DNA of 61,736 bases from Gemmatimonadota bacterium (GCA_036476995.1 JAZGCO010000084.1:1-61736), one strand, 5' to 3'. Numbered from the stretch's first letter, positions 1 to 61,736 are shown. Notes: generated from the sequence alone by a model not told the origin. Program-made: numbers and translations.

Positions 1-345
1 TACGAAGGAGGCACCAGCGAAACCGGAAAAGCTGTTGCACCGGAATTCGCGACAACGAGTCCCCGGGTGGGACGGAAGGCACTCTTCGGAGGGCTGGAGG
101 TCACATAGCTAACCGGGATTGGTAACCAGGCTTGTTGATTCTTGGAAGGTGAGCGCAACCGACCGAGAAGGACGCGATGGTGTGGTAAATAAGTCCTTCC
201 TCAACCCCTGACGCTCTTCGGAGTGGCAGGGGTTGAGTACATCCAGGTATCTCTGTCTAGCTCTCCCCGGTAGTGATCTGAGCCGTGTCTCCCTGCGAGC
301 GTGTTTCGGGCCGGCTAGAAGCCGGCCACTCACTCTTCGAGCTGC
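1..345 (+). ncRNA. Candidate structured non-coding RNA, family unidentified, probably truncated at the window edge
   Basis: No convincing ORF. At least six helices: 17-50, 59-73, 82-91, 167-199, 200-237, 309-327. Two are closed by C(UUCG)G tetraloops on the + strand (84-89, 216-221). Confidence 0.4.
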
Positions 346-405
346 CGCGCTGCGTGGAACGGACGTATCGGAGCTCTAACTGGAAGAGTTTTGCGAAAAA
401 CGCTG

Positions 406-436
406 TGTGGATAAACTGTTGACGAACTGTTGAAAA
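406..436. promoter_or_regulatory. DnaA-box array: one perfect box and two degenerate boxes at an 11-bp period
   Basis: TGTGGATAA at 406-414 is the exact reverse complement of TTATCCACA. TGTTGACGA (417-425) and TGTTGAAAA (428-436) follow in the same orientation, in a locally AT-richer tract. Confidence 0.55.
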
Positions 437-532
437 AGTGAGAAATGCTAGGGAGGGCCGCCGCCAGTAAGGGGTGTGAGCTACGATGTCGGGTCCAGCT
501 TGTGTGGAGAAGGCCCCAACGGAGCGAGCCTC

Positions 533-970
533 ATGAGGACAGTGGTTCAGCGAGTTCGGAGCGCGTCGGTAGCCGTTGACGAGCGGGTGGTGAGTGAGAT
601 CGGGCGTGGCATGTTGGTGCTGGCCGGTTTCACGGCGACCGATGGGGAGGAGACGCTCGGCTGGATGGCGGAGAAGCTGCTCACGCTTCGTCTGTTTGCC
701 GGTGAGGACGGACGGATGGATCGAGATCTGGCTGAGGTAGGAGGTGAGATGCTGGTCGTATCCCAGTTCACGCTCTACGGAGATGTCAGCCGCGGGCGGC
801 GTCCGTCATTCGCGAATGCGGCGCCGCCGGACGTGGCGCGCGATCTATACGCCCGGTTCCTGGATGGGTGCCGGGCTGGAGCCGTACCGGTTGCCAGCGG
901 CGAGTTTGGGGCTGTCATGAGCGTGAGGCTTGTGAACGATGGCCCCGTCACCTTAATCATCGATCGGTGA
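533..970 (+). CDS. dtd: D-aminoacyl-tRNA deacylase
   Basis: MRTVVQRV start, VVSQFTL motif, GRRPSF, and C-terminal NDGPVT. Start moved to the ATG at 533. Confidence 0.95.
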   Translation: MRTVVQRVRSASVAVDERVVSEIGRGMLVLAGFTATDGEETLGWMAEKLLTLRLFAGEDGRMDRDLAEVGGEMLVVSQFTLYGDVSRGRRPSFANAAPPDVARDLYARFLDGCRAGAVPVASGEFGAVMSVRLVNDGPVTLIIDR

Positions 971-1557
971 GCGAGCACCTGGTACTGGCGTCGGGGTCTC
1001 CTCGCCGCCAGGCGCTGCTCCGCCAACTCGGATTGGAGTTCGAGGTGCGCGTCACGAACATCGATGAAACGGCACGTGCCGGTGAAAGGGCTCAGGATAC
1101 CGCGGAGCGATTGGCGCGAGCGAAGACGGCCGCTGCAGCTCCTGCCATGGACGAGATTGTGATCGCCGCGGATACGATCGTGGTCGCTGACGGCAGCACT
1201 CTCGGCAAGCCACGGGATGAGGAGGAGGCGGTGCGCATGCTCGTTCATATGTCCGGCCGCAGCCACACCGTAGTGACCGGTCTGGCGGTGCGCTCAGCTA
1301 GTCGAGTGGAGAGCGCCACCGACAGCACGAAGGTGTGGTTCAGATCAATTGCTGAGGCAGAGATCCGAAAATACGTTGCCACTGGCGAGCCCCTGGACAA
1401 AGCGGGAGCCTACGGTATCCAAGGGTTTGGTGCCGCTCTGGTACGGCGAGTTGAGGGCGACTTCTACAACGTCATGGGTCTGCCGGTCCACCTCCTCCTG
1501 GATCTGCTTCAGCGATTCGGCGTCGACTACGAATTCGGGAGACTGGAATCGACGTGA
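967..1557 (+). CDS. maf: Maf family nucleoside triphosphate pyrophosphatase
   Basis: LVLASGSPRR, AADTIV, LGKP, DKAGAYGIQ and NVMGLP motifs. The GTG start overlaps the dtd stop. Confidence 0.95.
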   Translation: MSEHLVLASGSPRRQALLRQLGLEFEVRVTNIDETARAGERAQDTAERLARAKTAAAAPAMDEIVIAADTIVVADGSTLGKPRDEEEAVRMLVHMSGRSHTVVTGLAVRSASRVESATDSTKVWFRSIAEAEIRKYVATGEPLDKAGAYGIQGFGAALVRRVEGDFYNVMGLPVHLLLDLLQRFGVDYEFGRLEST

Positions 1558-3062
1558 CTGCTGTCCTGGCCATCGATCAGGGAACGACAGGCTCGCGGGC
1601 CCTGATAATCGGACACGATGGCCGGCTGCTCGGTTCCTCCTACCGCGAGTTACCGCAGTATTTTCCCTCTCCCGGCGAGGTCGAGCACAGCGCTGAGGAA
1701 ATCTGGGAGTCTGTGCGCGTGACGATCAGAGAGGCTCTCGAGAAGGCCAGCCTACGTGCGGATCAATTAGCAGGCGTTGGAATCACTAACCAGCGCGAGA
1801 CGACTATCGTGTGGGATCGACACACAGGCGTCCCCGCTGGTCCGGCCATCGTGTGGCAGGACCGCCGGACATCAGCGCGCTGCGAGTCCCTCCGAGGGAC
1901 CACCGACGAAGCGCTGATCCGCGCCCGGACCGGCCTCGTGGTCGATCCGTATTTTTCGGCCACCAAGATCGAATGGCTGCTGGATCGGCATCCGGATTGG
2001 CTCTCCCGGGCCGAGGCGGGAGATCTGATCTTCGGTACGGTGGACAGCTGGCTCGTGTACCGGCTCACGGGCGGCCGTGTGCACGCTACGGATCATACCA
2101 ACGCATCCCGTACGCTGCTCTACTCCCTCGACGCGCAGGCCTGGGACCCCGATCTGTGCAGCCTATTTGGAGTTCCCGCCGCGATGCTACCGGAGGTGCG
2201 CTCGTCGGCCGGCGACTACGGAGTCACCGATCCTGAGGTGTTCGGCGCGGAGGTACCGGTCGCCGGCGTCGTCGGAGACCAGCAGGCGGCCCTGTATGGC
2301 CAGGGCGCATGGAGCGCCGACACCGCCAAGGCCACCTACGGGACAGGAGCGTTCGTTCTGCTCCACACCGGTGACACGCGCAGATCGGCCGCGGATGGCG
2401 TTCTTACGACCGCGGCGTGCGGGCCACGGGGCGAATTTGCCTATGCATTCGAGGGGTCGATCCTAATCGCAGGAGCGGCCATTCAGTGGCTACGGGACGG
2501 GCTCGGCCTGATCGAGGATGCTGCCGAGAGCGAGGCCATGGCCCGCGCCGTCGCCGACTCAGGCGGAGTATACTTTGTACCGGCCTTCGCCGGCCTTGGG
2601 ACGCCCTGGTGGGAACCCCGGGCGCGAGGCACCGTCGTTGGCCTGACACGCGGAACTCAGCGCGAGCACCTGGTCCGAGCTACTCTGGAAGCCATGGCGT
2701 ATTCGACACGTGACGTACTGGACGCGATGACAGAAGGCCGGCCGGACTCCATCGACAGCCTCCGGGTGGACGGCGGGGCGACCCGAAACGCTTGGCTCAT
2801 GCAGTTCCAGGCCGATGTTCTGGGTGTGCCGGTTCACGTTCCTTCCGCGGCGGAACTCACGGCCCTTGGAGCGGCCGGGCTGGCCGGGCTGCAGACAGGG
2901 TTCTGGTCCGCGCCGGAGCAGTTTCTTCCGGCCCGCGGCGAGGATCGCGTTTTCGAGCCGGACGCTGAGAGCCGATCCGCGGCCGAAGCGGGCCGGGCCG
3001 GCTGGGGCCGCGCGCTGGCCACAGCCAGGTACTGGGCGGCCGGCGTGCGCGGCGACGAATGA
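1554..3062 (+). CDS. glpK: Glycerol kinase
   Basis: IDQGTTGSR, GITNQRET, VWQDRRT, DPYFSATK, GDQQAAL, YGTG and DGGA motifs. Confidence 0.95.
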   Translation: MTAVLAIDQGTTGSRALIIGHDGRLLGSSYRELPQYFPSPGEVEHSAEEIWESVRVTIREALEKASLRADQLAGVGITNQRETTIVWDRHTGVPAGPAIVWQDRRTSARCESLRGTTDEALIRARTGLVVDPYFSATKIEWLLDRHPDWLSRAEAGDLIFGTVDSWLVYRLTGGRVHATDHTNASRTLLYSLDAQAWDPDLCSLFGVPAAMLPEVRSSAGDYGVTDPEVFGAEVPVAGVVGDQQAALYGQGAWSADTAKATYGTGAFVLLHTGDTRRSAADGVLTTAACGPRGEFAYAFEGSILIAGAAIQWLRDGLGLIEDAAESEAMARAVADSGGVYFVPAFAGLGTPWWEPRARGTVVGLTRGTQREHLVRATLEAMAYSTRDVLDAMTEGRPDSIDSLRVDGGATRNAWLMQFQADVLGVPVHVPSAAELTALGAAGLAGLQTGFWSAPEQFLPARGEDRVFEPDAESRSAAEAGRAGWGRALATARYWAAGVRGDE

Positions 3063-3589
3063 CGATGCGACGTCCGGTCCGGATCGGCGTGATCGGCTCG
3101 GCTGAGGCCACCGAACTGGCGGCCCGCCTGGCGCGAACGATCGGAACCGCCCTCGCCCATGCAGAAGCGGTGCTCGTATGTGGTGGTCGCGGCGGCGTAA
3201 TGGCAGCGGCCGCGGCGGGCGCCGCCGAGGAGGGGGGGATCGTCATTGGGCTTCTGCCGGGCGAGGATGCGGCCGGGGCAAGCAGTGGAGTAACGATTCC
3301 CATTCCGACGGGCCTGGGTGACGCTCGCAACACCCTGGTTGTGCGTGCTTCAGAGGTGCTCATCGCGGTAACGGGTGGCTGGGGGACCCTCAACGAAGCG
3401 GCGCTGGCGATGAAACTCGGCCGGCCGCTGATCGGGGTCCACGACAGCCTGGGCGATGCATTCAACATCGAACGCTTCTCGGACCCGTTCGCGGCTGTTG
3501 CCAGGGCCATCGAGCTGGCCACCGAAGCCCGCCTGACCGGTGGCCCAGCAGTGGTCCGGCCACGCCGCCCGGAGCGGCAGCACCTGTGA
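3059..3589 (+). CDS. TIGR00725/LOG-like Rossmann-fold nucleotide-binding protein
   Basis: IGVIGS, CGGRGGVM, TGLGDARN and GGWGTLNE motifs. Confidence 0.85.
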   Translation: MTMRRPVRIGVIGSAEATELAARLARTIGTALAHAEAVLVCGGRGGVMAAAAAGAAEEGGIVIGLLPGEDAAGASSGVTIPIPTGLGDARNTLVVRASEVLIAVTGGWGTLNEAALAMKLGRPLIGVHDSLGDAFNIERFSDPFAAVARAIELATEARLTGGPAVVRPRRPERQHL

Positions 3590-3996
3590 TCGCCGTGGCT
3601 GTGTTCGGGGTGATCATGGCCATGCTTCTAGCCGCAGTCGTCGTCGCACCCATGGTCGAGGAGAGAAAGCGCTCTGAGCCGCAGCCCGGGGACGAGGAGG
3701 CGGTTCGTCTCGAGCGCGCCTTGGACACGCTGCGCCGACTTCAGTTCGATTACGAAACGGGTAAGCTCGATGAAGAGGACTACGCTGCGCTCCGGCGCGA
3801 ACACGCCGACGCCGCGATCGCGGCCAGAGACGAACTGGCGTCGAAGGACCCACAAAACGCCGCGGTAGCAGGAGAACCGGCCGCCGCGGGCCAGGTGAGA
3901 TGCGCCGGGTGCGGCTCAACGCTGCCTCCATCGGTTCAGTTCTGCACCAACTGCGGCATCCCGGCCCCGCAGCCGTTCGACTCGTCCGGTGAATAG
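3586..3996 (+). CDS. Membrane-anchored protein with a CcmI-like N-terminal segment and a C-terminal zinc ribbon
   Basis: N-terminal TM helix, L-x-x-L-x-FDYETGKLDEEDY segment, and CxxC...FCxxCG. Confidence 0.7.
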   Translation: MIAVAVFGVIMAMLLAAVVVAPMVEERKRSEPQPGDEEAVRLERALDTLRRLQFDYETGKLDEEDYAALRREHADAAIAARDELASKDPQNAAVAGEPAAAGQVRCAGCGSTLPPSVQFCTNCGIPAPQPFDSSGE

Positions 3997-5023
3997 CTAC
4001 TCCGTAGATCTGCGAAGCGACACCGTAACACGCCCCTCATCAGGCATGCGCGAGGCGATGGCGCAGGCCGAGGTGGATGATGACGTTCTAGGAAAAGATC
4101 CGACCGTGGACCGGCTCGAACGCCGCGTGGCCGACCTTCTGGGTAAGGACCGGGCCCTCTTCTTTCCAACCGGGACACAGGCCAACCAGACTGCCTTGCT
4201 GCTTCACACGCGGCCCGGAACAGAGGCCCTGTGCGAGGCCGAGGCCCACATCTACCACTACGAGATGGCGAGTACGGCAATGCTCGCCGGCGTACAACTC
4301 CTCCGGGTGGCTTCGGAGCACGGAAGACTCGATCCCGAGGCGGTGGAAGCGGCCATCCGTCCCGGCGACCGACACCATCCGGTGACGAGCCTCGTCTGCG
4401 TGGAGAATACGCACAACATGCATGGTGGGGTCGTGCTTTCTCTCGACCGGCTAGCGGCTATCCAGCAGGTAGCCGTCCGGCACGAACTTCCTGTCCACAT
4501 GGACGGAGCCCGCCTGTGGAACGCGTCCGAGGCATCCGGTGTGTCTCTCTCCCAATACGCTGCCTGCGCGGACACCGTGATGGTATCTCTGAGTAAAGGC
4601 CTCGGCTGTCCGATCGGTTCGCTGCTGGCCGGTCCCGCGGCCGTGCTTGAGCGGGCTTGGGCGGTTCGAAAACGGCTTGGCGGCGGGATGCGACAGGTCG
4701 GAATTCTCGCCGCGGCGGGTCTGTATGCCCTGGACCACAATCTGGAGCGCCTCGGCGAGGACCACGTGAGAGCCGCCCGCCTGGCCGGGGGGTGTAGTGA
4801 CATTCCCGGTCTGTCGGCCACCATGCCGGACTCCAACATCGTAATGATCGAGGTGGCCGCCCCCCGGACGCCGGAGCGGATCGCAGCTGCTCTGGAGAAA
4901 CGGGGCGTGCTGATTCTCTCAGCCAGCCCGACCCTGCTGCGGGCGATTACGCACCTGGACATTGACGACGACGGAATCGCGGCTGCAATCGAGGCCCTGC
5001 GGCACAGCCTGCGCGAATCGTGA
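3989..5023 (+). CDS. ltaE: Low-specificity L-threonine aldolase (PLP)
   Basis: DLRSDTVT, ENTHN, HMDGARLWNA, SKGLG and GGGMRQ motifs. Confidence 0.9.
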   Translation: MNSYSVDLRSDTVTRPSSGMREAMAQAEVDDDVLGKDPTVDRLERRVADLLGKDRALFFPTGTQANQTALLLHTRPGTEALCEAEAHIYHYEMASTAMLAGVQLLRVASEHGRLDPEAVEAAIRPGDRHHPVTSLVCVENTHNMHGGVVLSLDRLAAIQQVAVRHELPVHMDGARLWNASEASGVSLSQYAACADTVMVSLSKGLGCPIGSLLAGPAAVLERAWAVRKRLGGGMRQVGILAAAGLYALDHNLERLGEDHVRAARLAGGCSDIPGLSATMPDSNIVMIEVAAPRTPERIAAALEKRGVLILSASPTLLRAITHLDIDDDGIAAAIEALRHSLRES

Positions 5024-5135
5024 ATAGAGGGTACGTTGGGCGTCCGCCGCCGACTTGAGGCAAATCATGGCCGAGTGAGGATCCTGACGCAGGAGGAAAT
5101 GCGCAGGCATCACGACCAGCATGGGGAGAACCGAA

Positions 5136-5339
5136 ATGAGTGTCGCGAAAGTAACTGAAATCAGCGCGTCTTCTCCGAACAGTTTCGACGACGCGGTCAA
5201 AATAGGGATCGCACGGGCCTCAAAGACGCTCAGCGGAATCAAGAGCGCCTGGATCAATGAGATGAACGTGGATGTCAGGGACGGCCAGGTGACGGAGTAC
5301 CGGGTAAACATGAAGATTACCTTCATTTTGAAGGACTAG
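5136..5339 (+). CDS. Dodecin family flavin-binding protein
   Basis: MSVAKVTEISASS...SFDDAV...RASKTL...YRVNMKITF. A GGGAGA RBS precedes the ATG at 5136. Confidence 0.9.
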   Translation: MSVAKVTEISASSPNSFDDAVKIGIARASKTLSGIKSAWINEMNVDVRDGQVTEYRVNMKITFILKD

Positions 5340-5363
5340 CTGTCAGCCACTCGCAACCTTGGA

Positions 5364-5400
5364 TCGGGGCGCCGGCCGATACCCGGTCCGGTCGCCCCGA
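5364..5400 (+). terminator. GC-rich hairpin after dodecin, possible terminator or stabiliser (no U-tract)
   Basis: TCGGGGCG...CGCCCCGA inverted repeat with inner CCGG/CCG pairs. Confidence 0.4.
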
Positions 5401-5538
5401 CAGCGACCCTGTCCCCGCCCGGCTTCGATTCGGACCTGGCTCCGATTCACCTTGATAGCCAGTTGAGGCCGTCACCACAGGCTTTCCACGCCCATGGATG
5501 CGAAGTTCTCAGCCGGACTTTCGTAATTTGTTCGGTTT

Positions 5539-5547
5539 TGCTATACT
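5539..5547 (+). promoter_or_regulatory. Extended -10 element of the probable recA promoter
   Basis: TG-C-TATACT ending about 53 bp upstream of the recA ATG. Confidence 0.55.
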
Positions 5548-5600
5548 GAGATTTCTGAGCCGAGAACTCACTACTCATCCCGATTCGAGGATATGCTGCG

Positions 5601-6737
5601 ATGGCACTGGAGATGACCGAAGAGAGAGATAAGGCCCTCAATGTGGCGATTAACCAGATCGAGCGCCAGCACGGAAAGGGTGCCATCATGCGGTTGGGCG
5701 TGGACGGCGTTCGCAACAAGATCGAGTCCATTTCCACTGGGTCGTTGGCTCTCGATCACGCCGTGGGTATCGGCGGTATCCCCCGTGGCCGTGTAACGGA
5801 AATCTTCGGGCCGGAGTCTTCGGGCAAGACAACGCTCGCCCTGCATGTTATCGCGAACGCCCAGACGACTGGCGGCGTTGCGGCCTTCATCGATGCGGAG
5901 CATGCTCTCGACATCGACTACGCTGAGAAGCTAGGCGTAGATGTCGAGAACCTGCTCGTATCGCAGCCGGATACGGGCGAGCAGGCTCTAGAAATCGCCG
6001 AGGTACTGGTTCGATCCGGAGCGCTCGACGTGGTGGTTATCGACTCGGTCGCCGCTCTTGTCCCCCGCGCGGAAATCGAGGGTGAGATGGGCGATTCCCA
6101 CGTGGGCCTGCAAGCCCGGCTCATGTCCCAGGCGCTTCGGAAATTGACGGGTGCCATCGGTCGCTCGAACACGTCTGTGATCTTCATCAACCAGATTCGC
6201 GAGAAGATCGGTGTTATGTTTGGCAACCCGGAGACCACCTCAGGAGGGCGGGCTTTGAAGTTCTATGCCTCGATCCGCTTGGACATCCGCCGCATCGCTT
6301 CGATCAAGGACGGAACTGATCAAGTGGGGAACCGAACCAGGGTGAAGGTGGTGAAGAACAAGTGCGCGCCACCCTTCCGGCAGGCGGAATTCGACATCAT
6401 GTTCAATGAGGGCATTAGCCGAGAGGGTTCGCTCGTGGACCTGGGGGAGGAACACGGTGTGGTGCAGCGGTCCGGCGCGTGGTATTCGTTTGGCGAAGAT
6501 CGGCTGGGCCAGGGCCGGGAGAACTCGAAGGCGTTTCTCAAGGAGAATCCCGACGTCGCGGCAGAAATCGAAACGGCCGTGAAGGTTGCTCTGGGTATGC
6601 TGTCCATCGACGACCCTGAGGAGGGCGAGGAGGCTGAAGGCGAGGCCGACCACGGTTCGGTCAAGGCTGACCACGATTTGGTCGAGGTCAAGCCCCGTAC
6701 GTCAGACGCCGCGGTCGGGGTTCCGGCGCACGCCTGA
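5601..6737 (+). CDS. recA: Recombinase RecA
   Basis: [33 protein letters not shown] and GGRALKFY motifs, plus an acidic C-terminal tail. Confidence 0.99.
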
Positions 6738-6798
6738 CGAAGGGACGGTACGCGCTCCGGTCGCAGCCGGCTCGGGTCCGGATGCCGGGCAGGCGGCG

Positions 6799-7263
6799 AT
6801 GAAGGCTGCCCTCCGGTACTTGGCCTATCGGCCCCGAAGTACCGTCGAGGTGCGGCGGCGTCTCCGCCGCGATCGTTTTTCCAGCTCAAACATTGAGCAG
6901 GTTCTGGGCCGCTGCTCAGAACTCGGGTATCTGAGCGACCAGAAGTTCGCTGAGGCCTGGATCCGCGATCGAATCCGCCTGAAACCGTGTGGAACGATGC
7001 GGCTGCGATCCGAACTTATGCGGCGGGGTGTACGGACGGACGATATTGATGCGGCGATCGCCGAAGTGTTCGAGCAAGAGCAGGTCTCGGATGCGACTCT
7101 TCTCGAGAAGGTGGCCGAGCGGCGCTGGGCTCGCCTCCAGTTGTCCAACCCGACAAAGGCGCCCGCAAAGCTGTTCGCATATCTGACACGCCGCGGTTTC
7201 GCGGTACGGGCTGCCCGAGAAGCGGTTCGCCGACTCTCGGCTTCTGAGGACGATCACGCCTGA
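6799..7263 (+). CDS. recX: Regulatory protein RecX
   Basis: AALRYLAYRPRS, GYLSDQKFA, ELMRRGV and YLTRRGF motifs, directly after recA. Start is approximate. Confidence 0.9.
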   Translation: MKAALRYLAYRPRSTVEVRRRLRRDRFSSSNIEQVLGRCSELGYLSDQKFAEAWIRDRIRLKPCGTMRLRSELMRRGVRTDDIDAAIAEVFEQEQVSDATLLEKVAERRWARLQLSNPTKAPAKLFAYLTRRGFAVRAAREAVRRLSASEDDHA

Positions 7264-7401
7264 GGTTGGCCACGGTCTCCACACGGGACTCCCGCAGTGC
7301 TGCCAATTGCAGCGGTGGGCACTTTCCCGGCATATTCTCCTGATGATTCCCGGCGCTGAGTGCGCCCGACCGATGGCTAACCACTGGGTCACCCGAACCG
7401 C

Positions 7402-10068
7402 ATGAAAGCACACGAGATTCGGTCTCGGTTTGTTGAATACTTCGAGGCGAAGGGGCACCTCCACCTGCCGTCCAGCTCCCTCGTCCCCGAGGATGATCCG
7501 ACCCTGCTGTTTACGAATGCGGGAATGGTTCAGTTCAAGCGCAGCTTCACCGGGGAAACGGGGCCTCCGGCCCCTCGTGTAGTAACGTCACAAAAATGTC
7601 TACGGGTCAGCGGAAAGCACAATGATCTGGAAGAGGTTGGGAGGACCGCCCGCCACCACACGTTCTTCGAGATGCTGGGCAACTTCTCGTTCGGTGACTA
7701 CTTCAAGCGAGAGGCTATAGCGTACGCGTGGGAGTTTGCCACTGGCGAGCTGGGCCTGGACACAGGCCGACTTTGGGCCACCGTGCACCACTCGGATACC
7801 GAGGCGGCCCGCCTCTGGCTCGAGACTACAGAACTTCCTCCAAGTCGTGTACTGAAGCTGGGAGACAAGGACAACTTCTGGCAGATGGGCGATGTGGGAC
7901 CGTGTGGGCCTTGTTCTGAACTCCACTACGACATGCGTCCAGCCGGCGCGCCGGCGCGCCTCACCGAGGATGAATTCGTCGAGATAGGCGAGACCGACGC
8001 GTTCATGGAAATCTGGAATCTGGTCTTCATGCAGTTCGAGCGATCGGAGTCCGGCGACGACCCCCTTCCGGCCCCCTCGATCGATACCGGGGCTGGCCTC
8101 GAAAGAATAGCCGCGATCCTTCAAGGCACTAAAACAAATTACCACACCGATCTCTTTCTCCCGATCATCTCGGCTGCAGAAGAGATCATAGGGAGGCCCT
8201 ACTCCCAGGATCCGAGCGACTGGGAGGACGGACTCGCGTTTCGCGTAATGGCGGACCACGCAAGGGCCGCCGCGTTCATGATTTCCGACGGAGTTTTCCC
8301 CTCCAATGAAGGCCGAGGGTACGTACTGCGCCGGATTCTCCGCCGGGCCGGCCGTTACGCTTGGCTTCTTGGGCGCCGTGAGGCCACTCTCGATGTGCTG
8401 GTCGGCGTGGTGGCGGACATCATGAGTGATACGTATCCGGAGCTGGCCGCTCGCCGTAACCACTTGTTATCCACCACCCGGGCCGAAGAGGAACGCTTCC
8501 TCGCGACCATAGACGCCGGCATGCACCGTTTCGATGACATCGCGCCGGCCGGGTCCTCGGGAGTGATCGCTGGCGCAGAGGCGTTTCGTCTCTACGACAC
8601 GTTCGGCTTTCCGCTCGATTTGACCCAGCTCATGGCAGCAGAGCGTGGTTACGAGGTCGATGAAGCGGGATTCGAGATTGCACTTTCTGAGCAACGCGAA
8701 CGATCGAGAGAGGCCCGCGGAAGCGGCGGTTCGGGCCGGAAGGCGACCGCCGGCGCCGCGGCGCAAGTAGTGATAGACAGCGGCGCAGCTCAGGAGTTCA
8801 CAGGCTATGACCAGCTCACCGTAGATACGTCGGTTATCGGGTTTTCAAAGACGGACGACGGCCGGGCAGCATTCGCACTTGCCGACAACCCGTTCTATGC
8901 GGAGGCCGGAGGCCAGGTAAGCGATCGAGGTGAGATCCGGGCTGACGGTTGGGTGGTGGAGGTCGATACCGTGGTCAAGGATGCCGACGGGGTCACTCTC
9001 GTCGAAGGCCCGATTACAGCGGGCGACCTTGAGGCCCGCCCGGAACGCGTTATGGCGGCGGTGCCAGAGGATGTGCGCCGCGACACGGAGAGAAACCACA
9101 CGGCGACACATCTGCTACACGCAGCCTTGCGCGCCGAACTCGGCACGCACGTCCAGCAGGCTGGCTCGCTCGTGGCGCCGGACCGGCTCCGTTTCGATTT
9201 CCAACACCGCGGTCCGTTGAGTCCCGTGGAGCGAGAGGCCGTGGAGAGGTGGGTCAATCGGGCTGTTTGGGGCAACGAGCCCGTGGAAACTACCCATACC
9301 GACTACCGTGAGGCACTCGCGTCTGGAGCGATGGCACTGTTCGGCGAGAAATACGGCGACGTGGTACGAGTGGTGAGCGTGCCCGGTGTCAGCACGGAGC
9401 TGTGCGGCGGCTGCCACGTGCGTACGACAGGTCAGATTGCCCAGTTTCGTATCACCTCTGAGACGGGCGTGGCCGCCGGCGTGCGCCGAATCGAGGCCGT
9501 GACGGGCGAGCGAGCCTACGAGCGAGCTGTGTCGTCAGAGAGGAGGTTGGCCGAACTTGCGGACGCGCTTCGAACGACGCCGGATCAGCTCGGAGTCCGG
9601 CTGGGGTCGCTGATTTCTGAGAGAGATCGCCTGCAGGAGCAATTAGCCGAGAGACATGGCGAGGACTCGGCTGGCCTGGCGAGACGGGTCGTGTCCGGCG
9701 GCGATGATCTACCGGGGCCTGGCGGAACCATGGTGAGCGGTGAGGTGGAGTTATCCTCCGGAGCGGATCTTCGTGAATTCGGGGACCGGCTACGCGGCGA
9801 ACTTACGTCTGGAGCCGCCATCGTCCATGTCACAGTGCCTTCGGAAGGCCAGGCTGCGTTCCTGGCGGTGGCCACGGATGACTGGATCAGCCGGGGCCTG
9901 AAAGCCGGCGACCTGGTGCGCATTGCGAGCAAGGCCACCGGTTCTGGCGGCGGGGGCAAACCCCACCTTGCCCAGGGCGGGGTTGGTGATCCAGAACGGG
10001 TGGCCGAGGCGCTCCAGGGTGCGCGGGAACACGCGTTCGAGGTGGCTACGGAAGCGGGCGCCAAGTGA
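7402..10068 (+). CDS. alaS: Alanine--tRNA ligase
   Basis: DPTLLFTNAGM, HHTFFEMLGNFSFGDYFK, editing motifs HTATH and ELCGGCH, and C-terminal GGGG. Confidence 0.99.
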   Translation: MKAHEIRSRFVEYFEAKGHLHLPSSSLVPEDDPTLLFTNAGMVQFKRSFTGETGPPAPRVVTSQKCLRVSGKHNDLEEVGRTARHHTFFEMLGNFSFGDYFKREAIAYAWEFATGELGLDTGRLWATVHHSDTEAARLWLETTELPPSRVLKLGDKDNFWQMGDVGPCGPCSELHYDMRPAGAPARLTEDEFVEIGETDAFMEIWNLVFMQFERSESGDDPLPAPSIDTGAGLERIAAILQGTKTNYHTDLFLPIISAAEEIIGRPYSQDPSDWEDGLAFRVMADHARAAAFMISDGVFPSNEGRGYVLRRILRRAGRYAWLLGRREATLDVLVGVVADIMSDTYPELAARRNHLLSTTRAEEERFLATIDAGMHRFDDIAPAGSSGVIAGAEAFRLYDTFGFPLDLTQLMAAERGYEVDEAGFEIALSEQRERSREARGSGGSGRKATAGAAAQVVIDSGAAQEFTGYDQLTVDTSVIGFSKTDDGRAAFALADNPFYAEAGGQVSDRGEIRADGWVVEVDTVVKDADGVTLVEGPITAGDLEARPERVMAAVPEDVRRDTERNHTATHLLHAALRAELGTHVQQAGSLVAPDRLRFDFQHRGPLSPVEREAVERWVNRAVWGNEPVETTHTDYREALASGAMALFGEKYGDVVRVVSVPGVSTELCGGCHVRTTGQIAQFRITSETGVAAGVRRIEAVTGERAYERAVSSERRLAELADALRTTPDQLGVRLGSLISERDRLQEQLAERHGEDSAGLARRVVSGGDDLPGPGGTMVSGEVELSSGADLREFGDRLRGELTSGAAIVHVTVPSEGQAAFLAVATDDWISRGLKAGDLVRIASKATGSGGGGKPHLAQGGVGDPERVAEALQGAREHAFEVATEAGAK

Positions 10069-10457
10069 GGCGCGATTCGACCGCTTCGAAGCCGGATTCT
10101 TCGGCGGAAGCGACGCTGCGGTGGCTCGAACCCCGGCTTGAGAACGTTCCACCTGAGTTGTCGGCAGAAATCGAGCGCTGGGTACGCTCCGCGGCGCCCA
10201 ACGTACTGGCTCACGACATCGTGACGGAAACGCTGGCTGCAAGTGCGCTAGCGGCTCTGGACCGGGTCCTCGCGGCACCGCAGACGCGCGATAGCGCGGG
10301 GCAGCTGCTGGCGGCGGACGCATGTTTGACCTACGCGTTCGAGTCTGCGGCCGACCAGCGCGGCGACCTGTCCGGCCTGGCTGAGCGCCTGGGTCTCCAA
10401 GGAGAACTCGGTGCGCGCCTGCGGGCGGCGCTGGCTGACGACTCCGGGCCTGCGTGA
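10065..10457 (+). CDS. Hypothetical helical protein
   Basis: 4-bp overlaps with alaS and the next gene indicate translational coupling. Ala/Leu-rich, with LLAADACLTYAFE. Confidence 0.7.
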   Translation: MRRDSTASKPDSSAEATLRWLEPRLENVPPELSAEIERWVRSAAPNVLAHDIVTETLAASALAALDRVLAAPQTRDSAGQLLAADACLTYAFESAADQRGDLSGLAERLGLQGELGARLRAALADDSGPA

Positions 10458-11254
10458 ACACGTTTCCGCTCGTCGACATCCACTGCCACTTCGTGCCGGG
10501 AGTCGATGACGGGGCGCGCACGCTGGAAGACGCGCTCTCGTACCTCAGTGGGTTCGTGGAAAGAGGTATCGAGCGTGTCGTGACGACGCCGCATCTCGAT
10601 GCCCGAGGCGTTGCCGGCCGTCGCCGCCAAGCGATCGACGAGGCGTATGAAGAGCTGGAGAGCGCGGCCCGGGACCACGTTCCCGGGCTGCGACTGGGGG
10701 GTTCGTTCGAGCTTCGGTTGGAGGACCCGGACATTGATCTGGCGGATCCACGCCTCGGGCTTGGAACCGGCGGACATCTCCTGGTCGAGTTTCCGATGCT
10801 TCTTCTCCCGGCATACCCCGATCGCATACTGGATGTGGTCCACGCACAGGGCTGGATTCCTGTTCTGGCGCATCCTGAGCGATATGCCGGAATCGAGCAG
10901 GGATACGCCTGGATTCCACGCTGGCGCGACGCCGGGGCAGTCATGTGCGTCAACGCCGGTAGCCTCTGGGGCGTGTACGGTTCCGAGGCTGAGCGGGTAT
11001 CGCGGCGCATGCTGGCCGACGGGCAGGTGGACGTCATCGCTTCCGACCATCATTCGCGGCCCGGCCGGTCCGTGGACCTAGCGGATGGGCTCGCTTTTCT
11101 CCAGGCGGCCGGGTGTGGAGAACAGGCCCGCCTTTTGATGTCCAGCAATCCGACCGCCGTACTGGACGGGGGATCGCTCACTGCGGTGCCGGGCTGCGAC
11201 CTGCGGAGCGGCTGGAAGAGCCGTCTGCGTTCCATGCTGAGAGGGCGACCGTGA
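10454..11254 (+). CDS. CpsB/CapC/YwqE-type PHP protein-tyrosine phosphatase
   Basis: DIHCH-x-x-PGVDDG, TPH, LVEF, LAHPERY and ASDHH motifs. Confidence 0.9.
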   Translation: MNTFPLVDIHCHFVPGVDDGARTLEDALSYLSGFVERGIERVVTTPHLDARGVAGRRRQAIDEAYEELESAARDHVPGLRLGGSFELRLEDPDIDLADPRLGLGTGGHLLVEFPMLLLPAYPDRILDVVHAQGWIPVLAHPERYAGIEQGYAWIPRWRDAGAVMCVNAGSLWGVYGSEAERVSRRMLADGQVDVIASDHHSRPGRSVDLADGLAFLQAAGCGEQARLLMSSNPTAVLDGGSLTAVPGCDLRSGWKSRLRSMLRGRP

Positions 11255-12648
11255 GCGAGTCCTCACGGGAGCACAGGCTGCTGGGCCTCGTTCCGCCTGT
11301 TTTCGTTCGGGAGCTGGCGCAGCGGCTGGAAGATGCCGGCTATGAGGTGTGGGCCGTTGGGGGAGTCATCAGAAAGGCGCTGGCCGGCGGGGACCCAGGC
11401 GCCGTCGGCACTGGCCAGCCTGATCGCTCCGACTGGGATCTTGCCACGAGCGCCAAACCGGAAGAAGTACAGGGCCTGTTCCGGCGTACCGTCCCGATCG
11501 GTGTGGATCACGGCACCGTTGGTGTTCTCGGCTCTGACGAAGTGATGTACGAGGTGACCACTTTCCGCCGGGATGTCCAGACGGACGGACGGCACGCGGT
11601 AGTCGAGTTCACCGATTCGATCGATGAGGACTTGTCGCGGCGTGACTTCACCATCAATGCCATCGCGTGGCGGATCATTGGCGGCGCCCTGCTGGATCCG
11701 CACGGCGGCGAAGAGGATCTGCGCCGCGGACTTCTACGCGCTGTGGGCGACCCGGAGCAGCGATTTGCCGAGGACTATCTCCGGGTTCTGCGGGGAATAC
11801 GATTTGCCGGGACTCTAGCCCTGGAAGTCGAACCGGAAACGGAACATGCCCTTCGGGATGCGGTCCCGCACCTGGATCGGCTGTCGGCTGAGCGCGTCCG
11901 GGACGAGCTTCTCAAGACGCTGGCAGCGGACCAGCCGTCCGCTACGCTGCGGATGTATGGCGAGGTCGGAGTCTTCGAGGTGTGGTATCCCGAACTCTCA
12001 GGCGCTGCGCTCCAGGAGTCGTGGCCACCGCTCCTGGCCTCCATCGACCGGCTGCGGCCGGCGCGCACGCTGCTCCGAGTAGCACGGCTCTGCATGGCGG
12101 AGACGGCAGAGGCGGAGTCGCTTCCGGACCGGGCTGAACGCCTGTTGGACCGGCTCAGGTTCTCGAACGCGGATGTTCGCCGGGTGAGCGATCTGGTCAG
12201 GCATTTCTCTTCAATGCCGGCCCCGTTGGATTCGGACGCGGCCCTGCGCGAATGGCTGGCGGAAGCCACCGGAAGCACGTGGAGGGACGCGGTACGAATT
12301 CGGGCTGCGGAGGCTCGCGTACGCGGGTCTGAAGAACACCAGCGCTCCCTGGCTTTCGTGTGGAGGCGTCTGCACGGGCAGGTTCTGAGTCGTGCACCCT
12401 TGCTTCTCTCCGATCTGCAGATAGGAGGTGCGGATCTGATGGCGCTGGGGGTTCAGGAGGGGCCAGCCGTAGGGTTGCTGCTCGAAGAGTTGCATAGCGA
12501 GGTGCTGGAGGAACCGGAGTTGAATGACCGGGAACGCCTGCTCGGCTTGGCCCGGGAACTCATGAACATGGCGGACCTCGGATCTCCGGCGGACGCGCCG
12601 GCTCGACCGCAGACACCAGCTCCACCGGATGGGCCGGACGGACCGTGA
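11251..12648 (+). CDS. cca: Class II tRNA nucleotidyltransferase (CCA-adding enzyme)
   Basis: DWDLAT, HGTV, EVTTFR, RRDFTINA, EDYLRVLRGIRF and SAERVRDEL motifs. The GTG start overlaps the upstream stop. Confidence 0.88.
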   Translation: MSESSREHRLLGLVPPVFVRELAQRLEDAGYEVWAVGGVIRKALAGGDPGAVGTGQPDRSDWDLATSAKPEEVQGLFRRTVPIGVDHGTVGVLGSDEVMYEVTTFRRDVQTDGRHAVVEFTDSIDEDLSRRDFTINAIAWRIIGGALLDPHGGEEDLRRGLLRAVGDPEQRFAEDYLRVLRGIRFAGTLALEVEPETEHALRDAVPHLDRLSAERVRDELLKTLAADQPSATLRMYGEVGVFEVWYPELSGAALQESWPPLLASIDRLRPARTLLRVARLCMAETAEAESLPDRAERLLDRLRFSNADVRRVSDLVRHFSSMPAPLDSDAALREWLAEATGSTWRDAVRIRAAEARVRGSEEHQRSLAFVWRRLHGQVLSRAPLLLSDLQIGGADLMALGVQEGPAVGLLLEELHSEVLEEPELNDRERLLGLARELMNMADLGSPADAPARPQTPAPPDGPDGP

Positions 12649-13937
12649 TTGAAGTCTCGCCGGTCGTGGAGCGCGCCATCCTGGTCGCCGCACCGCCATC
12701 CAACGAGCCGCAGGCTCTGGTGGATGAGCATCTCGAGGAGCTGGAGCGACTCGTGGACACCGCCGGGGCTGAGGTCAGCGGGATGCTGGTGCAGCGTGTG
12801 ACGTCGCCGCACTCGGCCTTCTACATCGGAAGCGGCAAGGTGGACCAACTCAGATTGCTGGCCGAGTCCAACGAGGCCACGCTGATCGTTTTTGACGAAG
12901 ATCTGACACCCGCGCAGGGCTCGGCGTTGGAGAAGCGACTCGGAATTCGGGTCATGGATCGGACCGAAGTGATCCTGGATATTTTTGCTCTACGCGCCCG
13001 GACGGCGGAAAGTCGAGTTCAGGTAGAATTGGCGCAGCTCCAGTACCTGCGGACGCGGCTCAAGCGCATGTGGACCCACCTCTCGCGGACGCAGGGGGGA
13101 ATCGGGATGCGCGGTCCCGGCGAGACGCAGCTCGAGACGGACCGCCGCATCATCGACAGGCGGATTGCTCGCCTGCGCCGTGAGCTGAAACACATCCAAA
13201 AGTCACGGGAAACCCGCCGCCAGGGCCGGGGTGACTCGTTGCAGCTCACTCTGGTCGGATATACGAACGCGGGCAAATCGTCTCTGCTAAAGGCTCTTTC
13301 CGGTACGGATGTATTTGTGGAGGATCGGCTGTTCGCCACGCTGGACTCAGCCACCCGGTCGGTGACCCTCGGGGATGGATACGCGGCACTAATCACCGAT
13401 ACGGTTGGATTCATCCGTAAGCTGCCGCATCACCTCGTGGCCTCATTCCGGGCGACCCTGGAAGAGGTCCAGAGGGCCGACCTGCTGCTTCACGTAATCG
13501 ACAGCTCCAGTCCCAGCTGGGAGCACCAGGTCGATGCCGTGAACGAGGTACTGGCCAGTCTGGAGTCGCTGGATCGGCCGACGCTTCTCGTTTTCAACAA
13601 GGTGGACCAACTCACGCACGTGGAGGAGAAGGCACTCTCTGCACGAGCCGAAGGCATGTCCGAGCCCAGCGTTCTTACCTCGGTCCGGGAGCCGGGCGGT
13701 CTGGACACTCTCGTCGCGGCCCTGTGCGACAAAGCTCGGGCGCAGCGACCCACGGTCATCGTGACTCTACCCGTCACGGACGGTCGGCTCCTGGCCGAAG
13801 CCTATCGCGAGAGCGAGGTTTTGGAACGGCTCGACGGCGCAGCGACCATTCAGATTACGGTCCGTGTGCCCTTGGCTGTACTGGGCCGCTGGCGCCGTCA
13901 CCCCAACATCCGTATCGTCGAGCAGGATGCGGCCTAG
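12645..13937 (+). CDS. hflX: Ribosome-splitting GTPase HflX
   Basis: GPGETQLETDRR, VGYTNAGKS, LFATLD, DTVGFI and NKVD motifs. Confidence 0.97.
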   Translation: MIEVSPVVERAILVAAPPSNEPQALVDEHLEELERLVDTAGAEVSGMLVQRVTSPHSAFYIGSGKVDQLRLLAESNEATLIVFDEDLTPAQGSALEKRLGIRVMDRTEVILDIFALRARTAESRVQVELAQLQYLRTRLKRMWTHLSRTQGGIGMRGPGETQLETDRRIIDRRIARLRRELKHIQKSRETRRQGRGDSLQLTLVGYTNAGKSSLLKALSGTDVFVEDRLFATLDSATRSVTLGDGYAALITDTVGFIRKLPHHLVASFRATLEEVQRADLLLHVIDSSSPSWEHQVDAVNEVLASLESLDRPTLLVFNKVDQLTHVEEKALSARAEGMSEPSVLTSVREPGGLDTLVAALCDKARAQRPTVIVTLPVTDGRLLAEAYRESEVLERLDGAATIQITVRVPLAVLGRWRRHPNIRIVEQDAA

Positions 13938-14832
13938 GGCGCGCAGGGCGGATACTCTGGCGATCGTCGGCCCCGGCCGGCTAGGCTCGTCTCTGGCTGC
14001 GGATCTCGCCCGCGCCGGACCATTTTCCGACGTGGTGCTGGTCGGGCGCCAGGAGCGGCCCCCGAACGCGATCGCGGATCTGCTGGCCTCGGCGGGTGAG
14101 GCCCTGACCTACTCGGTTCAGCCACCCGAGGCACCGGCGTGCATCGTGTTCTGCGTGCAGGATGATGATCTGGTCCCCACGGCAGCATGGTGGGCCCGCA
14201 CGCTGGCATCACGCGCCGAGCGCGAGTCGTCTGGAGTCGCGCTGCATGTCAGCGGCGTTCATGACCACACGGCCCTGTGCGATCTGGCCGGCCTCGGCTG
14301 GTCGACAGGCTCATGGCACCCCCTGATGGCGCTCGCACGCGCCGGGCAGGGCCAGCTATCCGGCGTGACCTTCGGCATAGAAGGAGATCCCGCGGCCGTA
14401 GAAGTCGCCGCCGAATTGACACAGCGGGTGGGCGGGGAAGTGCTTCACATCCTCCCGGGGCGGAAGGCATCGTACCATGCGGCTGCTGTGTTCGCGTCGA
14501 ACTATCTGGTGGCCTGCCTGCACGCCGCGCAGCAAGAACTGGCGGCTGCCAGTGATGGGGCGGAGTTTGGGGCTCTGCTGTCGCTAGCCCGGTCGGCCAT
14601 AGACCGCGTCGAGCGACATGGACTGGAAGGAGGCGCTACGGGTCCGCTCACCCGCGGCGACACCGGCACAATCCGGGCCCACATCGCCGCTCTCGACCCC
14701 GCTAGAGGCAGACTGTATCGTGCCCTCGGAATCGAGCTCCTGGCGGCCATCGATGATCGCCTCGAGCCTGACAAAGTGCTCGAGCTTCGTATGCTGCTGG
14801 ATGAGTTGCCACCCTCTGAGCAGGCACACTGA
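13927..14832 (+). CDS. Rossmann-like plus DUF2520 oxidoreductase-like protein
   Basis: IVGPGRLG, HVSG, SWHPL, YHAAAVFASN and TGPLTRGD motifs. Confidence 0.85.
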   Translation: MRPRARRADTLAIVGPGRLGSSLAADLARAGPFSDVVLVGRQERPPNAIADLLASAGEALTYSVQPPEAPACIVFCVQDDDLVPTAAWWARTLASRAERESSGVALHVSGVHDHTALCDLAGLGWSTGSWHPLMALARAGQGQLSGVTFGIEGDPAAVEVAAELTQRVGGEVLHILPGRKASYHAAAVFASNYLVACLHAAQQELAAASDGAEFGALLSLARSAIDRVERHGLEGGATGPLTRGDTGTIRAHIAALDPARGRLYRALGIELLAAIDDRLEPDKVLELRMLLDELPPSEQAH

Positions 14833-15560
14833 TGCGGCTGTTCGTCAATGTTGACCATGTGGCCACTGTGCGTGAGGCTCGGCGGACCGTCGAGCCGGAT
14901 CCCACCGAGGCTGCCGTCCTGGCCGAGGAGGGAGGGGCTGACGGAATCACAGTCCACCTGCGCGAGGACAGGCGTCACATTCAGGATCACGATGTGGAGC
15001 GTCTCCTCAGGATTGCGCGCGGCGCGGTCAATCTCGAAGTGGCGGCCGAGGAGACTGTCCTGTCGATAGCGGAACGGCTTCGTCCGGCACAGGTCACACT
15101 CGTGCCGGAAAAGAGGCAGGAGATTACGACGGAGGGTGGGCTCGACCTCGGCCCCGCGAGTCGCGGCCGTGTGCGTGGTGCGGTAACGCGGCTGCGCGCG
15201 GCGGGCATCAGGACCTCGCTGTTCGTCGATCCGGTTCCCGAAGTGATCGCGGCGTGTGCCGACCTGGAAGCCGATGCGGTCGAGCTACACACGGGTGAGT
15301 ACTCGAACGCCGACGAGTCCGAGAGAGACGGGCAGCTGACCCGGCTGGCCAGCAGCGCGGAACTGGCGGCTCAGCTCGGGCTAGCTGTGCACGCCGGACA
15401 CGGACTCACCTATGAGAACGTGGGTCCGGTAGCCGCCATCGAGGTGTGCGAAGAGCTGAATATCGGGCATTCCATTGTGAGCAGGGCCATTTTCGTAGGA
15501 ATCGCGAAGGCGGTCGAGGAGATGCGCCACGCCATCGACACGGCCCGTGCCGAAGGGTGA
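14832..15560 (+). CDS. pdxJ: Pyridoxine 5'-phosphate synthase
   Basis: VNVDHVATVREAR, ITVHLREDRRHI, TTEGG, ELHTG, AGHGL and ELNIGH motifs. Confidence 0.97.
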   Translation: MRLFVNVDHVATVREARRTVEPDPTEAAVLAEEGGADGITVHLREDRRHIQDHDVERLLRIARGAVNLEVAAEETVLSIAERLRPAQVTLVPEKRQEITTEGGLDLGPASRGRVRGAVTRLRAAGIRTSLFVDPVPEVIAACADLEADAVELHTGEYSNADESERDGQLTRLASSAELAAQLGLAVHAGHGLTYENVGPVAAIEVCEELNIGHSIVSRAIFVGIAKAVEEMRHAIDTARAEG

Positions 15561-16630
15561 GCCGCCGCCGCGTTGTCACCGTTGTCGGAGCCGGTCTGAC
15601 TGTCGCGCTCCTGTGGTGGACCCTGCGCGATGTGTCCGCCAGCGAGGTCCTGGCCGAGATCAGCACAGCCGAGCCACTCCTGCTGTTGGCCGCGGTGGCG
15701 GTTGCCACCTTTAGCTTTGTACTTCGGGCGCTGCGTTGGCACGTTCTTCTGCTACCGCGTTTCGATCAGACCTCCTTCGGCTCCCGGTTCGGCGCGACCT
15801 GCGTCGGGTTCATGGCGAACAATCTCCTGCCGGCCCGAATCGGCGAATTTGCCCGAGCTGCGACCTTGACGAGGGCAGAGCGGGTGCCGCTCGCGGCGTC
15901 CCTGGCGTCGCTGGTTGTTGAGCGCATCTTTGACGGTGTCATCCTGGCGGTGATGCTGTTCGGAACCATGGTCTTGCCGGGTTTCCCGGGCATCAGCGAG
16001 AGCGGCGCGGCCGTGCAGCGGACGGCGACGGTTGCCGCTGCGCTCTTCGGCGCGGGCATGCTCGTCCTGTGGGCCATGGTCCATCAGCCTGGCCCAGCGC
16101 TAAAAGCTTTCGAGCATAGCGTAGGCCGGCTGCTTCCGACCCATCTGACCGACAGGGCCATCTCCGCGTTAGCCTCTTTCATCGAGGGGCTCGGAGCGCT
16201 GCACCGGCCGGGAGTGTTCTTGGCCGCCCTCGGCTGGACCGTCGCGGTCTGGATCTGCCTGGCCTCCTCGCTCTGGCTCGGCCTCCTGGCTTTTGGCATC
16301 GACGGTCCCGGACTGGCCGGTTCGATGTTCTTGCAGGCTGTTATCGCCTTCGCGGTTGCCCTGCCGTCCACGCCGGGATTCTTCGGACTGTTCGAGGCAG
16401 CAGCGCGGGTCGGTCTGACTGTGTATGGGGTCTCTGCCACGCAGATTGTCTCGTTCGCGACCAGCTACCACATACTGACCTTTGTGCCTGTCACGATCCT
16501 CGGCCTTGTGTACGTTCGATCGTTTGGCTTGAGCTGGTCGGACTTGCGAAGGGGCGACGAGCTCGTTGAAGCTAGCATCAGTCCGGGCGGTCAGGAGAGC
16601 GAGGCGAACCCAGGCGACCCGGACAGATGA
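15557..16630 (+). CDS. Lysylphosphatidylglycerol-synthase TM domain (UPF0104, flippase-like) membrane protein
   Basis: RALRW, NNLLPARIGE, VERIFD and PSTPGFFG motifs, with multiple TM helices. Confidence 0.85.
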   Translation: MSRRRVVTVVGAGLTVALLWWTLRDVSASEVLAEISTAEPLLLLAAVAVATFSFVLRALRWHVLLLPRFDQTSFGSRFGATCVGFMANNLLPARIGEFARAATLTRAERVPLAASLASLVVERIFDGVILAVMLFGTMVLPGFPGISESGAAVQRTATVAAALFGAGMLVLWAMVHQPGPALKAFEHSVGRLLPTHLTDRAISALASFIEGLGALHRPGVFLAALGWTVAVWICLASSLWLGLLAFGIDGPGLAGSMFLQAVIAFAVALPSTPGFFGLFEAAARVGLTVYGVSATQIVSFATSYHILTFVPVTILGLVYVRSFGLSWSDLRRGDELVEASISPGGQESEANPGDPDR

Positions 16631-17541
16631 ACAGGGGCCAGCCAGCCATACACTATGCTCCGGCCAAGGTGAACCTTTGGCTGAGCGTGGGTCAGAGACG
16701 GGCCGATGGGTACCACTCGGTGGACACCGTCTTTCTTGCTCTGGGGCTGGCGGACGAGATCAGTCTCTCACCCGCGAATCAGCCCGGCCTACAGGTGGAT
16801 GGGGATGCGAGTGTCCCGGCTGGTGAGGACAATCTGTGCTGGCGCGTCCAGGAACTATTCGCTGAGAACGTCCCCGCGGCACGCGGCCGCCCTCAGCGCA
16901 TTCACCTCCGTAAGCGGATCCCGGCTGGGGCGGGCCTCGGCGGCGGCAGCGCTGATGCGGCGGCCGTACTGTCGGCACTGAACGAGGCGTTTGGAACCCC
17001 GCTCAGCCCTGCGCGACTCAGGAAGCTGGGCGCCGAACTGGGCAGCGATGTGCCCTTCTTCCTGTCGGGAAGCCCGATGGCAATCGGCTCAGACCGGGGT
17101 CAGGATGTGGTGGCGCTCCCGGCCCCTCCGGTCCGCCCGGTACTCATCCTCGTGCCGAACTTCGGCATCTCGACCGCTCAGGCCTACGGTTGGCTCGACC
17201 AGGACCGCGGGCCGGAGCCGATCCTGCGCGCCTCATCTGACTGGGCCCCGGACGAGAGAGCTGTTCTCTCCGGCTGGGAGGGCATCAAGGCTCTCGCCGC
17301 AAACGACTTCGAGGCACCCGTTTTTAGGCGCTTCCCGGTTCTGGAAGCCGGAAAGAGCGGGCTGCTCGAGGCAGGCGCGACGGTGGCCCTGCTGTGCGGG
17401 AGTGGTTCGTGCCTGTTCGGAGTGTTCGAGAGTTCTGACGACAGAGATCGGGCAGCGCTAGTTATGGCAGCCGAAACACCCACCGAGTCCACGTTCCGCC
17501 CCATCGCGACCCACACCATGGAGCCGTCTCAGGGCTGTTGA
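16627..17541 (+). CDS. ispE: 4-diphosphocytidyl-2-C-methyl-D-erythritol kinase
   Basis: APAKVNL, DGYH, KRIPAGAGLGGGSADAA, GSDVPFF, NDFE and GSGS motifs. Confidence 0.95.
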   Translation: MNRGQPAIHYAPAKVNLWLSVGQRRADGYHSVDTVFLALGLADEISLSPANQPGLQVDGDASVPAGEDNLCWRVQELFAENVPAARGRPQRIHLRKRIPAGAGLGGGSADAAAVLSALNEAFGTPLSPARLRKLGAELGSDVPFFLSGSPMAIGSDRGQDVVALPAPPVRPVLILVPNFGISTAQAYGWLDQDRGPEPILRASSDWAPDERAVLSGWEGIKALAANDFEAPVFRRFPVLEAGKSGLLEAGATVALLCGSGSCLFGVFESSDDRDRAALVMAAETPTESTFRPIATHTMEPSQGC

Positions 17542-17587
17542 CGCTGCGCGCGCCTGGCCGGCATCTTCGGGCTTGCAGCGAGCTTTC

Positions 17588-17658
17588 TGGCCCCTCGTCT
17601 AATGGCAAGACCTCGGCCTTTGGAGCCGGTAATCCAGGTTCGAATCCTGGGGGGCCAA
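17588..17658 (+). tRNA. tRNA-Gln(TTG); the CCA end is not encoded
   Basis: Acceptor stem TGGCCCC/GGGGCCA, D-loop TAATGG, anticodon loop CTTTGGA (TTG at 17620-17622), T-arm CCAGG-TTCGAAT-CCTGG. Sits in the classical position after ispE. Confidence 0.97.
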
Positions 17659-17705
17659 TCGTCTACCCGTTTTCCCGCGACCCCTAATCTCAAATGAGGT
17701 AGGCG

Positions 17706-19778
17706 GTGACCCATCGCAACCGGCTCGCAGACGAGCAGAGCCCATATCTACTGCAGCACGCGTCCAACCCCGTGGACTGGTTCCCCTGGGGCCGGGAAGC
17801 GCTGGAGCGAGCACGCGATCTCGACCGGCCAGTATTCCTGTCGATCGGGTACTCGACCTGTCACTGGTGCCATGTCATGGAACGCGAGTCGTTCGAGGAC
17901 GAAGAGGTGGCGGCGCTGATGAACGAGGCGTTCATCAACATCAAGGTAGACCGCGAAGAACGCTCCGATATTGATTCCATCTACATGAGGGTGTGTCAAC
18001 TGATGACCGGCAGCGGAGGCTGGCCCCTTACCGTGGTGATGACCCCCAGCGGCGAGCCCTTCTTCACGGGTACTTATTTCCCCAAACACAGCCGGTCGGG
18101 CCGGCTCGGGATGACCGATCTAATCCCCCGAATCCAGTCAGTGTGGCAGCAGCGGCGTGCCGAAATCGTACAATCGGCCCAGCACACGACGCGCGTCCTC
18201 CGCGATCTGTCTCAGGTGCCGCCTACGGGCGAGCCCACCGCGGAAGACCTACAGGAAGCCCACGATCGGTTGTGCTCTTCATACGATCCGCGGTTCGGCG
18301 GGTTCGGGCCGGCCCCGAAGTTTCCCTCGCCTCACACACTCATGTTTGTTCTCCGCCAGTGGTGCCGGACGTCCGACGACGCCTCACTCGAGATGGTCGA
18401 TTCGACTCTGAAGGCCATGCGCCGTGGCGGGATTTTCGACCATGTCGGATACGGTTTCCACAGGTACTCCACGGACTCCGAGTGGCTGGTCCCGCACTTC
18501 GAAAAAATGCTGTACGATCAGGCACTGCACATCATGGCCTACACCGAGGCCTATCAGGCGACCGGCGAAGCCGTGTTCTCGCGGACGGCGAGCGAGACGA
18601 TCGAGTACGTCAGACGGGATCTCCTGGACTCCGGCGGGGCCTTCTATTCAGCCGAAGACGCAGACAGCGAGGGAGAGGAAGGTAAATTCTATGTCTGGAC
18701 AGAGGCGGAGCTTCGAGCCTGTCTTCCGCCGGTAGAATTCGACGCCGTGTTCTCGAAATTCACTGTGGCAGCGGCCGGCAATTTCCGGGATGAGGCAACC
18801 GGTCGGCTGACGGGGGCCAACATCCTACACCTGTCGGGCGAGTGGCTCCCGGAGGAGGAAGCCGAGACTGACTCCGACTCCGTACTCTCGTCCGCGCGCC
18901 GCAGGCTGTTGGCCGTGCGGTCGCAGCGGGTACGGCCCCACCTGGACGACAAGATCCTGACCGACTGGAACGGTCTGATGATCGCCGCGCTGGCCAAGGC
19001 TCACTCGGCGCTCGGATTTGCCGAATACGGGGAGATGGCGACGGGTGTGGCTGACTTCCTGCTGACGACGATGCGAGGCGACAGCGGCCGCCTGCTGCAC
19101 CGGTACCGGGCCGGAGAAGCAGCGATCGACGCAACCGCGGACGACTACGCGTTCTTGATTTGGGGGCTACTCGAGCTGTACGCCTCCACGGTCGAGCCGC
19201 GCTGGCTCCGGGCCGCACTCGAGCTGTCCCAGGAACTCGCCCGCGGCTTCGAGGATGTGGACGGTGGTGGGGTTTTCCTGACGGCGGACGACGCTGAACC
19301 GTTGATCGTCCGTCCCAAGGAGACACAGGACGGAGCGCTGCCATCAGCGAACTCGGTCACCTACCACAATCTGCAGCGCCTGTTTCGTCTCACCGCCGAT
19401 CACGTGCACGCGGAGAGAGCAGACCGGCTGGCCCGGGGGCTGTCCGGATTCGTGGCCGCAGCGCCACTCGGGCACCTTCATTTTCTGTCCGGAGCCGAGT
19501 TTGCGCTCGGTCCGATTCGGGAACTGGTCGTTGTCGGGGAGCCCGGCGCGTCAGACACAGACGCTCTCCTGCGCGTGGCCAGACAGGGATTCCGTCCTCG
19601 GCTTGTGTGGCTCTTCAAAGCCCCGGGTGAGGCGGGAGAAGAACTGGCTGAGCTCGCACCGTTTACCCGGGATCTCACGCGCCAAGACGGGAGGGCAACG
19701 GCTTACCTGTGCGAAGAATTCGCGTGCGGCCTCCCTGTCCATGAGCCAGATGAGCTTATGGAACGACTTGGTCTCTAG
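17706..19778 (+). CDS. YyaL/SSP411 (DUF255) thioredoxin-domain plus six-hairpin protein
   Basis: [52 protein letters not shown] and DDKILTDWN motifs. Confidence 0.93.
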
Positions 19779-20111
19779 GCGGCCGGTACGGTGCGCTCAC
19801 TGGCCCAGTTACGGAGGCTGGTCACCCGCTCGGCCATGGTAACGGAGAGTGGGACCGCTGCCCGTATCTCCCGGAGCAAAATCTCAGTATTGAGCGCAGA
19901 CTTCTCCGCGTAGGCTGTGTACAGCCCTGCCACAATGGCCTGCTCAAGTTCCGCTCCGGAGAAACCGTCACTGATTTCGACGAGTGCGTCCAAGTCGGCC
20001 AGCCGCAACCCGCCGAAGAACCTCGACGAGCCCGGATTCATCGGTCGTCTCCGCCGTGATGATAGGATAGCGAGATCGTATCAACAGGTCGAGGTCGGCG
20101 GCTGCATTCAT
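19775..20111 (-). pseudogene. Ycf46-like AAA ATPase pseudogene with a large internal deletion
   Basis: ATG at 20111 reads MNAAADLDLLIRSRYPIITAETTDE, a typical N-terminus. A different frame carries DLDALVEISDGFSGAELEQAIV...[25 protein letters not shown], a typical C-terminus. No Walker A/B lies between them. Confidence 0.8.
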
Positions 20112-20295
20112 CAGGGAAGAATACCGGAGGCCGTATGTTGCGAACAGGTGGCTTCAGGCTCGGATCGGGCAGCCTCTGGCTCTTCTTGCGGAGACCCCCC
20201 ATGGGGGTTAGCTCCCGGCACGCGCCGGGGGTTCCGGCGCGTCACCGCACCCCTGCGGTACATGGGCCCGGATTCAAGATTTTCCTCAGAACTCA

Positions 20296-21375
20296 ATGCA
20301 AGAATTCCTAAGAACTGAACTGCTCAACAATCCGCTCTCGCAATGGCTCATCGCTCTTGTCGTGTTCGGGGCTGCGCTACTCGCGTTGATGCTGCTCAGA
20401 AACCGGGTCTATGCAGTCTTGCATAGCCTGGCCAGCCGCACCGAAAACCGGATCGACGACCTGATCATCGCGACGCTGGGTGACACGAAGAAGATCTTCG
20501 GGCTTGCCGTTGCGGTCTACGCCGGTAGCCGCGTCCTCGACTTCAGTTCAGCTACCGATCGCATCATGTGGCACGTCATTGTCGCGGTGATACTCGCCCA
20601 GACAGCCATGTGGGTCGGCCGCTTGCTGCGCGAGGGCATCGACATGTATGGCAGAGGCCGGTTTGGAGAGGATGGCGGCACCCTCACTACGATTCGGGCT
20701 CTACAGTCTGTTTCGACACTTGCTGTTTGGGCCATCGCCATTCTACTCGTACTGGAAAACCTGGGGATACGCGTCAGCGCCCTGGTCGCCGGTCTGGGAA
20801 TCGGCGGCATCGCACTTGCCCTGGCCGTCCAGAGCATGCTGGCCGACCTGTTCGCATCGCTGGCGATCCTTCTGGACAAGCCATTCGTAGTGGGAGATCT
20901 GCTCGTCCTCGACGACATGATGGGAACGGTGGAGGAGATCGGACTCAAGACAACGCGGCTTCGATCCCTGTCAGGCGAGCAACTTGTGATGTCGAACTCG
21001 AATCTGCTCGACAGCCGGATCCGCAACTATGGGCGCATGGAGGAGAGGCGTGTGGCGTTCACCGTGGGCGTGACCTACCAGACATCGGCCGATGATCTGG
21101 AAGCGATACCCGATATGATCCGCGCCATTGTCGAGGCGTATCCGAATACCCGGTTTGACCGGTCACACTTCAAGACATTCGGCCCCTCGTCTCTAGATAT
21201 CGAGACCGTGTACTACGTTACGGTTCCGGACTACCAGGCCTACATGGATACTCAGCAGGCCATTAACCTGGACGTGTTCCGCCGCTTCGCCGCCGAGGAC
21301 ATCGAATTCGCCTATCCAACCCAGACTGTTTTCGTGGAGCGGTCCGGGTCGTCCGACGGACGCGCGCCGAGTTGA
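20296..21375 (+). CDS. MscS family mechanosensitive channel
   Basis: AGLGIGGIALALAVQ, DKPFVVGD, GTVEEIGLKTTRLRSLSGE and IEFAYPTQ motifs. Confidence 0.93.
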   Translation: MQEFLRTELLNNPLSQWLIALVVFGAALLALMLLRNRVYAVLHSLASRTENRIDDLIIATLGDTKKIFGLAVAVYAGSRVLDFSSATDRIMWHVIVAVILAQTAMWVGRLLREGIDMYGRGRFGEDGGTLTTIRALQSVSTLAVWAIAILLVLENLGIRVSALVAGLGIGGIALALAVQSMLADLFASLAILLDKPFVVGDLLVLDDMMGTVEEIGLKTTRLRSLSGEQLVMSNSNLLDSRIRNYGRMEERRVAFTVGVTYQTSADDLEAIPDMIRAIVEAYPNTRFDRSHFKTFGPSSLDIETVYYVTVPDYQAYMDTQQAINLDVFRRFAAEDIEFAYPTQTVFVERSGSSDGRAPS

Positions 21376-21400
21376 CGGAATCTGTGGCCAGCACTAAACT
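21372..21400 (+). promoter_or_regulatory. Sigma70-type promoter for prs-rplY-pth
   Basis: TTGACG-N17-TAAACT. Confidence 0.65.
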
Positions 21401-21439
21401 TCTCGGCTGTTTTTTGAGCCGAGCAATACAAGGAATAGC

Positions 21440-22399
21440 ATGACCGAACTCACGGCCGCCGGCACGCAGTTAATGCTGCTCGGGGGAACCGCGAACAGGC
21501 CGCTAGCGGAGAAAATAGCCAAGGAGGTAGGACAGCCTCTTTGTGACGTCACGATCCGCCGATTCGCGGATGGCGAGATCTTCGTGCGAATCGATGAAAA
21601 CGTTCGGGGCCGCGACCTATTCGTGATTCAACCCACGAACCCGCCGGCCGAGAACATAATCGAGCTTCTGTTGTTGCTGGACGCAGCCAAGCGTGCCTCT
21701 GCGGCCAGGCTAACGGCCGTCGTGCCGTACTTCGGCTACGCTCGGCAGGACCGGAAGGACCAGCCGCGAGTGTCGATCGCGGCGAAGCTGATGGCGAATC
21801 TGATCGTGGCGGCGGGTGCCGACAGATTGATCACGATCGATTTTCACCAGCACCAGCTGCAGGGATTCTTCGATATCCCGGTGGACCATCTGTACGCGGC
21901 GCCGGTGTTTAGGTCCCATTATGAGCAACAGAAGCTGGACGGGCTGGTGGTGGTGGCCACGGACGTCAGCGCCGCCAAGATGGCCCGCGGATACGCCAAG
22001 CGGCTGGATGGCGAGCTTGCAATTGTTGACAAGCGCCGGTCGAAGGCCAACGTCGCCGAGGTGATCAACGTGGTCGGCGAAGTAGAGGGTCGCCCTTGCC
22101 TGATTCCGGACGATATGATCGACACAGCCGGAACGATGGTGAACGCCGCCGCGGCGGTGCGCGAGCGCGGAGCGACTAAGGTGCTTGCTCTGGCGACCCA
22201 TGCGCTGCTCTCGGGTCCCGCCATTGAGCGGCTGGCCGGGTCTGAAATCGAGGAAATCCTGGTTTCAGACACGATCCCGATTTCGGCGGAGAAGTTCGAC
22301 GCTTTGCCCGCGCTGCGGCAGGTGTCGGTGGCCTCCCTCTTGGGTAGGGCGATCCTGAGCACGCACTACAATCAGTCGGTGAGTGTGCTGTTTAACTGA
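21440..22399 (+). CDS. prs: Ribose-phosphate pyrophosphokinase
   Basis: RFADGE, PYFGYARQDRK and DDMIDTAGT motifs. Confidence 0.97.
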   Translation: MTELTAAGTQLMLLGGTANRPLAEKIAKEVGQPLCDVTIRRFADGEIFVRIDENVRGRDLFVIQPTNPPAENIIELLLLLDAAKRASAARLTAVVPYFGYARQDRKDQPRVSIAAKLMANLIVAAGADRLITIDFHQHQLQGFFDIPVDHLYAAPVFRSHYEQQKLDGLVVVATDVSAAKMARGYAKRLDGELAIVDKRRSKANVAEVINVVGEVEGRPCLIPDDMIDTAGTMVNAAAAVRERGATKVLALATHALLSGPAIERLAGSEIEEILVSDTIPISAEKFDALPALRQVSVASLLGRAILSTHYNQSVSVLFN

Positions 22400-22424
22400 T
22401 GAGAACCGAATAGGTCAGGACCGA

Positions 22425-23096
22425 ATGGATAATCAGGTGACGCTGAAGGTCGCCAAGCGAGAGGTGACGGGAAAAACGGCAGCGCGCCAGCTGCGCCGGG
22501 AAGGCTTTGTGCCGGCGAACCTGTATGGCCGGGACGATGCATGCCAGAATCTCAAAGTGGGTCATCGTGAGCTGGAAGCCCTGGTGAGTCGAATCTCGGT
22601 AGAAAACACTCTGGTGGAGCTCGAGGTCGCGGGTTCCAAGCCGCAGACCGTGATCATCCGAGAGATTCAGAAGCACCCGTGGCGGCAGGCCATTCTTCAC
22701 GTGGACTTCCTTCACATTAAGGCGGGCGAGAAGATCAAGGTTTCGGTGCCGATACATCTAGTCGGAGCGCCCGAGGGAGTTCGAAACGAGGGCGGTATTC
22801 TCCAGCAGAACCGGCACGAGCTCGAGGTGGAGTGTCTTCCGAAGGAGATCCCCGAGGCGTTCGAGGTAGACGTGTCCGCTCTCGAGATCGGAGACTCGAT
22901 CCATGTCGCAGATATCGATTCGGGTGGTGTGACGATTCTGGACGATCCTGTCCGCACTGTGTGCACGGTTCAGCCGCCTCTGGCAGAGGAAGTCGAAGAG
23001 GTCGAGGAGGACATCGAGCTGGAGGACATGGAGCCCGAGGTCATCACGGCCCGCGAAGATGGAGACGAGGAACCGGAAGAAGCGGCGGGCGACTAG
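22425..23096 (+). CDS. rplY: 50S ribosomal protein L25/Ctc
   Basis: GKTAARQLRREG-x-VPANLYG, HVDF and GDSIHV motifs, acidic tail, prs-rplY-pth synteny. Confidence 0.95.
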   Translation: MDNQVTLKVAKREVTGKTAARQLRREGFVPANLYGRDDACQNLKVGHRELEALVSRISVENTLVELEVAGSKPQTVIIREIQKHPWRQAILHVDFLHIKAGEKIKVSVPIHLVGAPEGVRNEGGILQQNRHELEVECLPKEIPEAFEVDVSALEIGDSIHVADIDSGGVTILDDPVRTVCTVQPPLAEEVEEVEEDIELEDMEPEVITAREDGDEEPEEAAGD

Positions 23097-23152
23097 CCGA
23101 TTCTTCCTGCCGCCCGATCTGGCCTTACCCAGCCCGGCCCTGCCGAACGCTC

Positions 23153-23725
23153 TTGAAGACCATCTTTTCGATAGGCAATCCAGGAGACCGATACCGTGAC
23201 ACGCGTCACAACGCGGGTTGGTGGCTCGCGGATCATCTGGCAACTCGCTGGCGCTTCGGCCCCTACCGGCTCGCCGGCGATGCCATCTCGGTGGCAGGGC
23301 AGGTTGACGACACGCCGGCACGTATTGTTCGGCCGCTGACCTTCGTCAATCGAAGTGGCCGGGTTCTCACGGCCTTCGCCGGGGAGAGCGACTTCGACGC
23401 GGCAAGCGATCTGCTCGTGCTGGTGGACGATGTCGCACTTGAGCCAGGGCGTTTTCGACTGCGCGCCCGGGGCTCGTCAGGTGGACATCGCGGCCTCGAG
23501 TCCATCGAGGAAGCACTTAGTTCGTCCACGTACGGGAGGGTCCGGATAGGTGTCGGGCGTCCACAGGACGATCGTATCCAGATGTCGGAGTATGTGACGG
23601 CCGCACCTTTGCCATTTGAAGAAGAAACGATACTCGAGGCGTTTGAAGTGATGGCCGAGGCGATCGAGTGCTGGCTGAGAGAAGGCATCGAGCCGGCGAT
23701 GAACAGATTCAACAACTCGCACTGA
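23153..23725 (+). CDS. pth: Peptidyl-tRNA hydrolase
   Basis: GNPG..Y..TRHNAG, DDVAL, GSSGGH and RIGVGRP motifs. TTG start inferred. Confidence 0.93.
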   Translation: MKTIFSIGNPGDRYRDTRHNAGWWLADHLATRWRFGPYRLAGDAISVAGQVDDTPARIVRPLTFVNRSGRVLTAFAGESDFDAASDLLVLVDDVALEPGRFRLRARGSSGGHRGLESIEEALSSSTYGRVRIGVGRPQDDRIQMSEYVTAAPLPFEEETILEAFEVMAEAIECWLREGIEPAMNRFNNSH

Positions 23726-23739
23726 GGAGATAGGAATCC

Positions 23740-25866
<2,127 letters not shown>

Positions 25867-25901
25867 GCTGAACTAATCGGCACTGACCAAACCACCTCAA
25901 G

Positions 25902-25930
25902 TTGACCGGCGAGAGGGCGCTGACTAGCAT
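25902..25930 (+). promoter_or_regulatory. Sigma70-type promoter of the rpsF operon
   Basis: TTGACC-N17-TAGCAT. Confidence 0.65.
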
Positions 25931-25969
25931 AGGCGCCGCCGCTCGTAAGGAAAAGCGGTGCCCACATCC

Positions 25970-26021
25970 ACTCCTGCTCCGGCCATGAGGCCGGGGCCGA
26001 GCTAGACCAGAGGAGACTATG
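25970..26021 (+). promoter_or_regulatory. S6:S18 ribosomal-protein autoregulatory leader (rpsF leader)
   Basis: CTCCT anti-SD, hairpin GCTCCGGCC-ATGA-GGCCGGGGC, CCG at its 3' base, TAGACC linker, then the AGGAG SD. This is the known layout of the S6:S18-binding leader. Confidence 0.75.
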
Positions 26022-26636
26022 ACACGCGAATACGAAGTCGTGTACATCTTCAGCTCCGCTCTCTCTAACGAGGACCTCGAGAGTCGCCTGGAGCGACATC
26101 ACAAGAAAGTACTTGCAGCCGACGGCGCTGAGATCACCGCAGTCGAACACTGGGGCAAGCGGCAATTGGCCTATCCGATCGACGGCCACGTGCACGGCAA
26201 CTATGTGGTCGCGCAGTTCTCTACCGGCCCCGAAGCCCTGCCGGAATTCGAGCGGGGCCTGAAACTGGACGAGGAAGTGCTGCGCTACCTGGTCGTTCTC
26301 TCTGAGGGAGAACTTCCGACGCCGCCATCCGCCCGGTATGACAACGATGATCGCGGGTCCCGGCCCCATGACTACGAGGCGAGTGCCGAAGCGGTGCCTG
26401 CTTCCGAAGAGGCTGAGGATGAGTCCGACGCAGATGAGTCAGAGGTTGAGGCCGAGGCTACTGCAGAGTCAGAGGTTGAGGCCGAGGCTACTGCAGAGTC
26501 AGAGGCTACTGCAGAGTCAGAGGCTACTGCAGAGGTTGAAGCAGAGTCTAAGGCTCCGGCAGAGGCCCCGGCGGACGATGATCACCCTGACACTGTCGCG
26601 GATCCGGTCGAATCCGGCCCCGCGGAGGAGGACTAG
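26019..26636 (+). CDS. rpsF: 30S ribosomal protein S6 with a long acidic C-terminal extension
   Basis: [18 protein letters not shown] and VLRYLV motifs, then about 105 aa of Glu/Ala/Ser-rich tail. Confidence 0.95.
26436..26531 (+). repeat. Coding tandem repeat in the rpsF tail: 2 x 30 bp then 2 x 18 bp
   Basis: GAGTCAGAGGTTGAGGCCGAGGCTACTGCA twice (26436-26495), then GAGTCAGAGGCTACTGCA twice (26496-26531). Confidence 0.9.
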
Positions 26637-26641
26637 GTAGG

Positions 26642-26863
26642 ATGGCTGGGTTCAAGAAGGTCTGCAAGTTCTGTGAGCGCCGCGTTCGTCAGATAGACTA
26701 CAAGGACGAACACACGCTCAGTCGTTTCATAACGGATCGTGGCAAGATCCTTCCGCGGCGAGCGACAGGCGCCTGTGCTCGCCACCAGAGGCAGCTCGAT
26801 ACGGCCATCAAGAGGTGCCGGTACTTGGCGTTGATACCCTATATTCCGGGATATCATTCCTGA
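26642..26863 (+). CDS. rpsR: 30S ribosomal protein S18, zinc-binding (C+) form
   Basis: [26 protein letters not shown] and AIKR motifs. Confidence 0.97.
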
Positions 26864-26908
26864 TTTCGTGATTGGGCGCAGCGTTGGCCGACTTCGCAGT
26901 AGGCCGAG

Positions 26909-27865
26909 ATGAGTGAGCGCGCCTGGACGTTTCTTCGGGCGAGTTGGCTGGTGGTGGTAGTCGTGCTGCTGTCGCCAATCAGTCCGGTCCTCCTCCTTCT
27001 GATTCCCATGGCACTGATGACTCTCGCCTTCCGCTTCCGCGAGGCGATGCTGGCGCTGGTGGCCGTACTCGTCCTGCTGTTTGTATTCCGCGGTGGCAGC
27101 GAAGCGAGCAACGCCGGCTGGATGGCAACACGCGCGTGGTGCCTACTGCTGGGTGGTGCGTTCGTGGTCATTACGATGGCCCAGAGGCATCGCTCGACAT
27201 TGACCCGGGCGATGTCCGCCAGCGCACTGGCAGGAGGCGCGGTGTTTGTGACCGGCATGGTTCGGCCCGGCAGTTTGGCTGAACTCGACTGGTGGATGGG
27301 CACGGAGATCCGCTCGGCGGCGGACTTGGCCGTCGGCATGTTCGAATCGGTACTCGGTCAGGGCGGAGATAGCGGCGAGCGGCTATCCGAGACGTTCAGG
27401 CAGGTGGTTGAGTTCCAGCAGGACACGTATCCCGCGCTTCTCGCTCTGGCTTCGGTGGCCGCGTTGTCGCTCGGATGGTTCCTGGTACACAGGTCTCGGG
27501 CCGGGAGCCGCGAGATGACAGCTGTGAGGCACTTTCGGTTCAGCAATCATCTGGTGTGGGTGTTGATTGCCGGACTGGCGCTGATCGTATTCCCGACAGG
27601 TGCGTTGGCCGACCGCGTCGGCCAGAACGCGACCCTGTTCATGGGTGCGCTGTACCTGCTGCGCGGTATGGCTATACTGATATGGATGGCCGCGGCTTCG
27701 GTCAGCAGCGCCTGGGCGGCGCTAGCTCTGTCAGCCGTCGCCATGTTGCTGTATCCGATTGTTGCTGGTACGGCCCTTGTGCTTGGACTGACAGATACGT
27801 GGGTGGACGTTCGACGTCGGCTGTCGTCCGCCCGTAATCGTGATTCGTACGACGGACCCGAATAG
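26909..27865 (+). CDS. DUF2232/YybS-like membrane protein
   Basis: Multi-TM protein between rpsR and rplI, with C-terminal LGLTDTWVDVR. Confidence 0.8.
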   Translation: MSERAWTFLRASWLVVVVVLLSPISPVLLLLIPMALMTLAFRFREAMLALVAVLVLLFVFRGGSEASNAGWMATRAWCLLLGGAFVVITMAQRHRSTLTRAMSASALAGGAVFVTGMVRPGSLAELDWWMGTEIRSAADLAVGMFESVLGQGGDSGERLSETFRQVVEFQQDTYPALLALASVAALSLGWFLVHRSRAGSREMTAVRHFRFSNHLVWVLIAGLALIVFPTGALADRVGQNATLFMGALYLLRGMAILIWMAAASVSSAWAALALSAVAMLLYPIVAGTALVLGLTDTWVDVRRRLSSARNRDSYDGPE

Positions 27866-27874
27866 GATGAGACA

Positions 27875-28324
27875 ATGGTTGAGTTGATACTGAAGAAGGA
27901 CGTGCAGGACCTGGGCATCGCCGGTGAAATCGTTGATGTCAAGGCTGGCTTCGCTCGGAACTACCTCGTTCCGCGGGGCATGGCCCTCGAGGCTACCGAA
28001 GCCAACATGAGACAGCTGACTCGGGAGCGGAGCTCCCTGGAGGAACGCAGGACACGCGCGGCCAACGAGGCCCAGGCGCTCTCAGAGAGAATTCAGGGAG
28101 TGTCGCTGGAGTTCGCGGTGAAAGCCGGAGAAGAGGGCAAGCTGTTCGGTTCGGTGACCTCAGGAGACATCGCCGCGGCGCTGGGCGACAAGGGTGTCGA
28201 GATCGACCGCCAGGTGGTCAAGCTGGGCGAGCCCATCAAGCAGCTCGGTGAGTACGATGTTTCCATCCGGCTACACCCCGATATCATTCCGGTTGTACAC
28301 GTGACCGTAGTAGCCGAAGCTTGA
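27875..28324 (+). CDS. rplI: 50S ribosomal protein L9
   Basis: VKAGFARNYLVP, GKLFGSVT and PIKQLG motifs. Confidence 0.97.
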   Translation: MVELILKKDVQDLGIAGEIVDVKAGFARNYLVPRGMALEATEANMRQLTRERSSLEERRTRAANEAQALSERIQGVSLEFAVKAGEEGKLFGSVTSGDIAAALGDKGVEIDRQVVKLGEPIKQLGEYDVSIRLHPDIIPVVHVTVVAEA

Positions 28325-28337
28325 CAGTACTGCCTCA

Positions 28338-30170
28338 GTGACTTCCGGCGAGCGGCCGTCTGAGGCTGGAGAGGGCTCGCGCACGCGCATCGCGTACCTC
28401 GACGGCGCCCGGCTGCGGCGAATCCTGCTTGCCGCTGTCGATTACGTTTCCGCACGTAAGGCCGAGCTGAATCGCATCAACGTCTTTCCGGTTCCTGACG
28501 GGGATACAGGAACCAACCTGACACTGACTCTCCAGGCTGTGGCTGACGCCGTCAGACCTCTCAAGTCCACGGATCTCACCGAGGTAGTCAAGGCGGCGGC
28601 AGAGGCCAGCCTACTCGGAGCCCGGGGCAACTCCGGCATGCTCTTTTCCAACTTCCTTCTTGGCTTCGCGAAGAGCATCGAAGGCAAGGACCGTATCGGG
28701 ACGCAAGAAGCAGCCGACGCGCTCACGGTGGCAGCGCGATCGATCCAGGATGTTCTGGAGAATCCCCAAGAAGGTACGATAGTCACCGTCGCGCGCGAAC
28801 TGGCCAACGGAGCTCGTCAGCACGCGGTCGGCCGGGCAGACCTCTACTGGTGGCTTCACGACGTGCAGGAAGCGGCACACGCTTCGCTACTGCGGACGAG
28901 GGAGATGCTTCCGGAGCTACGTGAAGCCGGTGTGGTTGATGCAGGCGCCGCCGGGCTTGTGCACTTCTTCGAGGGCATCCTGCACTACGTGAACGGCGAT
29001 GTAATCGAGCCTCCAGAGCCCTTGGTCGGGCCGCTACCGGGCTCGGCCGCGATCGGCAAAGCCAAGCAGGCGGGAGTGGGCGCCGGCGAGGGACGGTACT
29101 GCACTCAGATTGCGATTCGTGGACGGGGGCTGCCTGATAACGCTGCGATCCGACAGGCGCTCGTTGGTCTCGGAACCTCCACTATCGTGCTGCGGTCCGA
29201 CGACCTGGCCAAGATCCATATTCATGCCGACGAGCCGCCGCGCATACGATCCATTCTCGCGAAAATGGGGAAGGTCGTGTCCGAGCGTATCGAGGATACG
29301 AGTCTGGACGCGCCCTCGCGCCCGGTTGCGGTAGTCACAGATTCGTCGGCCGACCTGGCCCATGACTGGGTAGAGCGGAAGGGCGTCACGGTCGTTCCCA
29401 TGCGCGTTATGGTTGGTGGAGAGACGTACCGGGATGGGGTAGATCTCGAGGCGGAGAGACTGCTCGAACTCCTGGCCGGCTCGGAGGGCGAACACGCCAG
29501 CACCTCTCAGCCCGCTCCGGCCGAGTTTGCCGCACGGTATGAGCGAGCTTTGAGTGGGGGAGCGGACCGGATCCTCGGGCTCTTCGTGGGTTCGAATCTG
29601 TCCGGGACCTACAATTCGGCTGTCGCGGCCCTCCGGGAGTCCGAAGTGCCGTTCGAGGCTATTGATTCCCGGACGAGCTCGCTCGGCCTGGGTCTCCTTG
29701 TCGCGCGAGCCGTAGAGCTGGTCGACGCGGGTGCAGGCCTGGAGGAAGCGGCGGAGGATCTGAGGCGTGTCGTCACGCAGTCAAACATTTTGTTCACCGT
29801 AGATACGTTCGAATACCTGCTCAGATCTGGCCGGGTAGGGCGGGCCAGGGCTAAGCTCGGATCGTGGCTTGACATCAAGCCGATTCTGTCGATCGACAAA
29901 GACGGACACATCATCGGGCACGAACGTGTTAGGGGCCGAAAGGCGCTGCTTCCCCGGGTCATCGCTCTCCTCGACGAGGCTCTGGAGGGCGCCATGCGAT
30001 ACCGGTTGGGAGTCGTGCACTTCGATGCGGCGAAGATGGCTGCGAAGGTCGAGAAGCGCCTGCGGCGGCGCTACACCCCCGTAGAAATCATGGTATCTCC
30101 GGTTACCGCAGCCCTGGCTGTGCACCTGGGCCCCGGGGCCTGGGGTGTCATGTACCAGATCGAGGATTGA
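28338..30170 (+). CDS. DAK2-DegV fusion (fatty acid kinase FakA/FakB-like)
   Basis: LNRINVFPVPDGDTGTN, GARGNSG, VVDAG, YCT and KIHIH in the DAK2 part. VVTDSSADL, STSQP, LSGTY, SGRV, IKPIL and HLGPG in the DegV part. Confidence 0.9.
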   Translation: MTSGERPSEAGEGSRTRIAYLDGARLRRILLAAVDYVSARKAELNRINVFPVPDGDTGTNLTLTLQAVADAVRPLKSTDLTEVVKAAAEASLLGARGNSGMLFSNFLLGFAKSIEGKDRIGTQEAADALTVAARSIQDVLENPQEGTIVTVARELANGARQHAVGRADLYWWLHDVQEAAHASLLRTREMLPELREAGVVDAGAAGLVHFFEGILHYVNGDVIEPPEPLVGPLPGSAAIGKAKQAGVGAGEGRYCTQIAIRGRGLPDNAAIRQALVGLGTSTIVLRSDDLAKIHIHADEPPRIRSILAKMGKVVSERIEDTSLDAPSRPVAVVTDSSADLAHDWVERKGVTVVPMRVMVGGETYRDGVDLEAERLLELLAGSEGEHASTSQPAPAEFAARYERALSGGADRILGLFVGSNLSGTYNSAVAALRESEVPFEAIDSRTSSLGLGLLVARAVELVDAGAGLEEAAEDLRRVVTQSNILFTVDTFEYLLRSGRVGRARAKLGSWLDIKPILSIDKDGHIIGHERVRGRKALLPRVIALLDEALEGAMRYRLGVVHFDAAKMAAKVEKRLRRRYTPVEIMVSPVTAALAVHLGPGAWGVMYQIED

Positions 30171-30568
30171 CCACTCAAGTGACGCCCGCGGCTCAGACGG
30201 TGAAGCGTGTGGCCGACTTGCCGGCGCTGACGGACGACCAGTTGGTTCAGAGCTTGAGCGCCGCGGTGCTTGAACGGAACGGGCGCGAAGCTGTCCTCTT
30301 GGATCTCAGGGGGCTCTCGGATGCCACGGACTGCTTCTTGATCGCTTCCGGTGACTCCCGTACGCACGCCAGGGCCATCGCCGACAACATTATCGAGCGG
30401 TGCAAGGCGGCTGGTTTTCGCCCGGTGGGCATCGAGGGCCGGGCAGGCGGTGACTGGATTCTCATCGACTACGTCTCGGCCGTGGTTCACATTTTTCTTC
30501 CCCGCGTGAGGGAGTATTACCAACTGGAAAACCTCTGGGGAGATGCGCCGAGCCTGCCCGTGGAGTGA
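30167..30568 (+). CDS. rsfS: Ribosome silencing factor
   Basis: LLDLRGLS..TDCFLIASG, WILIDY..VVHIF and REYYQLENLWGDA motifs. Start uncertain. Confidence 0.93.
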   Translation: MTTQVTPAAQTVKRVADLPALTDDQLVQSLSAAVLERNGREAVLLDLRGLSDATDCFLIASGDSRTHARAIADNIIERCKAAGFRPVGIEGRAGGDWILIDYVSAVVHIFLPRVREYYQLENLWGDAPSLPVE

Positions 30569-30645
30569 CCCTATCCGTTGCGACCTGTTTCAGAGCCCTC
30601 CTATGTTGTAATCGTCGCCTGCCGCCCGAGTGCCTTGGCACCAAT

Positions 30646-32199
30646 TTGCGAACCGGGAAAACACGCTTCTTGAGCCCAAATGCAGCTGCGCTCCTTGCAC
30701 TGGCGCTAACCGCGGCCTGCGGTCGGGGGGGTCCTGCCCCCGAGTCTCAGCGAGATACCCTGTTCGGAGACGATCTAGTGTTGGGATCGTCGGCCGAACG
30801 GTGGAGCATCGCCTCGATTCCTCGGGCCGGCGGCTCCGTGTCTCTTCATTCCCTGGAGAGTCCTGCCGACACCATCTGGGTCGGTGCCACCAAACTTCCT
30901 CCCACACGCGAAGCCCACGCGCTCGCCGGCGGATACCTGGCCCTGGTGAGCGAAGCCGGCGAAGCGTTCTCGTACAATCCTGCCACGGAGGCGTTGGATT
31001 CTCTTGGGCCGGTGGGAGACGGAGCGACTTGGACCACCAACGGTGAATACGGCCTGTTCACTGACGTTGACGCTGGCTCGGCGCTGCTTGTGTCTGTCGA
31101 CGGCGCCCGCCAATTCACGCTTCCTGAGGGAACCATCTGGGCGGCGCCGCTGGACGCCAACAGGATCGGCCTGCTCCTCGACTCGACCGATGGCGCGGCC
31201 CTACGGGTCCAGAGCGTGGGCGAGGAGGCTCCTGCGGAGGTAGCGGTGGTGGATATCAGGGGTCCGGGTGTCGTGACGGCATGGGGTCAGCGTTTGGTGT
31301 TCGCCGCCGGAGCCGAATCCTCCCCGGCCGTCAGGATCTACTCATCCCAGACGCTCGAGGAAACGAGTTCCATCCCGATGGGGGGCCCTGTCACGGCGCT
31401 GCGTTCTTCTCCTTCTTCCCACGTGATGTATGCGGCGCTCCAGAATCCATCCAGGATCGTTTCAGTAAACCGGTTCACTCTTTCTGAGCACGAGCTAGGC
31501 CGGACTGGAAGGACAGTCAGGGATCTGCGGTCGAGTCTTTTCGGTGGGTCGGTGCTCGCTTTTGATGGCGAGACGATCTACCGAATGGGGCCGAACCAGG
31601 ACCAGCCTGCCGTGATAGGTGGCGATTGGCGTAACGATCTTCCAATTGGACACCTGGGGAATCGAGTCCTGATCGCGCGTGGCGATTCAGTCGTGGATTT
31701 GGACATTCGAACCGGGAAGGCCACTCCTGTAGGATCCGCAGACGCGATCTGGCTTGCTCTGCGCTGGAGGCCGCGCGCAGTGCCGCCCTTCTCACAAGTT
31801 GCTCGGGCGGAAGCCGCTGACCGCGCAGCCTCAAATCGGGAACTGCCGCCGCCCGAGGCGGGCGGATTGGAGACAACGCAGCCAGATGGCGACGTACGAA
31901 CGGACGGAGACTCCGGCGCGCCGAGGCGTATCGCGCCTGGCTACTACGCGATTGTCGGGTCGGCCCAGCAGGAAGAAGGCATAGCGCAGCTTGTCCGCTC
32001 TCTGGCACGGGCCGGATTTCCGACGGCCGTCCAACAGTTTTCCGACGATGCCGCGCAGCTCTGGTACCGAGGACTTGTTGGGCCGTTTGCGACCCGCTCC
32101 CAGGCGGAGGCTGCTGCCCGCCAATTGGTGAGAGAGAGGCAGCTGCAAACGTGGGTCACGCGAGTAGAACGGTCTCCGGGATCCGAGGGAGCGATCTAG
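30646..32199 (+). CDS. Lipoprotein with a beta-propeller-like body and a C-terminal SPOR domain
   Basis: Lipobox LALTAA-C, beta-rich middle region, and C-terminal YYAIVGS...WYRGLVGPFATRSQAE. TTG start at 30646 inferred. Confidence 0.7.
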   Translation: MRTGKTRFLSPNAAALLALALTAACGRGGPAPESQRDTLFGDDLVLGSSAERWSIASIPRAGGSVSLHSLESPADTIWVGATKLPPTREAHALAGGYLALVSEAGEAFSYNPATEALDSLGPVGDGATWTTNGEYGLFTDVDAGSALLVSVDGARQFTLPEGTIWAAPLDANRIGLLLDSTDGAALRVQSVGEEAPAEVAVVDIRGPGVVTAWGQRLVFAAGAESSPAVRIYSSQTLEETSSIPMGGPVTALRSSPSSHVMYAALQNPSRIVSVNRFTLSEHELGRTGRTVRDLRSSLFGGSVLAFDGETIYRMGPNQDQPAVIGGDWRNDLPIGHLGNRVLIARGDSVVDLDIRTGKATPVGSADAIWLALRWRPRAVPPFSQVARAEAADRAASNRELPPPEAGGLETTQPDGDVRTDGDSGAPRRIAPGYYAIVGSAQQEEGIAQLVRSLARAGFPTAVQQFSDDAAQLWYRGLVGPFATRSQAEAAARQLVRERQLQTWVTRVERSPGSEGAI

Positions 32200-33629
32200 T
32201 GACGATCCCGCCTGGAGTCGCACGGGTAGTCTCGGCGGTGCCCGAGGGCGGCGTGGCGATTCTCCTCATACGACGCTCCGTAGCGCCGGATGTGGCTGCA
32301 GACCACGTGATAGACATTGCCGCCGCCATAGCTGGATCCCGGAACCGAACGTTGCTGGCTAACCTGGATGTAGCGATTCCGGGCCTGGACCAGGCCTTGG
32401 GCGCTCGGCCGAAGGCGGGCCTGTCCGAGGCGCTGCTCGGTCAAACGAAAATCTCTAGCATCGCACATGACTCCGGCCGAGGCTTTCAGCTGCTGCCGGC
32501 CGGCCCATCGCCGCGCCCCCTCCGCGAGGTTCTGGGCCCGCGCCTGGAGCACCTCGTCGAGATGACACGTCGGGGTGGAGGTACGTTGCTGCTGTATGCT
32601 GATGAAGAGGCGCTCGCTCCCGATATCGTAGCCGATTCCGCGGTCCTCGATTTGGACGGCGTGATTACGCTCGGCCCGGAGGGGACCGAGGGTAGCGAAA
32701 GCTATGGGCCCCCATTGATCGGCCACGTCGTAACACAGGAAGGTGTGGCGGCGGAGTCGGACGCGGCTCTCGAACCGGACCTTACGCTGCTCGTGCCGCC
32801 GGAGCGGCCTATTGTCCGGCGCAGGCTTCAGACCGGGCCCGGCGTGCCGCAGATCGTCGGCGTCTGGGCCACAGCTGCTCTCCTGGTGTGGCTCGCCTTT
32901 CAGGCCTACGCCGGCTGGCCCATGTTCGGGCAGGCCACAGAGGCTCCGCTAGGGGAATTGGGAGCCGCAAGCTTGCCCGATTCGTCTGCGGGTCGGGCTA
33001 CCGAGGTGTCTGCTGAGGATGTTGCCGACCGAGATGACCTGGAATCCACTGATCCTTCGCCCCAGTCTGCCGTGGTCGCGGGGTCCGCGGCCACCTTGCA
33101 GGGTCCCCCCGTCGAGTTGCGGGGCTTCTCCGCAATCGTTGCCGCGGAGCGGCCGTATTCAGTCCTCATCGCGAGCTACGTCCGTTGGGAGGACGCTTTG
33201 GCCCATGTCCACAAGCTCGAGCGTGCGGGCCCCGGCGTAGTGTTTATCGCACCGACTCCGGTTCGCCAGCGGGTGTACTACCGGGTCCTGTCGGGAGCCC
33301 TGGAAGACGCGACGGAGGCCGAGCGATTCATGCAGGACCTCGTATCGTCAGGGCGGAAAGAGGAAGCCAGGCGCTGGGACATGCGCCCCGTGCGGCTGGC
33401 ATACGCCATCGGCGATTTCAGGACGCGTGCCGAGGCCTATGCAGAAAAGAGTCAGTTGCGAGGCGAGCGGATTCCGGCGTACGTGCTACAGGTCGGCTCT
33501 GACGGTCTCCCGTATCGCGTTTACTCTGGAGCCTACGAATCAATTTCGGCCGCCGCTGATTTGGGATCGCGGTTGAGTCAGGCTGGTCACGACGTCAAGC
33601 TAGAACCGAGGAGAGGCACCCACCCTTGA
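32199..33629 (+). CDS. Single-pass membrane protein: degenerate MinD/BY-kinase-like N-domain plus two SPOR-like domains
   Basis: RTLLANLD..PGLDQALG..GLSEALLG...LLPAG with no Walker A, TM helix IVGVWATAALLVWLAF, then YSVLIASY...YYRVLSGA and YRVYSGAY. Confidence 0.65.
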   Translation: MTIPPGVARVVSAVPEGGVAILLIRRSVAPDVAADHVIDIAAAIAGSRNRTLLANLDVAIPGLDQALGARPKAGLSEALLGQTKISSIAHDSGRGFQLLPAGPSPRPLREVLGPRLEHLVEMTRRGGGTLLLYADEEALAPDIVADSAVLDLDGVITLGPEGTEGSESYGPPLIGHVVTQEGVAAESDAALEPDLTLLVPPERPIVRRRLQTGPGVPQIVGVWATAALLVWLAFQAYAGWPMFGQATEAPLGELGAASLPDSSAGRATEVSAEDVADRDDLESTDPSPQSAVVAGSAATLQGPPVELRGFSAIVAAERPYSVLIASYVRWEDALAHVHKLERAGPGVVFIAPTPVRQRVYYRVLSGALEDATEAERFMQDLVSSGRKEEARRWDMRPVRLAYAIGDFRTRAEAYAEKSQLRGERIPAYVLQVGSDGLPYRVYSGAYESISAAADLGSRLSQAGHDVKLEPRRGTHP

Positions 33630-36600
33630 AGATCAAATCGCTTACGCTACACGGGTTCAAGTCATTCGCCGATCGTACTGAAATCGAATTCCACGACGGC
33701 ATTACCGCGATCGTGGGCCCAAACGGGTGCGGCAAGTCGAATATCTCCGATGCGTTTCGGTGGGTTCTCGGAGAACAGCGGCCGACCGCGATTCGGGGTG
33801 CGCGGATGGAGGAAGCTATCTTCCACGGCACCACCGAACGCAAGCCGATCCACCGGGCTGAAGTCGAACTTCGCATTGCGAACGAGGATGGCATTCTACC
33901 GGTTCCCCAAACCCAGGTCTCAATTGGCCGGACGGTGCTCAGGGGCGGAGACAGTGAATACACGCTCAACGAAGACCCGTGCCGCTTGCGCGACATACAG
34001 GACTTGTGTCGTGACACCGGCCTCGGAGCGAACGCCTACTCGATCATCGAGGGCGCGATGGTCGACAAGATTCTCAGCGACAGAGCAGAGGAGAGGCGGT
34101 CGCTATTTGAGGAGGCGGCGGAAGTCGGCCGGTACAAGGACCGAAGGCGAACGGCGCTACGTAGACTGGGCCAGGCGGAACAGGACCTCGACCGGCTAGA
34201 AGACGTGCTCGGCGAGGTTCGATCCAAGGTGCGGTCACTCGCCCGACAGCGCGGCCGGGCGCAGCGATACCGCGATCTAAGAGACCGACGGCTGATCCTT
34301 GAGGTCGCGGTCGCCGAGTCGCTGCTCGAACGAATAGAGCATCGGCTTGCGAGGGCTGAGACGGAGCTTGCCTCAGTGCTTCAGCAGAGGCCCGTCCAGG
34401 AGTTTGACGTTGAGCGCCGCGAGACAGAACTGGAAACCCTGCGTCTCCAAACCGCCGGGCTCGAGCAACAGCGACTGACACTGGCTCAAAGAGCTGAGCG
34501 GGCCAGAACCCGCATCGAAGAGATCGAACGCGACCGGCTTCTAACGGGTGAGAGAATCTCGGTGGCGAGGACGCGTATTGAGGCGATTCACAGCGAACGC
34601 GGTGAGGTGGAGAAGCACCACGCGGCGATTGAGGCGGAATTCTCAGAACTTGCCACACGGTTACGTGAACGCGAGGACAGCCTCGTGGAGATGCGGGAGA
34701 GCAGAGACAGCTGTCTTTCACTCGTTTCCCGGCTCCGGGAGGAGCGAATCGAGCGCAAGCGGGCCGAAGAGGCATCTCTGGGCCGGTTGGCCGAAGTGAT
34801 GCGAGATCTGGGCGCAATTGAGGCGGAAGAAGAAGTGGCGCGGCAGCGGTCTGAGGAGCGCACCGAAGAGCTGTCGACTCAGCGAACCAGACTGGAAGCG
34901 GCCGGGCTCCAAGCGAAGAAGCTGAAGGAAGCGATCACGGCAGCGGATCTGGACAGCGAGCGGCACAGCCAATCGGAAGCCGACACCCGCAATGAGTTCG
35001 AGTCGGCCACCAAGGCGGCCGCGGAGAAAAGGAATGCGGTGCGCCGGGTCAGGGATGAACTCGGCGAGATACAGGGCCAACTATCGGCCGATAGAGCCAA
35101 GCTAGCGGGTCTGCAGAGCATGCTCTCTTCGGGTGGCGATATGTCTCCCACGGTAGGCAAACTCCTGGCCGAGTTCGGCGAAGAAGATGGCGTCCTCGGA
35201 AGTCTCGCTGGCTTCATCCAGGCTCCGCGTGGGCACTCCGCCGCACTCGAGGCCCATTTGGGCCAATTTCTGCACGGTGTTCTCGTACGAGACTGGAAGA
35301 CGGTCGAACACGTTCGGAAGTGGCTGTCGGGTAGAGGTGAAGGGGACGGGTTGCTCCTTCTCCCGTGCAGCCCGGGTCCACGGTCGTCGTCCAGAGTTTC
35401 GCACGGTTCTGAGGAACAGCTGATCGACCAGATCAAAGTGCGCTTTCCGGCCGGCCCCTGGGTGAGCGCCCTTCTGGACGGAGTCGCTAATCGGCACGGT
35501 GAAGAGCTGCAGCTGGGATCGACTCCGTGGGCGGGGGACGACGGCAGCGGGCAGGATGCCTACGGAGCCGTCCGGCTCGGACAGCCCAGAACGGGCCGCG
35601 GAGTTCTCAGCCGGCGGGCTGACGTCAAACAACTAACGGAGCGAATCGAGACCACTGAAGCGGAACGGGTACGACTGGAGGCTGGCGTCGTGGAATCGGT
35701 AGCACGTCTGGAGAATCTGATGGTCTCGGCAGATGCTCTCGAAACACGACTCCGTGCCGTGGTCGATCAAAGGCACGAGGCGCTCGGTCGACGGGAAGCG
35801 GCCCAGGCTCGCCTGGCCGGCCTGGAAGAGTCTACAGCTGAGATGATTCGCCGGGTTGCAAGTCTGGAGGCGGTGCTGAGCGAGGAAACGGATCCGGTCC
35901 AAACCGGGGACGACCGGGTCGAGAATCTACGCTCTCGACGCGAGGGCGCCGAAAGCACACTGGCCAGCGAACGAGCCAGCGCGGCGAGCGCCACGGCCGA
36001 GTGGGAGGCCGCGAATTCGGAGCTGCATGAGCGGCAGCTGGGATTGGCGCACGCGGAGGCGGAGCTGACCTCGATTCGTGAAAACAACGAACGAGTCCGT
36101 GCTCTCAGAGACGATCTGAGTAGCCGGTCGCTTCGCCTCGAGCAGGAGCTTCAAGATCGTAACGAGGCTATCAGTACGGGCAGGCAGCGAGTGGCGGCGA
36201 CCGAGAGCGAGCTGGCCGAGCTGCTGGAGCAACGGGGGGACGTGAGGGGCAAGCTATCGGCAGCGGAAGCCGAACTGGAGAAGAGAAAGAGTACCGAACA
36301 GGAGCTTGAGACAGCGGTCCGCATGGCCCGCGGAGCGGAGCGCGAACACGCTGAACGCCGGCACGCCCTGGAGCTTGAACTCGCTGAGCTACGCGGCGAC
36401 CGGCGGAACCTTCATGAGCGGCTCGAGATAGAGTGGGAAGCCTCGTTCTCTGAACTCAAGGAGCGGGTCGATCCCCCCGAAGCTGGAGGTCCGGCGGAGT
36501 GGTCTACCGAGCTCGATTCGATTCGCGACAAGCTGGCCAGTCTGGGTCTAGTCAACGTTTTGGCGGCACAGGAATACGATGATGAGAAGGAGCGACTCGA

Positions 36601-37159
36601 CTTCCTGGAGGGGCAGAAAGGCGATCTGTCACAGGCTCGCGCAGACCTGCACGGGACGATACGTCAGATCAACCAGCTGGCCTCCGCCGCCTTCATGGAA
36701 GTGTTCGAGCAGGTACGGGGCAACTTCAGCCGGATCTACGCGACGCTGTTCGACGGCGGGAGCGCCGATGTATGGCTGGAGGATCCGGACGACCCGCTGG
36801 ACTCAGCCATCGAGATAACGGCGAGCCCGGGAGGAAAGCGAACTCAGAGAATCCACCTGCTCTCGGGCGGGGAGAAGGCCCTGACTGCTCTGGCTCTTGT
36901 GTTCGCGATCTATCTGGCCAAGCCGAGTCCGTTCTGCATTATGGACGAGGTGGACGCGCCGCTTGACGAAGCCAACATCGGGCGCTTTACGGCCATGCTG
37001 AACAAGTTCAAGCAAGAGACTCAGTTCATAGTGATCACTCACAACGCACGTACCGTAGAGGCGGCGGATTGGATTTACGGGGTGACGATGCAGGAGCCCG
37101 GAGTTACGACCGTCGTCAGCCTGCAGCTGCAGGATCTGCCGAGCGGCCAGGTCGCTTGA
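33626..37159 (+). CDS. smc: Chromosome segregation protein SMC
   Basis: GFKSF, VGPNGCGKSN, long coiled coils with a hinge, LSGGEK, DEVDAPLD and ITH motifs. Confidence 0.97.
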   Translation: MKIKSLTLHGFKSFADRTEIEFHDGITAIVGPNGCGKSNISDAFRWVLGEQRPTAIRGARMEEAIFHGTTERKPIHRAEVELRIANEDGILPVPQTQVSIGRTVLRGGDSEYTLNEDPCRLRDIQDLCRDTGLGANAYSIIEGAMVDKILSDRAEERRSLFEEAAEVGRYKDRRRTALRRLGQAEQDLDRLEDVLGEVRSKVRSLARQRGRAQRYRDLRDRRLILEVAVAESLLERIEHRLARAETELASVLQQRPVQEFDVERRETELETLRLQTAGLEQQRLTLAQRAERARTRIEEIERDRLLTGERISVARTRIEAIHSERGEVEKHHAAIEAEFSELATRLREREDSLVEMRESRDSCLSLVSRLREERIERKRAEEASLGRLAEVMRDLGAIEAEEEVARQRSEERTEELSTQRTRLEAAGLQAKKLKEAITAADLDSERHSQSEADTRNEFESATKAAAEKRNAVRRVRDELGEIQGQLSADRAKLAGLQSMLSSGGDMSPTVGKLLAEFGEEDGVLGSLAGFIQAPRGHSAALEAHLGQFLHGVLVRDWKTVEHVRKWLSGRGEGDGLLLLPCSPGPRSSSRVSHGSEEQLIDQIKVRFPAGPWVSALLDGVANRHGEELQLGSTPWAGDDGSGQDAYGAVRLGQPRTGRGVLSRRADVKQLTERIETTEAERVRLEAGVVESVARLENLMVSADALETRLRAVVDQRHEALGRREAAQARLAGLEESTAEMIRRVASLEAVLSEETDPVQTGDDRVENLRSRREGAESTLASERASAASATAEWEAANSELHERQLGLAHAEAELTSIRENNERVRALRDDLSSRSLRLEQELQDRNEAISTGRQRVAATESELAELLEQRGDVRGKLSAAEAELEKRKSTEQELETAVRMARGAEREHAERRHALELELAELRGDRRNLHERLEIEWEASFSELKERVDPPEAGGPAEWSTELDSIRDKLASLGLVNVLAAQEYDDEKERLDFLEGQKGDLSQARADLHGTIRQINQLASAAFMEVFEQVRGNFSRIYATLFDGGSADVWLEDPDDPLDSAIEITASPGGKRTQRIHLLSGGEKALTALALVFAIYLAKPSPFCIMDEVDAPLDEANIGRFTAMLNKFKQETQFIVITHNARTVEAADWIYGVTMQEPGVTTVVSLQLQDLPSGQVA

Positions 37160-37169
37160 GAGCCGAGCC

Positions 37170-37937
37170 GTGCTCGTAGTAGTCGGATGCGGAACTGTCG
37201 TACCCGAGCCGGGCACAGGTGGATCGTCGTTCTGGGCCGACCTCGACGGTACCCGAGCGCTCATTGATTGCGGTCCCGGAGCGGTGCAGGCGTTGGCGCG
37301 GCTGGATCTCCCGTGGCCGGAGATGACGGATCTGGTTCTTACTCACTTCCACGCGGATCATATCGGTGCTCTTCCCGGTCTCTTCTTCTCCTTGACGCAT
37401 GGCCTGGCGCCCGCGGTCCGAACAGCGCCGCTCGACGTGTGGGGTCCGCCGGGAACGAACGACCTGATGACCGGACTGGCGAGAGTGCTGGGTTCCTTCG
37501 TCCTCGATCCGGGATTCGAAGTGCGCGTTCACGAGATCGAGCCCGGCCAGCAGGTGCACATGCCATCGGGAGCCGATCTGATGAGCTTCAAGACTCCCCA
37601 TACGACTGAAAGCCAGGCGGTCCGCATCTCGTCGCCGGTCGGCTCGATCGGATATTCGGGCGATACAGGGCCTTGTCCCGAGCTTGGCGACTTCATGCAC
37701 CATGTGGATGTGTTAGTGTGTGAGTGTTCGCTAACGGACGATTTGGTAGGTGATAACCACTTGTCGCCCACCGGAGTAGCACGAATCGCAAGTCGGGCCG
37801 AACCAGGGGAGTTAGTGATAACACACGTGTATCCGCACGTGCGGGAAGCACACGACGTAGTAGCTCTGATCCGGGACCAGGGATACGATGGCCGCGTGAG
37901 TTTGGCTTCAGAAGGACTGCAGGTACCCCTGAGTTGA
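37170..37937 (+). CDS. MBL-fold metallohydrolase (RNase Z/BN-like)
   Basis: IDCGPG, THFHADH, YSGDT, NHL and THVY motifs. Confidence 0.85.
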   Translation: MLVVVGCGTVVPEPGTGGSSFWADLDGTRALIDCGPGAVQALARLDLPWPEMTDLVLTHFHADHIGALPGLFFSLTHGLAPAVRTAPLDVWGPPGTNDLMTGLARVLGSFVLDPGFEVRVHEIEPGQQVHMPSGADLMSFKTPHTTESQAVRISSPVGSIGYSGDTGPCPELGDFMHHVDVLVCECSLTDDLVGDNHLSPTGVARIASRAEPGELVITHVYPHVREAHDVVALIRDQGYDGRVSLASEGLQVPLS

Positions 37938-38002
37938 GAGTGCAATGAAGACGTGCACTACTTGCCGAAGAGACTCGACTTGGTGAAAGCGTTGAACAGT
38001 CA

Positions 38003-39076
38003 ATGTTGATCGTCATGAAACATACGGCTCCGCCCGAGCAGATCGAGCACGTCATAGCGGAGATCCAGCGGCGAGGATACCGGGCTGAGCCTATTGCCGG
38101 CCGGGAGCGAACCGCGATTGCTCTCATCGGCGACGACGGCCGAGTCGATGCTAACGTCCTCGCTGCGCTGCCCGGCGTAGTCCGAATTATCCATGTTTCA
38201 CCGCCCTACAGGCAGGTCAGCCGTGAGACAAGACCAGAGGACACTGTGTTTGATCTCCCGAACGGGTCACTCGTAGGCGGCCGAAACGTGGTGATCATGG
38301 CGGGTCCGTGCGCGGTCGAGTCCGAAGAACAGATCTTCGAGACCGCGAAGCAGGTACGAAACGCAGGGGCGACGATACTTCGAGGAGGCGCTTTCAAACC
38401 TCGCACGTCGCCGTATGCCTTCCAGGGCCTGGGCGAGAAGGGGTTGGCTCTGCTGGCCGCGGCAGGCCGAGAGTATGGGATGCCGGTGGTGACCGAGGCG
38501 GTGGACCCTGCGGGTGTCGAGCTCGTGGTTCGCTATGCTGACATCATCCAGATCGGCGCGCGCAACATGCAGAACTACTCATTGCTCAGGGAGGCCGGCC
38601 GGTCAGGCAAACCGATTGTCCTCAAGAGAGGCTTGAGTGCCACGATCAAAGAGCTTTTGCTCGCAGCGGAGTACATCTTTCTCGAGGGAGAGACCCGCGT
38701 CATCCTGTGCGAGCGAGGTATCCGGACCTTTGCCAGCCATGCCCGAAATACGCTGGACCTTACCGCCGTGGCGACGGTGCACGAGCTCTCGCACCTGCCG
38801 ATCATAGTCGATCCAAGCCACGCAACAGGGAGCCGGTCCAAGGTGATACCGATGGCCCGGGCCGCCGTCGCTGCCGGAGCAGACGGCGTCATGTTGGAGG
38901 TTCATCCGGAGCCGGAACGTGCCTTGTCGGACGGTGCGCAGTCCCTGCGCACGGAGCAGCTTCCACAGCTTATTGACGAACTCAGGGTAATAGCCCGAGC
39001 GATTGGGAGGGACCTGGAGCCGCGAAGAGAGTCAGCAAGCGCGTCCGGTGTGCAGTCAGTCGCCGGCACCGTCTAA
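38003..39076 (+). CDS. aroF: 3-deoxy-7-phosphoheptulonate (DAHP) synthase, class I-beta with N-terminal regulatory domain
   Basis: AGPCAVES, RGGAFKPRTSPY, QIGARNMQN, LKRG, CERGIR and DPSH motifs. Confidence 0.93.
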   Translation: MLIVMKHTAPPEQIEHVIAEIQRRGYRAEPIAGRERTAIALIGDDGRVDANVLAALPGVVRIIHVSPPYRQVSRETRPEDTVFDLPNGSLVGGRNVVIMAGPCAVESEEQIFETAKQVRNAGATILRGGAFKPRTSPYAFQGLGEKGLALLAAAGREYGMPVVTEAVDPAGVELVVRYADIIQIGARNMQNYSLLREAGRSGKPIVLKRGLSATIKELLLAAEYIFLEGETRVILCERGIRTFASHARNTLDLTAVATVHELSHLPIIVDPSHATGSRSKVIPMARAAVAAGADGVMLEVHPEPERALSDGAQSLRTEQLPQLIDELRVIARAIGRDLEPRRESASASGVQSVAGTV

Positions 39077-39449
39077 GAAACAGGTTCCGATTCGCCGTCG
39101 GTTCGGTGCGTGGGCCGAGACGGTAGCCGCACGCTGGCTCCGGGTTCACGGCTTTGAGATCCTGGACCGAAACTGGCGCTACGGCCGCCGGGAACTGGAC
39201 ATCGTAGCCCTGGACGGGAGCACGGCGGTGTTCGTAGAAGTGAAGGCCCGCTGCCGTGGTCCTCAGTCGCCCCTCGAAGCGGTGTCTTCCCGGCAGCGTG
39301 CCGGCCTCCGCATCGCCGCGGAGGCTTGGATTCATGCTCACCCCGGCGTGGGTGAGGAATTTCGATTCGACGTAATCGGGGTCGAGTTGAGCAGCGTCAA
39401 TCGCGGCCGGATCGAGCATGTTAAGGACGCCTTCACGGGAGAGCGGTAG
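39048..39449 (+). CDS. YraN/UPF0102 family PD-(D/E)xK nuclease-like protein
   Basis: G..AE..AA..L, RNWR...ELDIVA, VFVEVK and RFDV motifs. Start approximate. Confidence 0.9.
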   Translation: MCSQSPAPSKKQVPIRRRFGAWAETVAARWLRVHGFEILDRNWRYGRRELDIVALDGSTAVFVEVKARCRGPQSPLEAVSSRQRAGLRIAAEAWIHAHPGVGEEFRFDVIGVELSSVNRGRIEHVKDAFTGER

Positions 39450-39490
39450 CGTGGTTTGCCCGACCGTTTGTCTGGCCCGTACGTTGCCGC

Positions 39491-39585
39491 ACCCCAGGCC
39501 CGTGGGGCCGGCGCGCGTGAACCCCGTCAGGACCGTGAAGGTAGCAGCGGTAAGCGTGCAAAGGTCGCCACGGTACGCCTGGGGT
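39491..39585 (+). ncRNA. ffs: Signal recognition particle RNA (small/4.5S type)
   Basis: Terminal stem ACCCCAGGC/GCCTGGGGT, conserved GTCAGG...AGCAGC helix-8 core, and position immediately upstream of dnaX. Confidence 0.93.
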
Positions 39586-39626
39586 TTCCGCTTTCGGTAC
39601 AGGGTTCCCATCGGTAGCTTCAGCCG

Positions 39627-41345
39627 ATGCATCGGATCGCCCTGGCGCGGCGCTACCGGCCCCGCCGTTTCGACGAACTTGTAGGTCAGGATCATGTCGG
39701 ATCGACGCTTTCACGAGCGGTCGAATCGGGCCGACTGGCGCACGCCTACCTGTTTAGTGGCCCCCGAGGAATAGGCAAGACCACGGCGGCCCGCATCCTT
39801 GCCATGGCGCTCAACTGCGACCAACAGTCCGGCGGCGAGCCCTGCGGAGAGTGCGATTCCTGCGAGCAGATCTGGGCGGGCCGCATGTCGCTGGACGTGA
39901 TCGAGATCGATGCGGCGTCCAATCGAGGAGTAGACGACGCCCGGGACCTGCGAGAGCGAGCGATGTATGCGCCCTCTGACGAGGGTCGGTACAAAGTGTA
40001 CATCCTGGATGAGGCCCACATGCTGACGAGCCAGGCATGGAACACTCTTCTAAAGGTGCTTGAGGAGCCGCCTCCCCGCGTCATCTTTGCCTTTGCCACG
40101 ACAGAGCCACAGAAGATCCGGCAGTCGGCGGAGCCCGTTCTGTCTCGCTGCCAGCGCTTTGATTTTCGCCGCCTCCCGGTGGAGCAAATGATCGTGCATC
40201 TGCGGAACGTACTGGATCAAGAGGGAGTGAAGGCCGAAGAGGGAGCTCTGATGGCTGTGGCGCGGCGGGCTGAAGGGGGGATTCGCGACGCGTTGTCGCT
40301 CCTGGACCAGGTCCTGTCGTTCTCGAACGATTCGGTCGAACTCGCCGACGTGCAGCGCATGCTCGGTCTCGTCGAGGAAGACCAGTACGTAGACCTTTTG
40401 CGCCTGTGCGCGAACGGCGACCGAGCGGCCGTCTTTCCGTACGTGCAGGCCCTCGTTGACGCTGGATATGACCTGGAAGAGTTTGTTCGCGGGCTTGGGG
40501 ATGCACTGCGGGCGACTCTAGCCCTGAAGCTGGATGCGCAGACCAATGTGGCGGAGCTGACTCAAGACTCCCGCGACCTCTTCATACGGGCCGGCGAGGC
40601 GTTCCAGGAAACGGATCTGCTGCGACTTCTGGTCGCGGTGTCCGACTTCGAGGCGGCCGGCCGGTTCCGGCGCAGCGCGCAGCCTCGCACCCAGCTTGAG
40701 GTGTTGTTGCTGCGCCTCGCAAGCCTGGATGCATCGGCCGAACTTACAGAACTGCTGACCGCAGCCGGCGGACCTGGATCTGGCACGCCCCGGTCGCCTT
40801 TACCCGAACAGCCAGCGAAGCCGCAGGCCGCGCTACTTCCGCAGGCTGCGCCACCTCCGCAGGCTGCGCCACCTCCGCAGGCCGCGCCACTTCCGCAGGC
40901 CGCGCCACCTCCGCAGGCTGCGCCACCTCCGGCCGCCGAGGAATCGCTCCAAGACCACGGTTCGGCCAATTCGGTGGCGATTCCACGGGACACCTGGCTT
41001 GCCGCGCTGGACAAGGCCCGGCTGGCAGGGGTGGCAGTGAGCCTCCGCGGCGTGGAAGTGGAGAGCTTTTCGGAAGGCCGTGTCGTGCTGAGAGCGGCTC
41101 CTGGCCTTGTGGACGATCTGCAGGAGTTCCTGAATGACGTGACCCGCTCGGCGGCGCTCCGGCTAGAGCTAGCCAGGCGTGTCGGACTGTCTGCCGACCG
41201 CCTGACATTCGAGGTGGAGTCATCCGGTTCGCGGGAACGCCTTACGTCGGAGAGGGCGAAGCAACAGCAACTCTCAAGCATGGTGGCCGCGGATCCCCGC
41301 CTTCGTGAGGCGGTAGAAGTACTCGATCTCAGAATCACGGAGTAG
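39627..41345 (+). CDS. dnaX: DNA polymerase III subunit gamma/tau
   Basis: LARRYRP, GPRGIGKTT, Cys4 zinc motif, EIDAASNRG, DEAHML and SRCQ. Confidence 0.97.
   Translation: MHRIALARRYRPRRFDELVGQDHVGSTLSRAVESGRLAHAYLFSGPRGIGKTTAARILAMALNCDQQSGGEPCGECDSCEQIWAGRMSLDVIEIDAASNRGVDDARDLRERAMYAPSDEGRYKVYILDEAHMLTSQAWNTLLKVLEEPPPRVIFAFATTEPQKIRQSAEPVLSRCQRFDFRRLPVEQMIVHLRNVLDQEGVKAEEGALMAVARRAEGGIRDALSLLDQVLSFSNDSVELADVQRMLGLVEEDQYVDLLRLCANGDRAAVFPYVQALVDAGYDLEEFVRGLGDALRATLALKLDAQTNVAELTQDSRDLFIRAGEAFQETDLLRLLVAVSDFEAAGRFRRSAQPRTQLEVLLLRLASLDASAELTELLTAAGGPGSGTPRSPLPEQPAKPQAALLPQAAPPPQAAPPPQAAPLPQAAPPPQAAPPPAAEESLQDHGSANSVAIPRDTWLAALDKARLAGVAVSLRGVEVESFSEGRVVLRAAPGLVDDLQEFLNDVTRSAALRLELARRVGLSADRLTFEVESSGSRERLTSERAKQQQLSSMVAADPRLREAVEVLDLRITE
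40821..40928 (+). repeat. 6 x 18-bp coding tandem repeat (PQAAPP/L) in the DnaX linker
   Basis: CCGCAGGCYGCGCYACYT six times. Confidence 0.95.
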
Positions 41346-41353
41346 GACAGCCG

Positions 41354-41689
41354 GTGGAGAAGCCAAACCAGCTACAACAGCTTATGCAGATGGGGCAGCA
41401 GGTACAGGCCCGTATGGCCGCTGCCCAGAAAAAGCTGGAAGACGAGACGGTGACCGCTTCGAGCGGTGGCGGCTTGGTCGAAGTCACGGCTAGCGGTAAG
41501 GGCGCCATACGATCGATTCGCATCGATCCGAAGGCGATCGATCCGAGCGATCCTGAGATGCTGGAAGACCTGGTGCTGGCCGCCCTGACAAAGGCCCAAT
41601 CCGAGGCGCGCGAGGTACTTGAGCGTGAGATGAAACAGGCGGCCGGCGGCTTTCCGATACCCGGTCTCGATTCCTTGCTGGGCAGCTGA
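41354..41689 (+). CDS. ybaB: YbaB/EbfC nucleoid-associated protein
   Basis: SSGGGLVEVT and DPEMLEDLVLAA motifs, located between dnaX and recR. Confidence 0.93.
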   Translation: MEKPNQLQQLMQMGQQVQARMAAAQKKLEDETVTASSGGGLVEVTASGKGAIRSIRIDPKAIDPSDPEMLEDLVLAALTKAQSEAREVLEREMKQAAGGFPIPGLDSLLGS

Positions 41690-41701
41690 GCGGAGAACAC
41701 G

Positions 41702-42289
41702 ATGTCGGCGATTGAGGGTCTGATTCGTGAGTTGGGACGGCTTCCGGGAATCGGGCGCAAGACGGCGCAGCGCCTGACCTATCACCTGCTGAAGGCACCG
41801 TCCGATGACGCACGCCGCTTGGCTCAGGCGATTCAGCGGGTAGTGGACGAGGTCGAACCCTGCCAAGTCTGTGGCAATCTGAGCAGTTCGAACCCCTGCG
41901 ACCTGTGCGAGAATCCCAACCGGGATCCAAGCGAGGTCTGTGTCGTAGAAGAAGCCTCTGACATCCCCGCGATCGAACAGTCGGGACAGTATCGAGGGAA
42001 GTACCATGTGCTCGGCGGACGCCTGTCACCGTTGGACGGTATCGGACCAGAGGATCTGAACGTTGAGTCGCTTCTGCGACGACTGCCCGTTGGCGTCAGT
42101 GAAGTCATCCTCGCGACGAATCCGAGCGTGGAAGGGGAGGCTACGGCCACGTATTTGCACAAGCTGGCCTCAAAGATAGACGGGATACGAATTACCCGTC
42201 TGGCGCGAGGATTACCTGTTGGAGGCGATCTGGAGTACGCAGACGGCGTGACAATAGCGGAAGCATTCAGTGGACGGAGAGAGATGTAG
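41702..42289 (+). CDS. recR: Recombination mediator RecR
   Basis: LPGIGRKTAQR, CxxC...CxxC, YHVLGG, ATNPSVEGEAT and GGDLEYAD motifs. Confidence 0.97.
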   Translation: MSAIEGLIRELGRLPGIGRKTAQRLTYHLLKAPSDDARRLAQAIQRVVDEVEPCQVCGNLSSSNPCDLCENPNRDPSEVCVVEEASDIPAIEQSGQYRGKYHVLGGRLSPLDGIGPEDLNVESLLRRLPVGVSEVILATNPSVEGEATATYLHKLASKIDGIRITRLARGLPVGGDLEYADGVTIAEAFSGRREM

Positions 42290-42634
42290 ATGGCGAAAAA
42301 GGTGGTGGTCGTCAGCAGTGGTAATGATACTCTTTGGAAGGTTCTGCGCCTGTCAGCGGGGCTGGTCGTCGGCGCCGCCGCGCTGGGCGGAATAGGTTTT
42401 TGGCTGGCTCGGGATCAGATGGAGCGACACCAGAGCGATCTGTTCAGCCCGCACCCGATGCGGAGGCTGGCTGCTCTGGGTCACTTGCGCAGGAGTCCGG
42501 GTGTGGACAACGTCTTGCTCCTGAGGGACTTCCTAGCCTGGGAGGAACGGCCGCATCTACGTAAGAAGGCCGCCGTGATCCTGGAGGGCATGGAGAGCCA
42601 ACTCTCCGACCAGGAATCGATGGAAGGGCCGTAG
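42290..42634 (+). CDS. Small membrane-anchored hypothetical protein with a HEAT-like helical pair
   Basis: One TM helix, then DLFSPHPMRRLAALGHL...LRKKA. Starts directly after the recR stop. Confidence 0.7.
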   Translation: MAKKVVVVSSGNDTLWKVLRLSAGLVVGAAALGGIGFWLARDQMERHQSDLFSPHPMRRLAALGHLRRSPGVDNVLLLRDFLAWEERPHLRKKAAVILEGMESQLSDQESMEGP

Positions 42635-42672
42635 TTCGCGGGACACTGCGATCCCCCTGCACCGAGGCTGAC

Positions 42673-43245
42673 ATGGCAACGATCAACACGTCGAGAAACG
42701 AAATCGACTGTAAGATCGTGTATTGCGGACCGTTTAGGAGTGGCAAGACCACTAATCTTCGGCACGTACACCATGTGCTGGAGCCCGGAACGCGCGGTCC
42801 GTTGATCGCTCCGGCGGGCGATAGTGATCGCACTATCTTCTTCGATTTTCTTGCTGTTGAACTGGGGGATCTGGCCGGCATGCATGCTCGAGTCCAGCTT
42901 CTCGCTGCGCCCGGGCGCGCTGGTTCTCTAGAGGCGCGTCGACGAGTTCTGGCCGGTGCGGATGGGGTAGTGTTTGTGGCTGACAGTGCACCGGACCGCC
43001 TGGATGACAACACGGTCTCGCTTGCCGAACTCCAGGACAATCTTGCCATGCTGGGGCGCTCTGATGTGCCTGTGGTTCTCCAATACAACAAGCGAGATCT
43101 GCCTGACGCGACAGCCGTCGAGACGCTCGACAAGGCGCTGAACTCCGAGCGGGTCCCCACGTTTGAGGCGATAGCGATCCAAGGAGACGGTGTAATAGAT
43201 TCGCTGGTATCGGTGTCCCGGGCTGTCGTCGCGTCGTTCGCCTGA
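42673..43245 (+). CDS. mglA: MglA-family small GTPase with substituted catalytic positions
   Basis: EIDCKIVY-x-GP-x-x-SGKTTNL, DRTIFFDFL, GADGVVFVADS and QYNKRDLP. Colinear with MglA numbering. Confidence 0.85.
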   Translation: MATINTSRNEIDCKIVYCGPFRSGKTTNLRHVHHVLEPGTRGPLIAPAGDSDRTIFFDFLAVELGDLAGMHARVQLLAAPGRAGSLEARRRVLAGADGVVFVADSAPDRLDDNTVSLAELQDNLAMLGRSDVPVVLQYNKRDLPDATAVETLDKALNSERVPTFEAIAIQGDGVIDSLVSVSRAVVASFA

Positions 43246-43264
43246 ATCGGCTGGCTAGCTCGAG

Positions 43265-43927
43265 ATGAACCTCCCAAACGCGATAACAACGCTTCGCGTC
43301 GCTCTCGTTCCTCTTGTCGCCTGGCTCCTGTTCCAGCCCTCGACGACACTTCGATTGCTGTCGTTTGTCGTCTTTCTGGCGGCGGCCCTTTCGGATCTCG
43401 CAGACGGAAGTCTGGCGCGCAGCCGGGGAGAGATTACCACCGTCGGGAAGTTGATCGATCCGATCGCCGATAAGCTGCTCTTGGCCGTCACTCTGATTGC
43501 GTTTCATATCCTGACGCGGGGAGACCCCAGTCTGGCAGGCCTCCCCGTGTTCGACGGGATCGCGGCCTGGGTGCTCATAGTATTCATTGGCCGAGAAGCG
43601 ATCGTAACCGTGCTTCGCGCGGCTGCCGCACACAAGGGAGTTGTCGTGGGAGCCGGACCGTCCGGCAAGAGAAAAGCCCTTGCTCAGAACATCTTCCTCG
43701 GCGCCATGATTCTGTGGATTGCCTATCGTACGGCAGCTGTGGCCAACAACTGGACTGGCACGCTGAACGGCTCCTGGAGCGCGTTTCACGGCTGGTTCAC
43801 GACGATCTCGCTGTTCGCGGCCCTTGCGCTAACCGTGTATTCACTCGCTGTGTATCTGGCACTCTTCCGGCGGGTCTTCTCCACCAGCCTCAAAGCGGAC
43901 GGCCGCGACGCGAGCCGTGGCTCCTAG
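43265..43927 (+). CDS. pgsA: CDP-alcohol phosphatidyltransferase (PgsA-like)
   Basis: MNLPNAIT..R and D-x-x-DG-x-LAR...GKLIDPIADK motifs. Confidence 0.88.
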   Translation: MNLPNAITTLRVALVPLVAWLLFQPSTTLRLLSFVVFLAAALSDLADGSLARSRGEITTVGKLIDPIADKLLLAVTLIAFHILTRGDPSLAGLPVFDGIAAWVLIVFIGREAIVTVLRAAAAHKGVVVGAGPSGKRKALAQNIFLGAMILWIAYRTAAVANNWTGTLNGSWSAFHGWFTTISLFAALALTVYSLAVYLALFRRVFSTSLKADGRDASRGS

Positions 43928-44396
43928 TTCAGTAGCCGAATTGGCTGCACACATCGTTGGCCGGCTGACCCAGCTCGGTGAGACAGTCTCTGTGGCCGAG
44001 AGCTGCACGGGTGGTGGTTTAGGTGCGTCGATCACGGAAGTCCCAGGCGCGTCAGCTGTGTTTTGGGGCGGGGTGATCGCGTACGCCGATGTCTTGAAGA
44101 CCGATCTGCTGGGGATTCCGGAGCCGCTCATCGACCGGTGTGGCGCGGTGTCGGAAGAAGTGGCCGTAGGCCTGGCAAGCGGGGTCCGGAAGCTGCTGGG
44201 CACGACATGGGGGCTCAGCGTGACCGGGATCGCCGGTCCGGGAGGGGGCAGTCCCGCCAAGCCAGTGGGCACTGTTTGGCTTGCTCTCGATGGACCTCGT
44301 CCGGCAACGCAAGGTCTCACCGGATCGGCCTCACGGTCCGAAGTGCGCGACAGGGCCATCCATGGTGCGCTCGCGCTGCTTGAAAGCGCCCTCTAG
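43917..44396 (+). CDS. pncC: Stand-alone CinA C-terminal domain (NMN deamidase, PncC)
   Basis: AESCTGG, PGAS, GAVSEEVA, TGIAGPGGG and KPVG motifs. Confidence 0.88.
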   Translation: MAPSSVAELAAHIVGRLTQLGETVSVAESCTGGGLGASITEVPGASAVFWGGVIAYADVLKTDLLGIPEPLIDRCGAVSEEVAVGLASGVRKLLGTTWGLSVTGIAGPGGGSPAKPVGTVWLALDGPRPATQGLTGSASRSEVRDRAIHGALALLESAL

Positions 44397-44398
44397 AC

Positions 44399-45226
44399 AT
44401 GTCGCCGGGAACACTTGCCGGATCGGACGGGCACACGCTGCACTACGACTCGTGGCATGTCGACCGTCCTCGCGGACGGGTGCTTATCCTGCACGGGCTG
44501 GGCGAGTACGGCGGCAGATATGCGTCGGCAGCCCGAGCTGCGAACGGGGCTGATTGCGAAGCGTTCGCGCTCGATCAGCGGGGCCATGGACGGTCAGACG
44601 GCCAGCGAGGACACACTCGGTCATTGGAGGGTGTGGTCACGGATGTCGGCCGATTTCGTGACCTACTGGGCTCCGGTGAGCCGCAGATACCCACGTTCCT
44701 GTTGGGACATTCCGTGGGCGGTCTGGTCGCGCTGCGATACCTTCAAAGTTCGCACGGGCGCGGTGTGCAGGGGGGAATCCTGGCCGCGCCGTTTCTGGCG
44801 GTCTCGATGCATACGCCGAAATGGAAGCTACGATTGGGCGAATGGGCGAGCCGCAGGCTACCGTCCATGACGATGGACAACGGGATTCGCCTGGAGGATC
44901 AGTTCCGGCTGCCGCAGGAGCGGCTGGAGACCCAGAGGGATCGCCTGACGCATAGACGTATCAGCGCCCGGATGTGGAGCGAGTTACAGCGGGGCGCGAA
45001 TCTCGCGACGGCGGCGGCTGAGGCTGTCGAGTGTCCGCTCCTGATCCAGGTTCCGGGGGACGACAGGATCTTGAGCAGCGCGGCAACACTGCGACTGGCA
45101 GAGCGTCTTACGGCCCCAAGCGACGTGCGTACGTACGAGGGAGCGTATCACGACCTGTATCGGGACCCGGTACGGGATCGGGCTCTGGCCGACCTCACCC
45201 GCTGGCTGCAGGACAGGATAGGCTAA
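44399..45226 (+). CDS. Alpha/beta hydrolase (lysophospholipase/monoacylglycerol lipase-like)
   Basis: HGLGEY, DQRGHGRS, GHSVGG and YHDL motifs. Confidence 0.88.
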   Translation: MSPGTLAGSDGHTLHYDSWHVDRPRGRVLILHGLGEYGGRYASAARAANGADCEAFALDQRGHGRSDGQRGHTRSLEGVVTDVGRFRDLLGSGEPQIPTFLLGHSVGGLVALRYLQSSHGRGVQGGILAAPFLAVSMHTPKWKLRLGEWASRRLPSMTMDNGIRLEDQFRLPQERLETQRDRLTHRRISARMWSELQRGANLATAAAEAVECPLLIQVPGDDRILSSAATLRLAERLTAPSDVRTYEGAYHDLYRDPVRDRALADLTRWLQDRIG

Positions 45227-45269
45227 GGCAATATTAGACAGATTACTGACTAAGTGGAGCGATTAGTCC

Positions 45270-45923
45270 ATGTGGAGCGATAAGAAACCGGATTCCGAAG
45301 GCGACGATGTCGCAGACGAGGTGGTCGAAAGCGGCACCGGCGAGTTAGACGCGCTGGCTAGCGTCGATGCGCTCCCCGAGGCAGAGGCCGACCCAGAGCC
45401 CGACCCAGAGTCCGAACCAGAGTCCGAACCAGAGCCCGACCCAGAGTCCGAATCAGAGCCTAATGAGCTCGAAGAGTTGAGAGATCGGCACCTGCGGCTC
45501 GTGGCCGAGTTCGAAAACTTTCGCAAACGCACCCGACGAGAGCAGGCGGAACTCAGGCCTGCGGCTCAAGCCGATCTGGTGAGGAAGCTGCTTCCGACCT
45601 TGGACGACTTGGCCCGCGTGTCTGAAATTCCTCACGACTCGACCACGGTGGAGGCGCTGGATGCGGGCGTCGAACTCATCCTCCGCAACCTGCGAAAGCA
45701 ACTGGAGGAGAGCGGACTCAAGCGAATTGAGGCTGTAGGCAAGCCGTTCGATCCGGCCTTCCACGAAGGAATCCTGGTCACCGAGGTGGACGATCCTGAG
45801 ATCGACCATACAGTCTCCCGGGTTCTCCTTGAAGGGTATGAGTTTGAAGGGCGCCTCGTGCGTCCGGCTCAGGTAGAAATTTATCAGTACTCGGCGCCCT
45901 CCGCGGAGACTGTGGACGACTGA
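45270..45923 (+). CDS. grpE: Nucleotide exchange factor GrpE
   Basis: [20 protein letters not shown] and GY...RLVRPAQV motifs. Confidence 0.95.
45384..45455 (+). repeat. 6 x 12-bp coding tandem repeat (EPDP/ESEP) in the GrpE N-terminus
   Basis: GAG(G/C/T)CCGA(C/A)(C/T)CA units from 45384 to 45455. Confidence 0.85.
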
Positions 45924-47020
45924 TGGCCACGCGCCCCAAAGACTACTACAAGGTCTTAGGAGTAGCCGAGAACGCGTCGGCCGATGAGATCAAGAAGGCC
46001 TACCGCAAGCTGGCTAAGACGTATCATCCGGACGCCAATCCGGACAATCCCGAGGCCGGTGAGCGCTTCAAGGGGATCTCTGAAGCATATGGGGTGCTAT
46101 CCGACGGCGACAGTCGCCGCAAGTACGATCAGCTGCGTCGATTTGGCGGACTGGGGGGATTGCGACAGGCACAGGGGACGGGTGCCGGGAGATCCGGAGA
46201 ACATAGTTTCCGCTTCGAGGATATCGGCGGAATCGGCGATATCTTCAGTTCGATCTTTGACTTCGGCAGGCGCGAGAAGGATCGGCCCAGAGGACCCACA
46301 CGGGGCCACGATGTGGAATACCTGGTCGAGATTTCGCTGAAGACGGCTGCGCTGGGTGGAAAAGCGACGATCAGCGTCCCGATTACCGAAGAGTGCGCCA
46401 CGTGCGACGGGTCCGGAGCGAAGCCAGGCACGAAGCTAGACACCTGCGGCGAATGCGCCGGTCAAGGTACCGTGCATTTCGGCCAGGGAACGTTTTCGGT
46501 TCAGCGTCCCTGTCCGAATTGCGTGGGCCGGGGCCGCATCCCGAAACAGCCGTGCGAAACGTGCTCCGGCCGCGGCGACGTCACATCGCACCGGCGCATC
46601 GCGGTTACGGTGCCCGCCGGCGTGGAGAGCGGGTCCAGGCTTCGGTTGTCGGGTCAGGGTGAGCGCGGTCCAAAAGGAGGTGCGGCAGGCGACCTTATCG
46701 TTCGATTCCGCATCAAGCCGGACCGATTCTTTACGCGGGACGGCCTGCACTTGATCTGTGAAGTGCCTCTGAACCTGGCTCAGGCGATGCTCGGATCGAA
46801 GATAAAGGTGCGGACGATCGATAACAGGAAGGTCGTCTTGAAGGTGCCGTCCGGTACGCAGAGTGGGACGATTTTTCGCATCCGGGGCCAGGGAGTTGAA
46901 AAGGGCGAGAAGAGGGGCGATCAGCTCGTGCGCGTGAAGGTCGTGGTTCCCGATCAGCTGTCGGAGGAAGGTCGCGAGGCGGCTGAGAAGCTCGCCCGTG
47001 TCGAGGGTCTACGACACTAG
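45923..47020 (+). CDS. dnaJ: Chaperone DnaJ (J domain, zinc finger, C-terminal domain)
   Basis: [11 protein letters not shown] and four CxxCxGxG repeats. Confidence 0.96.
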
Positions 47021-48120
47021 TGAATCACCCCGCCCCCGACGACCAGGTCGTCTCGGTACAGCACTGCGCTTTGTCCCGGTGTAACGGCGCCCTGCGGTGA
47101 CGCCAGCCGGAGCGCAAAATCTTTGTCCGAGACTTCTAGAACAGTGGCATCGACGATCGCCGCTCCATGTCGAATACGGACGCCCAGGATCTCACCCGGC
47201 CGCGGTGTCTCCGCGAGCCAGTTCGCGTCACCCGCCTGGAGGGCACAGGTAGCCAGTGCCGCACGCGGTCCCACCACCACCGCACGCTTCTCCGGGACGA
47301 TCTGGAGCACGAACAGAGGTGCGGAGGAGCCGCCAGGCAGCCCCTTCCGCTGGCCAACAGTGAAGCGTGCGTATCCCTGGTGGGTTCCGACCACGGTCCC
47401 ATCCTCCAATAACACGGGGCCAGCCGACAGGGAAGGATGATCTTCACCCAGATATCTACGCAGAACGCCGGCGTAGTCGTTGTCCGGGACGAAGCAGATC
47501 TCGAACGACTCCGCCTTGTCTGCGGTCCGCAGGCCCAGCTCGCGAGCCAGGGAGCGAACGGCAGGCTTATCCAGATCGCCGATCGGCAGCAGTAGCCGCG
47601 GTAACACAGATCGAGGGATTCCCCACAGGAAATACGTCTGGTCTTTGCGGTCGTCGGCGGCACGGCACAGTTCGGCCTCCGGTCCGGCACCCCGGATTCG
47701 AGCGTAATGACCCGTGGCGATAAAGTCGCATCCCAGCCGATCGGCGCGGCGCACCAGATCACCGAACTTCGTAAAGCTGTTGCAGCGCACGCACGGAATT
47801 GGTGTGCGGCCAGCGGCGTACTCGCTCACAAAATTGTCGATGACGTCCTGTGTGAAGCTTTCCTCCACGTCGAACACCGCATGCGGGATGTCAAGTCGGT
47901 TTGCGACGGACTTGGCGTCAGCGATGCCTTCGAGTCCGCAGCAGGACCGGCTTGCCCCCGGGGCCTCGCCGTAACAGAAGGTCTTCATCGTAGCGCCGAC
48001 AACCTGATAGTCCTGGCGACTGAGGATAGCCGCCGCCACGCTTGAATCCACGCCGCCTGACATGGCCATGAGAACGGTGCCCGGTGCGACCCGGGTGAAG
48101 GGAAGGGGAGTCACCATCAA
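47017..48120 (-). CDS. mnmA: tRNA 2-thiouridine(34) synthase
   Basis: [39 protein letters not shown] and PGQ motifs. Confidence 0.96.
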
Positions 48121-48123
48121 GCG

Positions 48124-49326
48124 CTAGCCGGCCAGGAGTTCCTCGCAGCGTCGGCCCACCACCTGCAAGACCAGGTCGGCAGCTCGGTCGATGTCCTCGG
48201 CACTCGAGTCGTGGCCCAGGCTGAAGCGAAGGACGGTGTAGTCCCCAGTCTCGGCTACGCCCATGGCCTGCAGAACGTGGGAAGTCCGGCTCGCGCCGCT
48301 GCTGCAGGCCGAGCCTCCGCTCACGGCAAGCCCCAGGAGGTCGAGCGAGACGAGCACGACAGCCTGATCGCAGCCCGGGAATCCCACGCTGAGCAGGTTG
48401 GGAAGCCGCTGTGCGGCTTCCGCGCAGTGAATCTCGGCGTCCGGAATACCAGCTCGAATACGCTCGCCAAGCCGGTCCCGCAGCTGAGCCCAGTTCGCGG
48501 CGGCGGAGGGCATCTCTTCGACCGCCATTCGCGCCGCCTCGGCGAAACCAGCCGCAGCCATCGGATTCTGGGTGCCGGGCCACAGAGACCGCTCCTGCGA
48601 GCCTCCGTAGGCCAGCGGCTCCAGACCCACCCCATCGGCCACAAACAACAGCCCGATGCCCACGGGACCGCCCAACTTGTGGGCCGTAATCGTCAGCATG
48701 TCCACCGGCATGTCCTGGAGCGACACGGGAACCTTGCCGAAAGCCTGCACCGCATCCGTGTGACAGATCGCCCCATGCTCATGGGCCATCTCACAAATCT
48801 GGCCCAGCGGCTGCACCGTCCCCACCTCGTTGTTCGCCCACATGACGGACACAAGCGTACGTCGGTCAGTCGGCTCCTTGAGCAGGCTTTCCAGCGCGTT
48901 CAGATTGACGGTGCCGCAGGACTCCACCGGCAGGTAGTGCACTTCGCACCCATCCGCTTCGCAGTGCCTAGCCGCTTCCAGGACTGCCTTGTGCTCTACC
49001 GACGACACTATTAGCCGCGGCGGCTCCGGACAGCTGCGCGCAAAACCGAGCACGGCGAGATTATCAGACTGAGTTCCACCTCCGGTGAACACCATGCATC
49101 CATGGTCGCCGCTCAGCGCATCTGCCAGGACTCCGCGCGCCTCCTCAAGCCGTCCCTGCGCCCTGCGCCCGAAGGCGTGGGTGCTGGCCGGATTGAAATC
49201 CGCATGGCCGATCACCGCCGACATGGCCTCCCAAACTTCAGGACGCATCGGCGATGTCGCTGCGTGATCCAGGTAGATAGGCTTTCGAGCGTTCATGTCT
49301 GAATGTGCGAATACTTCGTCCGTCAC
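48124..49326 (-). CDS. iscS: Cysteine desulfurase (IscS/NifS group I)
   Basis: YLDHAAT, NNEVG, HTDAVQ, AHKLGGP and GSACSS motifs, adjacent to mnmA. Confidence 0.9.
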   Translation of the reverse strand: MTDEVFAHSDMNARKPIYLDHAATSPMRPEVWEAMSAVIGHADFNPASTHAFGRRAQGRLEEARGVLADALSGDHGCMVFTGGGTQSDNLAVLGFARSCPEPPRLIVSSVEHKAVLEAARHCEADGCEVHYLPVESCGTVNLNALESLLKEPTDRRTLVSVMWANNEVGTVQPLGQICEMAHEHGAICHTDAVQAFGKVPVSLQDMPVDMLTITAHKLGGPVGIGLLFVADGVGLEPLAYGGSQERSLWPGTQNPMAAAGFAEAARMAVEEMPSAAANWAQLRDRLGERIRAGIPDAEIHCAEAAQRLPNLLSVGFPGCDQAVVLVSLDLLGLAVSGGSACSSGASRTSHVLQAMGVAETGDYTVLRFSLGHDSSAEDIDRAADLVLQVVGRRCEELLAG

Positions 49327-49347
49327 GCCACAGATGAGACCCAGGAT

Positions 49348-50088
49348 CTACAGGGACCGGACGGATAGCTCGGCTATGTCGTTCGCTTCCATGGTCTCCT
49401 CCGTGTAGAACGGCTCGCCGAACCCCTTTCGGATCAGGGTCCCGTAGTGGCGTGCCTTGGCCTCGAGCAGCTCCAGAAGCGGTTGACCAGTGGGGAACGC
49501 CTCTCCTGCCGCCTGCGCTCCATCGAACTGCGATGCGTAACAGGCTATCGCGCGTCGCTTCCTGTCAAACTGGTCCGTGATGTCCACCACGAAGGTTGGC
49601 TTCACCGTGTCCTCGCGGTAGGCCAGCGAATGTAGAATCTTGTGCGGCCGGTGTGGCGGTTCGCCGTCCCCGAACTTGGCCAGACCCGAAAGAAAGCATG
49701 CATCCCGTCCGAGTTCTGCCACGACCCGGTGGTCCGGATGGCGGCCTCGCAGGAACGGCAGTATCACAACCCGAGGCGTGAGCCTGCGAATCAGGCTGAC
49801 GAGTCGCTCGCGTGTCTCCTGGTTGTTGAAGATGCCCGCGTCGGGAAAGCCGGCGTTGAGGCGCACACTGACACCGAGCACTTTGGCTGCCGCCTCCGCC
49901 TCGACCGCCCTTGCCTCGGCCGTACCCCGCGTCCCCATCTCTCCCGCTGTGAGGTCGATTACTCCTGTCGTGTATCCTTGATCGGCGCACCGGGCAAGCG
50001 TTCCGCCGCATGACAGCTCGACATCGTCGCGGTGCGCGCCGATTGCCAGAACATCGACTGGTCGCACTGCGGACAGATCAACCGTCAC
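49348..50088 (-). CDS. bshB1: Bacillithiol biosynthesis deacetylase (PIG-L family)
   Basis: AHRDDVEL, DLTAGEMGTRG, RHPDH, DIT, YASQF and EPF motifs. Confidence 0.8.
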   Translation of the reverse strand: MTVDLSAVRPVDVLAIGAHRDDVELSCGGTLARCADQGYTTGVIDLTAGEMGTRGTAEARAVEAEAAAKVLGVSVRLNAGFPDAGIFNNQETRERLVSLIRRLTPRVVILPFLRGRHPDHRVVAELGRDACFLSGLAKFGDGEPPHRPHKILHSLAYREDTVKPTFVVDITDQFDRKRRAIACYASQFDGAQAAGEAFPTGQPLLELLEAKARHYGTLIRKGFGEPFYTEETMEANDIAELSVRSL

Positions 50089-50115
50089 GAATGTCCCGAT
50101 TCATGATTCGGGGCA

Positions 50116-51408
50116 TCACTCGTACCTGAGAGCTTCCACCGGATCGAGCCGCGCACCCTTGGCCGCGGGGTAGAGACCGAAGCCGATGCCCGTGAGCGCC
50201 GACGCCACGAGCGCTGCGACGACTGACCACATCGGCACGGAGGCGGGCAATGGCGTAAAGGTGTTTACCAGCCACACCAGTCCGCCGCCCAGAAACAAGC
50301 CGACTGCGCCACCCACCAAGGTCACCGTGGCGGCCTCGACCAGAAACTGCCACAGCAGGTCTCGCCGGCGAGCCCCCATAGCCTTTCGAAGCCCGATTTC
50401 TCGGGTTCGTTCCGTGACGGAGATCATCATGATTCCTATCACACCTATTCCCCCGACCATGAGACCGACACCAGACAGCGCCACCATGGCTGCGAAAAAT
50501 ACTCCGGTGAGCCTGTTCCAGAAGTCCTGCATCTGATCCTGAGTGATCATGTCGAAGTTATCCGCTTCGGTTGGCCTCAGACCACGAAGCTGCCTCATCC
50601 GTCCACGAACTGTCTCGACGGCGTCCTCCAGCCTCGTTTCATCCGCGGGCTGGACCGTAATCCAGATCAGCCTGTCCCAGGGATTCAAATACTTCATGGC
50701 GGCGGAAAACGGGATGAATACCCAGTGACTCGAAAAACCCGCGAAAAGGTTGGTGGGCCGCCGGTATGTGCCGACGACCCGGAACGGCGCCCTGGGGCTT
50801 CCCGGGCTGCCGATTTTCATGTTCTTACTAAGCGGATCCCGGCCCTCAAACAAATCCAGCGCGGTCTGGGAATCGATCACGGCCACAGGCTGGTTGCGCT
50901 GTTCTTCGTTGGCCGTGAAGAAGCGGCCATCCGTCACGTCGCCCGCATCGATCTCCAGGTAGCCAGCGTCCACTCCGTAGAGTGAAATGCGTACGTCCTG
51001 GCCGGACTGCTCCGCCATGAAAGGCATGCCCGACAGATCAACGCCCGCGCTGGCCCGGCGGATACCGGGCAGCCGGCCCAGTTCCCGCGCCCAGTCGGGG
51101 TCGAGCGGCGGGTTCTTCATAAATTCGCTCTCTTCTTCGTCGAGCGGCCCACTGACGCCTCCCGCGAAAGAGGCGTGCACCACATAGAACGTGTTCGGAC
51201 CGGCCGAGGCGATCGCATCCTGGAAACTCGAGTTCAGTCCCTGGACCATGGCCGCCATCACCATCACGACCATCACACCGATTGTGACTCCGAGAATCGT
51301 GAGCGCGCTGCGCACCTTGTTACCGCGGAGCGAGTCCAGTGCCACGCGAACGCCTTCCAGCAACGTGGAACCGATGCCCATCCCGGACCGCCGAGATCTG
51401 CTACTCAT
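50116..51408 (-). CDS. ABC transporter permease (MacB/YknZ type)
   Basis: NKVRSALTILGVTIG and GGIGVIGIMMISVTERTREIGLRKAMGA motifs. Confidence 0.92.
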   Translation of the reverse strand: MSSRSRRSGMGIGSTLLEGVRVALDSLRGNKVRSALTILGVTIGVMVVMVMAAMVQGLNSSFQDAIASAGPNTFYVVHASFAGGVSGPLDEEESEFMKNPPLDPDWARELGRLPGIRRASAGVDLSGMPFMAEQSGQDVRISLYGVDAGYLEIDAGDVTDGRFFTANEEQRNQPVAVIDSQTALDLFEGRDPLSKNMKIGSPGSPRAPFRVVGTYRRPTNLFAGFSSHWVFIPFSAAMKYLNPWDRLIWITVQPADETRLEDAVETVRGRMRQLRGLRPTEADNFDMITQDQMQDFWNRLTGVFFAAMVALSGVGLMVGGIGVIGIMMISVTERTREIGLRKAMGARRRDLLWQFLVEAATVTLVGGAVGLFLGGGLVWLVNTFTPLPASVPMWSVVAALVASALTGIGFGLYPAAKGARLDPVEALRYE

Positions 51409-52648
51409 GTCCCAGCGCCACGACCGGATCCTGCTTGGCGGCTTTGTGTGCAGGGTAGAGCCCCGATCCTACCCCGACCAACAAACCCAGGGCGAGAGAA
51501 AGCCCAATTGCCCACGAGGGCACCGAAGCAGGCAGCGCGGTCGTGGCGTCTACGAGCTTCCCGAGAAGAATGCCCAGGCCTATGCCGATGGCGGCGCCGA
51601 ACAAAGACAGCGTCGAAGACTCGGCGAGAAACTGCAGCATGACGTCCTTACGGCGAGCCCCGAGTGCCTTGCGGATCCCGATCTCACGGGTCCGGCTGGC
51701 GACGGACAGCAGCATGATGTTCATGATCACGATCCCTCCCACAACCAGCGCAATCAGCGTCAGGCCCGGAAGAGCGGCCAGCAACACCCGGTTGATCGTC
51801 TCCCAGAGTCCTAGAATTTCGCTGGAGGTTTGAATGTGGAAGTTGTTTTCTTCACCCGGCCTCAGTCCGCGCGCGGTTCGAAGCGCCGCCTCGGTCTCCA
51901 GAATCGCGGCATCCATCTCCTCCAATGACCGCATCTTGACCTGAATGTCCTCTACGCGCTCGCGGTCGCTCGAAAACGTCTGTCGATAGGTTGAGAAGGG
52001 AACCAGCATCGACGCATCCCGGATGTTGCCCAGGAATCCGCCCTGCGCTTCCCAGACGCCCACTACCTCGAACCGGTGCGCACCCACCCGAATACGCTTG
52101 CCCAGCGGCGTGACATCCGGAAACAAGCGGTCCGCGATCTGAGAGCCAATAATCGCCACCTTGAGGCCACGTCTCTGATCCAGTGTCGACAGCCCCCGGC
52201 CTTGATCGACCTCCCAGCCCTGCAGCACTTCGTATTCGTCCGAGCCTCCGATGATGCGGATGTTTCGCCTCCGCTTCTCGCGATACGTCGCACCTTCGCC
52301 TAAAAACGCGTCCGACGAATACGCGAAGCGCCACGCGTCCGGAGCCGCTGCCTTTACTACCTCGGCGTCTGCAATCGTCAGATCAGGATTCCGCGACTCT
52401 CTCCGCCGCCGAGCTTCCGATTCGCTACCCGTGGTGACGTTCGTACGGCGCACCACGGTGAAGGTGTTTACTCCGAAGATAGACCCCGCGAAGTCGTCCT
52501 GAACGTACCGGTTCATGCCCTCCACAACCGTGATTACGGCTATGAAGAACGTGATCCCTATTATCACGCCGATCAAAGTGAAGAACGACTTCAGCTTGTG
52601 GGCGCGGATTTGCTGGAGCGCCATCAAGATGCCTTCGGCGAATTTCAT
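51401..52648 (-). CDS. ABC transporter permease (MacB/YknZ type), second paralog
   Basis: KLKSFFTLIGVIIG and GGIVIMNIMLLSVASRTREIGIRKALGA motifs. Start MKFAEG at 52648. Confidence 0.92.
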   Translation of the reverse strand: MKFAEGILMALQQIRAHKLKSFFTLIGVIIGITFFIAVITVVEGMNRYVQDDFAGSIFGVNTFTVVRRTNVTTGSESEARRRRESRNPDLTIADAEVVKAAAPDAWRFAYSSDAFLGEGATYREKRRRNIRIIGGSDEYEVLQGWEVDQGRGLSTLDQRRGLKVAIIGSQIADRLFPDVTPLGKRIRVGAHRFEVVGVWEAQGGFLGNIRDASMLVPFSTYRQTFSSDRERVEDIQVKMRSLEEMDAAILETEAALRTARGLRPGEENNFHIQTSSEILGLWETINRVLLAALPGLTLIALVVGGIVIMNIMLLSVASRTREIGIRKALGARRKDVMLQFLAESSTLSLFGAAIGIGLGILLGKLVDATTALPASVPSWAIGLSLALGLLVGVGSGLYPAHKAAKQDPVVALGHE

Positions 52649-52655
52649 CGAACGT

Positions 52656-53381
52656 TCACGTTGCCGCGCCGAAGATGTGGGGCACCAAGTGTGCGTCCCT
52701 TGACTCGATCTCACCATCTCTGAGCGTAATGGTCCGCTGTGCTCGGGTGGCGATGTCATATTCGTGCGTCACCATGATGATCGTCTGACCCTGTGCATGC
52801 AGATCATCGAACACCTGCATGATCTCCGCTGAAGTGCTCGAATCCAGATTGCCGGTGGGTTCGTCTGCCAGGAGAATCGACGGCTGGTTGACGAGCGCCC
52901 GCGCGATCGCCACCCGTTGCCGCTGCCCTCCTGAGAGTTCATTGGGCTTGTGGTCCATGCGGTCGGCCAGATCGACGATTCGGAGCGACTCTTTCGCCCG
53001 TTCGATTCGCTCTCTGGCCGATACTCCGGCGTAGATCAGCGGCAGTTCAACATTGTGGAGAGCGGTGGCTCTGGGGAGCAGGTTGAAGGTCTGAAACACG
53101 AACCCGATCTCACGGTTTCGAATCCGCGCCAGTTCGTCGTCGTCCAGATCCTGCACTGCCTGGCCGTTGAGCATGTATTCGCCCGCCGTCGGTGTGTCCA
53201 GGCACCCGATCAGGTTCATTAGGGTGGACTTTCCCGAGCCCGACGGACCCATGACGGCGATATATTCGTTGGCCTGGATGTCCAGATCCACCCCCCGCAG
53301 AGCGTACACCGTCTCAGCCCCCATCACGTATTCTTTTCGCAGTCCCCTGGTCTGTATCAGGGTGCCTGTTTCGTCAGTCAT
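52656..53381 (-). CDS. ABC transporter ATP-binding protein (MacB/YknY type)
   Basis: [17 protein letters not shown] and ADEPTGNLD motifs. Confidence 0.95.
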
Positions 53382-53437
53382 AGTTGCCCTTGGTTCCTGT
53401 AAGTTCCGCCCGGTGGCGGCTCTCTCAGTACGACAGA

Positions 53438-54742
53438 TCAGGAGTCGGTCGCGTCAGCCTTCCTATCCTCGTCCTTTACTTTCACTTCGTCTCCGTCTTT
53501 CAGGCTACGGATCGCCTGATAGGATCCCGATATTACCGTGGCGCCTTCCTCCAGGCCGTCGGTTACTTCGAAGTAGTTATCGCCGGCGATTCCGATCTCG
53601 ACGGGCTGGAAGCGTGCGATGCCCTCCGTCACCACGAAGACACCTTCGACTTCTTCAGTCTCCTCATCCGTTGAGCTGTCGCTCGAACCCGCCCCTTCCG
53701 AATCGCCGGCTGCCGCCTGGTTCTCATTCGGCATGAACTCGAATTCGTCCGATTCGAGCAGAGTCAGCGCAATGATAGGAATGGCCAGCACGTCGGGACG
53801 AACCGCCGTAATGACGTCTGCGGTGGCCGACAGATCGGTTCGAAGTTCGGAATCAGGGTCCTCCAGCATGATGCGAACCTCGAAGTCGATCGCCTGGTCC
53901 GAACTGGACTGAAGGTTCGATCTTGGCCGAATCGAGCTGTTACCGATCTTGGTGACTACACCCGTGAATTCCCGGCCCGGAAAAGCGTCGATGGCGACCG
54001 CCGTGGAATCTCCCAGCTTGATCTCGGGAATATCCGTCTCGTCTACCTCGATGACCGCTTCCATGACAGACAGATCCGATACGGTCAGCAGGAGGCTCCC
54101 CGGATTATTCATCGTGCCGACGATGGCCGTCTCTCCTCGCTCGACGTTGAGACGCGTAACGCGGCCGCTTATCGGAGCCCTGATGACCGTCTTGGACAGC
54201 TGGTCTCTCGACTCGCTGACGCTCGCGCGGGCGATCCCGACACCGTGGCGGGCCGACTCCGAAAGTGCTTTCTGGACTTCCGCCTGGGTGCGTGCCGTCT
54301 CATACTCGATGTCTGTTACGAGATCCCCGACTGACTCTTTCAGCTGACGGATCCGGTCCCAGTCGCGCTGTGCCTGGTTCGCGTTCGCCTTGGCCTGTAC
54401 CTGACGCGCCTGCGCGTCCGCCAGACCCGCAAGCGATCGCTCCAGCGCTGCCTCGAATCTGGCCGGGTCAATGACCATGAGAAGCTCACCTTCGGCGACG
54501 TCCTGGCCCTCCTCGACCGTCAATTCGACGATCCGGCCCGAGACATCAGCGCTGATGTCCACCGAGGTTTCGGGCTCGATATGACCGGTGGCGGTCACGC
54601 GCGAGACCAGTGTTCGGCGTCCCACTTCCTCCGTCTTCACCTCCACCGCGTCCGATCTGCCGCTGCTCAGCGCAAGCACCGCGAACAGCGCGAGCACTGC
54701 CACGACACCCACGCCAATAAAAGCCTTCTTTTTGTTGGACAT
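53438..54742 (-). CDS. Membrane-fusion (MacA/YknX-like) periplasmic adaptor
   Basis: N-terminal TM, lipoyl-like [12 protein letters not shown], helical hairpin, APISG and VDETDI. Confidence 0.92.
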
Positions 54743-54815
54743 GCCTGTATTGTCGTTCCTTTGCCAGGCGCTCTAAAATAGCGCCAGTCGAATGGCTACT
54801 GCAGTCTGAGTCTCT

Positions 54816-54842
54816 TACGTGGACGGAATGGTTCAGGTTTCG
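54816..54842 (-). promoter_or_regulatory. ECF sigma-type promoter upstream of the MFP-ABC genes
   Basis: Minus strand CGAAAC-N17-CGTA, about 75 bp upstream of the MFP start. Resembles the SigW-class TGAAAC-N16-CGTA. Confidence 0.55.
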
Positions 54843-54963
54843 GCGCCGTAGTCAGTCCCGCCAAGCGATAAACACCCGGACACTGTGCTCGGTTGTGGCG
54901 CACCGGGGCCCGCCCGGCCCCCGGAGCTGAGCTGGCTCCGTCGCAGCTCTTCGCGAGGGAGGC

Positions 54964-55692
54964 CTAGCCGGCCAGGCCTCCGATCGCGGCCCCGATAAAC
55001 TTGATTACCACGTAGGTCCCAAGCAGGATCCCGACCGCAGTCCCCGTGCTGACCTTGGGGTACAACCGGCTCATCGCGATTCCTAGCACGACTGCGGTCC
55101 AGATCCCGAACAAATTCAGCCCGTTCAAGAACTTGAATGCGAAGCTGCCGGAGTCCATTCCCGGGGCCAGCAGGCCGAGCGACATGGCTGTATCGAGGCT
55201 GCCGCGCGCCAAGATCAGTGGCAGTGTCACCAGTCCCCCGACGATTCCTATCAGGTTGGCGTGCGTGGTGAAGGCGAAAAGCTGCTTGAAGCTGGCTTCC
55301 CCGCCCATGAGGAGGTTGAAAACGAGTAGCAGGAAAACCGCGATGATCAGTAACATGATGGGCTGGAAGACAGCCGGGCCCAACCAGCGCAACACTCCAG
55401 CCAGACCAGCCTGTGACTCCATGGCTTCCATCTGCTCCGGTGTCGCGTCCGCCGGAACCTGCGCCATCATCATCTCCTCGATGAGCTCCAGGGGGATCAG
55501 CGCGACGATCGCGATCCCGACTCCGACAGCGAGAAGGAGCGCTCCGAGCCAGCGCGGCTTTCCACCGAGCGCATCGAACAGCTTCGCGGGTGAGGTCAGC
55601 ACTTGTACGAACCGGACCATCAGGTTCGGCAGTGTCGGCTCGGCCGTAACAGGCCCGGATTCGATCGGCGCAGCACCCATTCCGTCATCCAT
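54964..55692 (-). CDS. Yip1-domain membrane protein (YknW-like)
   Basis: VLTSPAKLF...PRW, five TM helices, GGEASFKQ and NLFGIW. Lies upstream of the MFP-ABC genes. Confidence 0.8.
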   Translation of the reverse strand: MDDGMGAAPIESGPVTAEPTLPNLMVRFVQVLTSPAKLFDALGGKPRWLGALLLAVGVGIAIVALIPLELIEEMMMAQVPADATPEQMEAMESQAGLAGVLRWLGPAVFQPIMLLIIAVFLLLVFNLLMGGEASFKQLFAFTTHANLIGIVGGLVTLPLILARGSLDTAMSLGLLAPGMDSGSFAFKFLNGLNLFGIWTAVVLGIAMSRLYPKVSTGTAVGILLGTYVVIKFIGAAIGGLAG

Positions 55693-55715
55693 GTTCAGCC
55701 TCTCTCGTCATGATA

Positions 55716-56435
55716 TCAGCCTCCTTGGAGCCGCCGGGCTTCCCACCCGGTGGACCGATTCAAAACTCTGATCAGGCGACTTCCGTCCCGACTGGTCCAT
55801 ACCGAGCGTTCCTCTCCGCCTACGGTCAGGTCGATCCGAACCGCCCGCTGCGACGAACCGTCTACCTCGGCCGTGACTTGTGAAACTCCGGTAATCGCTG
55901 CTCTCATCACCCGGCCCTCCCGGGGAACCAGCACCCGCAGGACATCGCCCGCCTGATGATTGGCCGCTACGACCCGCCGGGCGAGGAAGTAATAGTGGTG
56001 CGCGACGCCATCCTCAAGTATCAAAATGGCCGGAGGTGCGACGACCTCCTTGACCCGCTCTCCACGGGCGCCCCGGGTCGTGAGCTGGAGCCGGTTCGCT
56101 CCGAGGGGGACCACTTCGATTCGCGGACCGTTTGCGCTTCGACTTCTCAGATCATAGCGAATCAGGCTGAAATCGGCGGCCACCCTGAAACCGACCCGAA
56201 AGGGCTCTCCACGGCCCGGTACAGCGCTGATCCGGCCGACCGCGATGATCCCGTCTCCTTCGGCCCGGATCGCGAAGACCTCTGTGCCGACGACTCCATC
56301 AGCCGTACGGAGTTCGAATCGGCCCGTGTCTATTACGTCCGGCTCTTGGGCGCCGGCCAGGGCCGGCGTGATCGCCATGATTGCGGCGGCGCAAATGACG
56401 CGCCAGGGCGACACTCGTTGGTCGGAGAGCTTCAT
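55716..56435 (-). CDS. Hypothetical exported beta-rich protein
   Basis: Signal-peptide-like segment ending ALAGA-Q and a beta-strand-rich mature part. Start uncertain. Confidence 0.6.
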   Translation of the reverse strand: MKLSDQRVSPWRVICAAAIMAITPALAGAQEPDVIDTGRFELRTADGVVGTEVFAIRAEGDGIIAVGRISAVPGRGEPFRVGFRVAADFSLIRYDLRSRSANGPRIEVVPLGANRLQLTTRGARGERVKEVVAPPAILILEDGVAHHYYFLARRVVAANHQAGDVLRVLVPREGRVMRAAITGVSQVTAEVDGSSQRAVRIDLTVGGEERSVWTSRDGSRLIRVLNRSTGWEARRLQGG

Positions 56436-56523
56436 GGATCCGCTAGTTCCTCGAGACGTGGCCAGGCCTGGAAAATCGAACCCCAAACTTCCTACACCAG
56501 GCCCGCTGCGTCCAGTATCCGAG

Positions 56524-57315
56524 CTACAGTCGGCGGATCGAGTCCAGGTCTATCTTGAAGACCAGAAGATCTCCGACACGTTCCACCTCGCCCTCGACCT
56601 CAATAGGCGCGGCGACATACTTCAGAGCGTCGGGACCCAGCGCCTTGCCGTCGGGTCGGGCCAGCACATAGCTCACAAGGCTTCCGTCGGGCCGAAAAGA
56701 CGCGAACATCGGGGGTACGCCGCTAGCCAGGCAGTACGTCGCACAGCCCCTGTGTGTCTTCCCCTGTCCGGGAATCATGCCGCCCAGGAAGCACTTGTGG
56801 TCTACGATCTTGCCTTTGAGCCGGAAATGCCCCAGCGGTTCGGGCGTGAAAGCAACCCATGTTGAGGTGTCCACCTCGTCCGGGTCGGCCAGGCGCAGTT
56901 GATTGCCGCCGCTCAGCCCTACCTGAAGAAGGCGAGTTCCGTCTCTGGTGAAGAAGGCGCCTCCGACCTGCACCGGCTTGCCGTTCAACTCTCGGGCCTT
57001 GTCCGCCGGGACACCGTGTTTGCCGGGCCGGTGCATGAGCACCGTACCGCCATCCGGATCTTCGGCTGTAGGCGCGATGTGCAGCATGGGGTATGGATCC
57101 GCCTGGAAGATTCCGCCCAGGACCGGGGCCCTCACCAGCCGCGTGGTCGGAGGCGCCTTCTGCGCCAGATAAAGGCCGAAGGCCAGTCCGGACGACGCCA
57201 GTAACAGGACGAACGCTACGACGAGCGAAAACACGCGTAGACGAACCGGCATCTTCCGGTACCCAATGTAGAACTCGTCCCGATTCGAGATCTTCGCTCG
57301 GTCTTCCATATCCAT
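56524..57315 (-). CDS. Membrane-anchored hypothetical protein with a DHKC...HRGCATYC motif
   Basis: EFYIGY, one TM helix, then IVDHKCFLGGMIPGQGKTHRGCATYCLASGVPP and a C-terminal OB-like VEGEV. Starts 3 bp after the upstream stop. Confidence 0.8.
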   Translation of the reverse strand: MDMEDRAKISNRDEFYIGYRKMPVRLRVFSLVVAFVLLLASSGLAFGLYLAQKAPPTTRLVRAPVLGGIFQADPYPMLHIAPTAEDPDGGTVLMHRPGKHGVPADKARELNGKPVQVGGAFFTRDGTRLLQVGLSGGNQLRLADPDEVDTSTWVAFTPEPLGHFRLKGKIVDHKCFLGGMIPGQGKTHRGCATYCLASGVPPMFASFRPDGSLVSYVLARPDGKALGPDALKYVAAPIEVEGEVERVGDLLVFKIDLDSIRRL

Positions 57316-57318
57316 GCC

Positions 57319-58374
57319 CTAGCCCATGATGACCGGGTCAACATGCGTGCCCGGCTCGAGCGCATCGGTGTGCACGAACACACGGCCGCTCTCCAATTTG
57401 AGCCTGTAAGTGGGAACCTTCTCCTCGAACGGTGGCGGAGACGTTCCGTTGTGAGGTTCGTACTGATATCCGTGCCACGGACACGTAACGCATCCATCCA
57501 CGATCCTTCCCTCACCCAGCGGGCCGCCCTGATGAGCGCATACGTTGGAAACGGCTGAGAGTTTGCCATCGTAGCGGAAGACGGCCACTCGCTCGTCACC
57601 GCCGACCGGGACGATTCGCGCGCGGTCGGTCCTAAAATCCTCCAGTGCGCCAGCGTCCAGCCACCCGCCGCCTGCGGCCGGAGTCGGGGCCTTCGCGTCC
57701 CGGCGCCACTCCCGCCAGCCGGTGATCGAGTGCAGGCTGACAACGACCACCAGGTTGAATCCTACGAGAATCGAATAGATCGGCGCTTCCTCGCTCTGCA
57801 GGGTCCCCAGGGCTACGTGCATGACGATTAGGCCGTACGCGACGTACACCAGCATGTGCAGGCCCTTCCACACCCGGGGAGTGAGGAAGTGAAGCCAGAA
57901 ATCGTGGCTGGTGACAGCCATTAGCAGCAGGATCGCCAGCCCCAGGACTCCTAGCACCTCGAACGGAAATCCGGTGAGTGAACTGAAGCCACCGGCCGAA
58001 TTGGAAAGGAAAACACCTTGGAGCTGGGTGAACTCCCCGAAATTGTAGTACAACCCCAGGACCTGCTTGGCATGGTAGAGGGCAACCAGAAACGTGAGCA
58101 CTCCGAAATGGCGCCGGTTGTACAGCAGCGGCAAGAACCTGCGGTCCAGCCGGGCCAACGGTCCGATGCAGAGGATGAGCGTGAGCATCAGGAAGGCGCA
58201 GCTCCCGTAGGCTCGCATCCCGATGATCCGGCTCTGGATCATGGGCCCGCCAGACCAATAGCTGGAGGCGAATTTTGTGAAGACGGCGATGTAGAGCGCC
58301 ACCCCCGCCACCAGGATGAGGTCGTATACGAGTTTGCTTCGGGTCCAGGTGACCGCCTTGTACCCGGCGCTCAT
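57319..58374 (-). CDS. Ferric-reductase-like (MsrQ/YedZ-type) heme TM domain fused to a C-terminal Rieske [2Fe-2S] domain
   Basis: Heme-ligand His pattern NRRHFGV..YH and WKGLH..VY....MH, plus Rieske CAHQGGPL...CPWH. Confidence 0.88.
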   Translation of the reverse strand: MSAGYKAVTWTRSKLVYDLILVAGVALYIAVFTKFASSYWSGGPMIQSRIIGMRAYGSCAFLMLTLILCIGPLARLDRRFLPLLYNRRHFGVLTFLVALYHAKQVLGLYYNFGEFTQLQGVFLSNSAGGFSSLTGFPFEVLGVLGLAILLLMAVTSHDFWLHFLTPRVWKGLHMLVYVAYGLIVMHVALGTLQSEEAPIYSILVGFNLVVVVSLHSITGWREWRRDAKAPTPAAGGGWLDAGALEDFRTDRARIVPVGGDERVAVFRYDGKLSAVSNVCAHQGGPLGEGRIVDGCVTCPWHGYQYEPHNGTSPPPFEEKVPTYRLKLESGRVFVHTDALEPGTHVDPVIMG

Positions 58375-58562
58375 GGGGCGCCTCCGGGCTGGGCCGGGGC
58401 CGGGGCCGCGGCTGTCTCCGCTGCAGCCGAAGCATTTCCCGGTTGCTGCGAGTCCACGGGCACGGCCGGTCTAAGCACCAGCGCCAACACGAAACCGAGA
58501 GGGAGGAGCACAGCCCAGGCGATCCAGATCCAGGCGTGCGCTCGTCGGTGAGCGGCCTGCAT
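58371..58562 (-). CDS. Small single-TM membrane protein
   Basis: MQAAHRRAHAWIW followed by a TM helix. GAGG RBS. Stop overlaps the next start by 4 bp. Confidence 0.7.
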   Translation of the reverse strand: MQAAHRRAHAWIWIAWAVLLPLGFVLALVLRPAVPVDSQQPGNASAAAETAAAPAPAQPGGAP

Positions 58563-58569
58563 ACGTGCC

Positions 58570-58785
58570 TCAGCCTTGCCCGCGAAAGCTCTTCAACATT
58601 CGCCAAGCGGTGAGGGGCCACAAAACAGTGGCACCCGGGATGAGGATCAGACGAAACAAGGGTCGAAGCCCGCGGGCTCCGTCATCCAACCTGCCGACAC
58701 CGACCGTTACGAAAATCAGCGCCGTGACCGCTCCAATAATGCCGTACAGCCTCGCGATGTTCAGAAGTGCGTCTACGGTTTCCAT
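58570..58785 (-). CDS. Small two-TM membrane protein
   Basis: GGAGGAG RBS before the ATG at 58785, and YGIIG...GVGRLD...FRLILIPG..LWP. Confidence 0.72.
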   Translation of the reverse strand: METVDALLNIARLYGIIGAVTALIFVTVGVGRLDDGARGLRPLFRLILIPGATVLWPLTAWRMLKSFRGQG

Positions 58786-58839
58786 ACGCTCCTCCCGCTG
58801 CCGGCGATCATACACGAAGACCTGGTTTGAGGCTAGTTT

Positions 58840-59778
58840 TCAGGTCCTGGCGTCTCGCGCACCGGTCGCGCCTTGCCGGCTCTCGCGCACGTACACGAGC
58901 GCTACACTTCCCACCACGATGCCCAGTCCTAACCAGCCCGTGGCGCTGAGCTCCTGACCAAACAGGACCAGCGCCAGCACGGTTCCCACCACCGGTTCGA
59001 TTGTAGCCGAGACCGCGGCCGGCGCCGCATCAATGCGCCTGACCGCCTCAAAGAAGAGGAAATTGGCAGCGATTATCGCTCCGAGTGAGAGCAGCGCCAC
59101 GTAGATCCATCCACCAGGCGTGCTAGGGGGTGCGAGGGAGCTACCGCTCAGTGGCAGAAGGATCGCGAGGAGTAGCGCAGCGCCTGAGATCTCGGCCGTT
59201 AGAACTGCGACCGCCCCGTAACGCGGCACCGCATACCTCGCCAGAAGCGTCGTTCCTGCGTATGCCAGCGCGGCCAATAGTCCTCCAACGATTCCCGACA
59301 CCTGGGTCTGCACACTTCCGGACACCGTCTGGGCCCCGCTTCCCCCGGCCACCGTCAGACCGGCTCCCACACCTACAGCGACCGCGAGCGCGAGTCGCAG
59401 CGGAGTGATCCGCTCTCGGAGAATCGGAAGAGCTAGTAGCGTGACCAGAAAGGGCGCCGTGTAGAGGAGTGCCGCCGCCCCCGCTACCCCGGCTCCGGCG
59501 ATCGCGAATTGATAGGCGACCTCGAACAGCGCTACCATCGCGCCCCCGCCCAGTCCCACGATTAGGAACCCGTGGAGGGGCATGCGGGGCCAGTGTCTCT
59601 TCACGGCGACATAGGCCAGAAGACCTGCGGCGGCGACCAGGACTCGCCAGAAACCGACGGAGGTGAGTTCTGCCCCTTCGGCATACAGGGCGGTGCTGAG
59701 CGGACCGGTAGTTCCCCACAGTGTGCCAGCCGCCAGCGCGAACAAGTAGCCAGCTATGTGAGGCCGATTGCGTAGCAT
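58840..59778 (-). CDS. EamA/DMT family transporter
   Basis: About 10 TM helices, with LWGT, LLYTAP, LRERI, EPVV and FGQEL motifs. Confidence 0.9.
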   Translation of the reverse strand: MLRNRPHIAGYLFALAAGTLWGTTGPLSTALYAEGAELTSVGFWRVLVAAAGLLAYVAVKRHWPRMPLHGFLIVGLGGGAMVALFEVAYQFAIAGAGVAGAAALLYTAPFLVTLLALPILRERITPLRLALAVAVGVGAGLTVAGGSGAQTVSGSVQTQVSGIVGGLLAALAYAGTTLLARYAVPRYGAVAVLTAEISGAALLLAILLPLSGSSLAPPSTPGGWIYVALLSLGAIIAANFLFFEAVRRIDAAPAAVSATIEPVVGTVLALVLFGQELSATGWLGLGIVVGSVALVYVRESRQGATGARDART

Positions 59779-59895
59779 GGCCGCAATCTAGTCGGCAGCA
59801 AGCCCTTCCACAGTCGGTTGTTGCTCCCGGAGCGCGTCGGCCCGATTTTCCGACCGGGGCGTAGTGGTACAGTCAACCTGGACCGCGAGGACGAA

Positions 59896-60354
59896 ATGGA
59901 AAGCGCCGAAATCTGGCTCACGCCGCTCATTCTGCTTCCAGGAGTCGCACTGCTCGTACTCTCTACGTCCATCCGGTATTCACGCCTTCACGATGAGTTT
60001 CACTCCGCGCAGCATCACGCCGCATCTCATTCGGTCTCGGTCATGAGCCGCCTGATGCACAGGGCGACTCTGTTCCGCAACGCTCTCGTGTGCCTGTACG
60101 CCAGCGTCGTCCTGTTTACCGCAGCCAGTCTCGTGGGCGCGCTGATCGGCCTGTGGGGAGACCTGCCGGTCCGAGCCGTGGTTCTAACACTTGCGAGCAC
60201 GGGAACAATGGGCGTGGTTGCGGCGGCTGTACTGCTGGTACGGGAGGCGTTCGAATCGCTGGAGGTGATCCGGGATCATGCGACCGAGATCGCGGGCCAG
60301 GATTCGGGCCGTGCCGCGGCGGCACCCAGCGGACAGCGAGGAGACCTGGAATGA
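59896..60354 (+). CDS. DUF2721-like three-TM membrane protein
   Basis: [21 protein letters not shown]...R..L.RNAL..LY pattern. Confidence 0.7.
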
Positions 60355-61019
60355 CGACAGATCCGGGCTTTGTCGAGCTGTCGTTTCGGGAATACGAAGT
60401 GGCCGAAATGCGTTCGCGTGCGGCTGAAGCTTACGCCGAGCTCGACCGGCGGCGTACCGTACGCCAGTTCGCCGACCGTCCGGTTCCCATCGAAATCATC
60501 CAGGACTGCATCCGAGCTGCCGGGACGGCTCCAAGCGGTGCCCACCAGCAGCCCTGGCACTTCGCCGTCGTCGGAGACTCCGCGGTCAAGACGCAGATCC
60601 GAGCGGCGGCCGAAGAAGAGGAGCGCTCTTTGTACGGAGGGCGCGCGCCACAGGAGTGGCTCGACATCCTGGCTCCTCTCGGCACCGACGAGAACAAGCC
60701 GTTCCTGGAGACGGCCCCGTGGCTCATAGCCATCTTTGCCCGCAGCTACGGGATCGACCCCTCGGGACAGCGCGTGAAGCACTACTACGTCCAAGAATCC
60801 GTCGGCATAGCTACCGGACTGCTGATCTCGGCGGTGCACCGGGCCGGTCTGGCGTCACTGACCCACACTCCGAGCCCTATGGGATTCCTGAACCAGATCC
60901 TGGGGCGCCCGACCAACGAGCGCCCGTACCTGCTCCTGGTCGTCGGGTATCCGGCTCCAGGCGCCGTGGTTCCGGATCTGAAAAGGAAGGAACTAAGCGA
61001 GATCGCTTCCTTCATGTAA
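60351..61019 (+). CDS. Iodotyrosine deiodinase-like flavoprotein (nitroreductase superfamily)
   Basis: [50 protein letters not shown] and LTHTPSPM motifs. ATG overlaps the upstream stop. Confidence 0.9.
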
Positions 61020-61177
61020 GGAACCTGGACCGGTGCTCCTAGCGGTCAGCGACGAGCCGCAGAGCCTGACCCTGGACCAGTTCGCCGACATGATGCAGGA
61101 TCGTCAGCCGTGGCCCGCGTCGGCCGCAGCGTGTACTCGGGGCGGAACGGTGACGCGCCAGATACGTTGTGACACAT

Positions 61178-61507
61178 ATGACAACAACGATCAGCATCAC
61201 GCATACGCCGACCGGGACGCTGCTGGCGCGCGGCCCCAAGGGCTGGGGCATCACGCCCTTCGAGGGCAACCTGTATATTGGCCGCAAGCACCTCGTCACG
61301 GATGGATTCAAGCAGAACTGGATTCCGGGCCTCTGCGTCTACAAGTTCCTGTACGTGTGGATGGATCTGCATCTTCCCGGCGGCGGGAAGGTCAGAGGGC
61401 TTGGCTGGATGTACTGGCTTCCCAACCCCCTGTTTCCGTTCATCTGGTACCGCGTGGGTGTACCGCGCCATCACCCCGAACTCAGCGTGACTGAAGAGCC
61501 AGCATAA
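61178..61507 (+). CDS. DUF427-like small protein
   Basis: EGNLY, CVYK...Y and GWMY..P......I..RV resemble the DUF427 EGN-YF/CPWKG/AWxY-P pattern. Confidence 0.6.
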   Translation: MTTTISITHTPTGTLLARGPKGWGITPFEGNLYIGRKHLVTDGFKQNWIPGLCVYKFLYVWMDLHLPGGGKVRGLGWMYWLPNPLFPFIWYRVGVPRHHPELSVTEEPA

Positions 61508-61552
61508 GCGCGCCGTTGAGCATGGGTTGAGGGCCGGCTCCACCCTCCACGC

Positions 61553-61736
61553 ATGCTCGAGGTCGTACAAACTGCGTCGCTGCTGGGGCTGGAGGTCACT
61601 CCGGTCCGGACCGAAGTGTCGATTCGGCGTGGCACCCCGATGATTCAGATCCTCGGCATGCCCGCTTCCGATGCTCGCCAGGTAACGGAGCGAATCCGGG
61701 CCGTGGCGTCTTTCCTGGATCTTCACGTTCCTGGAC
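61553..61736 (+). CDS. YifB/ComM Mg-chelatase-like AAA ATPase, 5' fragment running off the window
   Basis: MLEVVQTASLLGLEVTPVRTEVSIRRGTPMIQILGMP...ERIRA matches the family N-terminus. Not in the ORF track because it has no stop in the window. Confidence 0.75.
   Translation, partial: MLEVVQTASLLGLEVTPVRTEVSIRRGTPMIQILGMPASDARQVTERIRAVASFLDLHVPG

Follow-up and report, generated by a model that had tools for sequence, protein, structure and literature searches.

A widespread four-gene bacterial module that probably carries electrons from a cytoplasmic iron-sulfur domain via two haems to an external Cys/His protein

Four minus-strand ORFs, here called genes A, B, C and D, occupy positions 56524-58785 of the window (the whole stretch of 61,736 nucleotides that was analysed, from a Gemmatimonadota bacterium, GCA_036476995.1 JAZGCO010000084.1) and probably encode a widespread bacterial membrane complex that passes electrons from a cytoplasmic iron-sulfur domain via two haems to an external Cys/His protein. 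Tentatively, and with somewhat less than even confidence, we propose that A-D form one inner-membrane complex sending single electrons outward to a periplasmic site in D that most likely holds a soft metal, with copper the leading candidate, and that the complex works as a metalloreductase and hand-off device.

The genes, identified by ORF calling (Table 1), form a tight operon, as the first-pass annotation of this DNA had described it, with intergenic gaps (from the coordinates) of 7, -4 and 3 bp; the B stop and C start codons overlap by 4 bp (ATGA). Gene A is read from the ATG at 58785, with the Shine-Dalgarno sequence GGGAGGAG upstream, giving 71 aa, while an alternative GTG start at 58815 would give 81 aa. 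Upstream, an EamA-type transporter gene precedes A by 54 bp in the same orientation and is possibly co-transcribed with A-D. It stands outside the conserved A-D core, and among the 72 downstream ORFs scanned at related loci EamA was found after D in four cyanobacterial loci only (L051, L053, L061 and L074). The gene that follows D after 37 bp is likewise outside the core; no Pfam or NCBIfam model matched it, blastp detected no relative of it in 80 related loci, and its sequence, read by eye, suggests a secreted product. A promoter and terminator scan around the operon, including the gap between the EamA-type gene and A, gave no signal above shuffled controls.

Table 1. Genes of the A-D operon and the two genes flanking it
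Feature	Coordinates	Strand	Product	Basis
Gene A	58570..58785	-	71-aa small membrane protein	ORF
Gene B	58371..58562	-	63-aa single-helix protein	ORF
Gene C	57319..58374	-	351-aa ferric-reductase-domain::Rieske fusion	ORF, Pfam
Gene D	56524..57315	-	263-aa membrane-anchored Cys/His protein	ORF
EamA-type transporter gene	58840..59778	-	EamA-type transporter	Pfam EamA, E 3.5e-29
Gene of no family	55716..56486	-	256-aa protein	ORF

The A-B-C-D arrangement is far beyond chance. In a gene-neighbourhood survey the order A-B-C-D on one strand was recovered in 80 loci with at least eight phylum labels; A is present in 77 of these related loci, B (whose homologs were detected with an iterated profile) in 66 and D in 79, and the three misses of A and the single miss of D all fall at locus ends. 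A relative of C is encoded in 594 of 600 pattern matches on one-genome-per-species contigs, and in a sample of another phylum all eight full-length D genes lie beside C. A single reading frame encodes both C and D in 6 of the 80 loci, and the two are fused in 119 of the 120 longer homologs listed (616-727 aa; 208 found). At E <= 0.001 the family of D counts 3007 representatives. The distribution of the module is patchy, with 9 of 121 genomes of the window's phylum and none of five genomes of its family carrying it; Flagellimonas flava DSM 22638 and Pseudovibrio ascidiaceicola DSM 16392 are examples of carriers available in culture. As had been anticipated at first pass, no characterised complex matched. 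A search of the literature on ferric reductase, YedZ or MsrQ together with Rieske, and together with copper, found no published study of an A-B-C-D operon, and the text available from these sources is silent on the module apart from a domain-architecture listing of 2013.

Protein C consists of a six-helix ferric-reductase-type domain (residues ~15-218) and a C-terminal Rieske [2Fe-2S] domain (238-335), with matches to Pfam Ferric_reduct (PF01794) over residues 57-183 (E 4.7e-11, 43.2 bits, cut-off 28) and Pfam Rieske (PF00355) over residues 238-311 (E 1.6e-14, 54 bits, cut-off 20.3). It holds the four haem-type His and the complete Rieske motif with which it had originally been credited. The His form the pairs H89/H101 and H173/H186 on the third and fifth helices, where two b haems are predicted, and the Rieske ligands are C279-x-H281 and C298-x2-H301; all eight residues are invariant in 62 sequences, as are H157 and H215. 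Among solved structures, the Rieske part is closest to dioxygenase ferredoxins, e.g. 2e4p (E 1.1e-11), and a profile of C searched against PDB sequences gave a match for this part only. Lys and Arg counts place the N-terminus, the 2-3 loop, the 4-5 loop and the Rieske linker inside. The topology predicted from charge fits the one suggested before, with a cytoplasmic Rieske domain, six membrane helices, the N-terminus of D inside and the bulk of D outside. Dual Sec-Tat export of the Rieske domain, an idea taken from PMC5449189, was rejected because no hydrophobic helix comes after the WRRD that follows helix 6.

No Pfam or NCBIfam model matched A, B or D at E <= 0.01, the threshold applied to all three. 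Protein A has a clear hydrophobic helix at residues 13-31 and a weaker second one at ~43-62, and its conserved residues are Y14, G18, F25, D34, P50, G51, W56 and P57. Protein B begins with MQAAHRRAHAW and so does contain the HRRAH reported earlier; its conservation is confined to the N-terminal ~28 residues, H9 being invariant in 67 of 67 sequences and R6 present in 65 of 67, and the length of its tail differs between lineages. From its Lys and Arg charge, B is predicted to have its N-terminus inside and its tail outside. A and B may be small accessory helices of the complex.

Judged by its sequence, protein D belongs to no named family. An Atlas search with D returned 'hypothetical' clusters and one automatic 'DUF5666' label only, and that identity was rejected: PF18914 gave no Pfam match at E <= 0.01, the automatic cluster name is the only link, and nothing relevant to the module was found in the literature on DUF5666. 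D starts with a conserved N-terminal peptide (F15, G18, Y19), followed by one membrane helix (24-51), and its AlphaFold2 model (pLDDT 90.3, pTM 0.82) contains two OB-like beta-barrels that are predicted to lie outside. A helical insert in the second of these barrels holds D172, C175, M180, H188, C191 and C195, each invariant in 76 D sequences. The motif reads DHKC-x12-H-x2-C-x3-C (C175, H188, C191, C195), which corrects the spacing of 14 residues given at first for its longest gap. Model confidence is lowest in the loop around M180-H188. With either the whole model or the second domain alone, Foldseek found no match in the PDB at E <= 0.001, and the VIA-align hits were confined to OB folds of a generic kind (best Z 7.3 and 7.1, potempin A; YgiW 5.2; NlpE 5.1). 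The Cu(I)-bound SilF structure (8bwv_B) ranked 48th, among unrelated OB folds and in the noise range (Z 4.5, rmsd 3.5, 71 residues aligned). A D-domain profile found nothing among PDB sequences (best E 0.6). The Cys3-His site of D could be a structural zinc site.

In the mechanism that we propose, a cytoplasmic donor would reduce the low-potential-type Rieske [2Fe-2S] cluster of C, from which the electron would pass to the inner b haem (H89/H173), on to the outer b haem (H101/H186) and finally to a periplasmic site in the second barrel of D, formed by D172, C175, H188, C191 and C195 and, in this branch, also by M180. This site would most likely hold a soft metal, for which copper is the best candidate, and the module would act as a periplasm-facing metalloreductase and hand-off device, either reducing Cu(II) to Cu(I) or keeping up a copper-binding Cys site. 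MsrP, a flavin/NAD domain and an oxygenase alpha subunit are all absent from the operon, as noted from the start. The further idea of a self-contained conduit is not borne out, because nothing encoded in the module can reduce the Rieske domain: no reductant for it was found in the operon or in the 120 longer homologs listed, and a FAD- or NAD(P)H-binding domain is found neither in C (Pfam) nor in those homologs (precomputed domains).

The broader function suggested at first pass, metal reduction or thiol repair, can be narrowed to copper handling and the thiol upkeep that goes with it. Copper is favoured because the neighbourhoods of D-domain paralogs, and not the module's own loci, point there. 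Apart from D, the Cys/His barrel occurs on its own in a small secreted protein, with the D, C, H, C, A, C and G invariant in both; Pfam annotation of neighbourhoods covered 29 + 8 + 6 loci. Stand-alone barrels occur in 71 of 201 sampled Acidobacteriota genomes. At 29 loci of this phylum, a c-type cytochrome adjoins in 14, the end of a gene with CopA as its best match in 4 (237-251 bits over ~170 residues), the end of a CusA/CzcA pump gene in 2 and small YHS/TRASH proteins in 4; taken together, such neighbours are found at 15 of the 29 loci, and 14 of the 29 have no metal or haem neighbour within 1.5 kb. In Gemmatimonadota the stand-alone barrel is coupled to a lipoprotein with a TlpA/ResA-like WCxxC domain at all five loci inspected, and one His-rich copy follows a CusA/CzcA pump. 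The stand-alone D-type genes of loci L097, L102 and L115 directly follow CusA/CzcA-type genes. In a Pseudomonadota sample, SCO1/SenC is encoded two genes downstream at 6 of 8 stand-alone loci, and one locus has a short ferric-reductase protein adjoining. In the phylum of the genome that carries locus L066, a TlpA-like neighbour was seen at 2 of 18 stand-alone loci, the rest being unrecognised by a BLAST comparison that is weak, with distant fragments as reference.

Around the module itself, blastp with our own reference fragments counted no CopA, one CusA, no cytochrome c and no TlpA-type lipoprotein within +-4 kb of 80 module loci, and no Sco was noted in the same intervals. The commonest recognisable neighbour is a secreted YHS (seleno)protein, encoded directly after D at 13 of the 80 loci and matching NF041384 ('YHS domain-containing (seleno)protein') at 115-141 bits (cut-off 70) in 8 of 9 cases tested. 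It is fused to a CxxC-bearing thioredoxin-like domain at three loci, and at L044 that domain occurs downstream alone, without YHS. Further neighbours among the 72 downstream ORFs are DinB_2 (4 loci), DoxX_2 (2) and GST (1). A role for the YHS (seleno)protein as obligate partner was rejected because the window's genome, which is 90% complete, has no match to NF041384.

The YHS neighbours fit thiol/selenol chemistry as well as copper. Together with the thioredoxin-like CxxC domains, the DinB_2, DoxX_2 and GST genes and the pairing of stand-alone paralogs with TlpA/ResA-like proteins, they speak for an alternative in which the three Cys of D are a redox relay rather than a metal site and feed periplasmic thioredoxin-fold and YHS (seleno)proteins, the module offering another route besides DsbD/CcdA for peroxide or protein-thiol repair. 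We consider such a supply line unlikely. Haems give one electron whereas disulfide reduction takes two, and no bridging flavin or cluster is evident in D; the window's genome, besides having no NF041384 match, encodes a CcdA/DsbD-type protein of its own; and the invariant His, Asp and Met around the Cys are more typical of a metal site. A copper site would lead one to expect TlpA-like neighbours just as much, because the Cys of such a site must stay reduced (PMC6669012).

It is less probable again that the outer haem of C directly reduces a soluble acceptor, be it ferric chelates, O2 (to superoxide) or another oxidant, while D is structural or substrate-capturing and its Cys3-His site binds zinc. 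Short bacterial ferric-reductase-domain proteins, and NOX and Fre, work without a partner of this kind (PMC3591440). The folds of D are generic OB barrels, a common ligand-binding scaffold, and its low-confidence loop covers M180-H188; however, the pairing of C and D is near-obligate and their fusion frequent, and stand-alone D-type domains pair with other haem proteins at 14 of 29 loci, which speaks for electron exchange between haem and the domain itself. In the oxidising periplasm, a Cys-rich zinc site would also be unusual.

Inward flow appears quite improbable. Here D would oxidise a reductant in the periplasm, either Cu(I), Fe(II), sulfide or thiols, and its electrons would travel via the haems and the cytoplasmic Rieske domain to an acceptor inside the cell. 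The sequences contain nothing that fixes the direction, the operon encodes no cytoplasmic donor, and paralogs are found in copper-efflux operons, where oxidation of Cu(I) would detoxify. Against this, all characterised members of the ferric-reductase-domain superfamily, as far as the accessible text of two surveys describes them, move electrons outward (PMC3591440, PMC7558416), and the Rieske domain resembles low-potential ferredoxin components, which would be ill suited to accept electrons from Cu(I) or Fe(II).

Very improbable, and close to refuted, is the reading of C as a haem subunit feeding MsrP or another periplasmic molybdoenzyme encoded elsewhere: source annotations name C homologs 'YedZ/MsrQ' and C matches the MsrQ model NF003831 weakly (E 5.5e-08), but its 32.6 bits are below the curated cut-off of 130, blastp with our own reference fragments found an MsrP relative within +-4 kb of none of the 80 module loci, and on another contig (C41) of the window's genome an MsrP (464 bits, cut-off 207) is directly followed by its own true MsrQ (193.6 bits, cut-off 130). 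By sequence comparison, then, this is no MsrQ system. MsrPQ (YedYZ), found in E. coli and other bacteria, likewise combines a ferric-reductase-domain protein with a periplasmic partner encoded next to it, but C differs from MsrQ in retaining all four haem His and in its fused Rieske domain, and MsrP is a Tat-exported molybdoenzyme whereas D is an OB-fold Cys/His protein with its own helix anchor.

The outward-directed copper reading can be set against several known systems. The eukaryotic long forms of Fre, STEAP and NOX (ferric and cupric reductases, NADPH oxidases) likewise conduct electrons across the membrane through two haems, or one haem and a flavin, and have a fused cytoplasmic input domain, this domain consisting of FAD/NADPH domains there and of a Rieske [2Fe-2S] domain in C; the output on the present reading would be a separate or fused protein domain (D), as against a free metal ion. 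Fre and Steap, enzymes with the haem ferric-reductase domain, are eukaryotic cupric reductases and reduce both Cu(II) and Fe(III) at the outer face (PMC7558416). The same pairing of ferric-reductase and Rieske domains appears as model M4 of Zhang et al. 2013, who termed it an 'electron transfer agent' fusion (PMC3591440). In the sections of that paper available to us it forms part of an architecture listing, without the partners A, B and D, an operon or a function, and a figure legend ties M4 to FMN as well (PMC3591440).

Sco1/SenC-TlpA systems are similarly periplasmic and membrane-tethered, with a Cys-x3-Cys motif plus His that binds copper in Sco; in ScoI the copper is bound by CX3C and a distant His, and TlpA must first reduce those Cys (PMC6669012). 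Stand-alone relatives of the D domain share operons with Sco (6/8) or with TlpA-like proteins. The resemblance of the invariant H188-x2-C191-x3-C195 of D to the Sco site is at the level of the motif only, D having no match to Pfam SCO1-SenC (PF02630) and its model showing OB-like barrels, not a thioredoxin fold. D also differs from Sco in a third invariant Cys, an Asp and a Met, and its reductant, as proposed, would be the haem wire and not a thioredoxin. CusF and SilF, the periplasmic copper chaperones of cus/sil efflux operons, are small OB-fold proteins whose genes adjoin that of a CusA-type pump, a setting that recalls the three stand-alone D-type genes named above. The ligands in CusF are Met, His and Trp, whereas those of D would be Cys, His and Asp; the structural match is at noise level and sequence similarity was not detected. 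CcoG, the only specific bacterial cupric reductase according to a 2020 review, is likewise membrane-bound and has been proposed as a source of Cu(I) for the assembly of cuproenzymes, but it works on the cytoplasmic side with two [4Fe-4S] clusters, and the relevant part of the review describes it without a ferric-reductase domain, haem or a D-like partner (PMC7558416).

A farther-reaching joint claim, possible but doubtful in our estimation, is that the module would be the first bacterial outward-facing cupric reductase with a ferric-reductase domain, and that the second barrel of D would found a new family of haem-coupled periplasmic OB-fold copper proteins with an Asp/Cys3/His site, whose free-standing members would serve copper export and cuproenzyme assembly together with cytochromes c, CopA, CusA, TlpA and Sco.

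If the proposal is true, bacteria would own a dedicated single-electron route from the cytoplasm to a periplasmic metal-handling protein, built on the same haem wire as the cupric and ferric reductases of the eukaryotic cell surface. It would also give a function to two large unnamed families, D (3007 representative clusters) and the stand-alone Cys/His barrel, and would fill a gap in copper export and oxidase assembly. Even without copper, a two-haem conduit that receives its electrons from a Rieske domain and has a new, obligate partner would be widespread and directly testable envelope redox biology.

An ORF listing over window positions 52000-61736 shows four consecutive frames on the minus strand, in agreement with the tight four-gene operon described in the first-pass annotation, with 7 bp between A and B, a 4-bp ATGA overlap of B and C, and 3 bp between C and D. 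GGGAGGAG lies directly before the ATG of A and GAGG before that of B, whose N-terminus, MQAAHRRAHAW, contains the HRRAH stretch noticed earlier. The upstream flank is an EamA transporter gene; the first gene downstream encodes a 256-aa protein without a family, the next a membrane protein of Yip1/YknW type, and beyond it lies a MacAB-like efflux set that includes two FtsX-type permease genes. The remainder of the window consists of housekeeping genes. Relatives of the 256-aa protein are absent from all 80 related loci. A DUF2721 protein is encoded in the window and, at the related locus L032, follows D.

Coordinates of the module genes and associated features
Feature	Location	Strand	Remarks
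A	58570-58815 (from GTG) or 58570-58785 (from ATG)	minus	71 aa from ATG; ORF listing
B	58371-58562	minus	63 aa; ORF listing
C	57319-58374	minus	351 aa; ORF listing
D	56524-57315	minus	263 aa; ORF listing
256-aa protein	55716-56486	minus	37 bp after D; secreted-looking by eye
DUF2721 membrane protein	59818-60354	plus	directly precedes nitroreductase-family gene
Nitroreductase-family protein	60354-61019	plus	BluB-like match 51.9 bits, under cut-off
Fused fatty-acid kinase	28338-30170	plus	single 610-aa frame, Dak2/FakA-like and DegV (FakB-like)
MsrP, window's genome	contig C41, L085:2272-3285		464 bits, cut-off 207; Tat-type SRRRF signal
MsrQ, window's genome	contig C41, L085:3242-3904		directly after MsrP; 193.6 bits, cut-off 130
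Downstream set	L066:5825-9023		YHS (seleno)protein, LysE-type exporter, DinB-like 161-aa, TANGO2/NRDE-type, ATP-grasp-like; set also at L012, L021, L030, L031, L047, L069, L071, L072, L080
Stand-alone barrel	L092-L097, L101-L130 (not L118), L139-L146, L147-L159, L168-L172
Second Cys-rich protein	L139:3789-4439, L143:4861-5406, L145:4927-5499, L146:3802-4365		counterparts at L140-L142, L144

The co-occurrence of the four genes across phyla, set out as a check on first reading, was borne out. A scan with one genome per species gave at least 594 C relatives among the 600 pattern matches listed, and the best 80 of these were compared as loci; by a tally of record titles they belong to Planctomycetota (~33), Bacteroidota (17), Acidobacteriota (11), Pseudomonadota (7) and Cyanobacteria (6), the remainder being Gemmatimonadota, KSB1, Eisenbacteria and a few unclear labels. 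Iterated profiles on six-frame ORFs detected A in 77, B in 66 and D in 79 of the 80 loci, always in the order A-B-C-D and on the strand of C. The loci without A (L013, L014 and L018) begin less than 310 bases before C, and the one without D (L024) stops 37 bases after C. B, not detected in 14 loci, is conserved only over its first ~28 residues and reaches 130-170 aa in some lineages. In a separate sample, from the phylum of the L066 genome, C adjoins D at 8 of 8 full-length D genes. A word-seeded search with 8 matches had made D appear rare, a view overturned by an exhaustive profile search that recovered 3007 representative clusters at E <= 0.001 and 1343 at E <= 1e-30. The A-B-C-D arrangement is a conserved module rather than a local coincidence.

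C matches the Pfam models Ferric_reduct (residues 57-183) and Rieske (238-311), both above curated cut-offs, as its earlier description implied. The expected conservation of the His/Cys ligands was also found: H89, H101, H173, H186, H157, H215, C279, H281, C298 and H301 are invariant in 62 C sequences. We counted six helices, as in other family members, since a simple hydropathy scan misses the His-bearing third helix (~88-108). The N-terminus and the Rieske domain are predicted to lie inside, with H89/H173 as the inner and H101/H186 as the outer haem pair, because the distribution of Lys+Arg fits this topology (alignment means of 2.3 at the N-terminus, 0.7 in loop 34-49, 1.8 in loop 155-170, 0.3 in loop 190-198 and 3.1 after helix 6). 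Three invariant histidines near the predicted inner membrane face, C-H157, C-H215 and B-H9 (B-H9 in 67/67 sequences, with B-R6 in 65/67), are surplus to the needs of two haems and might provide an extra site, for a metal or a cofactor, between the inner haem and the Rieske domain. By sequence, the closest relatives of the Rieske part are ring-hydroxylating dioxygenase ferredoxin components (2e4p, E 1.1e-11), which are soluble carriers whose reductants are flavoprotein reductases.

Neither A, B nor D has a Pfam or NCBIfam match at E <= 0.01. In 76 D sequences G68, P74, K99, D172, C175, G178, M180, P182, H188, C191, A192, C195 and G199 are invariant, and the peptide before the helix (F15, G18, Y19) is nearly so; the motif reads C175-x12-H188-x2-C191-x3-C195, correcting the x14 spacing initially assigned, which was two residues too long. 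The bulk of D is probably outside the membrane, because four Lys/Arg precede its single helix. In an AlphaFold2 model (pLDDT 90.3, pTM 0.82) helix 24-51 is followed by two OB-like beta-barrels (59-132 and 159-255), the second with a helical insert (173-197) bearing the invariant Cys/Met/His/Cys/Cys; the least confident region is the loop at ~181-190. Foldseek searches with whole D and with domain 2 folded alone returned nothing at E <= 0.001, and VIA-align with the same two queries found generic OB folds only (best Z 7.3).

At six of the 80 loci (L010, L036, L039, L041, L042 and L049) a single open frame encodes both C and D, and fusion together with synteny points to contact between the two proteins. 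Longer C relatives number 208 (616-727 aa), and the D profile is found from ~residue 357 in 119 of the 120 listed. Such a fusion is topologically sensible, since D's own membrane helix follows the Rieske domain and would take the remaining D across the membrane. Precomputed Pfam lists give no flavin or NAD(P)H domain in any of these 120. The one listed without D, P0281 (727 aa), continues from ferric-reductase::Rieske into another soluble Rieske domain, together with a segment that by eye is similar to an NADPH-dependent FMN reductase. Its gene call may have read through into a second Rieske gene, and it hints at a neighbouring flavin reductase.

D's second barrel also occurs alone, as small secreted proteins that make up a large family without a name; they are labelled 'hypothetical' in Atlas and have the motif GxV[IV]DxxC...H-x2-CA-x2-C. 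The window's phylum is also that of L054, labelled Gemmatimonadales, whose coordinates match those of G108:C18. Among 121 genomes surveyed in the window's phylum, full-length D was found in 9, the window's own included, and in none of five genomes of the window's family; 12 others encode a secreted protein of ~105 mature residues matching domain 2 only, which shares the invariant Asp, Cys, His, Cys-Ala-x2-Cys and Gly of D and lacks the Met loop. In this phylum the stand-alone gene is translationally coupled to that of a ~455-aa lipoprotein with a C-terminal TlpA/ResA-like WCxxC domain (5/5 loci inspected), and a sixth, His-rich copy follows a CusA/CzcA-type pump (406 bits, 420-residue fragment). 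The barrel is present in 71/201 sampled Acidobacteriota genomes; at 29 loci, the unpublished genome G149 (one of the 71) being left out, it is adjoined by a c-type cytochrome (14), the end of a gene best matching CopA (4; 237-251 bits, ~170 residues), the end of a CusA/CzcA gene (2) or small YHS/TRASH proteins (4), any of these occurring at 15 loci, and the other 14 having unrelated neighbours within 1.5 kb. In Pseudomonadota (8/401 genomes) the stand-alone gene is immediately followed in 8/8 cases by that of a second secreted Cys-rich protein (~165 aa; VVDxxC..GxCxxxCG, with a conserved WFRRD stretch at the end; no Pfam match at E <= 1e-6), which lies between it and a downstream SCO1/SenC in 6/8; rhodanese comes after Sco in two, and a short ferric-reductase-domain protein is divergently adjacent at one locus. 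The phylum of the L066 genome has the barrel in 13/301 genomes, with a TlpA-like neighbour in 2/18 loci and the others unrecognised by BLAST with our own fragments only.

The D-type barrel fits a redox-active metal site exchanging with haem, with copper as best candidate, because of its Cys-x3-Cys and His motif, its recurrent Sco, TlpA-like, CopA, CusA and YHS/TRASH neighbours, and its repeated pairing with haem proteins, which are cytochromes c in the free form and, in the case of D, the di-haem domain. It is the paralogs, and not the loci of the module itself, that supply the evidence for copper. In the passages of PMC6669012 concerning ScoI, copper binds to a Cys-x3-Cys and His motif that TlpA has to reduce beforehand. 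Eukaryotic cupric reductases come from the ferric-reductase-domain family, and in bacteria the first specific one is CcoG, as stated in parts of a 2020 review (PMC7558416). Given the metal-site observations and these eukaryotic relatives, we favour an outward conduit as the likely role, in which electrons would pass from the Rieske domain through the two haems to D. That this conduit reduces or maintains a copper site is a more tentative proposal, which as a whole, copper included, we hold slightly more doubtful than probable.

The strongest competing reading is a thiol/selenol supply line, for which the module's own YHS/CxxC neighbours speak. Flanks outside A-D are variable among the 80 loci. 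A Pfam scan of the 72 same-strand ORFs immediately after D found YHS (7), AhpC-TSA (4, three of them fused to YHS), DinB_2 (4), EamA (4, all cyanobacteria), DoxX_2 (2), GST, H-NOX and globin (1 each), others being unrelated. Eight of nine YHS neighbours tested are NF041384 'YHS domain-containing (seleno)proteins' (115-141 bits, cut-off 70); inspection by eye shows a YGG[WY]CA motif as well as signal peptides in them, and CxxC in the fused thioredoxin-like domains. By blastp, such a protein lies <=4 kb from the module in 13/80 loci. No NF041384 match was found in the window's genome (2.12 Mb, 153 contigs, 90% complete), and the YHS protein is therefore an add-on rather than a core partner. A further recurrent set downstream (10-14 loci, three phyla) comprises a DinB-like, a TANGO2/NRDE and an ATP-grasp-like protein, the last combined at some loci with VTT/DedA and alpha/beta-hydrolase parts into a single protein.

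Less likely are a structural zinc site in D, set against the repeated haem pairing of its barrel, and inward electron flow. An MsrQ role for C also belongs here, and C as MsrQ itself is ruled out by its score on that model (32.6 bits vs a cut-off of 130), by a separate MsrP-MsrQ pair in the same genome, far from the window, and by the absence of MsrP relatives from all 80 module loci. The genome's own MsrQ was missed by a whole-protein search with C. The genome also encodes a CcdA/DsbD-type protein and two COX2 genes, and the organism therefore respires oxygen.

For the module, the only literature mention found is the listing by Zhang et al. 2013 of a Rieske fusion among superfamily domain architectures (PMC3591440), whose figures and File S1 may name members. 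As a proposed electron conduit, the module is of the same type as the known ferric-reductase-domain systems and differs from them in its input domain and its partner family, both of which are new.
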